Assembly: GCA_963748625.1 (NCBI GenBank)
Contig: CAVVJT010000010.1
Location: forward strand, 192,001-256,000
From: an uncultured Chloroflexia bacterium
Lineage (GTDB): Bacteria > Chloroflexota > Limnocylindria > Limnocylindrales > CSP1-4
DNA: 64,000 nucleotides
Direction: 5' to 3'
Position numbers and translations under genes: made by a program. Under the pieces are notes generated by a model. It ran no database searches. It was not told where the DNA came from and saw only the letters and a list, made by a program, of their open reading frames with translations. This document shows, piece by piece, positions 1-64,000 of the stretch. How positions within the stretch are numbered: position 1 is the stretch's first letter; the number at the start of each line of letters is the position of its first letter.

Positions 1-963
1 GGCCGCGTAGACGGAGCCTGCGCCGGGTGCCGTCACGGCGAGCGCCGCGAGGTGCGCCTCCACCGTGCCGGCGTCCCCGCGCGTGGCCGGACCGGTGAGC
101 GCCCCCGCGACACCGAGCGCGCGGGCGTTGCCCACGGTCTGCTCCAGGAGCGGCAGGTACACCCGCAAGGCGCCCTCCTCGTCCAGGCCGGCAAGCGCGG
201 CCAGCTCGCGGATCGTGTCCAGCAGCGCGGTCACGCCGCCGGCCGCCAGCACGGCGGCCGCGTGGTAGGCCGTCTTCGACCCTGGGGCGAGCCTCACCGG
301 AACACCCCCCACCGCCTCGGCCATGTCAGCCAGGTGGGCCGCGATCTCGTCGTCGCCCTCAATCGCGATCGTGGCTCCGTGGAGCGCGGCGACGGCCCGC
401 TCGAGGTCCGCGAACGCGACCAGCGGATGGAACGCCCCGGCCTGGGTCCCCGCCGCGAGCGCAGGCTGCAGGACCTCCGGGCCGAGGAGCCCCGAGGTGT
501 GGACAATCGCCTGCCCCGAGTACAGGCGCAGGCTCGCCGCAAGCGGCGCGACCGCATCGTCGGGCACGGCCAGCACGATCAGCTCGACATCATCCACGAG
601 TGCCGAGGCCTCGGCGAACCCGCGGGCCCCGGGCACGAGGGACCGGAACCGTTCCCGTCGTCCGGCATCCCGGGATGCGACCGCCCCGATGGGCCAGCCT
701 GCACGGTGCAGAGCGACACCCAGCGCCGTGCCCACGTGACCCGCCCCCACGATGCCGGTGACCGGGCGCTCGTCACGATCGCCGTGGGCATCGGGTTCCT
801 CGCCGGCCGCATCGGCGGGTCGGCCGGCCAGGCCCGCGGGGGTGCGCGCCGGGTCCAGGTCGATGCCCTGCGCCTCGATCTCCGCGAGACGGGCTGCGTC
901 CTCGCCCGCGCGCTCCTCGGCGCGCAGGCGCAGCGCTGCATCGGCCTTGTCCCAGGCTCTCAC
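1..963 (-). CDS. Rossmann-like / DUF2520 domain protein (3' end outside window)
   Basis: Manual translation from GTG at 963 gives VTGIVGAGHVGTAL (GxGxxG) and LTGPATRGDAGTVEAHL, typical of DUF2520; runs off the left edge. Confidence 0.85.
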   Translation of the reverse strand, partial: MRAWDKADAALRLRAEERAGEDAARLAEIEAQGIDLDPARTPAGLAGRPADAAGEEPDAHGDRDERPVTGIVGAGHVGTALGVALHRAGWPIGAVASRDAGRRERFRSLVPGARGFAEASALVDDVELIVLAVPDDAVAPLAASLRLYSGQAIVHTSGLLGPEVLQPALAAGTQAGAFHPLVAFADLERAVAALHGATIAIEGDDEIAAHLADMAEAVGGVPVRLAPGSKTAYHAAAVLAAGGVTALLDTIRELAALAGLDEEGALRVYLPLLEQTVGNARALGVAGALTGPATRGDAGTVEAHLAALAVTAPGAGSVYAA

Positions 964-1078
964 GGGTTCGGCCGGACTACCGGCCGCTGGTGCGCGGGGT
1001 ATGCTTCCACTCGACGAGTGTAGCGAGCGGTTCGAGGGCGCACCCTCATCGCCCGGTCCCCAGCAGCGGAGATTCGGC

Positions 1079-3754
<2,676 letters not shown>

Positions 3755-3769
3755 CCGGGAGACGTTTCG

Positions 3770-4330
3770 ATGGCAGACGGTGCCGCGCTTCCCCTCGACG
3801 GGATGCGCGTCGTGATCTTCGCGGCCGAGGGGGTCGAGGACCTCGAGTACTGGGTCTCGGTGATGCGGCTACGCGAGGCCGGTGCGACGGTGGCCAGCGC
3901 AGGTGTGTCGCTTGCGCCCGTCCGCGGCAAGAACGCGCTCATGGTCACCCCCGACGTGCTGGTGCGGGACCTGGATCCCGCCGACGTGGACGGCCTCGTG
4001 CTGCCGGGCGGCTGGCTGCCCGACAAGCTGCGCCGATACCGGGAGGTCACCGACCTCATCCGCGCGGTCCACGACGCCGGCAAGCCGATCGGGATCATCT
4101 GCCATGGCGGCTCGCTCGCCATCTCGGCGGGGATCGTCGGCCCCGGCCGGCCGGTCACGGGCTCGCTGGGGATCAAGGATGATCTCGAGAACGCGGGCGG
4201 TCGCTGGGTGGACGAGCCCGCCTTCCGGGACGGCAACCTCGCGTGGGGCCGTGTCGTCGAGGACATCCCGGCGTTCGAGCGGGAGATGGTGGCGCTGTTC
4301 GCCGACCATCACGGGCAGCGCTCCGGCTGA
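3770..4330 (+). CDS. PfpI/DJ-1 family (type 1 glutamine amidotransferase-like) protein
   Basis: EDLEY, LVLPGG, ICHG nucleophile elbow. Confidence 0.9.
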   Translation: MADGAALPLDGMRVVIFAAEGVEDLEYWVSVMRLREAGATVASAGVSLAPVRGKNALMVTPDVLVRDLDPADVDGLVLPGGWLPDKLRRYREVTDLIRAVHDAGKPIGIICHGGSLAISAGIVGPGRPVTGSLGIKDDLENAGGRWVDEPAFRDGNLAWGRVVEDIPAFEREMVALFADHHGQRSG

Positions 4331-4336
4331 CGTACC

Positions 4337-4384
4337 CGCTCCCAGGACGACGCACGCGCTCCCAGGACGACGCACGCGCTCCCA
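4337..4384. repeat. 20-bp tandem repeat (2.4 copies)
   Basis: CGCTCCCAGGACGACGCACG twice plus CGCTCCCA, intergenic between convergent genes. Confidence 0.9.
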
Positions 4385-4506
4385 ACCGGGGCCCGGACAA
4401 GGACGCGCCCCGCGGGACGGGGAGGAGTGCCGTTCCGCGGGGCTCGCTTGGCTCGGTCATGGGACGCGGGACCCTGGGTGTGTGTGACGCCCCGCGCGGG
4501 CAGTTT

Positions 4507-5697
4507 CTACACGCCCGCCGGCCGACGGCGGTCATGGTCGGCGAGACCCGCGCCCACCACGATCGCGGCCGCCCCCGCGAGGCCGATCAGGCCGGCGCCC
4601 GCCATCGCCAGGGCCAGGCCGGCCGTGTCCGAGATGGCACCCATGAGTGGCGGGTAGACCAATGAGCCCACGATGCCGGCGGTTGCAAGCACCGATGCGA
4701 CCACGTTGGTCCGGTCCGGATAGCGCATGCCGCCGATGGCCATGATCATCGGGTAGACCGGTCCTGCCGCGAACCCCGCGACCGCGAAGCAGGCGACCGC
4801 GAGACCGATGCCGGGCGCGACCAGCGCGGCGAGCACCGCCAGCCCCGACACGGCACACCACGAGGCGGCGAACCGGACGGCGCCCATGCGGTCCGCGATG
4901 AACGAGGACAGCAGCCGTCCAAGTGCCATGCCGCCCCAGTACAGCGAGAGGGCCAGGGTGGCAAGCCCCAGCGATGCCTGGTCCAGGTGGCGCACGACCC
5001 AGCTTGTGACGCCCGCCTCCATGGCGACATAGCACGCGATGGCCACCGAGAGCAGCAGCAGCGGGGCCGGCATGCCCGCGCGCCGCCCGCGCGCCTGGCC
5101 CGCCGGCCGGACCCCGCCCGGTGGCGGCATCGCACGCGTGCCCAGGACGATCGAGACCGGCGCGATGAAGAGGGCGATACCGACCACCACCGTCTGCCAC
5201 GGCACGCCCGCCCCCACGATCTGGCCGATCACGAGCGGCCCGGTCATCCCGCCGACGGACACCCACAGGTGCAGCCGGTTGAGGGCGCCCGCCTCGCGGC
5301 CGCGGAACAGGTCCATGAACAGCGCGTTGACGCCCGAGTCTGCGACACCGAGCCCGCAGCCCATCGCGAGGAAGCCTGCGACGAACAGCGCTGTCGAGCC
5401 GCCGAGGGCCATCGCGAGCATGCCCAGCGCCACGAGCGCCACGCCTGCGCCGAGGAGCAGGTGGCGGTCAAGGTGACGGACCAGCACGCCCACGGCAGTC
5501 GTTCCGGCAATCCACGCGACGCTGAAGGCGAGGTAGACCGCGCCCATCGCGGCGTCCGTGAGTCCGTAGGTCGCCTCGACCTGGCGGATCAGGGTGGGGA
5601 CGAGCAGCATGCCAACCCCGAGGGCGAAGAAGGTCGCGTACCCGGTCCAGACGACGTCGCGCGCCGGCAGGGCGGCGGACGGGCCGCTTGGGCTCAT
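4507..5697 (-). CDS. MFS transporter
   Basis: About 12 hydrophobic segments, GRLLSSFIADRMG loop motif. Confidence 0.9.
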   Translation of the reverse strand: MSPSGPSAALPARDVVWTGYATFFALGVGMLLVPTLIRQVEATYGLTDAAMGAVYLAFSVAWIAGTTAVGVLVRHLDRHLLLGAGVALVALGMLAMALGGSTALFVAGFLAMGCGLGVADSGVNALFMDLFRGREAGALNRLHLWVSVGGMTGPLVIGQIVGAGVPWQTVVVGIALFIAPVSIVLGTRAMPPPGGVRPAGQARGRRAGMPAPLLLLSVAIACYVAMEAGVTSWVVRHLDQASLGLATLALSLYWGGMALGRLLSSFIADRMGAVRFAASWCAVSGLAVLAALVAPGIGLAVACFAVAGFAAGPVYPMIMAIGGMRYPDRTNVVASVLATAGIVGSLVYPPLMGAISDTAGLALAMAGAGLIGLAGAAAIVVGAGLADHDRRRPAGV

Positions 5698-5831
5698 GGG
5701 GCAGGACTCTCCGGCGACCGGGGCGGATGGAACGTGGCAAGCCTAGCGCGACCGTCCGTGACGGCGTGGCGGTCGGCCGCATCACCCCATCCGGATGGAC
5801 GCAGGGCGCGACGGCGCGTCATCATCGTCAC

Positions 5832-7679
5832 ATGGCCACGAGCGAGGAGACCGACAAGACGAGCGCTGCTGCCGGACCCGGGTCGGATGTGTCCGACCCG
5901 GACGGGTCGAGCGCGCCTGACTCGGACGGGTCGGGGGGGCCCAGGCTGCCGCCGGAACGGCCCCCTGTCGACGTGCGAGCCCTGCTTGCCCACTTCGTCC
6001 CGATCACCTCCTGGCTGCCCGCCTACCCGCGCGAGTGGCTGCGGCCGGACATGATCGCTGCAGCCACCTCCTGGGGTGTCATGGTCCCGGTCGCGCTGGC
6101 CTACGCTGGCCTCGCCGGCGTGCCCCCGGAGCTGGGCCTGGTGACGGCCTTCGCGGCACTCGCCGCCTACGCGGTCTTCGGCACCAGCCGTCACCTCAAG
6201 GTCACCGTCAGCTCCACGATGGCGATCATGTCGGCGTCGGTCGTGGCCGACATCGCAACCGGCGACCCGACCAGCTACGTGGCCCTCACGTCTGCGCTGG
6301 CATTGATGGTGGGGGCGATGCTCCTCGCCGCCGGGATCGCCAAGCTCGGCTTCATCTCGGACTTCCTTGCCAAGTCGGTCGTGACCGGGTTCATCCTCGG
6401 CCTGGCGATCACGATCATCATCGGCCAGATCCCCAAGATCCTCGGCATCCCGGGCCTCACCGGCACCCTCCCAGAGCAGCTGCTCCAGCTGGTCTCGTCG
6501 GTCTCGCAGGCGAACCCCGCGACGGTCGCCGTGGGCGTGACCGCCCTGGTCCTGATCCTGATCCTGCGCAGGATCTCCCGCAAGATCCCCGGGCCGCTCA
6601 TCGCCCTGGTGCTGGGCATCGTCGCCGTCAAGGCCCTCGGGCTCGAGGCGTACGGCGTGAGCGTGGTAGGCGAGGTGGCCACGGGGATGCCCCTGCCATC
6701 CATCCCCGCGATTCCCCTCACCGCCATCCCGGTGCTGGCCCTCGGAGCGATTGGAATCGTGTTCCTCGCGGTCGGCGAGTCCGTCGGGGCGGGTCGTGCC
6801 TACGCCGCTCGCTACCGGTACCCGATCGACGCTGACCAGGAGATGGTCGCCCTCGGCACGGCAAATCTCGCGTCCGGGCTGTTCGGCGGGTTCACGACCG
6901 ATGCCTCCCTGTCCCAGACGGCGACCGCGGATTCGGCCGGGGCGAAATCCCAGCTCTCGTCGCTGATCACGTCGGGGCTGGTGCTCGCCACGGCCCTCGT
7001 GCTGGCGCCGCTGTTCGCCGACCTGCCCAACGCCGTCCTGGGCGCGATCGTGATCGCCGCGGTGCTGGGCCTCATGGACATCGCGGAGATGCGCCGCTAC
7101 TGGGCGTGGCGCCGCACGGACTTCCTGATCGCCCTCACGGCCATGATCGGGGTGCTGCTGACGACGGTCCTCGCCGGGATGGTGATTGCGGTGATCCTCT
7201 CGGTCGCCTTCGTGCTGTACCGCGCCAGCCGTCCGTACATCGCGGCGCTGGGGCGCATGCCGGGCCAGCGCAGCACGTACGGCGATCTCTCACGCCACCC
7301 GGACGCCACGCCGGTCGAGGGCCTCGTGATCGTCCGCATCGACGCGCCGCTGTACTTCTTCAACGCGAATGTCGCGCAGGCCCAGATCATGGAGCTCATC
7401 TCCGCAACCATCCCGCCCCCGCGGGCCGTGCTGCTGGACCTGGGCGCGACCGCCGACCTCGACGTCACCACCGGGGACATGCTGGCCGTGCTCCTCGACG
7501 ACCTCCAGGTGCACGGAGTCGAGCTCCTGCTCGCCCAGGTCAAGGGTCCCGTTCGGGACCGGCTGCACCGCACCGGCCTGATGGCCCGCATCGGCGAGGA
7601 GAACGTCTACCTCTCCATCCCGGCCGGCGTGGCAGCGTACCGTGCCGCCCATCCCGACGACGCGACCGACGGGCTATAG
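5832..7679 (+). CDS. SulP family anion transporter with STAS domain
   Basis: PVALAYAGLAGVPPELGL, FGTSRHL, C-terminal APLYFFNA / DVTT STAS region; start placed at ATG 5832. Confidence 0.93.
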   Translation: MATSEETDKTSAAAGPGSDVSDPDGSSAPDSDGSGGPRLPPERPPVDVRALLAHFVPITSWLPAYPREWLRPDMIAAATSWGVMVPVALAYAGLAGVPPELGLVTAFAALAAYAVFGTSRHLKVTVSSTMAIMSASVVADIATGDPTSYVALTSALALMVGAMLLAAGIAKLGFISDFLAKSVVTGFILGLAITIIIGQIPKILGIPGLTGTLPEQLLQLVSSVSQANPATVAVGVTALVLILILRRISRKIPGPLIALVLGIVAVKALGLEAYGVSVVGEVATGMPLPSIPAIPLTAIPVLALGAIGIVFLAVGESVGAGRAYAARYRYPIDADQEMVALGTANLASGLFGGFTTDASLSQTATADSAGAKSQLSSLITSGLVLATALVLAPLFADLPNAVLGAIVIAAVLGLMDIAEMRRYWAWRRTDFLIALTAMIGVLLTTVLAGMVIAVILSVAFVLYRASRPYIAALGRMPGQRSTYGDLSRHPDATPVEGLVIVRIDAPLYFFNANVAQAQIMELISATIPPPRAVLLDLGATADLDVTTGDMLAVLLDDLQVHGVELLLAQVKGPVRDRLHRTGLMARIGEENVYLSIPAGVAAYRAAHPDDATDGL

Positions 7680-7680
7680 C

Positions 7681-7710
7681 AAAGGGGCGGGAGCCGAAGC
7701 CGCCGCCCCT
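7681..7710 (-). terminator. Intrinsic terminator downstream of tRNA-Val (possibly bidirectional)
   Basis: AGGGGCGG...CCGCCCCT stem followed by TTT on the minus strand. Confidence 0.65.
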
Positions 7711-7723
7711 GGTGCGATCGAGG

Positions 7724-7800
<77 letters not shown>

Positions 7801-7894
7801 GGAATCCCCGAAGGGAGCAGCATTCTACCCTGCTCCGCACGATCCCGGCGCGGCCATGTTCAGGCACGTCGCCAGCCGGTGGTGAGGCCTCCGG

Positions 7895-8167
7895 TCAGCC
7901 GCCGAGACCCGGCCAGCGCTCGGCTGGCAGCCCCGGCTCCACGCCGTCCACCTTGATCACCTTCGTGCGGCCGGTGTCGCCGGCCACGATCGTGACGGCT
8001 CGCCTGGCCACGCCGAGCTCGCCCGCCAGCAGCCCCACCAGGGCCTTGTTCGCGGCCCCCTCCACGGGGGCTGCCGCGACGCGGACCCGGAGGACGCCGT
8101 CCGTCACGCCGTCAACGTGGTCCCGTCCGCCGCGCGGCGTCAACCGGACCATGAAGCGCGCGGCCAT
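7895..8167 (-). CDS. DUF167 / YggU family protein
   Basis: VRVAAAPVEGAANKAL, GDTGRTK. Confidence 0.88.
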   Translation of the reverse strand: MAARFMVRLTPRGGRDHVDGVTDGVLRVRVAAAPVEGAANKALVGLLAGELGVARRAVTIVAGDTGRTKVIKVDGVEPGLPAERWPGLGG

Positions 8168-8172
8168 CCCGC

Positions 8173-8421
8173 TCAGCGCAGGAGGGCGCGCCAGACCACG
8201 CCCAGCACGACGAGCACCAGGAGGGTCGAGAAGTCGAACATGCCGTTCGACGGCAGGAAGCGCCGTACCGGGGCCAGGAGCGGCTCGGTGAGGGCGATGA
8301 TCATCTGCGAGGCACGCGAGCCGCCGCGCGGATCCACCCACGAGAGCATGATCCGGGCGAAGACGAGCAGCCAGAGCAACGCGATGAAGATGCCTGCAAA
8401 GGTCTGCGCGAACGTGCCCAC
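8173..8421 (-). CDS. yggT: YggT family membrane protein
   Basis: LSWV, TEPLLAPVRRFLP, DFS motifs. Confidence 0.9.
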   Translation of the reverse strand: MGTFAQTFAGIFIALLWLLVFARIMLSWVDPRGGSRASQMIIALTEPLLAPVRRFLPSNGMFDFSTLLVLVVLGVVWRALLR

Positions 8422-8464
8422 GGCGGGAGTCTAGCAGCGGCGCCCGGATCGTCAGGGGCGTTGG

Positions 8465-9220
8465 TCAGGCTGGGTCTTCGAGGGCCGGTCGCGAGCCGAA
8501 GATCGCCCGCCCGACCCGCACGATGGTGGCGCCCTCCTCAACGGCGACCTCGAAGTCGTCGGTCATGCCCATCGAGAGGGCGGCGCCGAGCGTCGGGTGG
8601 TCCGTCCGCAGGTCCGCCGCCAGCTCGCGCAGCGCGCGGAAGGCGGGCCTCGCCTCCTCTGCCGTGGGGACCAGGCGGCCGATCGTCATCAGCCCGTCAA
8701 TGCGGAGCGCATGCATCGCGAGCAGCTCCGGGAGCATCATGCGCACGCTGGCAGCGTCGAACCCGGCCTTGGCAGGGTCATCGGCAACGTTGACCTGGAG
8801 GAGGACCGGCAGCGGCCGGCCTGGCCGCACCTCTGCTGCGATCCGGTCCAGGCGCCGCGCGAGATCCAGCAAATCGACGGCCTGGATGACGTCGAACAGC
8901 TCGACCGCCCGCCGGGCCTTGTTCGCCTGGAGTGGGCCGATCAGGTGCCACGCGGCGCCAGTCACCGTCGGGATCTTGGCGGCGCCCTCCTGGACCCGGT
9001 TCTCACCCAGGACCGTCAGGCCGGCGGCCACCGCCTGCCGGATGCGCAACGCCTCAACGGTCTTGCTCACGGCGACCAGCGTCACCGCGTCAGGATCCCG
9101 GCCCGCCCTGGTCGCAGCGCGGGCGATCCGGTCCACGATCGCCGCCCGGACACATGCGAACGCCTCGACCGCGGCTGGATCGAGGCGTTCATCAAGCATC
9201 GGGGCGGACCCGCCGGACAC
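8465..9220 (-). CDS. yggS: YggS family PLP homeostasis protein
   Basis: VAVSKT, GENRVQE, HLIGPLQANK, LSMGMTDDF, VRVGRAIFG; start may be ATG 9199. Confidence 0.95.
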   Translation of the reverse strand: MSGGSAPMLDERLDPAAVEAFACVRAAIVDRIARAATRAGRDPDAVTLVAVSKTVEALRIRQAVAAGLTVLGENRVQEGAAKIPTVTGAAWHLIGPLQANKARRAVELFDVIQAVDLLDLARRLDRIAAEVRPGRPLPVLLQVNVADDPAKAGFDAASVRMMLPELLAMHALRIDGLMTIGRLVPTAEEARPAFRALRELAADLRTDHPTLGAALSMGMTDDFEVAVEEGATIVRVGRAIFGSRPALEDPA

Positions 9221-9232
9221 GCGGGATCGGGT

Positions 9233-10468
9233 CTACTTGTTGCGGCGCAGGAAGCTCGGGATCTCGAGATTGTCCGCGTCGTAGTCGCCAGCCTTGCGTT
9301 GAGCGGGCGCGGGCGCGGGCGTCGCGGAACGCGGCGCGGGCGCGGCGACCGGCTCGTCAAGACCGCGGGCCATCGGCACATCCTCCATCGGGACCTGGCG
9401 GCGCTCCGCCTCCAGCGTGTCGATGAAGCTGCGGCTCGCTGCGGCGACCGGCGTGCTGCGGACGGACGAGGCACCACGATCGCGCTCGGCCGAGGTGGAA
9501 CGTGCGTCGACCCGGCGGCGGCCGTCGAAGCCGGTGGCGATGACCGTGATCATCACCTCTTCGCCGAGGCGCTCGTTGAAGCTGGTGCCGAAGATGATGT
9601 TCGCCTCCGGGTCTGCGGCCGCCCGGATCTCCTCGGCGGCCTCGGTCACCTCCCAGAGGGTGAGGTTCTGCGAGCCCGTGATGTTGAACAGGATGCCCTG
9701 CGCGCCCGAGATGTTGATCTCGAGGAGCGGGCTGGCGATGGCCTGGCGTGCCGCTTCGAGGGCACGGTTCTCGCCGGTGGCGCGACCGATGCCCATGAGC
9801 GCCGATCCCGCGTCCTTCATGATCGTGCGGACGTCGGCGAAGTCGAGGTTGATCAGGCCCGGGACCGTGATGATGTCGCTGATGCCCGCGACGCCCTGGC
9901 GCAGCACGTCATCGACCACGCGGAACGCATCCACGATGGTGGCGTTCTTGGGGACCACATCCTTGAGGCGGTCGTTGGGGATCGTGATCAGCGTGTCGAC
10001 CTTGGCCTTGAGCTCCTCAGCGGCCTTCTCCGCGATGAGCTTGCGCCGCTGGCCCTCGAAGCTGAAGGGCTTGGTCACGACACCGATGGTCAGCGCGCCG
10101 GACTCCTTGGCGATCTCGGCAACGACCGGGGCCGCGCCCGAGCCGGTGCCGCCGCCGAGGCCCGCGGTGATGAAGACCATGTCCAATTCCGCGAGGGCAT
10201 CGGAGATCTTGTCCCGGTCCTCCTCGGCAGCGCGCTGGCCCACCGTCGCGTCACCGCCCGCGCCGAGGCCACGGGTGACCTTGTCGCCGATGCGGATCTT
10301 GTGCGGGGCATCCGACTGCAGCAGTGCCTGGGCGTCCGTGTTGCAGGCGATGAACTCGACGCCCATCATCTCGGCCCGGATCATCCGGTTGACGGCGTTG
10401 CTGCCGCCGCCGCCCACGCCGATGACGCGGATCAGGGCGAAGTTCTCGGAGTCGGAACGCAGCGGCAT
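9233..10468 (-). CDS. ftsZ: Cell division protein FtsZ
   Basis: [17 protein letters not shown] tubulin signature, NLDFADV, C-terminal LEIPSFLRR; AAGGAG RBS. Confidence 0.98.
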
Positions 10469-10665
10469 CGACGCTCTCCTTGGATGCGCTGGGGGGGAAT
10501 GGCGGTTGGATGCTGCCGGGTGCATCGCCGGGCCGGCACCCGGATGGAATTCGCGTGAAGCGGGTCCTGCAGTATGCCCCGTGCGGCTCGCACCCGTCCA
10601 CCCCGTTGCGCCCGGGCACCATTCGGGCATTCGCCCTATCGAGGCCAGCGACCCGGCTCGCCGGC

Positions 10666-11079
10666 TCAGCCGGCCAGGAATGACAGCCGCACCTTGCGGG
10701 TGGCGTTGTCCTCGTTGGGGTCCAGCAGCGTGATCGACTGCCAGGTGCCAAGGGTGAGCCGCCCGGCGATCACGGGGACGGACAGCGACGGTGATGCCAG
10801 CAGCGGCAGCACGTGATCCGCGCCGTGGCCGGGCGAGCCGTGGCGATGGCGCCAGCGGTCGTCGCGCGGCAGGAGGCGGTCGAGGGCCGCCATGGCGTCC
10901 TCCTCGGATCCCGCGTTGAGCTCGAGGACCACGACCCCCGCGGTCGCATGCGGGACGAAGACGTGCAGGAGGCCGTCCCCGCCCTTCGAGGCCTCGGCGG
11001 CGAAGCGGGCGCAGGCAGGCGTCAGGTCGGTGAAGCCGCGATCGCGGCCGGTGCGGACCTCGAGCTCGAGCGACAGCAC
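10666..11079 (-). CDS. yjbQ: YjbQ / UPF0047 family protein
   Basis: [27 protein letters not shown]; start placed at GTG 11079. Confidence 0.9.
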
Positions 11080-11101
11080 GGGACGGGTGGCGCCGGGCGG
11101 G

Positions 11102-12328
11102 CTACGGGAAGATCGAGCGGAGTGCGGAGCGGATGCGGCCGAGGCCGCCGCCACCGGGCTCGGTCTCGTACACCTGCTCGCCCTCCGCGATCGCCTGGGC
11201 GCCCCACCGGAGCAGGCCGATCGCCGTGGCATACGACGGATCCTGGATGGTGTCCACCAGGCCGCCGATGCCCTGCGGGCCACTCACCCGGACCGGGACC
11301 TGCAGCACCTCGCGTCCGAGCTCCGCGATGCCCGCCAGCTGGGACGCGCCGCCGGTGAGGATGATGCCCGCGGGCAGGATCCCCTTGCCGCTGCGCAGCA
11401 TCTCGCCCCGCAGCAGCTCGAAGGTCTCGCGCATCCGGGCGTCGATGATCTCGCACAGCTCCAGCCGGCTCACGGTACGGCCGGCGTCCTCGCCGAGACC
11501 CGCGACCGGGATCTCGTCGTCCACCACGCGTGAGAGGTCGCAGCTGCCGTAGCGGATCTTGAGCTCCTCGGCGGCCGCGGGGTGGGTGCGCACGCCGATG
11601 GCGATGTCGCTGGTGACGTTGTTGCCCCCGACCGGCAGGACGGCGGTGTGGTACGGCGAGCCCTCGTCGAACATGACGAGGTCGATCGTGCCGGCGCCGA
11701 TGTCGGCGACGGCGACCCCCTGCTCCTTCTCGACGTCCATCAGGACGGCCTCGGCCGAGGCGAGGCCGTTGACGACCAGCTCGTCGATCTTGACGCCGGC
11801 CTGCTGCACGCACTTGGTCAGGTTCTGGACCGCGGTGGCGGACGCCGTGACGATGTGCGCCTCCACCTCGAGGCGCAGGGCGCTCATGCCCAGCGGGTCC
11901 TTCACACCCTCCTGGCCGTCCACCGTGAAGCCCCGGCGCTCGACGTGGAGCACGTCCCGGTTGTTGGGGATGGAGACGGCGCGCGCGACCTCGATCGCGC
12001 GGTTGATGTCCTCGCGGGTGACCTCGCGGTGGTGCGCGGTCACGGCGACCTGGCCCGTGGAGTTCATGCTCTCCACCTGCTGGCCGCCGACGCCCACGAA
12101 GCCGCGGTCGATCTTCCAGCCGGACAGGCGCTCGCTGCGCTCGACGGCGTCCGCGATGGAGCGCACCGTCTGGTCGATGTTGACCACGACACCGCGCTTG
12201 AGCCCGGTCGTGGGCACCGTGCCGTGGCCCATGATCGTCAGGCGGCCGTCGCGGCTGACCTCGCCGATCAGTGCGCAGACCTTGGACGTGCCGACGTCGA
12301 TGCCGACCAGGACCGCTTCCCGTTCCAC
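11102..12328 (-). CDS. ftsA: Cell division protein FtsA
   Basis: DVGTSKV, DIGAGT, AEELK, LTGGASQL actin-like motifs. Confidence 0.97.
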   Translation of the reverse strand: MEREAVLVGIDVGTSKVCALIGEVSRDGRLTIMGHGTVPTTGLKRGVVVNIDQTVRSIADAVERSERLSGWKIDRGFVGVGGQQVESMNSTGQVAVTAHHREVTREDINRAIEVARAVSIPNNRDVLHVERRGFTVDGQEGVKDPLGMSALRLEVEAHIVTASATAVQNLTKCVQQAGVKIDELVVNGLASAEAVLMDVEKEQGVAVADIGAGTIDLVMFDEGSPYHTAVLPVGGNNVTSDIAIGVRTHPAAAEELKIRYGSCDLSRVVDDEIPVAGLGEDAGRTVSRLELCEIIDARMRETFELLRGEMLRSGKGILPAGIILTGGASQLAGIAELGREVLQVPVRVSGPQGIGGLVDTIQDPSYATAIGLLRWGAQAIAEGEQVYETEPGGGGLGRIRSALRSIFP

Positions 12329-12343
12329 CTGTGGTTCGTCCCC

Positions 12344-12667
12344 TTAGATGAAGTGGCGCCGGATGAGCGCGACGTTGTTGAAGATGCGGAAGCCGAAGTT
12401 GATGAGGGCCACCAGGTAGAGGTCGAGGCTCAGCCGGTCGCCGATGAAGACGAGGAGCACGGCCACGACCGCGTTGACGACGAAGCCGCTGATGAAGATC
12501 CGATTGTCGTAGACACCGTCGAGCTCCGCACGGACCGCTCCCAGGACCGAGTCGAGCGCCGCGAGGATCGCCACGGCCGAATATCGCGAGAGCTCGTAGC
12601 TGACGTTGACATTGAGGACGAGCCCGGCCAGCACACCGATGAGCAGTCCCACGAGGGGAAGGAGCAC
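12344..12667 (-). CDS. sbp: Small basic protein Sbp / DUF1290
   Basis: YSAVAILAALDSVLGAVRA, FGFRIFNNVALIRR. Confidence 0.9.
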   Translation of the reverse strand: MLLPLVGLLIGVLAGLVLNVNVSYELSRYSAVAILAALDSVLGAVRAELDGVYDNRIFISGFVVNAVVAVLLVFIGDRLSLDLYLVALINFGFRIFNNVALIRRHFI

Positions 12668-12755
12668 GTGTGAGCAGCCTCCGGCCGGATGAACGTCCCG
12701 GATACGCTACCAGACCCTCGCCCAGCAGGATCGGGCGACGGCGTCTGACGGGCGG

Positions 12756-13685
12756 TCACCCGCCATCCTTCTTGGGCTTCTTGGTGGGCTCGGGCGTGGG
12801 GTTGGGTGTGGCCTTGGGCACGATCGTGCCACTCCGGTCGTCGGCGAGGATCACCCGCTGCACCTGGTCCTCGCGCCCGGCGAGCAGGCTGCGCAGGAGG
12901 CGCACCTGGCCCGGGATCAGCTCGGTGGTCCGCAGGGTGGGCGTGTAGAAGCCGAAGACCGCCGCCCAGCTGACGGGCCGGGTGCGCATGGTGAACCCGT
13001 TCGCGTCGTCCACGCGCAGCACGAGCTCCCGTGCGGCCGTACCCACATCCGACGGGGTCAGCGAGCCAAGGCGCAGCGCAGCATCAAGCGTCACCGGGTC
13101 CAGGACATCGCCCACCACCATCGGCATGGAGGTCATGCGGGCGTCGTCCACCACGGGCAGCGCGGCCGCCGCCTCGGGGGCATCCTCCCCGATCTCCGCG
13201 AACAGCTTCCCCTCCCGATCCACGAGGAAGCGCCGCGACCCGACCTTCCAGACGACCAGCGGGACCCGCTCCTCCACGGCGACCCGGATCTCACCCGGCA
13301 GGGCCACGCTGACGTGGGACGCCTTGACCGCGGGGATGACGTCGATGCGTCGTTCGAGGTCGCCCGTGACAACCGTGAAGGCGTTCTGGCCGGACGGCAC
13401 CGCCATGACCTCCTCGATGAGCGCGGGTGACGTCCAGGTGACCCCTTCGACGGTCGTGCCGGTGACCGTGAAGGCATCCGAGGAGGCGAGCCCGTACATC
13501 GCCGCGGCGCCCGCGATGAGGGCGAGCAGCGCGCCCGCGCGGACGGGCGACAGGCCCGCCGATGCCCGGCGGACGGGCTTGGTGCGTCGGCCGAACCCGC
13601 CCGGGCGCGCGCCAGGGCGCATCACGGAGGGTCGGGTGGGCCGCGCGGCGGGCACCTGGCCGCGGCGGAACGGAAGGCCGGGCAT
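12756..13685 (-). CDS. ftsQ: Cell division protein FtsQ/DivIB
   Basis: Single TM, POTRA-like region with LPGEIRVAVEER; position between ddl and ftsA. Confidence 0.85.
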   Translation of the reverse strand: MPGLPFRRGQVPAARPTRPSVMRPGARPGGFGRRTKPVRRASAGLSPVRAGALLALIAGAAAMYGLASSDAFTVTGTTVEGVTWTSPALIEEVMAVPSGQNAFTVVTGDLERRIDVIPAVKASHVSVALPGEIRVAVEERVPLVVWKVGSRRFLVDREGKLFAEIGEDAPEAAAALPVVDDARMTSMPMVVGDVLDPVTLDAALRLGSLTPSDVGTAARELVLRVDDANGFTMRTRPVSWAAVFGFYTPTLRTTELIPGQVRLLRSLLAGREDQVQRVILADDRSGTIVPKATPNPTPEPTKKPKKDGG

Positions 13686-14827
13686 CAGCGGGGCAGATCC
13701 GTGGGCGTGAGCCGATGGCGGATCCGCCGGTGCTCACGGTCGAGGGCGAGGTCCACGATGCGCCGGCAGACCGCGCTGAAGTCGTAGCCGCCCTCCGCGC
13801 ACATGCCGGGAAACAGGCTGATCGGCGTGAAGCCCGGGATCGTGTTGATCTCGGACACCACGAGCGTGCCGCCGGCGAGCAGGAAGTCGATCCGGGAGAA
13901 CCCCTCTGCGCCGACCGCCCGATAGGTGTCGCGCGCGAGCTTGAGGGTCAGGGCACGGACGTCGGCTGGCACCTCCGCCGTCAGCGAGGTCTGCGACAGC
14001 CCTGGCGTGTACTTCGCGGCATAGTCGTAGAACTCGTGGCCGGACATGATCTCGCCCGGGCCGTACACCTCCAGCGTGGCGGGGTCGTTCCCCACGACCG
14101 AGACCTCGAGGTCCCGGGCGCCTGCGAGATAGTGCTCGACCAGCACCAGGTCGTCGTAGCGGAACGCCTCGTCAAGGGCGGCCGCCCGATCCTGCGCCCG
14201 GTGGGCAAGCGTCATGCCGATGGAGCTCCCGAGGCGCGCGGGCTTGACCATGAGCCGCGGATCGCCGCTCCCGCCAGCGAACGCCTCGAGCCCGGCGAGG
14301 ACGGCGTCCGGGTCGGTCGCCCAGCTCGTCGCCCGAATCTCCAGCCAGTCCACCACGGGCAGGCCCATGCCGCGCACGAGCCGCTTGAAGATCGCCTTGT
14401 CCATGCCGATGGCGGACGCCGTGACCCCGGAGCCCGTGTACGGGAGGCCGGCCGCCTCGCACAGCGCCTGGGCCGTCCCGTCCTCGCCGAACGGCCCGTG
14501 GAGGGCGAGGAAGACCACGGGCCGCACGGGGCGGTCGGCGAGACGTTCGATGGCCACGCCGGGATCGAGCGGGCCGTCGGCGCCCAGCCGTGCCGGATCG
14601 TCGTAGGTCGCTTGGGGACGTCCCTCGCGGCGGAAGCCCGCAGGCAGCAGCCACCACTCCCCGTCCAGGTCGATGAGCCACGTCTCCACGGGATAGCCGG
14701 CATCGAGCAGCGCGTCCGCGATCGCCGACCCGGACACCACGGACACATCGTGCTCCGCGGACGGCCCGCCCAGCACCACCGCCACCGGCGTGGTCGCAGG
14801 CTGGTGGGCCAGCGGCGGGACGGACAT
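13685..14827 (-). CDS. ddl: D-alanine--D-alanine ligase
   Basis: GGPSAEHDVS, LHGPFGEDG, FYDYAAKY, EINTIPG. Confidence 0.97.
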   Translation of the reverse strand: MSVPPLAHQPATTPVAVVLGGPSAEHDVSVVSGSAIADALLDAGYPVETWLIDLDGEWWLLPAGFRREGRPQATYDDPARLGADGPLDPGVAIERLADRPVRPVVFLALHGPFGEDGTAQALCEAAGLPYTGSGVTASAIGMDKAIFKRLVRGMGLPVVDWLEIRATSWATDPDAVLAGLEAFAGGSGDPRLMVKPARLGSSIGMTLAHRAQDRAAALDEAFRYDDLVLVEHYLAGARDLEVSVVGNDPATLEVYGPGEIMSGHEFYDYAAKYTPGLSQTSLTAEVPADVRALTLKLARDTYRAVGAEGFSRIDFLLAGGTLVVSEINTIPGFTPISLFPGMCAEGGYDFSAVCRRIVDLALDREHRRIRHRLTPTDLPR

Positions 14828-15795
14828 CAGGCGGCCTCCTCGGGCGTCCAGGCCGACCAGTCGCCGGCGAATTCGATCTCGAACACCAGCTCGATCCCAT
14901 TGGCCGATCGCACGCGCGCGCGGACCAGCTCGGCGAGCCGGCGGACGTCGGCGGCGGTGCCGCCCTGGTCGTTGACGATGAAGTTGGCGTGCTTCTCCGA
15001 CACGACCGCGCCGCCGACACGGTACCCCTTCAGGCCGAGGGCATCGATCAGGCGGCCCGCCGAGTCACCGGGCGGGTTGCGGAACACGGAGCCGGCGGAC
15101 GGGATCCCCAGCGGCTGGTGCTCGCGGCGCCAGCGCCGGATGTCGTCGAGACGCGCCTTGATTGCGACCGGGTCCCCGGGCTGGAGCCCGAACACCGCGG
15201 CCAGCACGATCTCGTCAGGCCCCTGGGGGTCGCGGGCGGCGTCCTTGAACCGGCTGTGCCGGTAGGTGAAACCCAGCGCCGAGGCGGGCAGCACCTCCTC
15301 GTGCCCGTCCGCGAACAGCACCGTCGCGCTCTCGAGCACGCCCGCCGTCTCCCCGCCATGGGCACCGGCGTTGGCCCACACGGCCCCGCCGACCGTGCCC
15401 GGGATCGCAAGGCCGTATTCCAAGCCGGTGAGCCCGGCCTGCTGGGTCTCCGTCGCTGCGCGGGCCATCGGCACGCCGGCGTCGGCGAGGTAGCGCGAGC
15501 CTTCCACGCGCGACCCCTCCGCACGCGCCTGGATCACCAGCCCGCGGATGCCGGCATCGCTGATCACGAGGTTGCTGCCACGGCCGAGGAGGGTGAACGG
15601 GATGCCTCGGGCGCGCACGAACCTGACGAGGCCGCGCAGCTCGAACCCGTTGTGGGCGACGGCGAACAGGTCGGCAGGGCCACCGACGCGCATCGTGGTG
15701 AACCTCGCGAGCGGCTCATCACGCACGGTCTTGACGCCGAGCCGGCGGGCGATGTCGACACCGGTGGCGAGGACGTCGAACGGGGCCTCCGACAT
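14827..15795 (-). CDS. murB: UDP-N-acetylenolpyruvoylglucosamine reductase
   Basis: RVGGPA, GRGSNL, IPGTVGGA, SAGSVFRNP, KHANF. Confidence 0.97.
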   Translation of the reverse strand: MSEAPFDVLATGVDIARRLGVKTVRDEPLARFTTMRVGGPADLFAVAHNGFELRGLVRFVRARGIPFTLLGRGSNLVISDAGIRGLVIQARAEGSRVEGSRYLADAGVPMARAATETQQAGLTGLEYGLAIPGTVGGAVWANAGAHGGETAGVLESATVLFADGHEEVLPASALGFTYRHSRFKDAARDPQGPDEIVLAAVFGLQPGDPVAIKARLDDIRRWRREHQPLGIPSAGSVFRNPPGDSAGRLIDALGLKGYRVGGAVVSEKHANFIVNDQGGTAADVRRLAELVRARVRSANGIELVFEIEFAGDWSAWTPEEAA

Positions 15796-16946
15796 CACGG
15801 ACGACCGCCGCGCGCGATGCCGTCCACCTGGGCCTGGCTGGGGAGCGCCCCGCGGCGCGCGACGGCGAGCACCAGCTCGGCGACGGCGCCCGCGGCGTCC
15901 GGCCGGGCAAGCTCGCGGGCCGCTGCCGACATCCCGGCGTGGCGCACCGGGTCCGCCAGCAGCCCGGCCACCTCGAGGAGCCGGGCCGGATCGAGGTCCT
16001 CGTCCTCGACCAGGATGGCGGCGCCCGCGTCGGCGAAGGCCGCCGCGTTGAGCCGCTGGTGACCTGCCGCATGGGGGTACGGGATGATCGCGGTCGGGAG
16101 GGCGAATGCGGCAGCCTCGGCCAGTGTGGACGCTCCGGCGCGGCCCAGTGCCAGGTCCGCGGCACAGAGGGCGGCTGTCATCTCGTCGCCGTGCAGGAAC
16201 GGGTGCGGCCGATACCGGTCGCGGCGGTCCTCCGGCAGGGCGTCGCGGGCAGCCAGGGCGGGGCCGTAGCCGTCGTCGCCGGTCACGTGGATGACGCGCA
16301 CCCGGTCCACGAGCTGCGGCAGCGCGCCAACCACCGCGTCGTTGATGCGGCGCACGGCCTGCGAGCCACCAAAGACGAGGAGGATCCGCTCCCCCGGCCG
16401 GGCGCCGAACCGGGCTCGGGCATCGTCGGGGTCCACGTCGCCCACCTCCCGTATGGGCGTCCCGGTGGTGTAGGTGTGCGGTCGCCCGAGGGCCCGGCCC
16501 GTCTCCTCGTGCGAGACCGCCACCACCGTGGCCCACCTGGCCACCGCGCGGACGCTGCGGCCGGGCACCACGTTGCCGTCCCAGAGCACGCTCGGGATGC
16601 GCAGCGCGGCCGCCGCGAGCAGGGTCGGGATGGCGACGTAGCCGCCGGTGGTGAAGATCGCCTCAGGGCGGCGGACGACCAGCAGGACGAACGCCTGCGG
16701 CACGGACAGGGCGAGACGCAGGGGATCGAGGACCAGGTGGATGTCGCGTCCGGCGGAGCGCAGGGAGCGCAGCAGGAGTCGGGTCAGCGGGATCCCGGCC
16801 GCGGGGACGATGCCCCGCTCGAGACCCCGGTGGCCACCGAGCCAGCCGAGCTCAGGCGCGCCGGCCCGGGCGCGGAGCGATCGTGCTACGGCGAGAGCCG
16901 GGTAGATGTGACCGCCCGTTCCCCCGCCCGCGATCAGCAGGCGCAT
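15795..16946 (-). CDS. murG: Undecaprenyl-PP-MurNAc-pentapeptide GlcNAc transferase
   Basis: GGGTGGHIYP, GGYV, GGSQA, RAGASTLAE, HQRLNA. Confidence 0.96.
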   Translation of the reverse strand: MRLLIAGGGTGGHIYPALAVARSLRARAGAPELGWLGGHRGLERGIVPAAGIPLTRLLLRSLRSAGRDIHLVLDPLRLALSVPQAFVLLVVRRPEAIFTTGGYVAIPTLLAAAALRIPSVLWDGNVVPGRSVRAVARWATVVAVSHEETGRALGRPHTYTTGTPIREVGDVDPDDARARFGARPGERILLVFGGSQAVRRINDAVVGALPQLVDRVRVIHVTGDDGYGPALAARDALPEDRRDRYRPHPFLHGDEMTAALCAADLALGRAGASTLAEAAAFALPTAIIPYPHAAGHQRLNAAAFADAGAAILVEDEDLDPARLLEVAGLLADPVRHAGMSAAARELARPDAAGAVAELVLAVARRGALPSQAQVDGIARGGRP

Positions 16947-18126
16947 CGTTCCAGGTTCCTTTCTCGACCGTCTCGCGTGAGACCGACAGGAGGATGCCAA
17001 CGGCGGCGAAGGAGATGATGAGCGACGAGCCGCCTGCCGAGACGAACGGCAGCGGGATGCCCGTCACGGGGATCAGACCCACGACGACCCCGATGTTGAT
17101 GAACGCCTGGAGGCAGATCCAGGCGGTGATCCCGGCCGCAAGCAGCGCCCCGAACGTGTCCGGGGCGCCGAGCGCCGTGCGGATGCCGAGATAGCCGAAG
17201 GCGAGGAACAGCAGGATCACGAGACCTGCCCCGATGAGGCCGAACTCCTCGCCCACGATCGCGAAGATGAAGTCGTTGAACGCATTGGGCAGGAACAGGC
17301 CGCCGGCGAGCCGGCTCTCGCCGAGGCCCGCCCCGAAGACCCCGCCGAGCGCGAGCGCGAGGTACCCCTGGACGCTGTGGAAGCCGTCAGGCCGGTCTGG
17401 TCGGCCCACGGGTTCGAGCCAGGCGGTGATGCGGTCCATCTGGTAGCCGCGCATGAACATGACGAACACGGCCGGCACCGCCGCCACCGCCATGCGCGCG
17501 AGGTGCAGCAGGTTCGCGCCGGCGAGGAAGAACATCGTGAACGCGGTGAACGCGAGGACCGACGAGGTGCCGAGGTCCGGCTCCAGGAGCACGAGCATCA
17601 CCACCGGACCGACGATCACCAGGAACGGGACCGTGCCCGACCAGAAGCCCTTGATCGCGGTGCCCCGCTTGGCGAACCAGTGGGCGAGGTACACGACCAG
17701 GGCGAGCTTCATGAACTCCGCTGGGTGGACCGCCGGCAGCGGCCCGATCTTGAGCCAGCGGGCCGATCCGCCCACCTCGATGTTGATGGCGTCGATGAAC
17801 ACCAGGAGCAGGGCGATGATGCCGGCCACGAACAGGGGCACCGAAGCGACGCGCAGCCAGCGGTAGTCGATCCGCATCATGATGAGCATGGCCACCATGC
17901 CGAGGGCGGCCCACTGGATCTGCGGCCCCACGATGGCGAACGGGTCGTCCTTCTGCAGGTAGGCCTTGATCGCGGACGACGAGTAGACCATCAGGATGCC
18001 GATGGCGGCGAGCGCGACGGTGGCCACCAGGATCCCGTACTCGGGCTCGTGGCGCTCGCGGTCCAGCGTGTTGCGGGTACGGTCCTTGACGGGCGCACGG
18101 ACGGCGGCGAGCGGCGTCGTGGTCAT
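16852..18126 (-). CDS. ftsW: SEDS peptidoglycan polymerase FtsW
   Basis: MVYSSS, GGSARW, HPAEFMK, EPDLG, DFIFAIVGEEFG, TGIPLPFVSAGGSS. Confidence 0.96.
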   Translation of the reverse strand: MTTTPLAAVRAPVKDRTRNTLDRERHEPEYGILVATVALAAIGILMVYSSSAIKAYLQKDDPFAIVGPQIQWAALGMVAMLIMMRIDYRWLRVASVPLFVAGIIALLLVFIDAINIEVGGSARWLKIGPLPAVHPAEFMKLALVVYLAHWFAKRGTAIKGFWSGTVPFLVIVGPVVMLVLLEPDLGTSSVLAFTAFTMFFLAGANLLHLARMAVAAVPAVFVMFMRGYQMDRITAWLEPVGRPDRPDGFHSVQGYLALALGGVFGAGLGESRLAGGLFLPNAFNDFIFAIVGEEFGLIGAGLVILLFLAFGYLGIRTALGAPDTFGALLAAGITAWICLQAFINIGVVVGLIPVTGIPLPFVSAGGSSLIISFAAVGILLSVSRETVEKGTWNDAPADRGRGNGRSHLPGSRRSTIAPRPGRRA

Positions 18127-19694
18127 GCGGACCTCCCGTTCCCGGCAGGGCCGGCGGCTCGGCGGGCGGCGAGCGCGCCCACGGCGGCGATGAACGCGCG
18201 GCCACGGGCCGCATAGTCATCGAACATGTCGAACGACGCGGCGGCCGGGCTCATCAGCACCGTGGCCACGGTACCCGGCAGCGCGTCACCGAGGGCGAGG
18301 TGGGCAAGGCCGTCGGCGGTCTCCACGGCCTCCTCGAGGGATGCTGCCCGGGTGGTGCGCGCGAGACCGGCCGCACGGAGGAGACCCTCGAGCATCGGCC
18401 CGCTCTCGCCGATGAGCACGGCGGCGAAGGCCGCCTCTGCGGCGACGCCCGCGAGCCCGGTGAGGTCCACGCCCTTGTCCCGCCCGCCGGCGATCAGCAC
18501 GACCGGGGCCTCGAATGCCCGAAGGGCGGCGATCACCGCGTCCGGCTGGGTGCCCTGGGAGTCGTTCACGAAGCGCACGCCATCCACGAGGCCCACGGAC
18601 TGCAGGCGGTGCTCGACACCCGTGAAGGCGGCGGAGGCCCGGCGGATGGCATCGGGGGCGACGCCGAACAGCAGGCCCACGGCGATCGCGGCGAGGGCGT
18701 TCGACACGTTGTGGCGGCCGGGGATCCCCAACTCCGCGGCCGGCATGATCGTGCCCCCTGGACCCGCTTGCGCCACGCCGCCACCCGCGATCGGCAGGCG
18801 CTCCACCGCGGCCGCCACGATCCAGCCATCCACGACGCCGAGGCCGCCGGGGACCGGCGCGTCGTCGCGATAGAGGACGACCGGTGCCGTGCCCAGGCCC
18901 GCGTACCCGCCCACCACCGGGTCGCCGAGGTTGAGCACCAGCGCCCCGTCCGGGTCCACCAGCTCGGCGAGACGCCGCTTGGCACGCCGGTAGGCCTCCA
19001 CGCTGCCATGGCGGTCGAGATGGTCGGAAGTGACGTTGGTGTAGACCGCGACCGTGGTGCCCTGGGACAGGGCCGGCAGCTGCAACTCGGAGAGCTCCAC
19101 CACCACGCGGTGCTCAGGCGTCAGCTCGGGCAGGCGCTCCACCAGCGGCGTCCCGATGTTGCCGCCCAGGATCGCGGGATGGCTGGGGTCGGCCGCGAGG
19201 ATCGCGTGGATGAGCGAGGAGGTCGTCGTCTTCCCCTTGGTCCCGGTCACCCCGATCGTCGGCGCCGGGCACAGGCGCAGGAAGAGGTCGGTCTCGGAGA
19301 CGAGCGCGGGCGCATCGGGGTCGCCGGCGGCGCGGGCCGCAACCAGCGCCTTCAGCTGGGCTCGAAGGCGGGGCTCCGTTGTGGGGTAGTCGGGCGTGAT
19401 CGACGGCGACGTGGTCACCAGCGCGGCGCCGGCCCAGGTTGTCTGCGGGTCAACCTCGGGGCCGCAGCGCAGGGTGACCGCACGCCCGCCCAGCTGCTCC
19501 ACCGCCCGCGCCAGCTCCGCCTCCGGGCGGCCGTCGTACACGGTCACGCGGGCGCCGGCGTCGTGCAGGAACCGCGCAAGCGCGATCCCGCTGCGCGCAA
19601 GGCCCAGCACCGTGACCGGCTGCCCGCTGAACGCGCCCGTCAGCACGTCCGCCAGGGTGAGGGCGTGGATGTCGATCGTCGTCATGGCCGGCAT
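18123..19694 (-). CDS. murD: UDP-MurNAc-L-Ala--D-Glu ligase
   Basis: GLARSG, TGTKGKTTT, GNIG, DHLDRH, EHRLQ, LIAGGRDK, SPAAASFD. Confidence 0.96.
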   Translation of the reverse strand: MPAMTTIDIHALTLADVLTGAFSGQPVTVLGLARSGIALARFLHDAGARVTVYDGRPEAELARAVEQLGGRAVTLRCGPEVDPQTTWAGAALVTTSPSITPDYPTTEPRLRAQLKALVAARAAGDPDAPALVSETDLFLRLCPAPTIGVTGTKGKTTTSSLIHAILAADPSHPAILGGNIGTPLVERLPELTPEHRVVVELSELQLPALSQGTTVAVYTNVTSDHLDRHGSVEAYRRAKRRLAELVDPDGALVLNLGDPVVGGYAGLGTAPVVLYRDDAPVPGGLGVVDGWIVAAAVERLPIAGGGVAQAGPGGTIMPAAELGIPGRHNVSNALAAIAVGLLFGVAPDAIRRASAAFTGVEHRLQSVGLVDGVRFVNDSQGTQPDAVIAALRAFEAPVVLIAGGRDKGVDLTGLAGVAAEAAFAAVLIGESGPMLEGLLRAAGLARTTRAASLEEAVETADGLAHLALGDALPGTVATVLMSPAAASFDMFDDYAARGRAFIAAVGALAARRAAGPAGNGRSA

Positions 19695-20674
19695 CAGTGC
19701 AGCGCGTCGATGGAGGCCATGAACAGCGTCACGCCCAGGAGCCCCGCGAGGATCCCCACGATCCAGAACCGCAGGGTGATCTTCTCCTCGTCCCAGCCGG
19801 AGAGCTCGAAGTGGTGGTGCAGCGGGGCCATCTTGAACACCCGCTTGCCCCCCGAGAGCTTGTAGTAGCCGATCTGGATGATGTCGCTCATGGTCTCGAC
19901 CACGAAGATCAGGCCGATGAGCGGCAGGACCAGGATCTGGCCGGTGATGAGCGCGATGACGGCCAGCGCGGCACCGAGCGCCAGGGATCCCGAGTCGCCC
20001 ATGAACACCTGGGCCGGGTGGACGTTGAACCACAGGAACCCGAGCAGGGCGCCGATGATCAGCGCACACAGGAAGGCGATGTTCGTCTGCGGAATCGGTG
20101 CGTTGAGCAGCGCGATGATCATGAAGCAGACGAACGCGAAGGCCAGGGTGCCGCCGGCGAGACCGTCGAGGCCGTCGGTGAGGTTGACACCGTTCGAGGC
20201 GGCCACGATCGCGAAGGCGCCGAACGCGACGTAGACCCAGGGGTCGATGGGGACGTCGCCGATGAACGGGACGCGGATGCCGGTGATGTTGTAGGTGCTC
20301 TGGATCTGCCAGGCCACGAAGACCGCGACGACCGTCTGCCACAGCAGCTTCTGGCGGGCGCGGATCCCGTCGCCGGTCCGCGCGTTCAGGGCGTCATCCA
20401 CGGCGCCCAGCAGGCCCACCAGGGCCAGGGTGGCGAGCGGCGCGATGATGCCGTACTGGACGGGCCAGCGCAGCACGAGGTAGATCAACAGGACGACCAC
20501 GATCAGGAGGAGGCCGCCCATCGTCGGCGTTCCGCCCTTGACCATGTGGCTCTGCGGCCCTTCCGCGCGGATCTGCTTGGCGAACCCGAAGTGGCGCAGC
20601 AGCCGGATGTACGGCGGCATCAGGATCACCACGAGGGCGAAGGACAGCAGCAGGCCCTGGATCAGCTCGATCAT
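19694..20674 (-). CDS. mraY: Phospho-MurNAc-pentapeptide transferase
   Basis: KGGTPTMGG, NLTDGLDGL, FMGDSGS, MAPLHHHFE. Confidence 0.98.
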   Translation of the reverse strand: MIELIQGLLLSFALVVILMPPYIRLLRHFGFAKQIRAEGPQSHMVKGGTPTMGGLLLIVVVLLIYLVLRWPVQYGIIAPLATLALVGLLGAVDDALNARTGDGIRARQKLLWQTVVAVFVAWQIQSTYNITGIRVPFIGDVPIDPWVYVAFGAFAIVAASNGVNLTDGLDGLAGGTLAFAFVCFMIIALLNAPIPQTNIAFLCALIIGALLGFLWFNVHPAQVFMGDSGSLALGAALAVIALITGQILVLPLIGLIFVVETMSDIIQIGYYKLSGGKRVFKMAPLHHHFELSGWDEEKITLRFWIVGILAGLLGVTLFMASIDALH

Positions 20675-22125
20675 GCCGCAGGCTCCCGGCCGCCGAGCGC
20701 GTCCACCAGGCCCTCCACGACCCGCTCCAGCTCCACGCCACGGGACGCCTTGACGAGGACGACATCCCCCGGCTGGAGGCGGCCTACGAGGGCCGTCACG
20801 GCGGCGGGGGCGTCGGTGACCGCGATGACCGCATCGTCCACGAGGCCGCTGGTGCGGGCGGCCGCGGCAAGTGGTTCGGCCGCCCCGCCAGGCCCGCCGT
20901 CAACCACGACCAGCAGGTCGAGCACGCGTCCGGCCACGGCGCCCACGGCCCGGTGGCCGGCATCGTGCTCGCCGGCGAGCTCGCGCATCTCGCCGAGGAC
21001 CGCGACATGGCGGCCGGGGAGACCGGCCAGCAGCTCCAGCGCCGCCGCCATGGAGCCCGGGGAGGCGTTGTAGGCATCGTCCACGATGACGACGCCGCCG
21101 GCACGCAGGACCACCGAGCGATGCGGGGCGTTCGACGGGGCCACGAGACCTGGGGCGATCTCAGCGAGCGTCATGCCGGCAGCCAGGCCTGCCGCCGCCG
21201 CGGCGAGCGCGTTGTGGACGGCAAGCCGGCCCAGGGCCGGGATCGAGGTCGCGATGGAGCCCATCGGGGTGACGAGGCGGAAGCGCATGCCGTCGAAGCC
21301 CGCCGACTCCATGTCCGCGGCCGTGACGTCTGCGCCGGGCGCGAACCCGTACGTGAGCACCCGCGCCTTGGTGCGGGACGCCATCCGGAGCACGCGGGGG
21401 TCATCGGCGTTGAGGATCGCCACGCCGCCGTCCGCGGCTGCCGGCAGGGCCTCCACGAGCTCGGCCTTCGCGTCCTCGATCGCGTCCAGCGAGCCGATAC
21501 GCGAGAGGTGGACCGGCTGGACCGTCGTGACGATGCCGATGCGCGGCCGGCCGATGACCGCGAGGTCCCGGATCTCGCCGCCTGTGTACATCCCCATCTC
21601 AAGGACCGCCGCCTGGTGCTCCGGACCGAGGCGCAGGACCGTGAGCGGCATGCCCACCTCGTTGTTCTGGTTGCCCTCGGTGCGCAGCGTCCGGAAGCGG
21701 CGCTCCAAGACCCCGGCGACGGCCTCCTTGGTGGAGGTCTTCGCGATGGAGCCGGTCACGCCCACCACGAGCGGGTCGAAGCGGCTGCGCCAGGCGGCGG
21801 CGACCGCGTGCAGGCCGCGGAGCGTGTCGGGAACCCGCACGACGGTGACGTCGCCCAGCTCGTCGAAGGCCGGCTCACCGGCGGCCGGATCGGGATCGCG
21901 GGCCACCAGCAGGGCGGCGGCCCCGGCAGCGGCGGCGGCGGCCAGGAACCCGTGGCCGTCGGTCCGCTCCCCCGCCAGCGCCACGAACAGGCACCCTGGC
22001 GTCACGAGGCGGGAGTCCACGGCGCCCCCGCGGACCGGTCGGTCGGACCGCCGGACCAGCGTCCCGCCGGTGGTGGCGGCGAGGTCCTCTGCGGACAGGG
22101 CGGGCGAGCCTTCGTGGTCCGTCAC
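20671..22125 (-). CDS. murF: UDP-MurNAc-tripeptide--D-Ala-D-Ala ligase
   Basis: DSR, TGSIAKTSTKE, NNEVG, DAYNASP, LGEMREL, KASRG; start uncertain (22125 or 22155). Confidence 0.95.
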   Translation of the reverse strand: MTDHEGSPALSAEDLAATTGGTLVRRSDRPVRGGAVDSRLVTPGCLFVALAGERTDGHGFLAAAAAAGAAALLVARDPDPAAGEPAFDELGDVTVVRVPDTLRGLHAVAAAWRSRFDPLVVGVTGSIAKTSTKEAVAGVLERRFRTLRTEGNQNNEVGMPLTVLRLGPEHQAAVLEMGMYTGGEIRDLAVIGRPRIGIVTTVQPVHLSRIGSLDAIEDAKAELVEALPAAADGGVAILNADDPRVLRMASRTKARVLTYGFAPGADVTAADMESAGFDGMRFRLVTPMGSIATSIPALGRLAVHNALAAAAAGLAAGMTLAEIAPGLVAPSNAPHRSVVLRAGGVVIVDDAYNASPGSMAAALELLAGLPGRHVAVLGEMRELAGEHDAGHRAVGAVAGRVLDLLVVVDGGPGGAAEPLAAAARTSGLVDDAVIAVTDAPAAVTALVGRLQPGDVVLVKASRGVELERVVEGLVDALGGREPAA

Positions 22126-22165
22126 GGGGTCGAGTGTCGCACAGGCGGTGGTCACCGGGCGGCCG

Positions 22166-23992
22166 TCAGGGATACACGGTGACGGCCGGGTTCACGTGCC
22201 GCTCAGGCACGAGGTCCGGGGTCGTGATGGCGTCGTGGGCGATGCGCCGGAAGAGCTCGAACGACATCACCGGCATCTCCAGCTGGCCGACCCGGACAAC
22301 GGTGGGCTGGCCCTCCTCGATCCGCACCGCGACCACCAGGTCGGGCTTCGCCTTCTCGCGTGCGATGTAGCCGACGAACGAGTAGTTGAACAGGTTGACC
22401 TTCCACCTGCCCTTCTCGGAGTCCCAGATCTGCGCGGTGCCGGTCTTGCCGCCCACCTCGAACCCGGGCACCCTTGTGCGGCCGCGGTAGAAGTCCACCT
22501 CGCTGATGACGTGCTTCATCATCCCCGTGAGCGTGAGTGACAGGTCGTCGGTCATCAACCGGCCCTTCACGATCGGTGCGGTCTCGCGCTCGCCCACGCT
22601 CTTGACGACCCGGGGCTGGACCAGCACGCCGCCGTTGAGCATGGCGCCAAAGGCCTGCGCAAGCTGGACCGGGGTCACGGCCACGCCCTGGCCGAAGGCG
22701 CCGTTCGCGAGATCGATCTGGCGCCACTCCTTCGTCGCGGGGTCGCGCACGATGCCTGGCACCTCGTTGGCAACGTCGATGCCCGTGGCCCGCCCGAAGC
22801 CGAACTGGGTCCAGGTCTCGTGCAACCGCCTGGACGCGGCCTCGGTCGTCTTGCCGAGCCGCAGCGCCGCCTTCGCGGCCACGACGTTGCGCGAGTAGGC
22901 GATCGCGTCCTCGAAGGTCATCCTGCCCCTGGCCTTGCGGTCCGCGTCATCGACCTTCGCGGTATGCCCGTCGAGCCACAGCGTGCCCGTGTCGTTGAAC
23001 TTGGTCTTCGTGGTCACCTTCCCGCTGGCCAGCACCGCCGCGGCCGTGAACATCTTGAACACGGAGCCCGGCTCGTACACCGTGGACACGATGGGGTCCA
23101 CGAACCGGCCGGGGTCCTCGGCGGCGACCGACCGGTACTCGTTCGCGTCGTAGGAGGGGTAGCTCCCGTAGGCGAAGACCTCGCCGGTGTACGGGTCCAT
23201 GACCACCGCGGACACGCGCTTGGCGCGGTCCGCGACCCAGGCAGCGAGCAGCTCCTGCTCGAGCGCGACCTGGAGCGACGCGTCGATCGTGAGGGTCAGG
23301 TTCTGGCCCGGATACCCCTGCTCCAGCACCGACGAGGTGTCCGGCACGGCATTGCCGAAGGCGTCCTGCTGCGCGGCCACGAACGTGGACATGCCCGCCA
23401 GGTCGTCCTGGTAGAACTGCTCCACCCCGTACTGCCCGAGACCCTCCCGGTTCACAAAGCCCAGGAGGTGGGCGGCCAGCGTGGTCCGTGGACCACCGCC
23501 CGACTGCGGGTACAGGCGCACCGACTGCGGGTCGAGGATGAGGCCGGCCAGCACTGGATCCTTGCCGCCGGAGAGCTCGCGGATCCGCTCCGAGATCTCC
23601 GGGTCGAGGTCGCGGGCGAGGACCGTGTACTCCGCCTCCGAGGTCATCCGCTGGCGCAGCGTCGCGGCCGCCTCATCGGTCAGGCCGAGCAGGGCCACAA
23701 GGCGGTCGGCCACCGCTTCCCGCCGGGCGGGGGACAGCAGCTTGGGGTTGGCCGCGAGCCGGTCGCGGGACACCGAGGTGGCCAGCACGACGGTGCCGGT
23801 GCGGTCGTAGATGGATCCGCGCTCGGCAGGGATCTCGTAGCTCATCGACGACTGCTGGACGGCCATCGCCGCCAACTCGTCGCGCCGGATGATCTGCCAG
23901 TTCGCGAGACGCAGCACGAGACTCCCCGCGAACACCACGAACACGAGGAGGAGGAGGATCAGGCGCGTGCGCGAATCGGTCCGGCCCAGCAT
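22166..23992 (-). CDS. ftsI: Class B penicillin-binding protein FtsI/PBP2-3
   Basis: RGSIYDR, EPGSVFK (SxxK), SRN (SxN), KTGT. Confidence 0.95.
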   Translation of the reverse strand: MLGRTDSRTRLILLLLVFVVFAGSLVLRLANWQIIRRDELAAMAVQQSSMSYEIPAERGSIYDRTGTVVLATSVSRDRLAANPKLLSPARREAVADRLVALLGLTDEAAATLRQRMTSEAEYTVLARDLDPEISERIRELSGGKDPVLAGLILDPQSVRLYPQSGGGPRTTLAAHLLGFVNREGLGQYGVEQFYQDDLAGMSTFVAAQQDAFGNAVPDTSSVLEQGYPGQNLTLTIDASLQVALEQELLAAWVADRAKRVSAVVMDPYTGEVFAYGSYPSYDANEYRSVAAEDPGRFVDPIVSTVYEPGSVFKMFTAAAVLASGKVTTKTKFNDTGTLWLDGHTAKVDDADRKARGRMTFEDAIAYSRNVVAAKAALRLGKTTEAASRRLHETWTQFGFGRATGIDVANEVPGIVRDPATKEWRQIDLANGAFGQGVAVTPVQLAQAFGAMLNGGVLVQPRVVKSVGERETAPIVKGRLMTDDLSLTLTGMMKHVISEVDFYRGRTRVPGFEVGGKTGTAQIWDSEKGRWKVNLFNYSFVGYIAREKAKPDLVVAVRIEEGQPTVVRVGQLEMPVMSFELFRRIAHDAITTPDLVPERHVNPAVTVYP

Positions 23993-24011
23993 CGTCGGCG
24001 GTTCCTGGCGG

Positions 24012-24407
24012 CTACTTGGGCGCGATGACTTCGGGCTCGGACAGCGGGCCCAGGCCGGCGTCGATCGCCTGCTTGCGGATCGCCGGCGCCTTGCCGAGGC
24101 GGTTCAGCTCGTTGTGGAGATCCTCCACCCGGTTGTCCAGCTGCATCCGCTTGGCTGCGAGGCGGTCCATCTCGTAGCCGGTGGCCGACACGCGGATGTC
24201 CTGCGACAGCGAGAAGAAGGCACCCGCGAAGAGCACCACGATCACGGCCAGCAGGATGCTGATGTGCGACGGTCCCCGGCGGGCGCGGACGGCCGCACGC
24301 ATGCGGCGGCGAGGCAGCGCCGGGGCCTGGACCTCCACGCGGGGCGCACGGGGCGCGCGCGGGAGGACGACGGTGCGCGGTGCTCGCGCACCCTGGTAGA
24401 CAGCCAT
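24012..24407 (-). CDS. ftsL: FtsL-like cell division protein
   Basis: Basic N-terminus, one TM, coiled coil; immediately upstream of ftsI. Confidence 0.7.
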   Translation of the reverse strand: MAVYQGARAPRTVVLPRAPRAPRVEVQAPALPRRRMRAAVRARRGPSHISILLAVIVVLFAGAFFSLSQDIRVSATGYEMDRLAAKRMQLDNRVEDLHNELNRLGKAPAIRKQAIDAGLGPLSEPEVIAPK

Positions 24408-24410
24408 CGA

Positions 24411-24608
24411 TCAGTCGCCGGTGGCGTAGTGCAGCCGGGGCGTGCGGGGATCGATGAACGCGAGACGGTCGGCAATGCCGGAGGCGGCCAGGTCGTCGAG
24501 CGCCAGGCCGAGATCATCGGGCTGGTTGTCGCGCTGGCGGCGCTCGTACAGCTCGTGCTGGCGGCGGCCGTAGTTCTTGCGGCGATTGGACTGGTGACGC
24601 TTGCTCAC
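24411..24608 (-). CDS. Hypothetical 65-aa basic protein
   Basis: GGAGGAG RBS before GTG; stop 3 nt before ftsL start; no recognisable family. Confidence 0.7.
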   Translation of the reverse strand: MSKRHQSNRRKNYGRRQHELYERRQRDNQPDDLGLALDDLAASGIADRLAFIDPRTPRLHYATGD

Positions 24609-24723
24609 GGGACTCCTCCTCCGTGGGCTCGGGCCGGCGTCCCCGCTGGGGGCCGGATCGACAGTGGCGCGGGTCGGCGCGTGGGGCTGTCGGTCTTCTC
24701 CTCCTCGTCCTCCTCTGGTCTGG

Positions 24724-25668
24724 TCAGGCCGCGAGCCGCTCGGCGGCGCGCAGGCGCGCGCTCCGGGCCCGGGGGTTGGCGTCGATCTCGGCCTCGGTGG
24801 GGACCAGCGACGGGCGGGTCACGAGGCGCAGGCGGGGTGTCTTGCCGCAGATGCACACGGGCGCCGACGGCGGACAGGTGCAGCCCCGCCGCTCGGCGTT
24901 GAGGAACTGCTTGACGATGCGGTCCTCCAGCGAGTGGTAGGACAGCACGACGATCCGGCCACCCGGGCGCAGCAGGTCCACGGCGGCGGCCAGGCCCTCC
25001 TCGAGGGCGTCGAGCTCCTCGTTGACGGCGATCCGCAGGGCCTGGAACACGCGCGTCGCAGGATGGGTGCGGCGCGGCTGCCGCGGGTTGCCCGGCACGA
25101 CGCGCTCCACGAGCGCCGCCAGGTCCTCCGCTGACTCGATGGGCTCTGTCGCCCGCGCGGCCACGATGGCCTTGGCGATTCTCCACGCGGCCGGCTCCTC
25201 GCCGTACTTGCGGAACAGCGCAGCGAGGTCGTCCGCCGAGAGCGTGGCCAGCAGCTTCGAGGCGGGGACACCGCGATCGGTGTCGAACCGCATGTCCAGG
25301 GGGCCGCCGGCGCGGAACCCGAACCCCCGGGCGCGGTCGGCGAGCTGGTAGGACGAGAGTCCCAGGTCGAAGAAGGCGCCGTCGACCGCGCCGAACCCGG
25401 CGGCAGGGGCCACCTCGGCCAGCTCGCGGAAGTTCGCCTGGCGGAGGACGAGGCGATCGCCGAAGCGCGCCAGCCGCTCCCCCACCCGGGCAATGGCCAG
25501 CCGGTCGGCGTCGAGTCCGAGGACTCGCCCGTCGGGGCTGGCGGCCTCCAGGATCCGCTCGGTGTGCCCACCGCCGCCGAGCGTGGCATCGATCTGCAGG
25601 CTGCCGGGTGCCGGGGCCAGGGTCTCGAGGACCTCGGCCGGCATCACCGGCGTGTGCCCTTCCTGCAT
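24724..25668 (-). CDS. rsmH: 16S rRNA m4C1402 methyltransferase
   Basis: HTPVM, DATLGGGGH, DLGLSS, PLDMR, FQALRIAVNEEL, HSLEDRIVK, NPRARSARLR. Confidence 0.97.
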   Translation of the reverse strand: MQEGHTPVMPAEVLETLAPAPGSLQIDATLGGGGHTERILEAASPDGRVLGLDADRLAIARVGERLARFGDRLVLRQANFRELAEVAPAAGFGAVDGAFFDLGLSSYQLADRARGFGFRAGGPLDMRFDTDRGVPASKLLATLSADDLAALFRKYGEEPAAWRIAKAIVAARATEPIESAEDLAALVERVVPGNPRQPRRTHPATRVFQALRIAVNEELDALEEGLAAAVDLLRPGGRIVVLSYHSLEDRIVKQFLNAERRGCTCPPSAPVCICGKTPRLRLVTRPSLVPTEAEIDANPRARSARLRAAERLAA

Positions 25669-25729
25669 CTCTCCTCCACGGTCAGGTTGCGGATCCCGAG
25701 CGGACCCTGGAAGCGCATGTGGTTCGACG

Positions 25730-26167
25730 TCAGATCCCCAGGTTCGCGATGGCGGCCGCGAAGTCATCCGGATCCCGGAGCTTCTCGTCGTAGCCGTCCC
25801 AGCGCTTCGGCGTCCAGAGCTCGATCCGGTCCTGGACGCCCAGGACCACCGTCTCGCCCTCGAGCTGCGCGTACTCGCGAAGGTGTGCGGGGACCAGGAT
25901 CCGGCCCTGCTTGTCCATGGGCTCCTCACTCGCCCCACCGAAGATGTGGCGCTGGAGGAGGCGGGCATTCGGGTCGGTGAACGGCAGAGCTCCCACCTTC
26001 GCCGCGATCGAATCCCACTTGGCGGCTGGGAAGATCGCGAGGCACCCGTCGATCCAGCGGGCAACCGTGCACCCGCCGACTAGCTCGCCGCGGAACTTCG
26101 CGGGCACGGCAAGCCGGCCCTTGTCATCCACTGCGTGCCGAAACGTGCCTTTGAACTCGCTGGGCAC
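25730..26167 (-). CDS. mraZ: Transcriptional regulator MraZ
   Basis: DDKGRL and DKQGRI SpoVT/AbrB repeats, IELW. Confidence 0.96.
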   Translation of the reverse strand: MPSEFKGTFRHAVDDKGRLAVPAKFRGELVGGCTVARWIDGCLAIFPAAKWDSIAAKVGALPFTDPNARLLQRHIFGGASEEPMDKQGRILVPAHLREYAQLEGETVVLGVQDRIELWTPKRWDGYDEKLRDPDDFAAAIANLGI

Positions 26168-26246
26168 CCGTCCGTCTCCCTGACGTCAGGCGGCGCGCTG
26201 GCGGTCTGATCAACCCCTGGTTCTGGGTCCGGTCACCCGGATCCTC

Positions 26247-26273
26247 CCCACTTTCCACCACTTTGCGCCACTT
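26247..26273 (-). promoter_or_regulatory. MraZ binding repeats (3 x GTGG at 10-bp period)
   Basis: Minus strand AAGTGGCGCAAAGTGGTGGAAAGTGGG upstream of mraZ. Confidence 0.85.
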
Positions 26274-26278
26274 CGGGC

Positions 26279-26306
26279 ATTCTAGCGCCCGAACCCGCCC
26301 CGTCAA
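26279..26306 (-). promoter_or_regulatory. sigma70-type dcw promoter
   Basis: TTGACG-N16-TAGAAT on the minus strand, just upstream of the MraZ boxes. Confidence 0.75.
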
Positions 26307-26590
26307 TGGCGAAATCGCACGCAGGACTGGCGCTGGGGGGCGAATCGGCACAACCGCGACCGTGGCGTGCACGGGCAGCGGGCCAACCAGCGCGTGCCCT
26401 GTCGATTCCGCCCGGCCAGGGAGCCAGAGCGCGCCCGCCAGGCCCGTGGACCCCCAGCCACGACCCGGTGGGAGAGCAGGTGTCGCACGGCACTCGACGG
26501 TTCGCCCGGCCAGCGTGCATCGGCACGGCGTGCATCCACGCGACGTGCAGCCCAGCGCACAGCGTCCAGGGGCGCGCGGGGAGCGCCAGG

Positions 26591-27286
26591 TCAGCGCGGA
26601 GGCAGGAACCGGTACCCGAGGCGGCGCTCGGTCTGGATGTAGCGCGGATGCTCCGGGTCGTCACCGAGCTTGTCGCGCAGTCGGCGGATGTACACGCGGA
26701 CGTAATCCGTCTCGTCCACGTACTCGCGACCCCAGACCTTCGCCAGCAGCGTCCCGTGCTGGAGGACATGCCCGACGTTGCGGACCAGGTGGTACAGCAG
26801 CTTGTACTCGGTCGGCGTGAGGTCGAGGCGCTCGCCGCGCAATCGGGCCTCCTGGCGTGCGAAGTCCACCTCGAGGTCACCGGAGCAGAACGACGGGGCG
26901 CGGCTGGCCGGTGCGGGCATGTCGTGGCGGCGCAGGACCGCTCGCACGCGGGCCATCAGCTCGAGGTGGTTGAAGGGCTTCGTGACGTAGTCGTCGGCTC
27001 CCAGCTCCAGGCCCTTCACCTTGTCCAGCGCGTCGTCGCGGGCGGTGAGCATCACCACCGGCACGTCCGAGAACTCACGGAGCTCGCGAAGGATGTCGAA
27101 CCCGTCCCGACCGGGCAGCCCGATGTCGAGCAGCACGATGTCGGGCGCTTCGTGCTCGACGATGTCGAGGGCCCGCTCGCCGTCGCCGGCGCCAAGGACA
27201 TCGACCTCGCGCCACTGGAGGGCAAAGCCGAGGCGCACGGACTCGACCACGTCTGGCTCATCGTCCACGACGAGGATGCGCATCAT
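26591..27286 (-). CDS. OmpR/PhoB (KdpE-like) response regulator
   Basis: LVVDDE, LLDIGLP, GADDYVTKPF, LTPTEY, YIRRLRDKL, GYRF. Confidence 0.95.
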   Translation of the reverse strand: MMRILVVDDEPDVVESVRLGFALQWREVDVLGAGDGERALDIVEHEAPDIVLLDIGLPGRDGFDILRELREFSDVPVVMLTARDDALDKVKGLELGADDYVTKPFNHLELMARVRAVLRRHDMPAPASRAPSFCSGDLEVDFARQEARLRGERLDLTPTEYKLLYHLVRNVGHVLQHGTLLAKVWGREYVDETDYVRVYIRRLRDKLGDDPEHPRYIQTERRLGYRFLPPR

Positions 27287-28305
27287 GGCGCGTCCTCCTC
27301 CGGACCCGCCGTCGGCACCACGAGGCCGAAGCGGCTCCCCTCGCCCACCACGCTCGTGACCTCGATCGTCCCCCCGTGGGCCTGGGCGATCGCGAGGGCG
27401 GTCGGCAGACCAAGGCCAACCCCTTCGCGCGGGCCGGTCCGGTCACTTCGGCCTACGAAGAACCGCTCGAAGAGACGAGCCTGGTCCGCCTCGTGAATGC
27501 CCGGGCCGTCGTCCGCCACGCTCCATGCCGTGTCATCCGCACGCCGGTCCACGGTGACCCGGATCTCGCCGCCGGTGGGTGAGAAGCGCTGGGCGTTGGC
27601 GACGAGGTTCACGAGTGCCTGCTCAAGGCGCCGGCGGTCACCATAAACGCGGTGGTCGCCGCCGACGCGCACGTCGAGGGAGATCCGCTGGCCGCGCGTG
27701 GCGGCCATGGGCTCGACGACGGCGATCGCGGACTCTGCGAGCGCAGCCGCCCCGAATCGGCGCAGCTGCAGCGTGACGTGGCCGGCCCGGAAGCGGGAGA
27801 GCTCGAGGATGTCGTCCACCAGGCGCTGCATCCGGTCCCCGTTACGCTCGATCGCCGCCAACAGCGCGCGACGCTGGTCGTCGGTGGGGGCCGACGTCGG
27901 GTCGAGCAGCAGGCCGACGCTGGTCCGGACAGCGGTCAGGGGCGTACGCAGCTCGTGGGCGATCGTGGACAGCAGGTCGGTTCGAAGGCGCTCGAGCTCC
28001 TCGAGCGGGATCGCCGCCTCGCCATGGATCGCGACCTCCATCGAGCGCTGGCCCAGTGAGGTCGCGACGTAGCGCGCGCTCTGCCCGGCGCGCCGGGAGG
28101 CGCGCACGAGGCCCAGGCGGGCGAGCTCGCGCAGGAGTTTCTCGGCCACGTGTGGCTCCAGCACGGCGCCTTGCCCAGCGAACCGGGAGCGGAGGTCCGC
28201 CGCTGTGGCCGACGGGGGCACGAGCGCCAAGGCCGCCGTCAGCAACGGGGAGCGCGGCGGGGCCTGGGCAGACTCGGCCGCCCCGGGAGCAGAGGACAGC
28301 GGCAT
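27283..28305 (-). CDS. Soluble sensor histidine kinase with N-terminal winged-helix-like segment
   Basis: H-box AHELRTPL, N-box NLVANA, DDGPGI, GLGL; no TM; TATGCT 6 nt before ATG 28305. Confidence 0.9.
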   Translation of the reverse strand: MPLSSAPGAAESAQAPPRSPLLTAALALVPPSATAADLRSRFAGQGAVLEPHVAEKLLRELARLGLVRASRRAGQSARYVATSLGQRSMEVAIHGEAAIPLEELERLRTDLLSTIAHELRTPLTAVRTSVGLLLDPTSAPTDDQRRALLAAIERNGDRMQRLVDDILELSRFRAGHVTLQLRRFGAAALAESAIAVVEPMAATRGQRISLDVRVGGDHRVYGDRRRLEQALVNLVANAQRFSPTGGEIRVTVDRRADDTAWSVADDGPGIHEADQARLFERFFVGRSDRTGPREGVGLGLPTALAIAQAHGGTIEVTSVVGEGSRFGLVVPTAGPEEDAP

Positions 28306-28324
28306 GGATGGAGCATAGACGGCT

Positions 28325-28771
28325 TCAGCCCACATCGACGATGCGAGCCTCCCAGGTGCCGCCCGGTGCGAGGACCGTGCACCGGTCACCGGCACGCCGC
28401 TCCAGGAGCGCCATCCCAAGCGGAGTGTCCGCCCCGAGCCAGCCACGGTCCGGATCTCCGTCCGCGGGCAGCACGAGCCTGAACCTGGCCGACTCGTCGT
28501 CATCCGTCTCGATCGTCACCCGCCGGCCAATGACGACAACATCCGGCCTGCTGGTGATACGAGCCCGATCGAGGACGTCCCGAAGGGCGCCGAGCCGCTG
28601 GACTGCCACGCCTGCAAGGCGTTCGCTGCAGGCCACCCGGGAGGTCCCGGCACGCAACGCCGCCAGCTCGTCCTCGAGCGAGCGGATCTCGGCCCGCAGG
28701 GCAGCCGCCGCATGCGCCGTCATGGGCCAACTCACGGACTTCTGGGCAAAGCGGACGACGGTCGCGGACAC
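28325..28771 (-). CDS. GreA/GreB-family protein with shortened coiled coil
   Basis: C-terminal VIGRRVTI, DTPLGMALL, APGG; lacks GDLSENAEY; start 28771 (GTG) or 28723 (ATG). Confidence 0.8.
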   Translation of the reverse strand: MSATVVRFAQKSVSWPMTAHAAAALRAEIRSLEDELAALRAGTSRVACSERLAGVAVQRLGALRDVLDRARITSRPDVVVIGRRVTIETDDDESARFRLVLPADGDPDRGWLGADTPLGMALLERRAGDRCTVLAPGGTWEARIVDVG

Positions 28772-28891
28772 GCGGACTCCCGGTGATGGCGGGGCCGCCC
28801 GGAACCCGGGGCCGGCCCCATGGTGCGGGCGTCGGGGAGAACACCCACGGTCATCGTCGCCCCAGCAGGGAAACGTGGCCCACGTATCCGC

Positions 28892-28939
28892 GTGAACGCC
28901 GTGTGAACAGGACCCCGACCGTGTTCACGGCCGGTTCAC
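28892..28939. promoter_or_regulatory. Symmetric element GTGAAC-N5-GTGAAC-N14-GTTCAC-N5-GTTCAC
   Basis: Hexamers at 28892, 28903, 28923, 28934 in the divergent intergenic region. Confidence 0.6.
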
Positions 28940-29010
28940 CCACGTCCCCCCGCCCGTTGCCACGGCCCGACGACGCTGGGTCCACCCAGCAGCCCCACCG
29001 GAGCCGCCAC

Positions 29011-30306
29011 ATGACCACGGAGACACTGAGCGCCGTCGCCGGCGCCAACGCACCAGCCACGGCGGGCGGGCGCGCCCTGGCGGCCGCCCTGGCCCAGTAC
29101 GATGCTGCCGCCGACCACCTCGGCCTCGAACCTGGACTCCGGGAGGTGCTGCGCCACCCCCAGCGGGAGGTCCAGGTCCGCTTCCCGGTCAAGCTCGATG
29201 ACGGCCGCGTTCGGGTCTTCACCGGGTACCGGGTCCAGCACAACGTGGCCCGTGGACCCGCCAAGGGGGGCCTCCGCTTCCATCCCCAGGCCGATCTCGA
29301 CGACGTGCGCGCTCTCGCCATGTGGATGTCCTGGAAGTGCGCCCTGGTCAACGTCCCGTTCGGGGGAGCCAAGGGCGGGGTTACCTGCGACCCCCACGCA
29401 ATGAGCGTCAAGGAGCTCGAGGCCGTGACCCGGCGGTTCGCCACCGAGCTGCAGTCGGTCGTCGGGCCGGACCGCGACATCCCGGCCCCGGACGTGGGCA
29501 CGAATGCGCAGGTGATGGCGTGGTTCATGGACACGGTGTCCATGCATGCCGGGTATTCGGTCCCGGGCGTGGTGACCGGCAAGCCACTCTCGATCGGGGG
29601 CTCGGTCGGTCGGGCTGAAGCAACAGGGCGTGGCGTGCTGATCACGGTCGAGGATGCTGCGCGCCGGCTGGGCTTCGGGCTGCGAGGTGCGACCGTCGCC
29701 GTGCAGGGTTTCGGCAACGTGGGCGAGGCGGCGGCACGCCTGCTGCATGCCGCCGGCGCGCGCGTCGTGGCGATCACCGATGTCGGCGGCGGCGTCCACG
29801 ACCCGGACGGGCTCGATGTGCCGGCCCTCGGTCGCCGCTTCCGGGAGCACGGCACCATCGCCGGCACACCAGGCACCCGGCCGATCGGCAATGAGGCCCT
29901 CTTCGCGCTCGAGGTGGACGTCCTGGTGCTGGCCGCGCTCGAAGGCCAGATCACGGCGGCCAACGCCGGACGAGTGCGGGCACGGATCCTCGCCGAGGGC
30001 GCCAACGGCCCCGTCGATCCGTCCGCCGACCCGATCCTGCACGCCCTGGGCGTCACCGTCGTCCCGGACATCCTCTGCAACGCCGGCGGCGTGATCGTCA
30101 GCTACTTCGAATGGGCGCAGAACCGCGCGGCCCTCGCCTGGACCGAGGACGAGGTGAACGAGCGCCTGCGCCGCCAGATCCTCTCGGCCGCCGACTCGGT
30201 GTGGCATCGGGCCACGGCCGAGAGGATCACCACGCGGCTCGCCGCCCATGCCCTCGCCGTCGAGCGCGTGGCCGAGGCCACCCGCGTCCGCGGGCTCTAT
30301 CCCTGA
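29011..30306 (+). CDS. gdhA: Glu/Leu/Phe/Val dehydrogenase, likely glutamate dehydrogenase
   Basis: GPAKGGLR, MSWKCA, GGAKGG, DIPAPDVGT, GFGNVG, EGANGP, NAGGVIVSYFEW. Confidence 0.93.
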   Translation: MTTETLSAVAGANAPATAGGRALAAALAQYDAAADHLGLEPGLREVLRHPQREVQVRFPVKLDDGRVRVFTGYRVQHNVARGPAKGGLRFHPQADLDDVRALAMWMSWKCALVNVPFGGAKGGVTCDPHAMSVKELEAVTRRFATELQSVVGPDRDIPAPDVGTNAQVMAWFMDTVSMHAGYSVPGVVTGKPLSIGGSVGRAEATGRGVLITVEDAARRLGFGLRGATVAVQGFGNVGEAAARLLHAAGARVVAITDVGGGVHDPDGLDVPALGRRFREHGTIAGTPGTRPIGNEALFALEVDVLVLAALEGQITAANAGRVRARILAEGANGPVDPSADPILHALGVTVVPDILCNAGGVIVSYFEWAQNRAALAWTEDEVNERLRRQILSAADSVWHRATAERITTRLAAHALAVERVAEATRVRGLYP

Positions 30307-30332
30307 TCGGAACCACTCCAGGAGGATCGCTC

Positions 30333-30575
30333 ATGCGCGTCTACGCCAGCCCCCGCCGCGGCCACTGTGCCTCGTGCGACGGCGCCATCACCGGCCGGCC
30401 GGTCTACTTCATGGACGAGACCTACTGCTGCCTCGGTTGCTCCGGCGGAGGACCGTGCGTCTGCACCTACGAGGCCGACCTGGCCGAGGACGGCGTGGAC
30501 CACCTCGGCCTGCCGTTCGCCGTCGCCGGGGTGGCCCGCGAGGAGGAGCGGGAGGGGATCGCGGCCAGGACCTGA
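30333..30575 (+). CDS. Small Cys-rich (metallothionein/TRASH-like) protein
   Basis: AGGAGG RBS; CASC...YCCLGC...GPCVC. Confidence 0.75.
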   Translation: MRVYASPRRGHCASCDGAITGRPVYFMDETYCCLGCSGGGPCVCTYEADLAEDGVDHLGLPFAVAGVAREEEREGIAART

Positions 30576-30682
30576 CCTTCACATGGCGTCATGCGGGCCC
30601 GTCCGGCCAACCGGGCGGGCCTGTTCCGTGTCCCTGGACCCGGCCGGGGCATCGCCGGGATCCCGGGAACGACCGGCGGACC

Positions 30683-31678
30683 CTACCTGGTGGGTGGCGG
30701 CATCCGGATCTCAGCGCCCACCTTGAGGCGCGTGCCCGGGTACTGCGGGTTCCACTGGTAGAGGGTCGCCAGCGAATGGCCGAAGTACTTGCCGATGGAG
30801 AACAGGTTGTCACCCGAGCGGACCACGTAGATCCAGCAGTTGCTCCGATCCGGACACTTGGTGAGCAGCTTGTACCGGTCGCTCCTGGGTTTCGGCGTCG
30901 CCGTGGGCTTGGGCTTGGCGGTCGCCGTCGGCTTGGGCGTGGGCTTCGCGGTGGGGCCGGCCGTCGGTGCGGGCGTGGGGGCCGCGGTGAGCTCGGGCGT
31001 GGCCGTCGCTGCGGGCGTGGGAGCCGGCTCGACGGATGTGCTCGGCTCCGTTGAGACCTCCACCGACGGCCCGGACGTGGGACCCGCGGTCAGCAACGGG
31101 GATTCGGTCATGACGGGCGCCTCGGTGGCCTCCGGCGCTCCCGTCAAGGCCGGCGACGCTGAGGCGACGACGGCCACGCCGGCATCGGTTGCGGCCGGAC
31201 CCACGAGCGGCAGGTCGAGCCCGCCCCGCTGGACCACGTACCCGAGGGAGATCCCCGCCGACAGCACCAGGATGAGCAGCGCGGCGAGGGTGGCCCGCGG
31301 AACGGTCGGTCTCGTCCGGGCGGGCGCCTGCGCAGGCGCCATGGAGCCCCGCTGGTAGCGCGGGCAGTCAACGTGGGTGGCTCGGAGGCAGACCAATTCC
31401 TGCTGGCTCGTGGACTGGGGCCTCGGGGCGCCGATCGCGACGCAGGCCTGGCCCTCCCGCGGCGCCGGCACGGGTGCCACGAGGGCACCTGCAGCTTCCC
31501 CCCGCAGGAACGGGCAGACTCCGTGCACCGGGGAGCGCGCCGCATCGTCGAGGACCGGGAGCGCGGGGTGCGTGCCCGACGGCTGCCCGACGGCGTCGCC
31601 GGGCGCGGGCATCACCGGCCGCTCGCCCGCGAGCGGACCGTCGACCACCGGCTCGTCGTTCAGCGCTGCGTCCTCCAA
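30683..31678 (-). CDS. Membrane-anchored LysM protein with Cys-rich N-terminus
   Basis: CPFL...C...C...CPRY, one TM, Pro/Thr/Ala linker, YVVRSGDNLFSIG...WNP LysM. Confidence 0.85.
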   Translation of the reverse strand: MEDAALNDEPVVDGPLAGERPVMPAPGDAVGQPSGTHPALPVLDDAARSPVHGVCPFLRGEAAGALVAPVPAPREGQACVAIGAPRPQSTSQQELVCLRATHVDCPRYQRGSMAPAQAPARTRPTVPRATLAALLILVLSAGISLGYVVQRGGLDLPLVGPAATDAGVAVVASASPALTGAPEATEAPVMTESPLLTAGPTSGPSVEVSTEPSTSVEPAPTPAATATPELTAAPTPAPTAGPTAKPTPKPTATAKPKPTATPKPRSDRYKLLTKCPDRSNCWIYVVRSGDNLFSIGKYFGHSLATLYQWNPQYPGTRLKVGAEIRMPPPTR

Positions 31679-31839
31679 CGTGGCGGGAGTGCCATCCCGC
31701 GCCGGAGTCTAGTACCTCCGGCACCTTGCCCGCGGGGGAAACGGCGGTGTAGGCTGCGCGCCCATCGTGGCATCTCGGGCCACGAGGACGTTACAGTGTC
31801 TCCCGCAATGTCCAACGGGGGACTGAGCACCTGAGGGCA

Positions 31840-32094
31840 ATGGCGCTTCCGCTCGTCGCATACGAACCATCACGCATCCAGGACACCGATCCAGGCCGTC
31901 TCGCTCCCCACCGGATCAAGCGCTGCACGTACCGCCGCCTGATCGCGTTGGATCGCCCGCGGGAGCGTGTCTACGAGGTCGAGTGCCTCTACCCTGACCG
32001 CAAGGTCCCGATCCCCCTCGGTGATCTCGAGTCGTCCACCCCGGTCTGCAACGGCTGCACGGCCGCGCACATCTTCCGCGCGGACGAGGACTAG
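31840..32094 (+). CDS. Hypothetical 84-aa protein with four Cys
   Basis: GAGG RBS, high-GC3 codon use, C...C...CxxC. Confidence 0.65.
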   Translation: MALPLVAYEPSRIQDTDPGRLAPHRIKRCTYRRLIALDRPRERVYEVECLYPDRKVPIPLGDLESSTPVCNGCTAAHIFRADED

Positions 32095-32129
32095 CACCGG
32101 ACACGCCGCGACGCGGCGAAGGGTGCGGT

Positions 32130-32162
32130 GAGGCGCCAGCGAGGCAGCCTGTAAGCCGAGTT
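32130..32162. repeat. 33-bp direct repeat (displaced rnpB 3' end, att-like)
   Basis: GAGGCGCCAGCGAGGCAGCCTGTAAGCCGAGTT identical to 35929-35961. Confidence 0.95.
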
Positions 32163-32455
32163 GCTCCCGACGCCACGCTTGAGCGTGGAGCGGACCCGTC
32201 CCGTGAGCGTGAGCCCGTCTATTCCGTCTACGCAGATCGAGCCCAACCGTATGCAGAAACGTATGCAACTCTGAGCACCCCCGGACGCTGCCGCTCCGAG
32301 CTCTCCGGCCAGGGCCGGGATCGCCGTCGGCCCGCGGAGCCGTCCCGCGTGACGAGTGTCAGACGTCAATCGCGGATGCTGTGACCGTTGGCGCCTCATC
32401 CGTCACCTCACCCGCGACCCCGAGCCCGCGCCACCGCCGGCAGCCGGGCGGTGGC

Positions 32456-33007
32456 CTACCCGACCGCCGACTCCCAGCGATCGCCCCACGACTGGAACTC
32501 GGCGTTGATGACGCTCGAGTCCCATCCGCCCCCTCCGGCCGCTCCGACGATGTCCAACAGTTCCTTTGCCGCAATGCGGCTGTACCGGGCCATCGGAAGC
32601 GCATCGAGGAGATGCGCGGCGTAGTCCAACGCTTCCTGGGTGAAGAACCCGCTGTCAAGGACCCGGTCCCAGTAGTCCAGGAACCAGTAGTGATCCCAGC
32701 TATCCCAGTCCTGCACTCTCGCGGGCTCGCCCGACTGAGCGTAATCGACGATGCGCCGCGCTTCCCATACATCCGATACGCCCGCCATGATGCCCATGGT
32801 CGCCCCAAGGGAGTCGCCGTCTATCCGGAAGACAGCACTCCCCTTCGGGGGGGGCCAGCCTGGTGCCCAGTCGACCGAGGTCACATCACGGAGGTCGACC
32901 CACCGTTCGCTCTGGAGATCGATGGCCCGATAGTTGGTGACGACGAGGTTGCCGGTGGACTTGCCGATCTCCTCGCCTGGATCGAGCGGAAACTCCCCGA
33001 CCTTCAT
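32456..33007 (-). CDS. Hypothetical protein, N-terminus resembling a bacterial PH domain
   Basis: LDPGEEI...GNLVVTNYRAI pattern; Trp/Asp-rich C-terminus. Confidence 0.6.
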   Translation of the reverse strand: MKVGEFPLDPGEEIGKSTGNLVVTNYRAIDLQSERWVDLRDVTSVDWAPGWPPPKGSAVFRIDGDSLGATMGIMAGVSDVWEARRIVDYAQSGEPARVQDWDSWDHYWFLDYWDRVLDSGFFTQEALDYAAHLLDALPMARYSRIAAKELLDIVGAAGGGGWDSSVINAEFQSWGDRWESAVG

Positions 33008-33174
33008 CGTCGACGGGAGGCTGCGGGCTGAGGAGCCCCTTCCGAGATGTCGAACTGCGAAGTCGGCCGGTCAACCAGATCTGGTATGGCAGCGGTATCG
33101 GCCGTGACCGTCCCTCCGCTATCCATGACGAGGCGGTACCGAAACATGTCGTCGATGCTGAATGGTCTCGACAT
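33004..33174 (-). CDS. Hypothetical 56-aa protein
   Basis: GGAGG RBS, MSRPFSIDDMFRYRLV..., ATGA overlap with the next gene. Confidence 0.4.
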   Translation of the reverse strand: MSRPFSIDDMFRYRLVMDSGGTVTADTAAIPDLVDRPTSQFDISEGAPQPAASRRR

Positions 33175-33313
33175 CAATCACCCCTCCCGGTTTGTGTCTG
33201 ACTGGCACGCACCGTGGGCCGAAGGGGACGAACACACCAAAAGGCGGACAGGCCGCGCTGGGCGAAGTCTCGGTGCCCGACCCTCAGAAGTGCCCTGCGC
33301 CAGCTGAACTAGC

Positions 33314-33571
33314 TCAGTAGGGCAGTAGAACGCGTTGCCGTTCATCCTCCAGCCGTGCATACCAGCTGGAGGCGTCATTCTGTGTCGCGAGGCCATCTAC
33401 CAGTTTCAACCGCGTCCCGGACATCCGAATCCCAACGGAGTAGGGGCCAGGGTGTTCCCCGATGTCGCCGGCGTCGAGGGTCGCGCTGCTGAGGCAGACC
33501 GGATGGAACCAGTAGCTGTGAAACTCGATTCGGGGCGGACCGTCCTCGCGCCCGCAACTGATGCAGCTCAC
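33314..33571 (-). CDS. Hypothetical zinc-finger protein (CxxC-x16-HxxC)
   Basis: AGGAGGAGG RBS before GTG; CISC...WFHPVC. Confidence 0.65.
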   Translation of the reverse strand: MSCISCGREDGPPRIEFHSYWFHPVCLSSATLDAGDIGEHPGPYSVGIRMSGTRLKLVDGLATQNDASSWYARLEDERQRVLLPY

Positions 33572-33804
33572 TTTGCCTCCTCCTTTGCGGGGACGAGCGC
33601 CAATGTCCTGGACGAACTGCAGACAGCCACTCAGGCTGTCGATCTAGCGGCGAGCCCCGTGCGTTGCCTTGACCGGGGACGTTTCACCAGCATACGGGAC
33701 GCGAGAGGCTCGCCGCAGGGCGCCTCGTGGAAAGGTCGCCGCCTCAACTTGAGGGCTGAAGGTGGGTCCGGACACATAGGCGACATTGGCCGGCGCCGCG
33801 GGGC

Positions 33805-34788
33805 TCACGTTCGCGCCGACACGACTGCAGCCGGCGACCGCACCAGGGAGACCAGGAGCACCGAGACCATCACCGGGACGACCAGCCACGCGCCGAACCG
33901 AAGGCCGCCGCCCGCGTTGCCCGCGAGCGCGGGCAAGCCGTAAAGCAGAGTCCCAGACCACACTAGGGAGGCGACTGCGGCAAGGGCGGCGATTGCCATG
34001 CCGCGCCGCCGGCGCCATCGCACCGAGGCGGCGCCCGCGATCAAGAGCAGTGCCAAGCCGATGGAGAGACCCCCGAAGACCACGTACTGCGGGTCATTCG
34101 GACTCGCGACGATGAGGGCGATACCTGCGAGTCCGGGCAGGCACGCCTCGAACAGGAGTAGCCATACGGTGCTCTCCACGCGCCAACTCTCACCGGCAGA
34201 CGCGGAGCGAAACAGTGGCAGGAGTGCCGGGACGAGCAGGAGCCCTACGATCGGCGGAACCTGGCCGAGGGCGATCGCCCCGACGAGGACTAGTACGAGG
34301 CCGAGGGCAACCAGACCACGCACGCTCAGCGGCAGGCGAGACTGCGAGCGTGACCCTGGCCTCGGGGCATTCCATTGCGCAGTAGCCGGTCGCGCTCCAT
34401 ACCTGTCACCGTCCGTCCGCGGGGTCCCCCGATGGCCCTCGTCACGCCACCTCGCACGCTGGTGATCGCGGCCTGCATCCTGCCCGCCGGCTCCCGGTGG
34501 GCCGGTGGGCTCGGGCCTCGGCGGAGCGGCGGCGGCCCCAGACCCGCCGCGTTCGGCCTGACGGCGGGCTTCGATGAGCAGGTCCCGGTCGTACGCCGTA
34601 CGTTTGGCAGGGTCACGCAGGATGGTGATGATCGCGTTCAGCTCGGCGGACGACTTCGTGCGGCGGTGCGTGTCGCGAGGGTCCTGGTTGAGATCGGGGT
34701 GAATGAGGCGAATCCGCTCGCGATACGCCAGTTCGATCTCTTCGATCGATGCACCGGGCGAGACCCCGAGGATCGCGTAGTAGTCCAA
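33805..34788 (-). CDS. J-domain (DnaJ-like) membrane protein
   Basis: DYYAILGV, HPD, LRDPAKRTAYD, multiple C-terminal TM segments; start uncertain. Confidence 0.85.
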   Translation of the reverse strand: MDYYAILGVSPGASIEEIELAYRERIRLIHPDLNQDPRDTHRRTKSSAELNAIITILRDPAKRTAYDRDLLIEARRQAERGGSGAAAAPPRPEPTGPPGAGGQDAGRDHQRARWRDEGHRGTPRTDGDRYGARPATAQWNAPRPGSRSQSRLPLSVRGLVALGLVLVLVGAIALGQVPPIVGLLLVPALLPLFRSASAGESWRVESTVWLLLFEACLPGLAGIALIVASPNDPQYVVFGGLSIGLALLLIAGAASVRWRRRRGMAIAALAAVASLVWSGTLLYGLPALAGNAGGGLRFGAWLVVPVMVSVLLVSLVRSPAAVVSART

Positions 34789-34999
34789 GCTCCCGCATCC
34801 GCTCCGTGCAATCCGGCGGCCGGATCGAGCATCGACGAAGGGGCGGGGAGCAGTCCCATTCGCCGGTGACTATACGACTAGTCCCGTTGGGCTTGAGCGC
34901 AGATCCGACGGCTCCGCGGGAGGCCAGCCGGCGGCAAGACTACGAGTTGGCGGCGTACCCTGCGTGGCACCAGCGCCGATCGGAGGATGGACGACAGCC

Positions 35000-35227
35000 A
35001 TGGGTCTCTCGGAGGGGATCACCGGACACTGGATCAAGTTGGTCGGACGCGAGCCGACCGATCCCGAGCAACTGGATCTCCTGACGCTCGTCCAAACGAA
35101 CGGCGAGGCCCGGGTCCTGACATGCCTCTCCGGCTACTTGGAGCTCCGCCCTAGGGAGCGGCCCGGCACGGTCGGCGCCCAGGAGTTGATGGCGTTCCTC
35201 AGCCTGTGCGCAGACGTGGTGCTCTGA
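35000..35227 (+). CDS. Hypothetical 75-aa protein
   Basis: ORF with protein-like composition, GGAGG upstream. Confidence 0.4.
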   Translation: MGLSEGITGHWIKLVGREPTDPEQLDLLTLVQTNGEARVLTCLSGYLELRPRERPGTVGAQELMAFLSLCADVVL

Positions 35228-35612
35228 GCCTTCACGCAGTCGAGTCGCTGGCGCTCGATCGGCGGACCGAGACTCCATCGAGGCCAACACCCGTGGCAGC
35301 GCAGGAGCCTCATACCGCTCGGGTGCCTGCGGTCGCGGTGGAGATCGAAGAGCATCCGGCCGAACAGCTGCCGCTCCCCCTCCATGCAGAACCAGCCTGG
35401 GTTCTGACCTGCGACGACGAAACGCTCAGTCCGGGTCATCGACTCCACGTCGCCAGGCCACGGCTCACGCACGCCCAACGGCAGCCGGGTGCCGGTTTCG
35501 GTGTCGAACAGGATGCGGAGGCCGGCCAGGACCAACTCCTCGACGCGCGCGGACGCGCGCGTCGGTCGCGCTCGAAGGCCTCGAGGTCGGGGTCGATCAC
35601 CGGTTCCGACAT
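35134..35612 (-). pseudogene. Probable frameshifted hypothetical gene
   Basis: GGAGG-ATG at 35612 (MSEPVIDPDLEAFERD) changes frame in a CG run near 35550 to VEELVLAGLRILFD; 3' end uncertain. Confidence 0.4.
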
Positions 35613-35928
35613 CGGACCTCCTGGCTCAGCTCGTGAATGCGCGCCTGCACCGGGCCCAGACTAGTTGTCAAGCTGGCGGGCCGTACCGCATACCGGTAAG
35701 CACGCTGCGAGGCTGTGACCGGCAGCGGCGGGCCCGTGCGACCTCACTCGGCGATCCCCCGCCAACTCCTCAGATTCTAACTTGCGGGCCCACGAGGGCA
35801 GCCGACGAGGTGTCGGGAGTCGCCGACTGCTCCTACCGGACCTCGACGAGGTCGCCACCTAGTCCCCAACCGTACGCGGGCCCTCCGAGCGAAGCCGCCA
35901 GGGGGCCATTTCACGCACGAAATTATGG

Positions 35929-35961
35929 GAGGCGCCAGCGAGGCAGCCTGTAAGCCGAGTT
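35929..35961. repeat. 33-bp direct repeat (rnpB 3' end, att-like)
   Basis: Identical to 32130-32162. Confidence 0.95.
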
Positions 35962-36284
35962 CTGTATCACGACCTTGCGGTCGCGATGACGGTCATCCAT
36001 CTGAGGCCGCCGGTTGCCCGACGGCTCATGCAGCCGACCCGAGGGCTGGGCAGCGCACCTCTCCCCCCGGCGAACCGGGGTTGCGCCCTCCTATTTGGCC
36101 TTGCTCCGGGTGGAGTTTGCCGCGTTTCACTCCGGCACCCGAGGGGCCGGCATCGTCACTGTGGCACTGGTCCTCGCCTCACGGCGGACGGGCGTTACCC
36201 GCCACCCTGCGCTGGGGAGCTCGGACTTTCCTCAGGCCGCCCGGTTGCCCGGCCGACCCGCGACCATCCGGCCGCCTCGCTGGC
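35934..36284 (-). ncRNA. rnpB: RNase P RNA (bacterial type A)
   Basis: Minus strand GAGGAAAGTCCGAGC, AGTGCCACAG, GAGCAAGGCCAAATAG, ACAGAACTCGGCTTA; P1 pairing GCCAGCGAGGC/GCCTCGCTGGC; TACACT -10 at 36291-36296. Confidence 0.97.
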
Positions 36285-36329
36285 TCGTGAAGTGTAGGCG
36301 CGACCGGGTAATCCCGGGCGACAACCGGT

Positions 36330-36761
36330 TCAGGGCGTCACGAACACCAGGGTCTCGCCGCCCTCCGTGGTCAGGCGCAGGTTGCCGGTGCCCGTATCGA
36401 TCTCGAACCGGGGGCTCCCTTCGACCACGCCGAGCAGGGCCGCCTCCTGACTCGCGACGGCCCCAGCGCAGGGCACGGGCTGGAGCTGCTCGGAGTCGAG
36501 CAGGATGCGATTGCCGTCGAGGTGGTATGTGCCGCCGCCGCTCTGGCAACCCGTGTGCACCGTGAACCGGCCGTCCGTCCCGAAGCTCACGCCGATGACC
36601 CCGTCGGGGTCGACCGCCGGCGCGGTCCCCACCTGGACGATCTTCCACGGCCTGTCCACGAGGACGTCGCTCGTGGTGAGGCATCCGGCTACGACCAGCA
36701 CACAGGCAACGAGGCCTGCAGCGAGGCCCGCAGGGCCTGCGGGACGCCCGGGAGCCCTCAC
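36330..36761 (-). CDS. META/HslJ domain lipoprotein
   Basis: Lipobox VAGC, TGCQSGGGTY, second Cys; GTG overlaps the upstream stop. Confidence 0.8.
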   Translation of the reverse strand: MRAPGRPAGPAGLAAGLVACVLVVAGCLTTSDVLVDRPWKIVQVGTAPAVDPDGVIGVSFGTDGRFTVHTGCQSGGGTYHLDGNRILLDSEQLQPVPCAGAVASQEAALLGVVEGSPRFEIDTGTGNLRLTTEGGETLVFVTP

Positions 36762-37396
36762 CCCACCAGTTCCCGCACCGCCGCAGCGACCGCATGGCCC
36801 AGCGCGGCGTGTCCTGCCGGGGGGAGATGCACCCCGTCCGCTGGATCCACAGTCGCGACGGTGGCGGCATCGAGGAACCCGACGCCGCGCATCGCGGCGA
36901 CCGTGGCGTACAGGCGCGCCATCGCCAGGCCCTTGGCCCGCGCCTCGCCGAAGCCCCACAGCTCCGAGCGCTCGGTCACCTCACCGGGTGGAGGCGGCGC
37001 CACGAGCAGCACCTTGGGCGCACCGCCGCCGATGCCCGCCCCGGAGCGCAGCACGACCTCCACGAGGGTCCGCACGCCGGACGCGATCTCGGCCGCCGTC
37101 CGTCCGAAGATGGTCTTCGTGTCGTTGGTGCCCAGCATCAGCACGACGACCTCCACCGGGGCGTGGGTCTCGAGGCAGGGCCCGAGGTAGTCGAGCCCGT
37201 TCCGGCCGGGGAGGTACGGGTCGTCCCAGATGGTCGTGCGCCCGTTCAGCCCCTCCTCGATCACCTGGTGGGCCGGGCCGAGCGCGGCGGCCAGCACGCC
37301 GGGCCACCGGACCGCGCGGTCGAAGCGCCCGCCCGTGATCGACGAGCAGTCGAAGCCGTGGGTGTTCGAGTCGCCGTAACAGAGCACGACTGCCAT
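36758..37396 (-). CDS. SGNH/GDSL hydrolase (arylesterase-like)
   Basis: GDSNT, EEGLNGRT, LGTND, DGVH. Confidence 0.93.
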   Translation of the reverse strand: MAVVLCYGDSNTHGFDCSSITGGRFDRAVRWPGVLAAALGPAHQVIEEGLNGRTTIWDDPYLPGRNGLDYLGPCLETHAPVEVVVLMLGTNDTKTIFGRTAAEIASGVRTLVEVVLRSGAGIGGGAPKVLLVAPPPPGEVTERSELWGFGEARAKGLAMARLYATVAAMRGVGFLDAATVATVDPADGVHLPPAGHAALGHAVAAAVRELVG

Positions 37397-37408
37397 CGAG
37401 CCGACCTC

Positions 37409-37891
37409 CTACTCCGCTGGTGCGGTGCGCCTGATGCGGGCGACCCGCGCCGGACCACCGGCCGCGACGCGGTCGAGCGCCTCGTTCGCCAGCCGGTCCG
37501 CCGTCGAGTTCTGCTCGCGGGGCACGTGGGTCGCCGACCAGCGCGTGAAGCCGGCGAGCATCGCCTTCGCCTCCGCGTGGAGCGGCTGCAGCTTTGCGTC
37601 CTTGACCCGCCAGCGGCCGTGGAGCTGCTCCACGATCAGCTTGGAGTCCAGGTACATGTCCACGACCTCGGCGCCCAACCGCTGCGCGAGCTTGAGCGCC
37701 TCGACCACGCCGGTCCACTCGGCCACGTTGTTGGTCTGGTGGCCAAGCGCCTGTGAGATGGTGGCGTCGGGCGGCGCAGAGGGATGGCGCGCATCGGCAC
37801 GGGACCCGTCGATGAGCGCGGCACCCAGCGACGCCGGCCCGGGATTGCCCCGGGCCGCGCCATCGGTGCGGATGACCAGGTGCGGGATCAC
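37409..37891 (-). CDS. rnhA: Ribonuclease HI family protein
   Basis: DGAARGNPG, TNNVAEW, DSKL, VPREQNSTADRLAN. Confidence 0.92.
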   Translation of the reverse strand: MIPHLVIRTDGAARGNPGPASLGAALIDGSRADARHPSAPPDATISQALGHQTNNVAEWTGVVEALKLAQRLGAEVVDMYLDSKLIVEQLHGRWRVKDAKLQPLHAEAKAMLAGFTRWSATHVPREQNSTADRLANEALDRVAAGGPARVARIRRTAPAE

Positions 37892-37935
37892 CGGGAGCGG
37901 AACCCCCTCGGACCCCGCTCCCCCACCCTGCGCGC

Positions 37936-38637
37936 TCAGACCCTGCGGCCCGTGATCGCCCGGGAGACCTCGAGGATCGCCTGGGTGATGTGGATGTCGC
38001 GCGGGCACGCGTCAACGCAGTTGAAGATCGTCCGGCAGCGCCAGACGCCGTCCTTGTCGGCCAGGATCTCCAGCCGCTCCTCGGCGTGGTCGTCGCGGGT
38101 GTCGAAGATGAACCGGTGTGCAGCCACGATCGCCGCCGGACCCACGTACTCGGGCCTGGCCCAGAACGAGGGGCAGGACGTCGTGCATGCGGCGCACAGG
38201 ATGCACTTGGTGGTGTCGTCGTAGCGGGCCCGGTCCTCCGCGGACTGCCGCCGTTCCCGCGTGGGCGGGTCGGCATCGGCCTGGAGGTACGGCTGGACGC
38301 TCCGGAACTTCGCGAAGAAGCCCTCCATGTCCACCACCAGGTCCTTCATCACCGGGAGGCCGGCGAGCGGCGCCACGGTGATGCGCTTGCCGCCCAGCTG
38401 GTTGACCCGGATCTTGCAGGCCAGGCGGTTGCGCCCGTTGATGCGCATGGCGTCGGAGCCGCACACCCCGTGGGCGCAGGACCGGCGGAACGTGAGTGTT
38501 CCGTCCTGCTCGTACTTGACCTTGTGGAGGAGGTCCAGGACGCGGTCCATCGGGCTCGCGTCAACCTGGTAGGTCTCCTCGTGGGGCTTCTGGTCGCGCT
38601 CGGGGTCGTAGCGGAGGATCCGCAGCTCGATCTGCAT
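37936..38637 (-). CDS. sdhB: Succinate dehydrogenase iron-sulfur subunit
   Basis: SCAHGVCGSD, CILCAACTTSCP, CRTIFNCVDACP. Confidence 0.97.
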   Translation of the reverse strand: MQIELRILRYDPERDQKPHEETYQVDASPMDRVLDLLHKVKYEQDGTLTFRRSCAHGVCGSDAMRINGRNRLACKIRVNQLGGKRITVAPLAGLPVMKDLVVDMEGFFAKFRSVQPYLQADADPPTRERRQSAEDRARYDDTTKCILCAACTTSCPSFWARPEYVGPAAIVAAHRFIFDTRDDHAEERLEILADKDGVWRCRTIFNCVDACPRDIHITQAILEVSRAITGRRV

Positions 38638-38653
38638 CGTCGTCTCCCCCGCC

Positions 38654-40402
38654 CTAGTAGACACGCGGCTTGGGCTGGAACTTGGTGATGGTCACCGGCT
38701 TGTAGGCCAGCTCCACACCACCGTCCGCACCCGGCGTCGCGAGTGAATGGGACAGGAAGTTGACATCGTCGCGCTCGGGGAAGTCCTCGCGGCTGTGCGC
38801 CCCGCGGCTCTCCTTGCGGTCGATGCAGGCGGCGACCATCGTCTGGGCGCAGTCGAGGAGGTAGCCCACCTCGCGCGCCTCGAGGATGTCCGTGTTGAAG
38901 GTGGTCCCCTTGTCGTCCACGCTGACGCTCCGGTAGCGCTCGCGCAGCTCGTCCACCTTGACGCGGGCGCGCTCCAGGCCCTCCGCGGTCCGGTAGACGC
39001 CGGCGTCGTCCATCATCACGTCGGCCAGCTCCGTGCGGATGGCCTCCTTGCGCTCGCCCTTCGGGCGACTCCGGAGCGCGTCGAGCTCGGCGCGGACCGG
39101 GTCGGCGGCCGACTCGGCCACATCCGGCAGGTCCACGCCCTTGATGTCCCTCACCATCTGGCGGCCTGAGCGCCGTCCGAACACCAGCAGGTCCACCAGC
39201 GAGTTCGTCCCCAGGCGGTTGGCGCCATGGACGGACACGCAGGCCGCCTCGCCCGCCGCGTACAGGCCCGGGATCACGGTGTTCGCCGCGTCACGGGTGG
39301 CCTGGGCGTTGAGGTTCGTCGGGATGCCGCCCATCGCGTAGTGCGCCGTAGGCTGGATCGGAATGGGATCCGTGTAGGGCTCGATCCCCTGGTACACCCG
39401 GACGAAGTCCGTGATGTCGGGCAGCTTCTCGTCGATCTTCTTGCGGCCGAGATGGCGCAGGTCCAGGTACACGTAGTCCTTGCCGTCGATGCCACGGCCG
39501 GCCCGGATCTCCTGGTGGATCGCCCGGCTGACCATGTCGCGCGGCGCCAGCTCCATGAGCTTGGGAGCGTAGCGCTCCATGAACCGGAAGCCGTCGTTGT
39601 CGAGCAGGTACGCGCCCTCGCCTCGGGCGGCCTCGGACAGCAGGATCCCGATGCCCACGATGCCGGTGGGATGGAACTGGTAGAACTCCATGTCCTGCAT
39701 CGGCACGCCGTGGCGGTACGCCAGTGACACGCCGTCGCCGGTGAGGCTCCAGGCGTTCGAGGTGACGCGGAACATCCGCCCGAAGCCACCGGTCGCCAGG
39801 AGGACCGCCTTGGAGCGCAGGGTCACCAGCTCGCCGTCGGCGATGCGGTAGGCCACGACGCCCGCGGCGCGCCCGCCCTCGCCCAGCTCGCCACCCTCGG
39901 TGACGAGGTCCACGACGTGGTACTCGTCGTAGAACTTGACGCCGTACTTCACGCACTGCTGGTACAGCGTCTGGAGGATCATGTGGCCGGTGCGGTCCGC
40001 TGCGAAGCAGGCCCGCATGACCGGACCCTCACCATAGTTGCGGGTATGCCCGCCGAACCGGCGCTGGTCGATCTTGCCGTCGGGGGTCCGGTTGAACGGG
40101 AGCCCCATGTGCTCCAGCTCGATCACCGTCTCGATGGCCTCGCGGGCGAGCACCTCCGCCGCGTCCTGGTCGACCAGGTAGTCGCCACCCTTGATGGTGT
40201 CGAACATGTGCCACTCCCAGTGGTCCTCCTCCTGGTTTCCGAGGGCGGCACAGACACCGCCCTGGGCGGCGCCGGTATGGGAGCGGGTGGGATAGAGCTT
40301 CGTCAGGACGGCGCTGTCCACGCCGGCCTTCGCCAGCTCGAGGGCGGCCCAGAGGCCGGCGCCACCGGCGCCGACGACCAGGGCGTCGTGGTCCTTGATC
40401 AT
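38654..40402 (-). CDS. sdhA: Succinate dehydrogenase flavoprotein subunit
   Basis: GAGGAG, RSHTGAAQGG, QFHPT, HYAMGG, HGANRLGTNSL. Confidence 0.97.
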   Translation of the reverse strand: MIKDHDALVVGAGGAGLWAALELAKAGVDSAVLTKLYPTRSHTGAAQGGVCAALGNQEEDHWEWHMFDTIKGGDYLVDQDAAEVLAREAIETVIELEHMGLPFNRTPDGKIDQRRFGGHTRNYGEGPVMRACFAADRTGHMILQTLYQQCVKYGVKFYDEYHVVDLVTEGGELGEGGRAAGVVAYRIADGELVTLRSKAVLLATGGFGRMFRVTSNAWSLTGDGVSLAYRHGVPMQDMEFYQFHPTGIVGIGILLSEAARGEGAYLLDNDGFRFMERYAPKLMELAPRDMVSRAIHQEIRAGRGIDGKDYVYLDLRHLGRKKIDEKLPDITDFVRVYQGIEPYTDPIPIQPTAHYAMGGIPTNLNAQATRDAANTVIPGLYAAGEAACVSVHGANRLGTNSLVDLLVFGRRSGRQMVRDIKGVDLPDVAESAADPVRAELDALRSRPKGERKEAIRTELADVMMDDAGVYRTAEGLERARVKVDELRERYRSVSVDDKGTTFNTDILEAREVGYLLDCAQTMVAACIDRKESRGAHSREDFPERDDVNFLSHSLATPGADGGVELAYKPVTITKFQPKPRVY

Positions 40403-40797
40403 GCGGGCACCTGCGGGAACGGCAGCGTGAAGACGACCATCGAGCCCATCGCCAGGAGCAGCAGGCCGACGAGATACAGGAGCATGGTGAGGGCGGTCCG
40501 GAGGCCGCCGCTGGTGTAGTCGCCGATCACCGTGCGGACGCCCATGAAGGCGTGGAACAGCACGAGCATCAGCATGAGCCAGTCGATGGTCCGCTGGGCC
40601 ATGCTCGCCCAGCGCACCGTGACCCACTGGGCGTCCTGGTAGGCGGGGTCGAACACGAAGTGGACGACGGTGTAGTGGGCCAGCGCGAGCACGAACAGCC
40701 CGATGCCGGAGAGCCGGATCAGGTACCAGATCGCGAGCTCCCAGCCGCTGCCCTGGGGGCGCGCCCGGCCGGCGCGGGTGACGCGGAAGGTACTCAT
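40399..40797 (-). CDS. sdhD: Succinate dehydrogenase membrane anchor
   Basis: RLSG, HAFMGVRTVIGDY, three TM. Confidence 0.9.
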   Translation of the reverse strand: MSTFRVTRAGRARPQGSGWELAIWYLIRLSGIGLFVLALAHYTVVHFVFDPAYQDAQWVTVRWASMAQRTIDWLMLMLVLFHAFMGVRTVIGDYTSGGLRTALTMLLYLVGLLLLAMGSMVVFTLPFPQVPA

Positions 40798-41180
40798 GAG
40801 CCGAACCTGAAGGGGGGCTCCATCCCGAAGGCGGGAGCCATGATCTGGATGAGGATCGGCAGGCCGATCACGACGAACAGGACCCAGTTGAGGTACCACA
40901 TCTGCTTGTGGTAGCGGGTCATCGCGGGCCAGAAGTCCATGATGATGATCCGCAGGCCGTTGAGCGCGTGGTACAGCAGGGCCGCGCCCAGGAGCGACTC
41001 AACGACCCGTCCGAACGGGCTGGCGTAGATCACCAGGACGTCGTTGTACAGGTCGGGGGCCGCGCCCACGAGCCAGATGTCCAGGACGTGGAGCAGGATG
41101 AACGCCCAGATGGCGACACCCGAGATGCGGTGGAACGCCCATGCAAGCATTCCCTCGCTGCCCCGATACCGCAGGAGCAT
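40794..41180 (-). CDS. sdhC: Succinate dehydrogenase cytochrome b subunit
   Basis: HRISG, HALNGLRIIIMD, three TM. Confidence 0.92.
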   Translation of the reverse strand: MLLRYRGSEGMLAWAFHRISGVAIWAFILLHVLDIWLVGAAPDLYNDVLVIYASPFGRVVESLLGAALLYHALNGLRIIIMDFWPAMTRYHKQMWYLNWVLFVVIGLPILIQIMAPAFGMEPPFRFGS

Positions 41181-41234
41181 GGAGCCTCCGTTCCTCCGGC
41201 CCGCGTGCGCGGGTCGCCTGTGGTGGTCCGGCTC

Positions 41235-42239
41235 TCAGCCGAGCCGCGCGATGATGGCGTCAGCGAATTCCCGGGTACCTGCGGGGCCGCCGAGGTCGTA
41301 GGTGGTCGCCTTGCCCTCCGCGATGACCTCCCGCAGGGCGGTTTCCACGCGGACGGCGGCCTCCTGCTCGCCAAGGTGGCGGAGCATCAGCACGCCCGAG
41401 AGGAGCAGCGCCGTGGGATTGGCCTTGTTCTGGCCGGCGTACTTGGGCGCCGAACCGTGCACCGGCTCGAAGACGGACGCGTCGGTGCCGATATTGGCGC
41501 CCGGGGCGACGCCCAGGCCGCCGACGAGGCCCGCGCACAGGTCGCTCACGATGTCGCCGTACAGGTTGGGCAGGACCATCACGTCGTACAGCTCTGGCTT
41601 CTGCACCAGCTGCATGCACATGTTGTCGACGATGCGGTCCTCGAACTCGACGCGGCCCTCGTAGTCGGCAGCGACGGTCCGGCAGCTCTCCAGGAACAGG
41701 CCGTCCGAGAGCTTCATGATGTTGGCCTTGTGGACCGCGGTCACCTTCTTGCGGTCGTTCGCAACCGCGTACTCGAAGGCGAAGCGGGCGATCCGCTCGG
41801 AGGCGGCGCGCGTGATGATCTTGATGCTCTCGGCGGCGTCCTTGCCCACCATGTGCTCGATGCCGGCGTAGAGGTCTTCCGTGTTCTCGCGCACGATCAC
41901 GAGATCCACGTCCTCGTAGCGGGTCACGAGCCCCTTGATCGACCGCGCTGGGCGGAGGTTCGCGTACAGGCCCAGCACCTGGCGGAGGGTCACGTTGACG
42001 CTGCGGAAGCCCGATCCGACCGGCGTGGTGATGGGACCCTTGAGGGCCACCTTGTTGCGCCGGATGGACTCGAGCACGTGGTCCGGGAGCGGCGTCCCGT
42101 ACTGGGCCATGACGCCTTCACCGGCGTCTTGGACCTCCCACTCGAACGCGACGCCCGAGGCGTCCAGGACACGACGGGTCGCGTCGGCGAGCTCCGGCCC
42201 GATGCCGTCGCCGGGGATGAGGGTGACTCGGTAAGGCAT
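41235..42239 (-). CDS. icd: Isocitrate dehydrogenase (NAD-dependent IDH/IMDH family)
   Basis: [43 protein letters not shown]; TCA context. Confidence 0.88.
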
Positions 42240-42475
42240 GGGGCCATTCTACGCGCGACCTTTGGCCCCGGATGGGCAGGACGGCCCCACTTCCGTGCGT
42301 GCCGGACGGCGTGCCAAGGGGGGCCATCCGGCCATACCGGCGCCCTGTCCGGGAGCGCATAAGGAGGTTGTCCATGCCGCTCGGGCATGCGCCGCGGGGG
42401 TGGCCATCGGTCCGTTCGCGTCGCCGCGTCCCAATTCCGCGCGCGTTGCCGCACCCGTGCACGAGGGAACGGTTG

Positions 42476-43279
42476 ATGCTCCGATTGCGCGCCCCGCTGG
42501 GGCTCCTTCTCGCCGCCACGCTTGTCGCCGCCTGCGGTGGGAGCTCGACCCCTGCAGCCACGTCCAGCAGTGGGGGTGGCACGGCCGCCACCGTGGCGCC
42601 GGCCGCCACCGACGGCTCGGGCGGTGGCTCGAGCGGATCCACGGGCGGCGAGATCGATCTCGGCGGCGCGGTGTCCGCGCTCGAGGACCTGGACAACTTC
42701 GCCTTCCGGATGGAGATGAAGGCGACCGGCAGCTCAGAGTTCATCATGGTCCCCAAGGAGGGCGCCCTCGTCATGGAGGGCACCGTGATCCTCAAGCCCG
42801 AGGCCGCGGTGGACATCACGATGACCACCATCGAGAACGGGGCGAGCCCGGCCGCGCTGGGGGTCCGGATCGTGGACGGGATGAGCTACGTGAACATGGG
42901 GGGCGAGCAGTGGATGGGCTCGCCAGTAGAGGACATGGAGAAGGAGATCGCCTCCTACCGGCCCGAGACCCTGCTGGGCGGGTTCTCGAGCGTCAGCGGC
43001 CTGACCGCGGTGGGCGACGAGGACAAGAACGGCGTCGCGACCACGCACTATCGGGGCGAGGACACGACGGGGATGGCCAGCATGTTCGGGCTCCCGGACG
43101 GCGCCTGGGTCACCGACGTCTGGATCGCGAAGGACGGCGGCTTCGTGGTATCGGAGAGCGTCACGGCGTCGGCGAAGGCAGGCGATGCCGATGGGACCTT
43201 CACGATGACCATCGACCTGACGCAGGCGAACGATCCCTCCCTCACGGTTGAGAAGCCCGACAACGTGATGGAGCTCTAG
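42476..43279 (+). CDS. Lipoprotein (LppX/LprAFG-like)
   Basis: Lipobox VAAC, Gly/Ser linker, GDEDKNGVATTHY, VWIAKDG. Confidence 0.75.
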   Translation: MLRLRAPLGLLLAATLVAACGGSSTPAATSSSGGGTAATVAPAATDGSGGGSSGSTGGEIDLGGAVSALEDLDNFAFRMEMKATGSSEFIMVPKEGALVMEGTVILKPEAAVDITMTTIENGASPAALGVRIVDGMSYVNMGGEQWMGSPVEDMEKEIASYRPETLLGGFSSVSGLTAVGDEDKNGVATTHYRGEDTTGMASMFGLPDGAWVTDVWIAKDGGFVVSESVTASAKAGDADGTFTMTIDLTQANDPSLTVEKPDNVMEL

Positions 43280-43457
43280 CCAGCGCAGCGCTGCTGACAC
43301 CCTCGCTGCCCGAACGCCGGCGGTCCGCCCGCCGGCGTTCCCATGGCGGGCCGGTCGGCTTGCCGCCAGGGCGGCCACAAGGTCCGGGGCATCTCGCGCC
43401 CGCGGGCTATGATCGGGTTCTCGCCATCGCCTGCCCTCCGGAGGTCTCGCCCGTCGC

Positions 43458-44638
<1,181 letters not shown>

Positions 44639-44642
<4 letters not shown>

Positions 44643-45523
44643 GCATCCTGATCGGACGCGACACGCGTCTCGTCGTCCAGGGCATCACCGGGCGCGAGGG
44701 CGAGTTCCACAGCCGGGCGATGCTGGAGTACGGCACGCCGCTCGTCGCGGGCGTGACCCCGGGCAAGGGCGGCCAGTCCGCGATCGACGGCCGTGTCCGC
44801 GTGTTCAACACCGTCGCCGAGGCCGTGGCCCAGACCGGCGCCAACACGTCCTGCATCTTCGTCCCCGCGGGCGGTGCACCGGATGCCGTGCTGGAGTCGG
44901 TGGCCGCAGGGATCAGGACGATCTTCTGCATCACCGAGGGCATTCCCGCCCTGGACATGATCCCGGTGGTCGAGGAGGTCCGCCGGGCGGGCGCCCGGCT
45001 GATCGGCCCCAACTGCCCCGGCGCAACGAGCCCCGGGCGTGCCAAGGTCGGCATCATCCCGGGCTCCATCCACCGCGAGGGTCGCGTGGGCGTCGTGTCG
45101 CGCTCGGGCACCCTGACCTACGAGGCGGTCCAGGCGATGACCGACGCCGGCCTCGGCCAGTCCACGTGCGTGGGCATCGGCGGCGATCCGGTGATCGGGA
45201 CCCAGCACATCGACGTCCTCAAGCTGTTCGCCGAGGACCCCGAGACCGAAGCCCTCGTGCTGATCGGCGAGATCGGAGGGTCGGCGGAGGAGGAGGCTGC
45301 CGCCTGGGCGGCCGAGCACATGGCCGACATTCCCAGGGTCGCATTCATCGCCGGCCGAACCGCCCCCGAGGGGAAGCGGATGGGCCACGCGGGCGCGATC
45401 ATCTCCGGCGGCAAGGGCACGGCGGCGTCCAAGGTGACCGCGCTCGAGGCAGCGGGGTTCCGCGTCGCCGCCTCGCCGACGGAGCTCCCCGCGCTCCTGC
45501 GCGAGGCGGGCTACAAGGGCTAG
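44639..45523 (+). CDS. sucD: Succinyl-CoA synthetase alpha subunit
   Basis: [27 protein letters not shown]. Confidence 0.97.
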
Positions 45524-45622
45524 TTCCCGCGCGGGCTCGGGCGTGATTACAATGGCGCGCCACGAGCCCGCGAGACCCAGGGTTGCGCGGCCAGGGGAAG
45601 GAGGAGCGGCGCTTCGGCGCCT

Positions 45623-46093
45623 ATGGGCAGTCTGATGGACCTCGTTGCGGGTGACGCCCGCGACATCGTCCTCGCGCTCGCGATCGACGACGTGACGGCC
45701 TTTGACGACCGCGACCGGTTCGTCGCCCACCTGCCGCTCGGCGGTGGCCTGGACCCCACGTGGCTCGATCTCTTCTCCGAGGCCGTGCGCTCCGTGACCG
45801 AGAGCCCCGATCCGGCCGACTTCCTCGATGCGCGCACGGAGCTCGACGGTGCCCGCGCGTCCGTGGAGCGGATCATCGACCGGGTCGACGCTGAATGGAT
45901 CGAGTCGGTGGGCCAGGTGCCTGACGACCTGCTCGGACCGCTCGCCGGCCGCTGGATCGAGCTGCTCGAGGAGGAGCTCGGGCTCCTGCCGCGCGAGGAG
46001 AAGCCCTGGATCCGGGACCTCGCCGGGCGCATCGTGGCGTTCTCGCGCGATGCAGCCGATGCGCGCGACGTCGTCTTCGCCTGGGCGTTCTAG
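45623..46093 (+). CDS. Hypothetical acidic protein
   Basis: 156-aa ORF with high GC3; TACAAT and GGAGGAG upstream. Confidence 0.75.
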   Translation: MGSLMDLVAGDARDIVLALAIDDVTAFDDRDRFVAHLPLGGGLDPTWLDLFSEAVRSVTESPDPADFLDARTELDGARASVERIIDRVDAEWIESVGQVPDDLLGPLAGRWIELLEEELGLLPREEKPWIRDLAGRIVAFSRDAADARDVVFAWAF

Positions 46094-46173
46094 CGCGACA
46101 ACCGGCCGAGCGGCCTGCGGAAACCGAGAGATCGGCCCTGCTCGCGGCCGTTCCCGCGCGGCACGCTTGGGGC

Positions 46174-46848
46174 ATGACGACAGCCGCCCCCCTCCCCGCC
46201 CCCGCCGGCGACCCGTCGACCGGCCTGCCCGAGCCGACCCGCCCGCCCGACCCGGGTGCCCAGGCGTTCTTCAAGGTCCTGAACCGGTGGTTCATGGTGC
46301 CAGCGGTGCGCTCGGGACTCGGCGCGTGGGTGTCATGTCCGCTGGGCGGGTACATGGTGCTGCTGCGGGTGCGCGGCCGGAAGAGCGGCCTCGTCCGCGA
46401 GACGCCGCTCAACTACGTGATCCGGGACGGATCCGTGTGGGTGGCCGCGGGCTTCGGGCCCAAGACGGAGTGGTACCGCAACCTGCTCGCCGATCCCGAC
46501 GTGGAGATCGTGCTGCCGGGACGCGCGCCAATGGCCGCTACCGCGACCGAGATCCTGGCGCCTGCCGTCCGCGGGCGCGTGCTGCCGGCCATCATCCGGT
46601 CCACCATCGGACCGTCGCTCGCGGCCGGGCTCAACCCGCTCTCCGCCACCGACGAGGCCATCGCCGAGGAGATGGCCTGGGTGCCGCTGATCCGGCTCAC
46701 GCCCGTTGACGGCGTGATCGAGGCAGGCGGCGACGACCCCGGTGGGCGTGCCTGGATCTGGCGTCAGGCGCTAGCGATCGGCGCGACACTGGTTGTTGTC
46801 CGGCTCCTCGGCCGGGTCGCAGGAGGCGTCCTGCGCGCGGTCCGCTAG
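46174..46848 (+). CDS. Deazaflavin (F420)-dependent nitroreductase family protein with C-terminal hydrophobic tail
   Basis: RGRKSGLVRETPL, WYRNLLADP. Confidence 0.85.
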   Translation: MTTAAPLPAPAGDPSTGLPEPTRPPDPGAQAFFKVLNRWFMVPAVRSGLGAWVSCPLGGYMVLLRVRGRKSGLVRETPLNYVIRDGSVWVAAGFGPKTEWYRNLLADPDVEIVLPGRAPMAATATEILAPAVRGRVLPAIIRSTIGPSLAAGLNPLSATDEAIAEEMAWVPLIRLTPVDGVIEAGGDDPGGRAWIWRQALAIGATLVVVRLLGRVAGGVLRAVR

Positions 46849-46896
46849 CGGGACGGCCGGGCCCCGCACGTGGATCGCGGGCCGGTGCCGCGTGCC

Positions 46897-47373
46897 TCAG
46901 TAGCCGAGCGAGGCCCAGCTCGGACCCCCCGGCGCCTCGATCAGCTCGACGAGGACCCCCTGGCAGCTGCGTGGGTGGAGGAAGGCCACCGGTCCCTCCG
47001 CCCCCTTGCGGGCGACGGTGTCGATCAGCTCGATGCCGTCGAGCTCGAACCGCATCAGCGCCTCGCTGATGTTGGCCACCTCGAAGCAGACGTGGTGGAA
47101 ACCCTCGCCCTTCTTCTCCAGGAAGCGGGCGACGCCGGTCGTGTCGTCAGTGGGCATGACCAGCTCCACCTTGACCTCGCCGACCGGCAGGAAGGCGATC
47201 GTGACGCGGTCGAACTCGATCGGGAGCACCAGCTCCACGGGAAGCCCGAGGGTGTCGCGCCAGAAGCCGAGCGCGGTATCGAGGTCACGGACGATGATCG
47301 CGACGTGATGGACCTTGCCGATCTTGCGGATCAGCTCCGGGACGCGACCGACGGAGGCAGTGGGATCGCTCAT
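46897..47373 (-). CDS. mce: Methylmalonyl-CoA epimerase
   Basis: HHVAI, GEGFHHVCFEV, FLHP, LVELIE; follows the mutase. Confidence 0.92.
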   Translation of the reverse strand: MSDPTASVGRVPELIRKIGKVHHVAIIVRDLDTALGFWRDTLGLPVELVLPIEFDRVTIAFLPVGEVKVELVMPTDDTTGVARFLEKKGEGFHHVCFEVANISEALMRFELDGIELIDTVARKGAEGPVAFLHPRSCQGVLVELIEAPGGPSWASLGY

Positions 47374-47387
47374 CAGGATGCTCCTCG

Positions 47388-49082
47388 TCAGACAGTGATC
47401 AGCTCGCGGTGGACGCCCCAGACGGAGCGCAGGCGGTCCGCGATCTCGCCGACCGTGGCATACGCGGCGACTGCTTCGATGACCGGCGCCATGAGGTTGC
47501 CGTCGCCCCGCGCGGCATCCTCGAGACGGCCCATGGCTGCCTCCCACGCCGCGGCGTCGCGGCCGGCGCGGACCCTGCGCAGGCTCTCCACCTGGAGCCG
47601 CTCCCCCTCCGGATCGATGCGCAGGAGCGGCGGCCGGGCAGCCTCCCCCTCGTCCCGGAACTTGTTGACGCCCACGACCACCTTGTCCCCCCGCTCGATC
47701 TCGCGCTGCACGCGATACGCGGACTCCTGGATCTGGCGCTGCTGGAAGCCGCCCTCGATGGCTGCGAGCGTTCCACCCATCGCGTCGATCTCGGCCAGGT
47801 ACGCGGTCGCCGCGGCCTCCAGCTCGTCCGTGAGCGACTCCACGAACCAGGATCCAGCGAGCGGGTCGGGCGTCTCGGTGACGCCTGCCTCGTGGGCGAT
47901 GATCTGCTGGGTCCGCAGGGCGAGGCGTGCCGACTCGACCGTCGGCAGGGCCAGGGCCTCATCCCGCGAGTTCGTGTGCAGGCTCTGCGTGCCCCCAAGG
48001 ACGGCCGCCAGCGCCTGCAGCGTGGTCCGGACGACGTTGTTGTCGATGGACTGGGCAGTCAGCGAGGAGCCTGCCGTCTGCGTGTGGAAGCGGCACATCA
48101 TGGACTTCGGGTTCTTCGCACCGAACCGCTCACGCATGATCCGGGCCCACATCCGGCGTGCCGCCCGGAACTTGGCCACCTCCTCGAACAGCTCCGACCA
48201 GGCGGCGAAGAAGAACGACAGCCGCGGCGCGAACTCGTCCACGTCCAGACCGCGGGCGAGCGCGGCCTCCACGTAGGCAATGCCGTCGGCCAGGGTGAAC
48301 GCAAGCTCCTGGGCCGCTGTCGCCCCGGCCTCCCGCATGTGGTAGCCGGAGATGCTGATGGTGTTCCACTTGGGCAGCTCGCGGCTGGCGAACTCGAAGA
48401 CGTCGGTCACCAGGCGCATCGACTGGCGGGGCGGATAGATCCAGGTGCCCCGGGCGACGTACTCCTTGAGGATGTCGTTCTGGGTCGTGCCGCTGACCGC
48501 GGAACGCGGTACCCCCTGCTTCTCTGCTGCGGCCACGTACATCGCAAGCAGGATGGGCGCCGTGGCATTGATGGTCATCGATGTGCTGACCTTGCCCAGT
48601 GGGATCCCTGCGAACAGGGTCTCCATGTCGGCCAGTGACGAGACCGGCACACCCACCCGGCCAACCTCGCCCTCTGCCTCCGGAGCGTCGGAGTCGTAGC
48701 CCATCTGCGTGGGCAGGTCGAAGGCGACGGAGAGGCCGGTCTGCCCCTGCTCGAGCAGGTAGCGGAAGCGCGCATTGGTCTCAGCGGCGGTCGCGAACCC
48801 CGCGTACTGGCGCATGGTCCAGAACCGCGAGCGGTACATCGTCGCCTGCACGCCACGCGTGAAGGGGTACTCGCCGGGCAGGCCGATGCTGGCATCGACG
48901 TCGCGGCCCGCAAGGTCCGCGGCGGTGTAGACGTCGTTGACGGGGATCTCCGACGTGGTCACGAATTCCTCGCGACGCTCGGCCGACGCAGCCACCGCCT
49001 TCGCCCGCGTCGTGGAGCGCCAGCGCTCCACGGCCGCTTCCGGCACCGCGTCGTCGCCCGACACCTTGTCCGCGTCGCTCAC
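47388..49082 (-). CDS. mcmA: Methylmalonyl-CoA mutase, substrate-binding subunit (no B12 domain)
   Basis: [37 protein letters not shown]. Confidence 0.93.
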
Positions 49083-49093
49083 CAGGACCTCCG

Positions 49094-49770
49094 CTAGCTG
49101 ATGACCACGAGCAGGTCACCGATCTCGATATTGACCCCGACGGCCACCCCCACGCGCTCAATCGTGCCATCCCTCGGCGCCCTGAGCTCGTTCTGCATCT
49201 TCATGGCCTCGACCACCAGGAGCTGCTGGCCTGCTTCGACCTGGTCGCCAGGCTTCACCGACACCGCCACCACCTTGCCCGGGATGATGGCCTTGATCTG
49301 CAGCGGCCCCGCATGGCCTACCACCCCACGGCCTCGGGTCGCACGTTCCCGCAGCGCCGCGATGCGCTCGGACTCCGTGTCGACCGGGACGCGGAACCCG
49401 CCGACCAGGACCTCCCGTACCCGGGTCCCCCCTTCCCCGACCGTCTCAGCCTCAAGCACCACCCGGGTGGTCGCGCCGCCCGCCTTGAGCAGATGCCGAC
49501 CACCGCCGAGCGGGTGGAGCGCGACGTCTGCCTGCTCGCCGTCAACGATCACCTGTCTTTGCGCAAGGACAGCGGCGGCATCCTCGGACGCTGGGTGCAT
49601 GGCAGCCCCGCCGAGCAGGCCCGTGCCGACGGTCGGATTGGTCATCCGCAACGGCTCGGGAGCTGGCGCAATGCGGAGCTCCTCGCCGCCGCCGACGGCA
49701 TCGGCCAGGCGGACGCGGACGGACCTCGGGTCAACGGGTGCAGCGGCCCGGCTCTCCGGCGCGGGTCTGG

Positions 49771-49783
<13 letters not shown>
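49094..49783 (-). CDS. Biotin carboxyl carrier protein with N-terminal extension
   Basis: EAMKM biotinylation motif. Confidence 0.9.
49555..49570. promoter_or_regulatory. Palindrome copy 1 (candidate parS)
   Basis: GTCTTTGCGCAAGGAC inside the BCCP gene. Confidence 0.65.
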
Positions 49784-51345
<1,562 letters not shown>

Positions 51346-51365
51346 CGGTGGCTCCCCGGCAGGTC

Positions 51366-51381
51366 GTCTTTACGCAAAGAC
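51366..51381. promoter_or_regulatory. Palindrome copy 2 (candidate parS)
   Basis: GTCTTTACGCAAAGAC, intergenic. Confidence 0.7.
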
Positions 51382-51393
51382 AGGAGGCCGTGG

Positions 51394-52947
51394 TCAGAGC
51401 GGGATGTTGCCATGCTTCTTCCGGGGATTCGTGTCCTGCTTGTCGGCCAGCACCTCGAGTGCGCGGATGATCCGTGGCCGGGTCTCGCGCGGAAGGATGA
51501 CCTCGTCGATGTAACCGCGCGCCGCAGCGATGTACGGATTGGAGAACTCCTCCTCGTACGCCGCGACCAGGCGCTTGCGCTCCTCAACGGGATCCGCGGC
51601 GTCGGAGATGGCGTCGCGGAAGATGATGTTGACCGCGCCCTCTGCACCCATGACCGCGATCTCCGCCGTGGGCCATGCGAAGTTCATGTCACCGCGAATG
51701 TGCTTGCTGCTCATGACGTCATACGCGCCGCCGTACGCCTTGCGCGTGATGACGGTGACCTTCGGGACGGTGGCCTCGCAATAGGCGTAGAGCAGCTTCG
51801 CGCCGTGCTTGATGATTCCGCCGAGCTCCTGTGCGACGCCCGGCAGGAACCCCGGAACGTCCACGAAGGTCACGATCGGGACATTGAAGGCATCGCACGT
51901 CCGGACGAAACGCGCAGCCTTGACCGACGCGTCGATGTCCAGCGCGCCGGCAAGCACCGCCGGCTGCTGCGCAACGATTCCCACCGAGCGCCCGCCAAGG
52001 CGCGCGAAGCCGATGAGGATGTTGGCGCCCCATGCCGGCTGGATCTCGAAGAAGTCGCCGTCATCCACGATCCGTCGCAGGACGTCATGCATGTCGTACG
52101 GCTTCTGCGGCTCATCGGGCACGACCGCGTCCAGCTCCGCGTCCATCCGGTCCGCGGGGTCGGACGTCGCGACCATCGGCGGATCGGCGAGATTGTTCTG
52201 GGGCAGATGGGCGAGGAGTCGGCGCACATGCTCCATCGCCTCTGCCTCGTCATGGGCTGCGAGGTGGGCGACGCCCGTACGTCCGGTGTGGACCCCCGCA
52301 CCACCCAGTGACTCGGCGTCCACATCCTCGTGGGTCACGGCCTTCACGACATTCGGTCCGGTGACGAACATGTAGCTCGTGCCCTGCACCATCACGGTGA
52401 AGTCCGTCATGACGGGCGAGTACACGGCCCCACCTGCGCACGGTCCAAGAATCACCGAGATCTGCGGCACGACGCCCGACGCGAGGACATTGCGCAGGAA
52501 GATCTCGGCGTACCCGCCGAGCGAAGCGACACCCTCCTGGATTCGGGCGCCGCCGGAGTCGTTGAGGCCGATGACCGGAGCGCCCACCTTCATCGCAAGA
52601 TCCATCACCTTGCAGATCTTCTCGGCGTACGCCTCTGAGAGCGATCCGCCGAAGACCGTGAAGTCCTGGCTGAAGACGAAGACGAGCCGGCCGTCAACCG
52701 TCCCATGGCCGGTGATGACGCCGTCGCCGAGGAAGTGCTGCCGGTCAAGGCCGAAGGCTGTGACGCGATGGGTGACAAACGCATCCATCTCGACGAACGA
52801 CCCTGGATCGAGAAGGAGATCGAGACGTTCGCGCGCCGTCAGCTTTCCCCATCCGTGCTGCCGTTCGACTCGAACCGGTCCCCCGCCCTGGAGGGCCTCG
52901 GCCCGCAGCCGCTCGAGGCGCGCGATCCGTTCCGCGTTCGTCGTCAC
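51394..52947 (-). CDS. pccB: Propionyl-CoA carboxylase carboxyltransferase subunit
   Basis: [51 protein letters not shown]. Confidence 0.95.
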
Positions 52948-52979
52948 GTGCGGCGCTCCTTCGGGCCATCGGGCAGTCC

Positions 52980-52995
52980 GTCTTTACGCAAAGAC
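52980..52995. promoter_or_regulatory. Palindrome copy 3 (candidate parS)
   Basis: (C)GTCTTTACGCAAAGAC(G) between pccB and parA. Confidence 0.7.
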
Positions 52996-53104
52996 GTGGG
53001 GACTGCGCAGATCATAGGCCTCGGAGCGCGCGACTGCGGGCGCCATCGTGTGAGTGGGGTGTTTCCGGCGGGTTGCCAGACTGCCAACCTTGCGTGCGCG
53101 TGGG

Positions 53105-53151
53105 CGTGGATATCCACAGAACGGTGCACAAGTCCCCTCGGATGTGGACAA
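53105..53151. promoter_or_regulatory. Cluster of DnaA-box-like 9-mers
   Basis: TTGTCCACA (minus, 53143-53151), ATATCCACA (53110-53118), TTGTGCACC (minus, 53123-53131), ATATCCACG (minus, 53105-53113). Confidence 0.6.
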
Positions 53152-53243
53152 CCTCGGACGCGGATCATCGCGGCGCGGTAGCATGCGACGAACTCCAGTC
53201 GCCATTCCGGTGGCCATACCAGCGCTCATCCGAGGTGATGCCC

Positions 53244-54014
53244 TTGACGCACGTGATCGCGATCGCCAACCAGAAGGGTGGCGTCGGCAAGACGACGACC
53301 GCCATCAACCTGGCGGGCGCACTCGCCGAGACGGGCCTGCGCGTCCTGCTTGTGGACATGGATCCGCAGGCGAATCTCACGGCGGGCGTCGGCATCAACC
53401 TCAACACGATCCAGCGCTCGATGGCCGATGTGCTCGCGGACGGCCGCTGCACCCTGGAGGAGGCCATCCTTCCCACCGAGACCGCGGGCATCGACGTCGC
53501 GCCCGCCCACATCGACCTGGCCAGTACGGAGGGCGAGCTCTTCACGGCGCTCGGACGCGAGGCGATCCTCCGGGAGGCGATGCGCGACACGATCGACTCG
53601 TACGACTACGTCCTGATCGACTGCCCGCCCAACCTCGGGCTGCTGACGGTGAACGGGCTCGTGTCCGCGGACAGCGTCATCATCCCGGTCCAGACGCAGT
53701 TCTACGCCATGAAGGGCCTGAACAACCTGGTGAAGGTCATCAACGCGATCCGGCTCAAGCTCAATCGCGACCTGCGCGTCCTGGGCCTGCTGCCCACCTT
53801 CTTCGACGGACGCACCAACCTCGCCAAGGACATGCTCGATGAGCTGCGCGTCGTCGGCGACCATCACGTCTTCAGCACGATCATCCGCACATCCGTGAAG
53901 CTCGGCGAGGCTCCCCTCGCCGGTCGACCCATCACCGCCTACGCGAGCGGCTCAGAGGCCGCTCGTACGTATCGCGAGCTCGCCAGGGAGGTGATCGATC
54001 TTGGCCAGGCCTGA
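53244..54014 (+). CDS. parA: ParA/Soj ATPase
   Basis: [10 protein letters not shown] deviant Walker A, DMDPQAN, IDCPP; TTG start after GAGGTG (alternative ATG 53238). Confidence 0.96.
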
Positions 54015-55026
54015 CTTCCGCGCCGCAGCCGCTCGCCGGCTATCGGAGGAGAAGGAGCTACCGCCCGCGATCGTCAGCCTCCTCTCGCCCGACTCGACCC
54101 ACCGCTCCACCGGCGTCAAGGTGATCCCCGTCGAGCGCATCGACTCCAATCCTGAGCAGCCGCGCCTCGCATTCGACGAGGCCACGCTCGAGGAGCTCGC
54201 TTCGAGCATCCGCGAGCATGGAGTACTTCAGCCGATCCTCGTCCGACCCGTCGATGGCGGACGCTACCAGTTGATCGCCGGCGAGCGACGCTGGCGCGCC
54301 AGCAAACTCGCCAGCATGCGAACCATCCCGGCGCTGGTCGAGGACATCGACGACGAGACCGCCATGGAGATCTCGATCATCGAGAACCTCCAGCGCGAGG
54401 ACATCTCCCCTCTCGATGAGGCGGCGATGTACGACCGGATGATCCGCGACCACGGGTACAGCATCCGCAAGCTTGCCGAGAAGCTCGGCAAGGACAAGGG
54501 CTACCTCGAGAACCGCCTGCGGCTGGCCGACGCGCCGCCCGAGGTTCGTGAACTCGTGTCTTTGCGCAAGGACACCCTGTCCCACGCCTACGAGCTCATG
54601 AAGGTCGAGGACCCCAAGAAGCGCCGCCGCCTGGCCGAACAGGTCGGCCGGGGCGAGCTCTCGCTGGTCAAGCTCCGGGAGCGGATCGAGGGCAGACGCA
54701 CCCGGGAGGCCCAGGAGGTCGACGAGCAGATCGAGGCGGCAGCGAAGGCAGATCCGGTCGCCGCCGTCGCGCCCTCACCTGCAGCCGAGGCCGGCTGGAC
54801 GCAGCACACCGCCCCGGCCGATGACGTGAAGGACGACAGCCTCTACGTTGCCAAGCAGCAGCTCAATGAGGCGGTCGAGGAGATGCTCGAGGTGATCCGC
54901 AACCCTGAGCTGCTCTCGACGATCGGGAACGTGGACCGCACGAACCTGGCCAAGTACCTCACGATCGCGAAGCTCCGCCTGGAGAACGCGATCGCCGTGG
55001 TCCGCAGCGGGGATCCAGACCGCTAG
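54001..55026 (+). CDS. parB: ParB/Spo0J CTPase partition protein
   Basis: [31 protein letters not shown]. Confidence 0.96.
54558..54573. promoter_or_regulatory. Palindrome copy 4 (candidate parS, inside parB)
   Basis: GTCTTTGCGCAAGGAC, identical to copy 1. Confidence 0.65.
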
Positions 55027-55053
55027 GGAGCCCCCTCCCCCGCCCTTGCACGA

Positions 55054-55082
55054 CGAAGCCGGCGCCCATCGCGCCGGCTTCG
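55054..55082. terminator. Hairpin between convergent genes
   Basis: CGAAGCCGGCGC-CCATC-GCGCCGGCTTCG perfect 12-bp stem. Confidence 0.7.
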
Positions 55083-55127
55083 CTGCTGCTGTGGGGGCTG
55101 GCCGGGGTCCCGGCCGGACACCCGGTC

Positions 55128-55706
55128 CTATGGGCGGCCGCCCGACCGCTCGGCCTTCTTCGCTGCGGCCTTGGCCTTGGCCGCCTCGGACTTCGCCTTA
55201 CCCTCGGCCTTCTTGGCGGCCGCCTGCTCCTTGCCGGTGGCCTTCGCCTCATCGGGAGTCACGCCGCAGGCTTCCGGGGTGACCGTGGCCGGGTCGAAGG
55301 TCGCGGGATCCTCGATGTCCATCCGGGCGACGCAGGACACGAACTGTCCGTGGTTCTTGAAGCCCTCGGGCGTCTCGGCCTTGGCGGCGGAGGACACGAT
55401 CGCCCCGTGGGTGCCTGCCGGGTCGTCCGCATCCTCGTCGACATCGGGTGCCTCAGGGGCCTCAGGGGCCTCAGGGGCTTCAGAGGCCTCCGGGGCCTCG
55501 GGGGTGGCACCCTCATTGGCATCCTCGTCCCCGTCGTCCTCGGCGGGCGGGGTGGACGGATCGCCCGAGGACTCCTCCTGCGCCGGGGTCGGGGGTGCCG
55601 CGGTCGGCGAGAGGCTCGGGCCGGCCGCGAAGACCGCGCCAGCGGAGATTGCCAGGACGGCAAGTGCGATGCCCAGGCCGCGGAAGCGGCGGAGAAGATC
55701 GGTCAT
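55128..55706 (-). CDS. Secreted low-complexity hypothetical protein
   Basis: Signal peptide ending AVFA, (APE)n repeats, HGAIVS and NHGQFVS motifs, Lys/Ala tail. Confidence 0.8.
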   Translation of the reverse strand: MTDLLRRFRGLGIALAVLAISAGAVFAAGPSLSPTAAPPTPAQEESSGDPSTPPAEDDGDEDANEGATPEAPEASEAPEAPEAPEAPDVDEDADDPAGTHGAIVSSAAKAETPEGFKNHGQFVSCVARMDIEDPATFDPATVTPEACGVTPDEAKATGKEQAAAKKAEGKAKSEAAKAKAAAKKAERSGGRP

Positions 55707-55848
55707 GGGGGTGGGACCTCAGGTTCGTTCGTGGCGTTCATAGAGCATAACGATCGCCCACACGAAGCCGTTAGGGGTACATGGGTCCGGGGCGACCGAC
55801 CCGGCAGGGCTATGCGGGCGCGCACCACCCGCCGTGCGGGTCGACCGG

Positions 55849-56835
55849 TCAGGTGCCGATCGGGGTCCCGGAGGCGGCCCCCAGCGCCCCGAGCCAGGCC
55901 ACCGCCAGCAGTCCCAGGCCCACGGCCTGCACCTCGAACGCGGCCTCCCTCCAGCCCGTGCTATGGCGTGTGGCAGCCCTGGCCGTCAGGACCGCACCAC
56001 CCAGGGTGACGACGCTCGCACCCGCGACCGCCAGGACCCACCCGTCGGGAGCACCCACCGCGAAGGCGGTCCCGACAGCGAGCGCAGCGACCACGAGGTG
56101 CAGGCACACGACCAGCAGCCCGGCACGCCTCGGGCCGAGCGCGACCGCGATGGAGGTGTCATCGGCGTCCTTGTCCCGCTCCATGTCCACCAGTGCGTTG
56201 GAGATCGCCAGGGCGGTGCCGGCATTCGCCGCAGCCGGGATCACCACCAGGAACATGCCCGGCAGCTCCCCGGTTGCGCCGAACCAGCCGTAGACCGGCA
56301 GGAGCGGGATGCCCACCGCGAACGGCAGCCACGACAGCGTCGTCCCCTTGGCCCGCAGGTCGTACCAGACGCCGATCGCCAGCCCGAAGACGGCAAGGGC
56401 CGCGAGGGCCGGGGAGAACGCGAGCGCGATCGCCACGCCGGCTCCCGCCGCCCCGATCACAACAAGCCGCGCTTGCGCGGGGGTCACGATGCCCGCCGGG
56501 ATCGGCTTGCCCGGCTTGCGCCCGGCGTCCTCGGGGGCGTCCACGAGGTCGTTGAGGGCACCGATCGCGAACTGGATGAGCGTCATCGACGCGCCGAGGG
56601 CAAGGGCCACCGGTGCTTGGGCACCGGCCAGGATCGCGACGAACGCGACCACGATGCCATCAAGGACGGACGGGAACGGGTGGACCAGCCGCGCCGCGAT
56701 CTCGAGGGAGGAGTGAGCCGGCGCCTCCGGATCGCCGCGGGCCCCCGCGGGCTCGGGGGCGTCGTCCGGGCCGGGGACGTAGAGGGGATCCGCCGCCCCG
56801 AGCGCCAGACCGCGCGGATCGGGCGGCTCAGACGT
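55849..56835 (-). CDS. UbiA family prenyltransferase
   Basis: RLVHPFPS, NDLVDAPEDA, KPIPAG, NALVDMERD; true start unclear (first canonical start 56652, possible ACG at 56835). Confidence 0.85.
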   Translation of the reverse strand, partial: TSEPPDPRGLALGAADPLYVPGPDDAPEPAGARGDPEAPAHSSLEIAARLVHPFPSVLDGIVVAFVAILAGAQAPVALALGASMTLIQFAIGALNDLVDAPEDAGRKPGKPIPAGIVTPAQARLVVIGAAGAGVAIALAFSPALAALAVFGLAIGVWYDLRAKGTTLSWLPFAVGIPLLPVYGWFGATGELPGMFLVVIPAAANAGTALAISNALVDMERDKDADDTSIAVALGPRRAGLLVVCLHLVVAALAVGTAFAVGAPDGWVLAVAGASVVTLGGAVLTARAATRHSTGWREAAFEVQAVGLGLLAVAWLGALGAASGTPIGT

Positions 56836-57193
56836 AGACGAGCTCGTGGAAGTTGGCCACGAGGTACTCGATCAGCCGGTCGCGGCCGTCGGTGACCTGT
56901 GAGCGGATCCCTGGCACGAGGGCCCAGAGCGCCACCGCAGGCACCATCAGGCGCCCCTGGGCATCACGCCCGACCGTGGCGGGCGGGCCGCCGCCGGAAG
57001 CGAACACGCGTTCGAATTCACGCTCGTTGAGCCTGGCAGCGCGGCAGAAATCCTCGACGACACGGCTCACGCCGCGGCGGATCGCGACGTCGCGCATCAT
57101 CTCGGCCGCCCAGGTGTCGATCTGGGCGTCGGTCTGCTCGGCAAGGCGGGCGCGGTACTCGGTGGCGTCGGCTGAGAGGCCGGTGGCTCCCAC
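56828..57193 (-). CDS. Hypothetical protein
   Basis: AGGAG RBS before GTG; 121 aa with high GC3. Confidence 0.75.
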   Translation of the reverse strand: MGATGLSADATEYRARLAEQTDAQIDTWAAEMMRDVAIRRGVSRVVEDFCRAARLNEREFERVFASGGGPPATVGRDAQGRLMVPAVALWALVPGIRSQVTDGRDRLIEYLVANFHELVYV

Positions 57194-57268
57194 GGGTTCT
57201 CCTGGGTGTGCGGTGTAGTGCCTGCAGGATGCCATACCCGGGGTGCCTCCCGTGGCCTCATCGCCCGC

Positions 57269-58015
57269 TCAGCGCTGGGAGCCGGCCGCATCCCCCTGCC
57301 CGAGCTCCGGTCGGGCGCCCTCAGGCCAGTCGTTGAAGAACTCCGTGAGCCAGCGCCCGAACGGCCCGGGGCGCCCGGGATCGGGGAAGTCGGCGACGAG
57401 GTGCAGCAGGGCGTCCGTCGTCCGGGCCGTGAGCTCATCCACCGACTCGCGGGTAGGCCGTCCAGCAGCGGGGATGGGCTCGCCGATGCGCACCCGGATC
57501 CGACGGCGGAACCCGAGCCAGCTGGTGCCGTTGATCGCGACCGGGACCACGGGAACGCCCCCGCGCAGCGCGAAGTAGGCCGTGCCGTCGGCAAGCGGTG
57601 CGAGCTCCCGCTCGCCGCGGTGGATCCTCCCCTCCCCCATGATCAGCATCGCCCAGCCCGAGTCGAGCACGCGTTCGACGCGCCGGGTGGTCGCAAGCAG
57701 GTCCGTCTTGGCCGGCCGGTACGGGATGCCGAAGCCGGCCCACGTGATCAGGCGGTTGCGGGCGCCCACGGACATGTCGTCCTCCTTGGGGCCGAACATG
57801 GCCAGCTTGGGGCGCGCCGGCATCACCGCGAGGAGCACGAGCGGATCGGTCCAGTTGAGGTGGTTGGCGCAGTAGATGACCGGTCGCTTCGCGAGATGCT
57901 CCTTGCCCTCCACGCGGATGTCGAACAGCACGCCCAGGACAAGCTTGAGGAACGCGCGCATGAGACGGACCCGGTTGGGCCGGTAGACCGGTGCATCGAC
58001 CAGGGGCTGGACCAC
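57269..58015 (-). CDS. Lysophospholipid acyltransferase (PlsC-like)
   Basis: NHLNWTD (HxxxxD), EGR, VPVVPV. Confidence 0.9.
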   Translation of the reverse strand: MVQPLVDAPVYRPNRVRLMRAFLKLVLGVLFDIRVEGKEHLAKRPVIYCANHLNWTDPLVLLAVMPARPKLAMFGPKEDDMSVGARNRLITWAGFGIPYRPAKTDLLATTRRVERVLDSGWAMLIMGEGRIHRGERELAPLADGTAYFALRGGVPVVPVAINGTSWLGFRRRIRVRIGEPIPAAGRPTRESVDELTARTTDALLHLVADFPDPGRPGPFGRWLTEFFNDWPEGARPELGQGDAAGSQR

Positions 58016-58031
58016 GTCGTCGGCCTCCGGC

Positions 58032-58697
58032 TCAGGCGGGCAGCCGGTCCGGGTGGAGATCGGCGAGCCGCGCAAGGACGACGTCGGCGAGGTCGTAGGC
58101 GTTACCAGCGGGGGGCACGCTCGGGTTGGGTACCAGCACGACGGTCATGCCGGCCGCCTTGCCGGCCCGCACACCGTTGAGCGAGTCCTCCACGACAAGA
58201 CACCGGGCCGGGTCAGCGCCGAGCGCGTCCGCGGCACGCAGGTAGACGTCCGGGGCGGGCTTGCCCATGGGGACCTCGTCGCTCGACACGACGGCGCCCA
58301 GGACATCGCCCAGCCTGAGCGCCTCCACGGCGGCGTCGATCACCGCCCTGTGGGAGGACGACGCGATCGCGACTGGGAGCTCGAGCGCCACCCTCCGGAC
58401 CTGGTCCGGGGCGTCGCCGATCACGGGCGGCGCTGACCGCCGGTAGCAGCCGACCACCCCGGCGACGATCTCGTCGAGGATCACCTCCACGGGCACGTCG
58501 GGGAGGTCCAGGCGACGCTGCATGATTGCCGCCCACTCGAGCGAGTTGCCGCCCATGACCGACGCCTGGTCGTCATGGCCCCACGTCCGCCCGTGGCGCG
58601 CGGCGAAGGCGACCCGCACCTCCTGCCACCACGGCTCGGTGTCCACGAGCACGCCGTCCAGGTCGAACAGCACCGCATCGAACTGGCTCAGGCGCAT
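58032..58697 (-). CDS. HAD family phosphatase
   Basis: FDLDGVLVDTE, ASSS, KPAPD, EDS. Confidence 0.93.
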   Translation of the reverse strand: MRLSQFDAVLFDLDGVLVDTEPWWQEVRVAFAARHGRTWGHDDQASVMGGNSLEWAAIMQRRLDLPDVPVEVILDEIVAGVVGCYRRSAPPVIGDAPDQVRRVALELPVAIASSSHRAVIDAAVEALRLGDVLGAVVSSDEVPMGKPAPDVYLRAADALGADPARCLVVEDSLNGVRAGKAAGMTVVLVPNPSVPPAGNAYDLADVVLARLADLHPDRLPA

Positions 58698-58871
58698 GCG
58701 TGGCTCCCGGTTGCCGCGGCCGAGGCTGGCCGCGAATCACTGTGCTCAGGCTAGCGGATACCCACCGCTGCGGGCCGGTGGGCCGGACGATTGCTGACGT
58801 TCGTCCAGTCCGGGGACCGGCGCAGTGACCGATGATTGGGGTGCCCCGGTCTCGCGGGGCAGGAGGTGGCA

Positions 58872-59861
58872 GTGGTGCGCGTCAACCGGGGGCTGTTTGG
58901 CTGGGGCGTCTTCTTCATCGTCGCGGGCCTCGTGCCCCTTGCGGTGCGCAACGGCGCGGTGCCCGCATCGGCCCTCGACGGTGTCTTCGGGCTATGGCCC
59001 CTGATCCTGGTTGGCGTCGGCCTTGGCCTGCTCCTCGCGGACACGAGGGCGGCGATCCTGGGCGGACTCGTGGTGGCGGTCACGTGCGGTCTGATAGCCG
59101 GCTCACTCCTTGCCGGCGCGACCGGCTTCGGCGCGATCACGGGTGCCTGCGGCATCGGCGGGACATCCGACGCGGGCACGCCGTTCCCCAGCCAGTCCGG
59201 CTCCTTCGCCGGGCCGGCGGAGGTGCGCCTCGACGTGCGCTGTGGCTCGGTGGAGGCCGTGACCACCACCGGCGCCGGCTGGTCACTCTCGGGCACGGCC
59301 GGTCCGGGGCTGGAGCCGGAGGTCGAGGCCGATGGCACCGGCCTGCGGGTGAGCGCCCATGACTCCGGGGGAGTCGTGGTCGGCGGCGAGGCAGCCCGGT
59401 GGATGCTCGAACTGCCCGACGCGGTTCCGCTGGCGCTGCGGCTCGACGTGGACGCCGGTGCTGGCGACCTCGCGCTCGATCGGGCGCAGGTCACGAGCCT
59501 GGCTGTGCATGTCAATGCGGGCGATGGCCGCGTGGGCCTGTGGGAGGCTGAAGCGCTGCGATCGCTTGAGGCATCCGTGAACGCAGGTGCCCTGACGCTC
59601 GACCTGCCGGCGGCGCCGTTCCGGGGACGGATATCGGTGAACGCCGGCTCGGCGGAGGTCTGCCTGCCCGCTGGAACCGCCCTCCGGGTCAGTGCCGGCA
59701 ACGTGTCCCTGGGCTCCACGAACCTCGGCTCGCGCGGTCTCGTCGAGCAGGGCTCCACGTGGACAACCACGGGCTTCTCGGAGGCTGCGGTGCAGGTGGA
59801 GCTCGATGTCTCGGTCAACGTGGGCAGCTTCGTCCTGAACCCGGAGACCGGCTGTGGGTGA
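58872..59861 (+). CDS. LiaF-like membrane protein with beta-solenoid (toast-rack/adhesin-like) C-terminus
   Basis: N-terminal TMs with LWPLILV, repeated VNAG motifs. Confidence 0.7.
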   Translation: MVRVNRGLFGWGVFFIVAGLVPLAVRNGAVPASALDGVFGLWPLILVGVGLGLLLADTRAAILGGLVVAVTCGLIAGSLLAGATGFGAITGACGIGGTSDAGTPFPSQSGSFAGPAEVRLDVRCGSVEAVTTTGAGWSLSGTAGPGLEPEVEADGTGLRVSAHDSGGVVVGGEAARWMLELPDAVPLALRLDVDAGAGDLALDRAQVTSLAVHVNAGDGRVGLWEAEALRSLEASVNAGALTLDLPAAPFRGRISVNAGSAEVCLPAGTALRVSAGNVSLGSTNLGSRGLVEQGSTWTTTGFSEAAVQVELDVSVNVGSFVLNPETGCG

Positions 59862-60444
59862 CCGGCTCTACCGCTCCCCCACCGACCGCGTGATCGCCGG
59901 CGTCGCGGGCGGCATCGCCGTCTGGATCAGGATCGACCCGTCCCTCGTCCGGATCGCGTGGGTGCTGGCCGCGATCCTGTCGCTGGGCATCTTCGCGCTG
60001 ATCTACATCGTCATGATGATCGTGGTGCCGCTGCCGCCGGCCGGATGGGTCCCCCCGCAGCCGCAGCGGGCGACGCCTGGCGGCGACCCCGTCCCAGGCT
60101 GGGGGCAAGGGGCGCCCACGGGTGGGTATCCCCAGGCGTCCGGCCCGGGCCATATGGCGCCCGGCGGGACGAGCCCGGGCCAGGGGGCCGGCCCGGGCCC
60201 TGCGGCGCCCGGCGGGACGAGCCCGGGCCCTGCGGCGGGGCCGGCCTGGCCCACCCAGCCCACGGGTGTCACCACGGGCGCCCGGGGCGCCCGCATGGCC
60301 GGGGGCGCGCTGCTGGTCCTGCTCGGCCTCTGGCTGCTGGCGGGCCAGTACCTCAACCTCGACTGGAACATGTTGTGGCCATTGCTCGTCATGGGCACGG
60401 GCGCGGTGCTCATCGTGGCAGCGCTCAGGCGACGCGGCGGCTGA
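59854..60444 (+). CDS. PspC domain protein with C-terminal LiaF-type TM pair
   Basis: LYRSPTDRVIAGVAGG, DPSLVR, YIVMMIVVP; PGGTSPG repeats. Confidence 0.9.
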   Translation: MGDRLYRSPTDRVIAGVAGGIAVWIRIDPSLVRIAWVLAAILSLGIFALIYIVMMIVVPLPPAGWVPPQPQRATPGGDPVPGWGQGAPTGGYPQASGPGHMAPGGTSPGQGAGPGPAAPGGTSPGPAAGPAWPTQPTGVTTGARGARMAGGALLVLLGLWLLAGQYLNLDWNMLWPLLVMGTGAVLIVAALRRRGG

Positions 60445-60497
60445 CACCTGGCGGTGGCGACGGCGCCACCCGATCACCGGCTGAAAGGAAGATCCAC

Positions 60498-60980
60498 ATG
60501 CGTTCTGGCGCGCTCCACTTCGCTCCGCTCGTTCCACTTGCCCTCGTGGCGGTTCTTGCCGGCGCCTGCACGGCACCCGGGGCTCCCTCACCTGCAGCGG
60601 ACACGGCAGCGCCTGCCAGCGCCCCCGCGACCGTCAGCCCTACCCGGCCCACCGAGGCCATGCCCTCCCTCAAGCCGGTCCCGGCCACCAGCGAGCCGGT
60701 CACGGGCGAGGTCCCACCGGCGGTGATGGCGTCCGCGCGCGCCGAGCTGGCCAAGGAGGTCGGCGTGGAGGCCGCGGCGAACGCAACCGTCGTCAAGGCG
60801 GAGGCGGTCGACTGGCCCGACGGATCCCTTGGCTGCCCGCAGCCGGGCATGATGTACCCGCAGGTGATCACACCCGGCTACCAGGTCGTCTTCGAGGTTG
60901 ACGGCAAGCAGTACGACATGCACGCCTCCGCGAGCGGTGGTGCGTTCCTGTGCGAGTCCGGGCGACCGCTCGGGGGCTGA
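60498..60980 (+). CDS. Lipoprotein, hypothetical
   Basis: Lipobox AGAC; WPDGSLGCPQPGMMYPQVITPGY motif. Confidence 0.8.
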   Translation: MRSGALHFAPLVPLALVAVLAGACTAPGAPSPAADTAAPASAPATVSPTRPTEAMPSLKPVPATSEPVTGEVPPAVMASARAELAKEVGVEAAANATVVKAEAVDWPDGSLGCPQPGMMYPQVITPGYQVVFEVDGKQYDMHASASGGAFLCESGRPLGG

Positions 60981-61008
60981 CGGCGGACGCGGGGGCTGAC
61001 GGCGGACG
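60971..61008. repeat. 19-bp tandem duplication spanning a stop codon
   Basis: CGGGGGCTGACGGCGGACG twice. Confidence 0.85.
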
Positions 61009-61049
61009 CGCGCGCACCCGCCAGGTATCGAGAAGGCTGGGACGAATCA

Positions 61050-61081
61050 CGAAGGCCGGGGCCCGAGGGCCCCGGCCTTCG
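61050..61081. terminator. Hairpin between convergent genes
   Basis: CGAAGGCCGGGGCC-CGAG-GGCCCCGGCCTTCG 14-bp stem. Confidence 0.75.
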
Positions 61082-61102
61082 CCGTTCTGGACTGAGCGGA
61101 GC

Positions 61103-64000
61103 TCAGGTGGGGTTGGCGACCAGCTGGATGGTCTCACGGCCCCGCGGGGCGGCGCCGTAGTAGTCGCCGCGATTGGCGTTGGTCACGAGCAGGAGGCCGA
61201 TCTCCGACGGGTTCGCGTCGTACGTGTAGGACGTGCTCCAGTCGGTGATCCCCAGGGTCCCGATCCCACCGGGCAGGATGTCGCCGTTGAGGTTCAGGTC
61301 GTCGCCGTACCAGGCCGTGACGGCGTAGCGCTCGGCCATCGGGGCGACCTCGATCCCGTACACGGCGTCCGTGAGGGCGTAGTCGCGGAAATACCAGTCG
61401 TACGCCTCGACGTCCATGGTGATCGGGCTGCCGTAGTCGGCCGTGGTCATCCCGATCTGCGAGCCGCAGAAGTACAGGATGGTGTTCGGGTCATTGGTGG
61501 AGTTGTCGGCCCACCACATCACGCTGACGTCGTCGGCTGCGACGTCGTAGACATAGGTCGCCAGCCGGGCATCGCTGAGCGAGCCGGACACGGTGCCGGT
61601 GAACACGACGTACTCGGGCGCCGCGTCGCCCTCGGTGTCGAGGTAGAGGTCGTACTCACCCGGGACAGCCGCGAAGGTGCGGCGATCCCACTCTGTGATG
61701 GCCACGCCGTAGAGGAAGTCGTCGCTGACGTCGCAGTAGTTGCCCTCCCAGGTCTGGACACCGACCGACTTGATGTCGATGACCGGGCTGTTCATGCCGG
61801 GCCGTGAGGCCGGCTTGTCCGGGCTGGTGGCGACGAGCGAGTAGAAGTCGACGGCGCCGACGCCGGCGCCGCTGTTCTTGAGGTCGACCTCAGTGCCGGG
61901 GACGAAGGTGGTCCCGTCGAGTGAGGCGACATCACCGGCCTGCCGCGGCAGGACATGCCAGGCCACGTGCGCCGGATCGGCGTCGTCGCCCGAGTAGCCC
62001 TTGCGGTCGAACTTGATGTAGCCGTCGTACTCGAGCAGGTCGAGCGGGGCCGGGTCGAGGGCCAGATCGTTGCCGTTCATCGTCCAGGGGCGCAGCTTCT
62101 CGGCATCGACCTTGAGCTTGACGTCGAAGGACTTGGTCTGGCCCGCCTTGAGCGTGATCTCGCTCGGGGCGGTGACGCTCACGGCGCCGTTGGACTTGTC
62201 GTTGCTGTACCGGAACGTCGGCTTGATCTTGAAGGTGAGGGTCTTCTTGGAGTAGTTCTTGATCTTGAGCGTCTTGGTGTAGGACTTGTCCTTCTGCCCG
62301 TCCACGAACCCGAACGACAGCGAGCCGCTCTGGCCCGAGGCGTCCCAGATCGCGATCGGGGACGCCAGCGCGCGGTTGACGCGCAGCTCGCCCCCGCCGA
62401 TGCGGGTGATCGGGGCCCTGACGCCCGGCTGCAGGGCGTTGTCGGTGTAGGTGTCCATCTCGGCGGTGTTCATGAGCACGGCCTTGATCTCGAGGCCACT
62501 GCGGCGCGGGAAGGCGCTCTTGATCATCGCTGCGGCGCCGGTGACCATCGGCGCGGCGCCGGAGGTGCCGCCGAAGGCCTGGGTGGCGGTGCCACCGCCG
62601 GAGACGGCGGAGACCGATGCGCCGGGGGCGCCGATCTCGGGCTTGATGCGGTTCGTGATGGACGGACCGCGGCTGGAGGTGCCGGCCATGCCGCCGACAA
62701 GGTTGACGGTGGTGCTGCTGTTGACGCTGACGGTGACCGTCGCGGGCAGGGTGAGCTGGGCCTTGATGGCCGAGCTGAGCGTCTGCTGGATCACGAGCGT
62801 CGGGACGAACGTGTCGCCACCGCCGTAGCGAGAACGACACCGCGTCGCCGGGGGCGACGAGGCCGATCAGGACGCCGATCGCACCTGCCTTGGCGGCGCG
62901 ATCGGTCTTCTCCGACACCGCACACGTGCCGCGGTCAACAAGGGCGACCTTGCCGGTGAGCGCGCCCGGTGCCGGATAGGTGACGTCAGCCGCGCAGCCG
63001 GTGCCACCGACATAGACGACGTCCCCAGCGAAGCCGGCGCCGACCGGGGCCCAGTCCACGCTCTCGACGTTCTTGTAGGTGCCCGCGATCGCCGCCGGGG
63101 CGGAGATGACGAGCGGGAACTTCTTGGCACTGGGGACCTGGGTCTGCGCGACCGACAGGGCGCTGGGCGCCGAGGCCGGGGTGCCCGCGATGTACGGCTT
63201 GTTGGCGCCGTTGCCGGCGGAGGCGATGGTCAGGATGCCGGCGAACTTGGTGGCCCGCTCGACGGCCATGGACAGGTCGTCGTTGTAGGGGTCGCCGTAG
63301 TCGCTGCCGAGCGACATGTGGATGATGTCCACGTGGTCGGACATGCTGGCGTCGCCGTTGGGATCGAGCGCCCAGTCCATCGCGTTCATGAGCGCGATGC
63401 CGGAGCATGACGTCGAGACGCTGGAGCAGACCTTGACCGCGAACAGGTTCGCGCGCGGGGCCATGCCCTTGGCGCCGCCGATGATGTCGGCGACGTGGGT
63501 GCCATGGCCGCCGTCGGTGCCGTAGGCGATGCCGAGGTCGGTGCCGGAGTCCGGCGAGTCGATCGGGTCGGGATCAGGCGCCTCGTCACCAGCGGGCCAG
63601 ACCTCGCCGGTGAAGTCGTAGCCGCCCTTGATCCGGGAGGTCGGGAACAGCCCGTCGAGGGTGGTGTTGCGGGTGTCGTCCGTACCGGCGCCGTAGGCGG
63701 CCTTGAAGGCGGCCTCGGTGCCGGCCCCACCCAGTGCGGCGTGCGTGTAGTCCGCGCCGCTGTCCAGGATGGCGATGTCCACGCCCTGGCCCTTCCAGCC
63801 CTTGTTCTGGACCACCTTGCCGCCCACGTACGGGACGGTCTCGGAGAGGTCGAGCGTGTAGTCCCTGACGGGGATGATCGCGACGACGTCGCGGCTCTTG
63901 GCGAGCTTGTTGAGGGTCTTGACGTCAGCCTTGAGCATGACGACGTTCGAGGCCTTGCCGGTGCGGCCGAGGACCGTGACGTCCTTGTCGATCGCCTTGG
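61103..64000 (-). CDS. S8 subtilisin-like peptidase with PA domain (5' end outside window; +1 frameshift at about 62828)
   Basis: Triad ILDSG, HGTHVA, GTSGAAP split across two frames; removing one base restores VSFSYGGGDT. Confidence 0.85.

Follow-up and report, generated by a model that had tools for sequence, protein, structure and literature searches.

CIMEs are att-flanked remnants of ICEs or IMEs that lack recombination and transfer genes, and they are known from the ICESt1/ICESt3 family of Streptococcus thermophilus. The attP of phage lambda and of mycobacteriophage L5 carries paired arm-type integrase-binding sites on both arms, and such arm sites are normally read by the N-terminal region of the integrase. 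The gene for RNase P RNA, called rnpB, is single-copy, essential, and highly conserved, and the same properties are thought to make tRNA genes good landing sites. In the description of Islander-class islands, the target gene is split and regenerated by the island, the displaced 3' fragment lies in direct orientation at the far end, and the integrase gene is next to the regenerated gene (PMC4383910). An unusual target can also define an integrase lineage, as described for the dusA-specific integrases (PMC4482086). According to the TIGER/Islander announcement, 33.8% of islands lie in tRNA or tmRNA genes, 43.4% in protein-coding genes, and 22.8% in intergenic sites. No description of rnpB as an att site was found in the literature searched.

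The window analysed here, a stretch of 64,000 nucleotides from an uncultured Chloroflexia bacterium, holds an intact bacterial class A RNase P RNA gene on the minus strand (35935-36279). It matches RF00010 over the full model (cmscan, 187.3 bits, model positions 1-367 of 367). A 33-nt direct repeat occupies 32130-32162 and 35929-35961, with 100% identity, the same orientation, and a spacing of 3799 nt. As rnpB spans 35935-36279, the repeat corresponds to the last 27 nt of the gene and 6 nt past its end. In the cmscan alignment, these 27 nt are the part of the conserved ACAGAAC-UCGGCUUAC stretch that begins at AACUCGG, and after it the terminal helix with its 3' strand. With up to 3 mismatches allowed, the two copies are the only matches in the window, and none of 100 dinucleotide shuffles gave any match. 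In the 4.63-Mb assembly, the 33-mer and every 16-mer and 20-mer within it have exactly two occurrences. The gene-distal copy (32130-32162, minus strand) has the chromosomal flank on one side, adjoining the native spacer as in empty sites, and the left arm of the island on the other. It parts from rnpB exactly after ...GCCGAGTT, and the same holds for 11 other aligned islands. The only tRNA gene of the window is found at 7724-7800; there is no tRNA or tmRNA gene near the island, and the target is rnpB (RF00010).

The 3.77 kb between the repeat copies (32163-35928), directly downstream of rnpB, is very probably the decayed remnant of an integrative element that a tyrosine integrase inserted into the last ~27-33 nt of rnpB. 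The junctions, the arms, the integrase remnants, and the tRNA-sited relatives described below together lead to a decayed tyrosine-integrase island of a CIME-like kind. Judging from the anatomy and from the relatives, a tyrosine integrase would have inserted the element at this short stretch. Since attP held a copy of the rnpB 3' stretch, insertion would have rebuilt a complete rnpB from island DNA, and the island-borne core copy (35929-35961, minus strand; repeat search and cmscan) would now be the functional 3' end of the gene. The original 3' end (32130-32162) would have been pushed 3.8 kb off, beside the old neighbour of the gene. In less decayed members, the integrase gene ends a few bases before the right arm, convergent with rnpB. 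In this genome, deletions would have taken half of the right-arm motif and all of the integrase but ~12 terminal codons, and would have left the gene of a putative J-domain membrane protein and several orphan ORFs. The island is probably fixed and immobile in this genome. The mechanism is ordinary; rnpB as a target is unusual.

The native neighbour is a conserved small ORF of 84 aa on the plus strand (31840-32094), convergent with rnpB. It is homologous in all congener loci examined, has no family match in Pfam or NCBIfam, and marks the chromosomal side of the presumptive old attB. The 35-nt native spacer between this ORF and the displaced rnpB fragment contains a hairpin with a 6-bp GC stem (CGCCGC-GAC-GCGGCG, 32104-32118). 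The 44-nt stretch around it folds at -19 kcal/mol (z -2.49), a stability reached by 2 of 200 shuffles; a T-run is absent, and the terminator scan gave no call there.

The GC content of the island is 0.63-0.70, compared to 0.70-0.76 in the flanks and 0.70-0.73 in the contigs of this genome. The first ORF inside, of 183 aa (32456-33007, minus), is coding-like with a GC3 of 0.81; it has no match in Pfam, NCBIfam, or PADLOC, and its Atlas leads are all sub-threshold, at most 0.87. Just downstream of it lies a 52-nt repeat with a 9-bp GC hairpin (32402-32452), which has copies elsewhere in the genome (88% at G000:C10:158541-158592, 87% at C1:26985-27036) and in congeners. A small putative ORF of 57 aa (33004-33177, minus) overlaps with its end the start of the 183-aa ORF, and the two are possibly co-translated. 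An orphan ORF of 85 aa follows (33314-33571, minus). The largest ORF encodes 327 aa (33805-34788, minus) and starts with a J-domain (DnaJ, PF00226, 54.5 bits, residues 2-67), behind which come a linker rich in Gly, Pro, and Arg and then a C-terminal half that is hydrophobic. Among the NCBIfam DnaJ models, the J-domain alone was matched, far under the cut-offs, and PADLOC gave no match. Towards rnpB, an orphan ORF of 87 aa (34964-35227, plus, GC3 0.83) is overlapped by a possible ORF of 133 aa (35134-35535, minus, GC3 0.86). The 57-, 85-, 87-, and 133-aa ORFs have no match in Pfam, NCBIfam, or PADLOC. The initial annotation had described a perfect 33-bp duplicate of the rnpB 3' end in the same orientation, a lower GC and orphan ORFs in the DNA between the copies, and, beyond them, the hairpin, which may be the original terminator. 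The repeat search and the cmscan alignment bore out the duplicate and its content, the drop in GC is real, the J-domain is the sole Pfam, NCBIfam, or PADLOC match in the insert, and the hairpin is both present and able to fold. A prophage was considered and rejected: no phage structural or packaging Pfam family occurs among the ORFs of the window or among 84 ORFs of sister islands. Close relatives of the island were not found in IMG/VR.

Both ends of the island are shared with other islands. The left arm (32163-32340, plus strand) is 81% identical over 175 nt to that of G057 and aligns with 10 other left arms; it contains a tandem 11-12-nt motif, ACCGTATGCAGAAACGTATGCA, at 32246-32267. The right arm (35866-35928, plus strand) aligns with 14 others. 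A surviving motif half (35866-35877) comes first in it, then a hairpin that is conserved (35878-35907), a likewise conserved block with palindromic sequence, ATTTCACGCACGAAAT (35908-35923), and 5 nt more; one of the two tandem motif repeats has been lost. The stem sequence of the hairpin varies among islands, and the stem itself is kept. In relatives, it is followed by a T-run on the plus strand, which fits a putative terminator of the integrase gene. Across the islands, the tandem motif is present on both arms and, in the genus, only beside rnpB. The 22-nt pattern was matched 12 times, in 10 of the 70 genomes of the genus and always at an island end by rnpB or its partial copy; the reversed pattern, used as a control, gave 2. 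The direct repeats are paired, similarly oriented on the two arms, and conserved across islands, with a distance to the core of ~85 nt on one side and ~56 nt on the other. Position and conservation make the motif a candidate pair of arm-type integrase-binding sites.

Directly before the right arm, the last 11 codons of a tyrosine integrase (LLLPDLDEVAT) and a TAG stop survive (35827-35862, plus strand). They align with the integrase 3' ends of L060 (...RTLPALEDVAT, then stop) and G081 (...RTLPTLEEVAT, then stop). Upstream of this vestige, no integrase sequence is recognisable; the best tblastn value of two full-length integrases against the window is E 6.6. The statement that no integrase remains was thus nearly right, as the contig has no PF00589 match, and it fails for these ~12 terminal codons with their stop. 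The perfect repeat (33/33) sits oddly with such heavy decay of the island.

Comparison of the locus in 18 congeners with both flanks on one contig revealed the empty site in eight of them (G001, G002, G003, G007, G010, G011, G018, G024), with the stop of the small ORF 9-72 nt from the rnpB 3' end. G012 and G015 are empty-like too, as judged from coordinates alone. Different cargo at the same position was found in about a dozen of the 70 genus genomes, in one genome of another genus, and in 6 metagenome contigs. Repeat-flanked islands on a single contig measure 11.2 kb (G005), 7.8 kb (G057), 4.6 kb (G050), 2.4 kb (G043), 4.65 kb (L059), and 1.8 kb (L056). In G041 the island is split across two contigs, and in G045 only the left junction is present. 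In each of these eight, the partial copy parts from rnpB exactly after GCCGAGTT. Some sister islands carry anti-phage genes, namely a Type IIG restriction-modification enzyme, an HKD+SNF2 helicase, and SoFic in G005, and a Dsr1-like protein and AbiEii in G050. Conjugation or mobilisation genes were seen in no member of the island family. The gap between rnpB and the small ORF can also be filled without repeats, for instance by an MFS transporter gene (G019, G020, G009), an 880-895-aa ORF (G016, G008), or a SnoaL-like gene (G014). G022 has an empty-type junction at the end of one contig and an island right arm on another, which suggests a polymorphic population.

Relatives also retain the integrase or pieces of it. 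In L060 (= G222, of another genus in the same family), a 339-aa tyrosine integrase ORF (PF00589, 84.5 bits) ends 8 nt short of the motif, at a distance of 86 nt from the rnpB 3' end; the left repeat and the left motif were not found in G222. In G081, the integrase C-terminus is frameshifted (HDLRH...LGHSDY...Y) and stops 5 nt short of the motif. L053, L057, and L058 each have a C-terminal fragment of 140 aa, and L059 has an ABC-ATPase::integrase fusion. All these pieces are 70-89% identical to L060. No rnpB lies within 4 kb of two further fragments, L063 (54 aa) and L067 (40 aa). None of the relatives examined has a demonstrably complete element. In 401 genomes of the bacterial family, the next-nearest integrases reach at most 51% identity. 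In 9 of 11 such loci examined, a tRNA gene (Pro-GGG x4, Gln x2, Arg, Thr, Lys) faces the integrase 3' end in the same convergent layout. As the integrase of the rnpB family is most similar to these tRNA-gene integrases, its lineage has probably moved from tRNA genes to rnpB as its target. Compared to the tRNA-type relatives, the L060 integrase is without ~90 N-terminal residues, including the arm-binding region.

The relatives bear on what had been read from the window alone. The att-type geometry is real, and both outcomes that were named as refuting it failed to appear: the empty site that was to be sought exists in 8 congeners, and the same junction recurs with different cargo in independent assemblies. 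An element family that targets rnpB is supported by arms conserved only beside rnpB, and the search for integrases next to rnpB 3'-end duplications found genes or remnants abutting rnpB (L060, G081, L053, L059).

The initial annotation had proposed either a remnant or an element mobilised in trans, and the remnant is the better of the two. A non-autonomous but still mobile element, with both att sites kept and an rnpB-type integrase acting in trans as in the cis/trans mobilisation of CIMEs, seems unlikely. For it speak the perfect att cores and a well-kept left arm; against it, the loss of one of the two right-arm motif repeats. The tandem array in L053 (right arm-core-left arm, then a second unit next to rnpB) and the 2.9-kb units L057 and L058 would fit mobility. 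The latter two are 99.6% alike and have identical ends, with terminal overlaps of 70 nt (L057) and 120 nt (L058), and they combine an attP-like junction with only the 140-aa integrase fragment. Both a circle and a tandem repeat fit these units; assembly of a tandem array would explain the terminal overlaps just as well, and such an array accounts equally well for the attP-like junctions of L053, L057, and L058. The contig pair of G022 points the same way as far as a polymorphic population is concerned. In this strain, however, a joint that skips the island was not seen: the sole island-skipping contig differs at 9 of 99 nt and has 6 extra letters, and is therefore the empty site of a relative. 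Neither an excision product, nor a circular junction, nor a junction-spanning read was found for this genome in public contigs, at an island cover of ~2x. Trans mobilisation is without support because nothing close to the rnpB-type integrase occurs in the genome, which is 98.3% complete: there were 0 matches at E<=1e-40, and the only hits were Xer-like, 41-44 aa long, with E 6e-5 to 2e-4.

That foreign DNA was joined in through a short shared sequence, by an assembly or binning error, is highly improbable. The genome is a draft with an estimated contamination of 7.74%, the insert is lower in GC, and none of the public contigs that match island pieces at 99-100% bridges 32162/32163 or 35928/35929 (~2x depth). 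An island in a relative, G058, even looks artefactual, with odd low-complexity ends. The contig, however, measures 1.4 Mb, the repeat is only 33 nt long and unique in the genome, and the same junctions, with an unchanged break point and arms that are homologous, are found again in at least 7 further assemblies and in metagenome contigs of other samples. Pieces internal to the island are also present at 99-100% in 4 public runs from 3 studies, of which the best holder may be the source sample. An origin by IS110-type (DEDD) insertion, by a DDE transposon that makes a long duplication of its target, or by illegitimate or homologous recombination at a hot spot can hardly be credited. It could draw on an IS110-family transposase gene 135 nt from the partial rnpB copy in G005, on rve-type DDE genes in two sister islands, and on the repeat-free gap variation between rnpB and the small ORF, which has unrelated causes. 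PF02371, though, is absent from the window island (C10:224130-227961) and from the islands of G057, G058, G041, and G022, and the integrase remnants are precisely placed relative to the arms. The G005 gene, of a multicopy IS, is a secondary insertion because it lies inside the boundary of the conserved left arm and has near-equal copies elsewhere in that genome. An IS110/IS1111 (DEDD) insertion is rejected for the window island, which has no PF02371 match. DDE or DEDD transposition is not known to leave an identity block of 28-33 nt whose inner edge is fixed.

A decayed tyrosine-integrase island at rnpB is a fossil, and its biological consequence in the window alone is small. The broader implications concern the family. 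Finders anchored on tRNA and tmRNA genes cannot see rnpB islands, and comparative finders may class them as intergenic. As rnpB shares the landing-site properties of tRNA genes, it offers a natural test of the idea that such properties make a good landing site. Since sister islands hold anti-phage genes, the site seems to be an exchange point for defence genes in this uncultured and little-studied group. For single-copy integration at a gene that is present universally, an integrase specific for rnpB, with att sites both short and defined, would be a candidate tool. A wider scenario is put forward tentatively, at somewhat less than an even chance: an integrase lineage switched from tRNA genes to the RNase P ribozyme gene and made rnpB a recurrent attB and a hot spot at which defence and orphan genes are swapped. 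The family may then include miniature, att-bearing units of 2.9 kb without a complete integrase, kept as circles or tandem copies and moved in trans.

Compared to the islands at tRNA and tmRNA genes, as far as the Islander description goes, the rnpB islands agree in the split and regenerated target, the displaced direct 3' fragment, and, in relatives, the adjoining integrase. They differ in their target, the gene for RNase P RNA, and the copy in the window is without an integrase. With CIMEs, the window island shares the two att sites around integrase-less DNA, and tandem accretion is seen in L053; the hosts belong to a different phylum from S. thermophilus, and CIME-like mobilisation of rnpB islands is only putative. 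The paired direct 11-12-nt repeats on both arms resemble the attP of lambda and L5, where they are binding sites and here candidates. In contrast to those phages, L060, the only full-length-looking integrase of the rnpB type, is without the N-terminal arm-reading region. The dusA integrases, in the part of their description considered here, are similar to the rnpB type, so far found in one bacterial family only, in forming a distinct lineage tied to one conserved chromosomal gene in many genomes. There, a protein gene is hit at its 5' end; here, it is a ribozyme gene, rnpB, at its 3' end.

A single RNase P RNA gene (rnpB) is present in the window, on the minus strand at 35935-36279 (RF00010, 187.3 bits, model positions 1-367 of 367). 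A repeat search of the window returned a perfect 33-nt direct repeat at 32130-32162 and 35929-35961. With up to three mismatches allowed, the repeat gave two matches in the window and 0 in 100 shuffles, and the whole 4.63-Mb assembly contains the same two copies only. The copy at 35929-35961 consists of the final 27 nt of rnpB and 6 nt past the gene end. According to the cmscan alignment, these 27 nt correspond to the conserved ...AACUCGGCUUAC stretch followed by the 3' strand of the terminal helix. The GC content of the 3766 nt between the copies is 0.63-0.70, compared with 0.70-0.76 in both flanks. The hairpin at 32104-32118 folds; it has no T-run and was not called by a terminator scan of the window. 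The initial annotation, which described an island integrated into the 3' end of rnpB, was right about the repeat, the lower GC, the folding hairpin and every other detail that could be checked. The observation at rnpB is thus confirmed, and its interpretation as an integrase-mediated insertion is supported.

The region was searched against 40 relatives, and the locus was fetched from 19 congeners, 18 of them with both flanks on a single contig and one (G022) on two contigs. In 8 of the 18 (G001, G002, G003, G007, G010, G011, G018 and G024), 9-72 nt separate the stop of the homologue of a small neighbouring ORF from the 3' end of rnpB, and nothing intervenes. The uninterrupted site sought in relatives does exist. 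G012 and G015 also look empty, as judged by coordinates alone. In the window, a 35-nt spacer separates the small ORF (31840-32094, plus strand, 84 aa) from the displaced 33-nt fragment. The empty sites and this order indicate that rnpB originally ended at 32130-32162 on the chromosome and that the end now in use arrived with the insert. Other genes, without repeats, are also found between the small ORF and rnpB: an MFS transporter gene in G019, G020 and G009, an ORF of 880-895 aa without a Pfam match in G016 and G008, and a SnoaL-like gene in G014. As these genes are unrelated and repeat-less, the spacer varies for other reasons too, independently of the island family.

The 28-nt end of rnpB is present in 53 of the 70 genus genomes, 5 of which hold two copies; second, less exact copies were seen in G005, G050 and G043. 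Islands bounded by rnpB and a partial copy on one contig were recovered from the genome under study (3.8 kb), G005 (11.2 kb), G057 (7.8 kb), G050 (4.6 kb), G043 (2.4 kb), another genome (locus L059, 4.65 kb) and a metagenome contig (L056, 1.8 kb). The island of G041 is spread over two contigs, and in G045 the left junction alone is visible. In all these islands, the partial copy diverges from rnpB precisely after GCCGAGTT. The cargo varies between islands; those of the window and G057 have only the first 175 nt in common, at 81% identity. A 7.5-kb repeat-bounded insert at rnpB in G058 (locus L033) starts with a G/T-rich run (2011-2100) and ends with a C/T-rich one (9400-9502), both of low complexity, and the arm motifs of the family are absent. 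This insert is suspect and resembles an artefact of assembly or sequencing, or else an unrelated element.

The island ends are conserved. On the left arm, some 110 nt immediately inside the partial copy can be aligned across islands up to a tandem motif near AATGAGTGCAGAAACGTGTGCA, which in the window reads ACCGTATGCAGAAACGTATGCA at 32246-32267. On the right arm, on the island side of the intact rnpB, the islands have an order in common: first the same tandem motif, oriented as on the left, then a hairpin, a palindromic block and the att core. The hairpin differs in stem sequence between islands but stays paired; the consensus hairpin that RNAalifold derived from 15 right arms was weak (-7.1 kcal/mol), and the case for the hairpin rests on the visible stem changes. 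Searched with up to three mismatches in the 70 genus genomes, the 22-nt motif had 12 matches in 10 genomes, compared with 2 for the reversed pattern. All 12 sit at the two arm positions, next to either rnpB or the partial copy. The arm-type integrase sites of lambda and L5 are paired repeats on both att arms. The arms of the rnpB islands resemble them in having repeats paired on both sides and are candidate arm-type sites. A right arm without a left repeat was found in G009, G060, G081 and G022. In G022, one contig (C96; L036 1-49) ends in the empty-type arrangement, in which the neighbour ORF leads directly into rnpB, and another (C90; L037 746-871) has the right arm joined to rnpB. This pair of junctions hints at a population polymorphic for the island or at a bin of mixed strains.

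Five or six plausible ORFs lie in the window's island, and the sole family match is the N-terminal J-domain of a 327-aa protein; Pfam, NCBIfam and PADLOC gave no other match for these ORFs. In the ESM Atlas, the 183-aa ORF had sub-threshold leads only (maximum 0.87, with a bacterial PH domain at 0.85), and the non-J part of the 327-aa ORF had no usable match. Defence genes were found in two sister islands. That of G005 (L013 3715-13079) encodes a Type IIG restriction-modification enzyme (1333 aa, 584 bits), along with an HKD+SNF2 helicase (1084 aa), a HARE-HTH protein and SoFic (227 bits), and that of G050 (L040 2820-6905) encodes a Dsr1-like protein and AbiEii. PADLOC found no defence match of this kind in the window's cargo. 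The window's island also contains, at 32402-32452, a 52-nt sequence that includes a 9-bp GC hairpin. Copies 87-88% identical are located at 158541-158592 of the same contig (C10) and at 26985-27036 of contig C1, and many congeners have 63-nt matches (77-86% identity) that lie tens of kb away from rnpB. The sequence could represent a small repeat resembling a terminator or a REP element.

Six-frame searches for tyrosine integrases (PF00589) found none in the window's contig and no match inside the islands of G005, G022, G041, G057 and G058. In the islands of G043, G045, G050, G060 and G081, the sole match was a weak one in G081. The 84 ORFs of the sister islands matched 13 Pfam families, with no tyrosine or serine recombinase among them. 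An IS110-family (DEDD) transposase gene lies just within the left arm of the G005 island (L013 2125-3216). IS110 was rejected as the inserting agent, as near-equal copies elsewhere in that genome mark this gene as a secondary insertion.

Remnants of an integrase recur next to the right arm. The G081 match is a frameshifted integrase C-terminus (…IRFHDLRH… / …LGHSDYGTTLKVYAHL…) whose stop codon lies 5 nt ahead of the right-arm motif. A metagenome scan with the right arm and core retrieved six contigs, of which three carry a 140-aa C-terminal fragment of the G081-type integrase; the six hold fragments only and no complete integrase. When species-representative genomes were scanned with the 140-aa fragment, two useful loci were obtained. 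One of them, L060, from a genome of another genus of the family (G222), has a 339-aa ORF with PF00589 (84.5 bits) and a SAM-like core-binding domain. This ORF is convergent with rnpB, and its stop precedes the motif by 8 nt and is 86 nt away from the 3' end of rnpB. The other, L059, has within its repeat-bounded 4.65-kb island a 472-aa ORF (2957-4375, plus strand) in which an ABC-transporter ATPase continues in frame into the C-terminal ~122 residues of the rnpB-type integrase. The fragments of G081 and L053 are 89% and 70% identical to L060, respectively, and weaker internal remnants were detected in G050 (E 2e-6) and G041 (E 0.002). In the window itself, all that is left of the integrase is LLLPDLDEVAT followed by a stop (35827-35862), which can be compared with RTLPALEDVAT in L060, and the right arm has kept just one of the two motif repeats. 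Three observations do not fit a tidy picture: the L060 ORF lacks ~90 N-terminal residues present in relatives, two short integrase fragments (L063 and L067) are not near rnpB, and neither the left repeat nor the left motif was found in G222 with up to three mismatches. The viral contigs contained no exact match to the att core, and their nearest integrases were at most 27% identical over most of the length.

In a sample of 401 genomes of the family, the proteins next closest to L060 do not exceed 51% identity. The sample includes G420 and G270, flagged as unpublished, which enter the tally only and carry no claim. At 9 of the 11 nearest loci, the 3' end of a tRNA gene (Pro-GGG in four, Gln-CTG in two, Arg, Thr and Lys in one each) faces the 3' end of the integrase at about 70-120 nt; no RNA gene was found in the fetched flank of the remaining two. 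Integrase paralogues within the genus are also located at tRNA-Pro(GGG). The rnpB layout is therefore the tRNA layout with another RNA gene. The simplest reading, based on these layouts rather than on a rooted tree, would be that the lineage changed its target from tRNA genes to rnpB. A c-di-GMP-II-GAG riboswitch (RF03169, 65-69 bits) was identified at L047 2355-2439 and L089 1037-1121, in each case no more than about 1 kb from an integrase related to the rnpB type.

An attP arrangement, with the core between right arm and left arm, was seen in L053, L057 and L058. The first and last 70 nt of L057 (2970 nt) are identical, as are the first and last 120 nt of L058 (3017 nt), and the two contigs are 99.6% alike; this implies a unit of ~2.9 kb; in L053, such a unit stands in tandem with a second one adjoining rnpB. 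Either a circle or a tandem array fits the L057/L058 unit equally well, since an assembler would close a tandem array into a circle. In both cases, more than one element used the rnpB site in succession.

As for the present state of the window's island, the genome (98.3% complete) contains four PF00589 genes, all on contigs other than the island's. No match to L060 at E<=1e-40 exists in this genome, and the G081 fragment has only Xer-like matches (E 6e-5 to 2e-4). The best public run contained 0.17 of the sampled words. Pieces of the island were found at 99-100% identity in four runs from three studies, where depth was about 2x and coverage partial, and no contig bridging an island junction was seen in these runs. 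One public contig skips the island; as it differs at 9 of 99 positions, it comes from a relative with an empty site. We conclude that the window's island is most likely a fixed remnant. An assembly artefact, the alternative raised by the initial annotation, is unlikely, given that the architecture recurs in independent assemblies. The best reading, which we hold to be very probable, is a decayed tyrosine-integrase island of a family that targets rnpB.

A CIME (cis-mobilizable element) is an att-flanked remnant without an integrase. The window's island resembles one, being att-flanked with its integrase gone. In the literature searched, no account of rnpB as an attachment site was found; the passages that mention the gene treat it as an item of annotation, a marker for phylogeny or an additional gene copy. 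Supplementary target-gene tables may name it, and an earlier mention is possible. The accessible text of the TIGER/Islander announcement lists only tRNA/tmRNA, protein-coding and intergenic target classes. As far as the available Islander text goes (PMC4383910), tRNA- and tmRNA-gene islands share their mechanism with the rnpB island, and the target gene differs. What sets the rnpB island apart from known islands is its target, not its mechanism.
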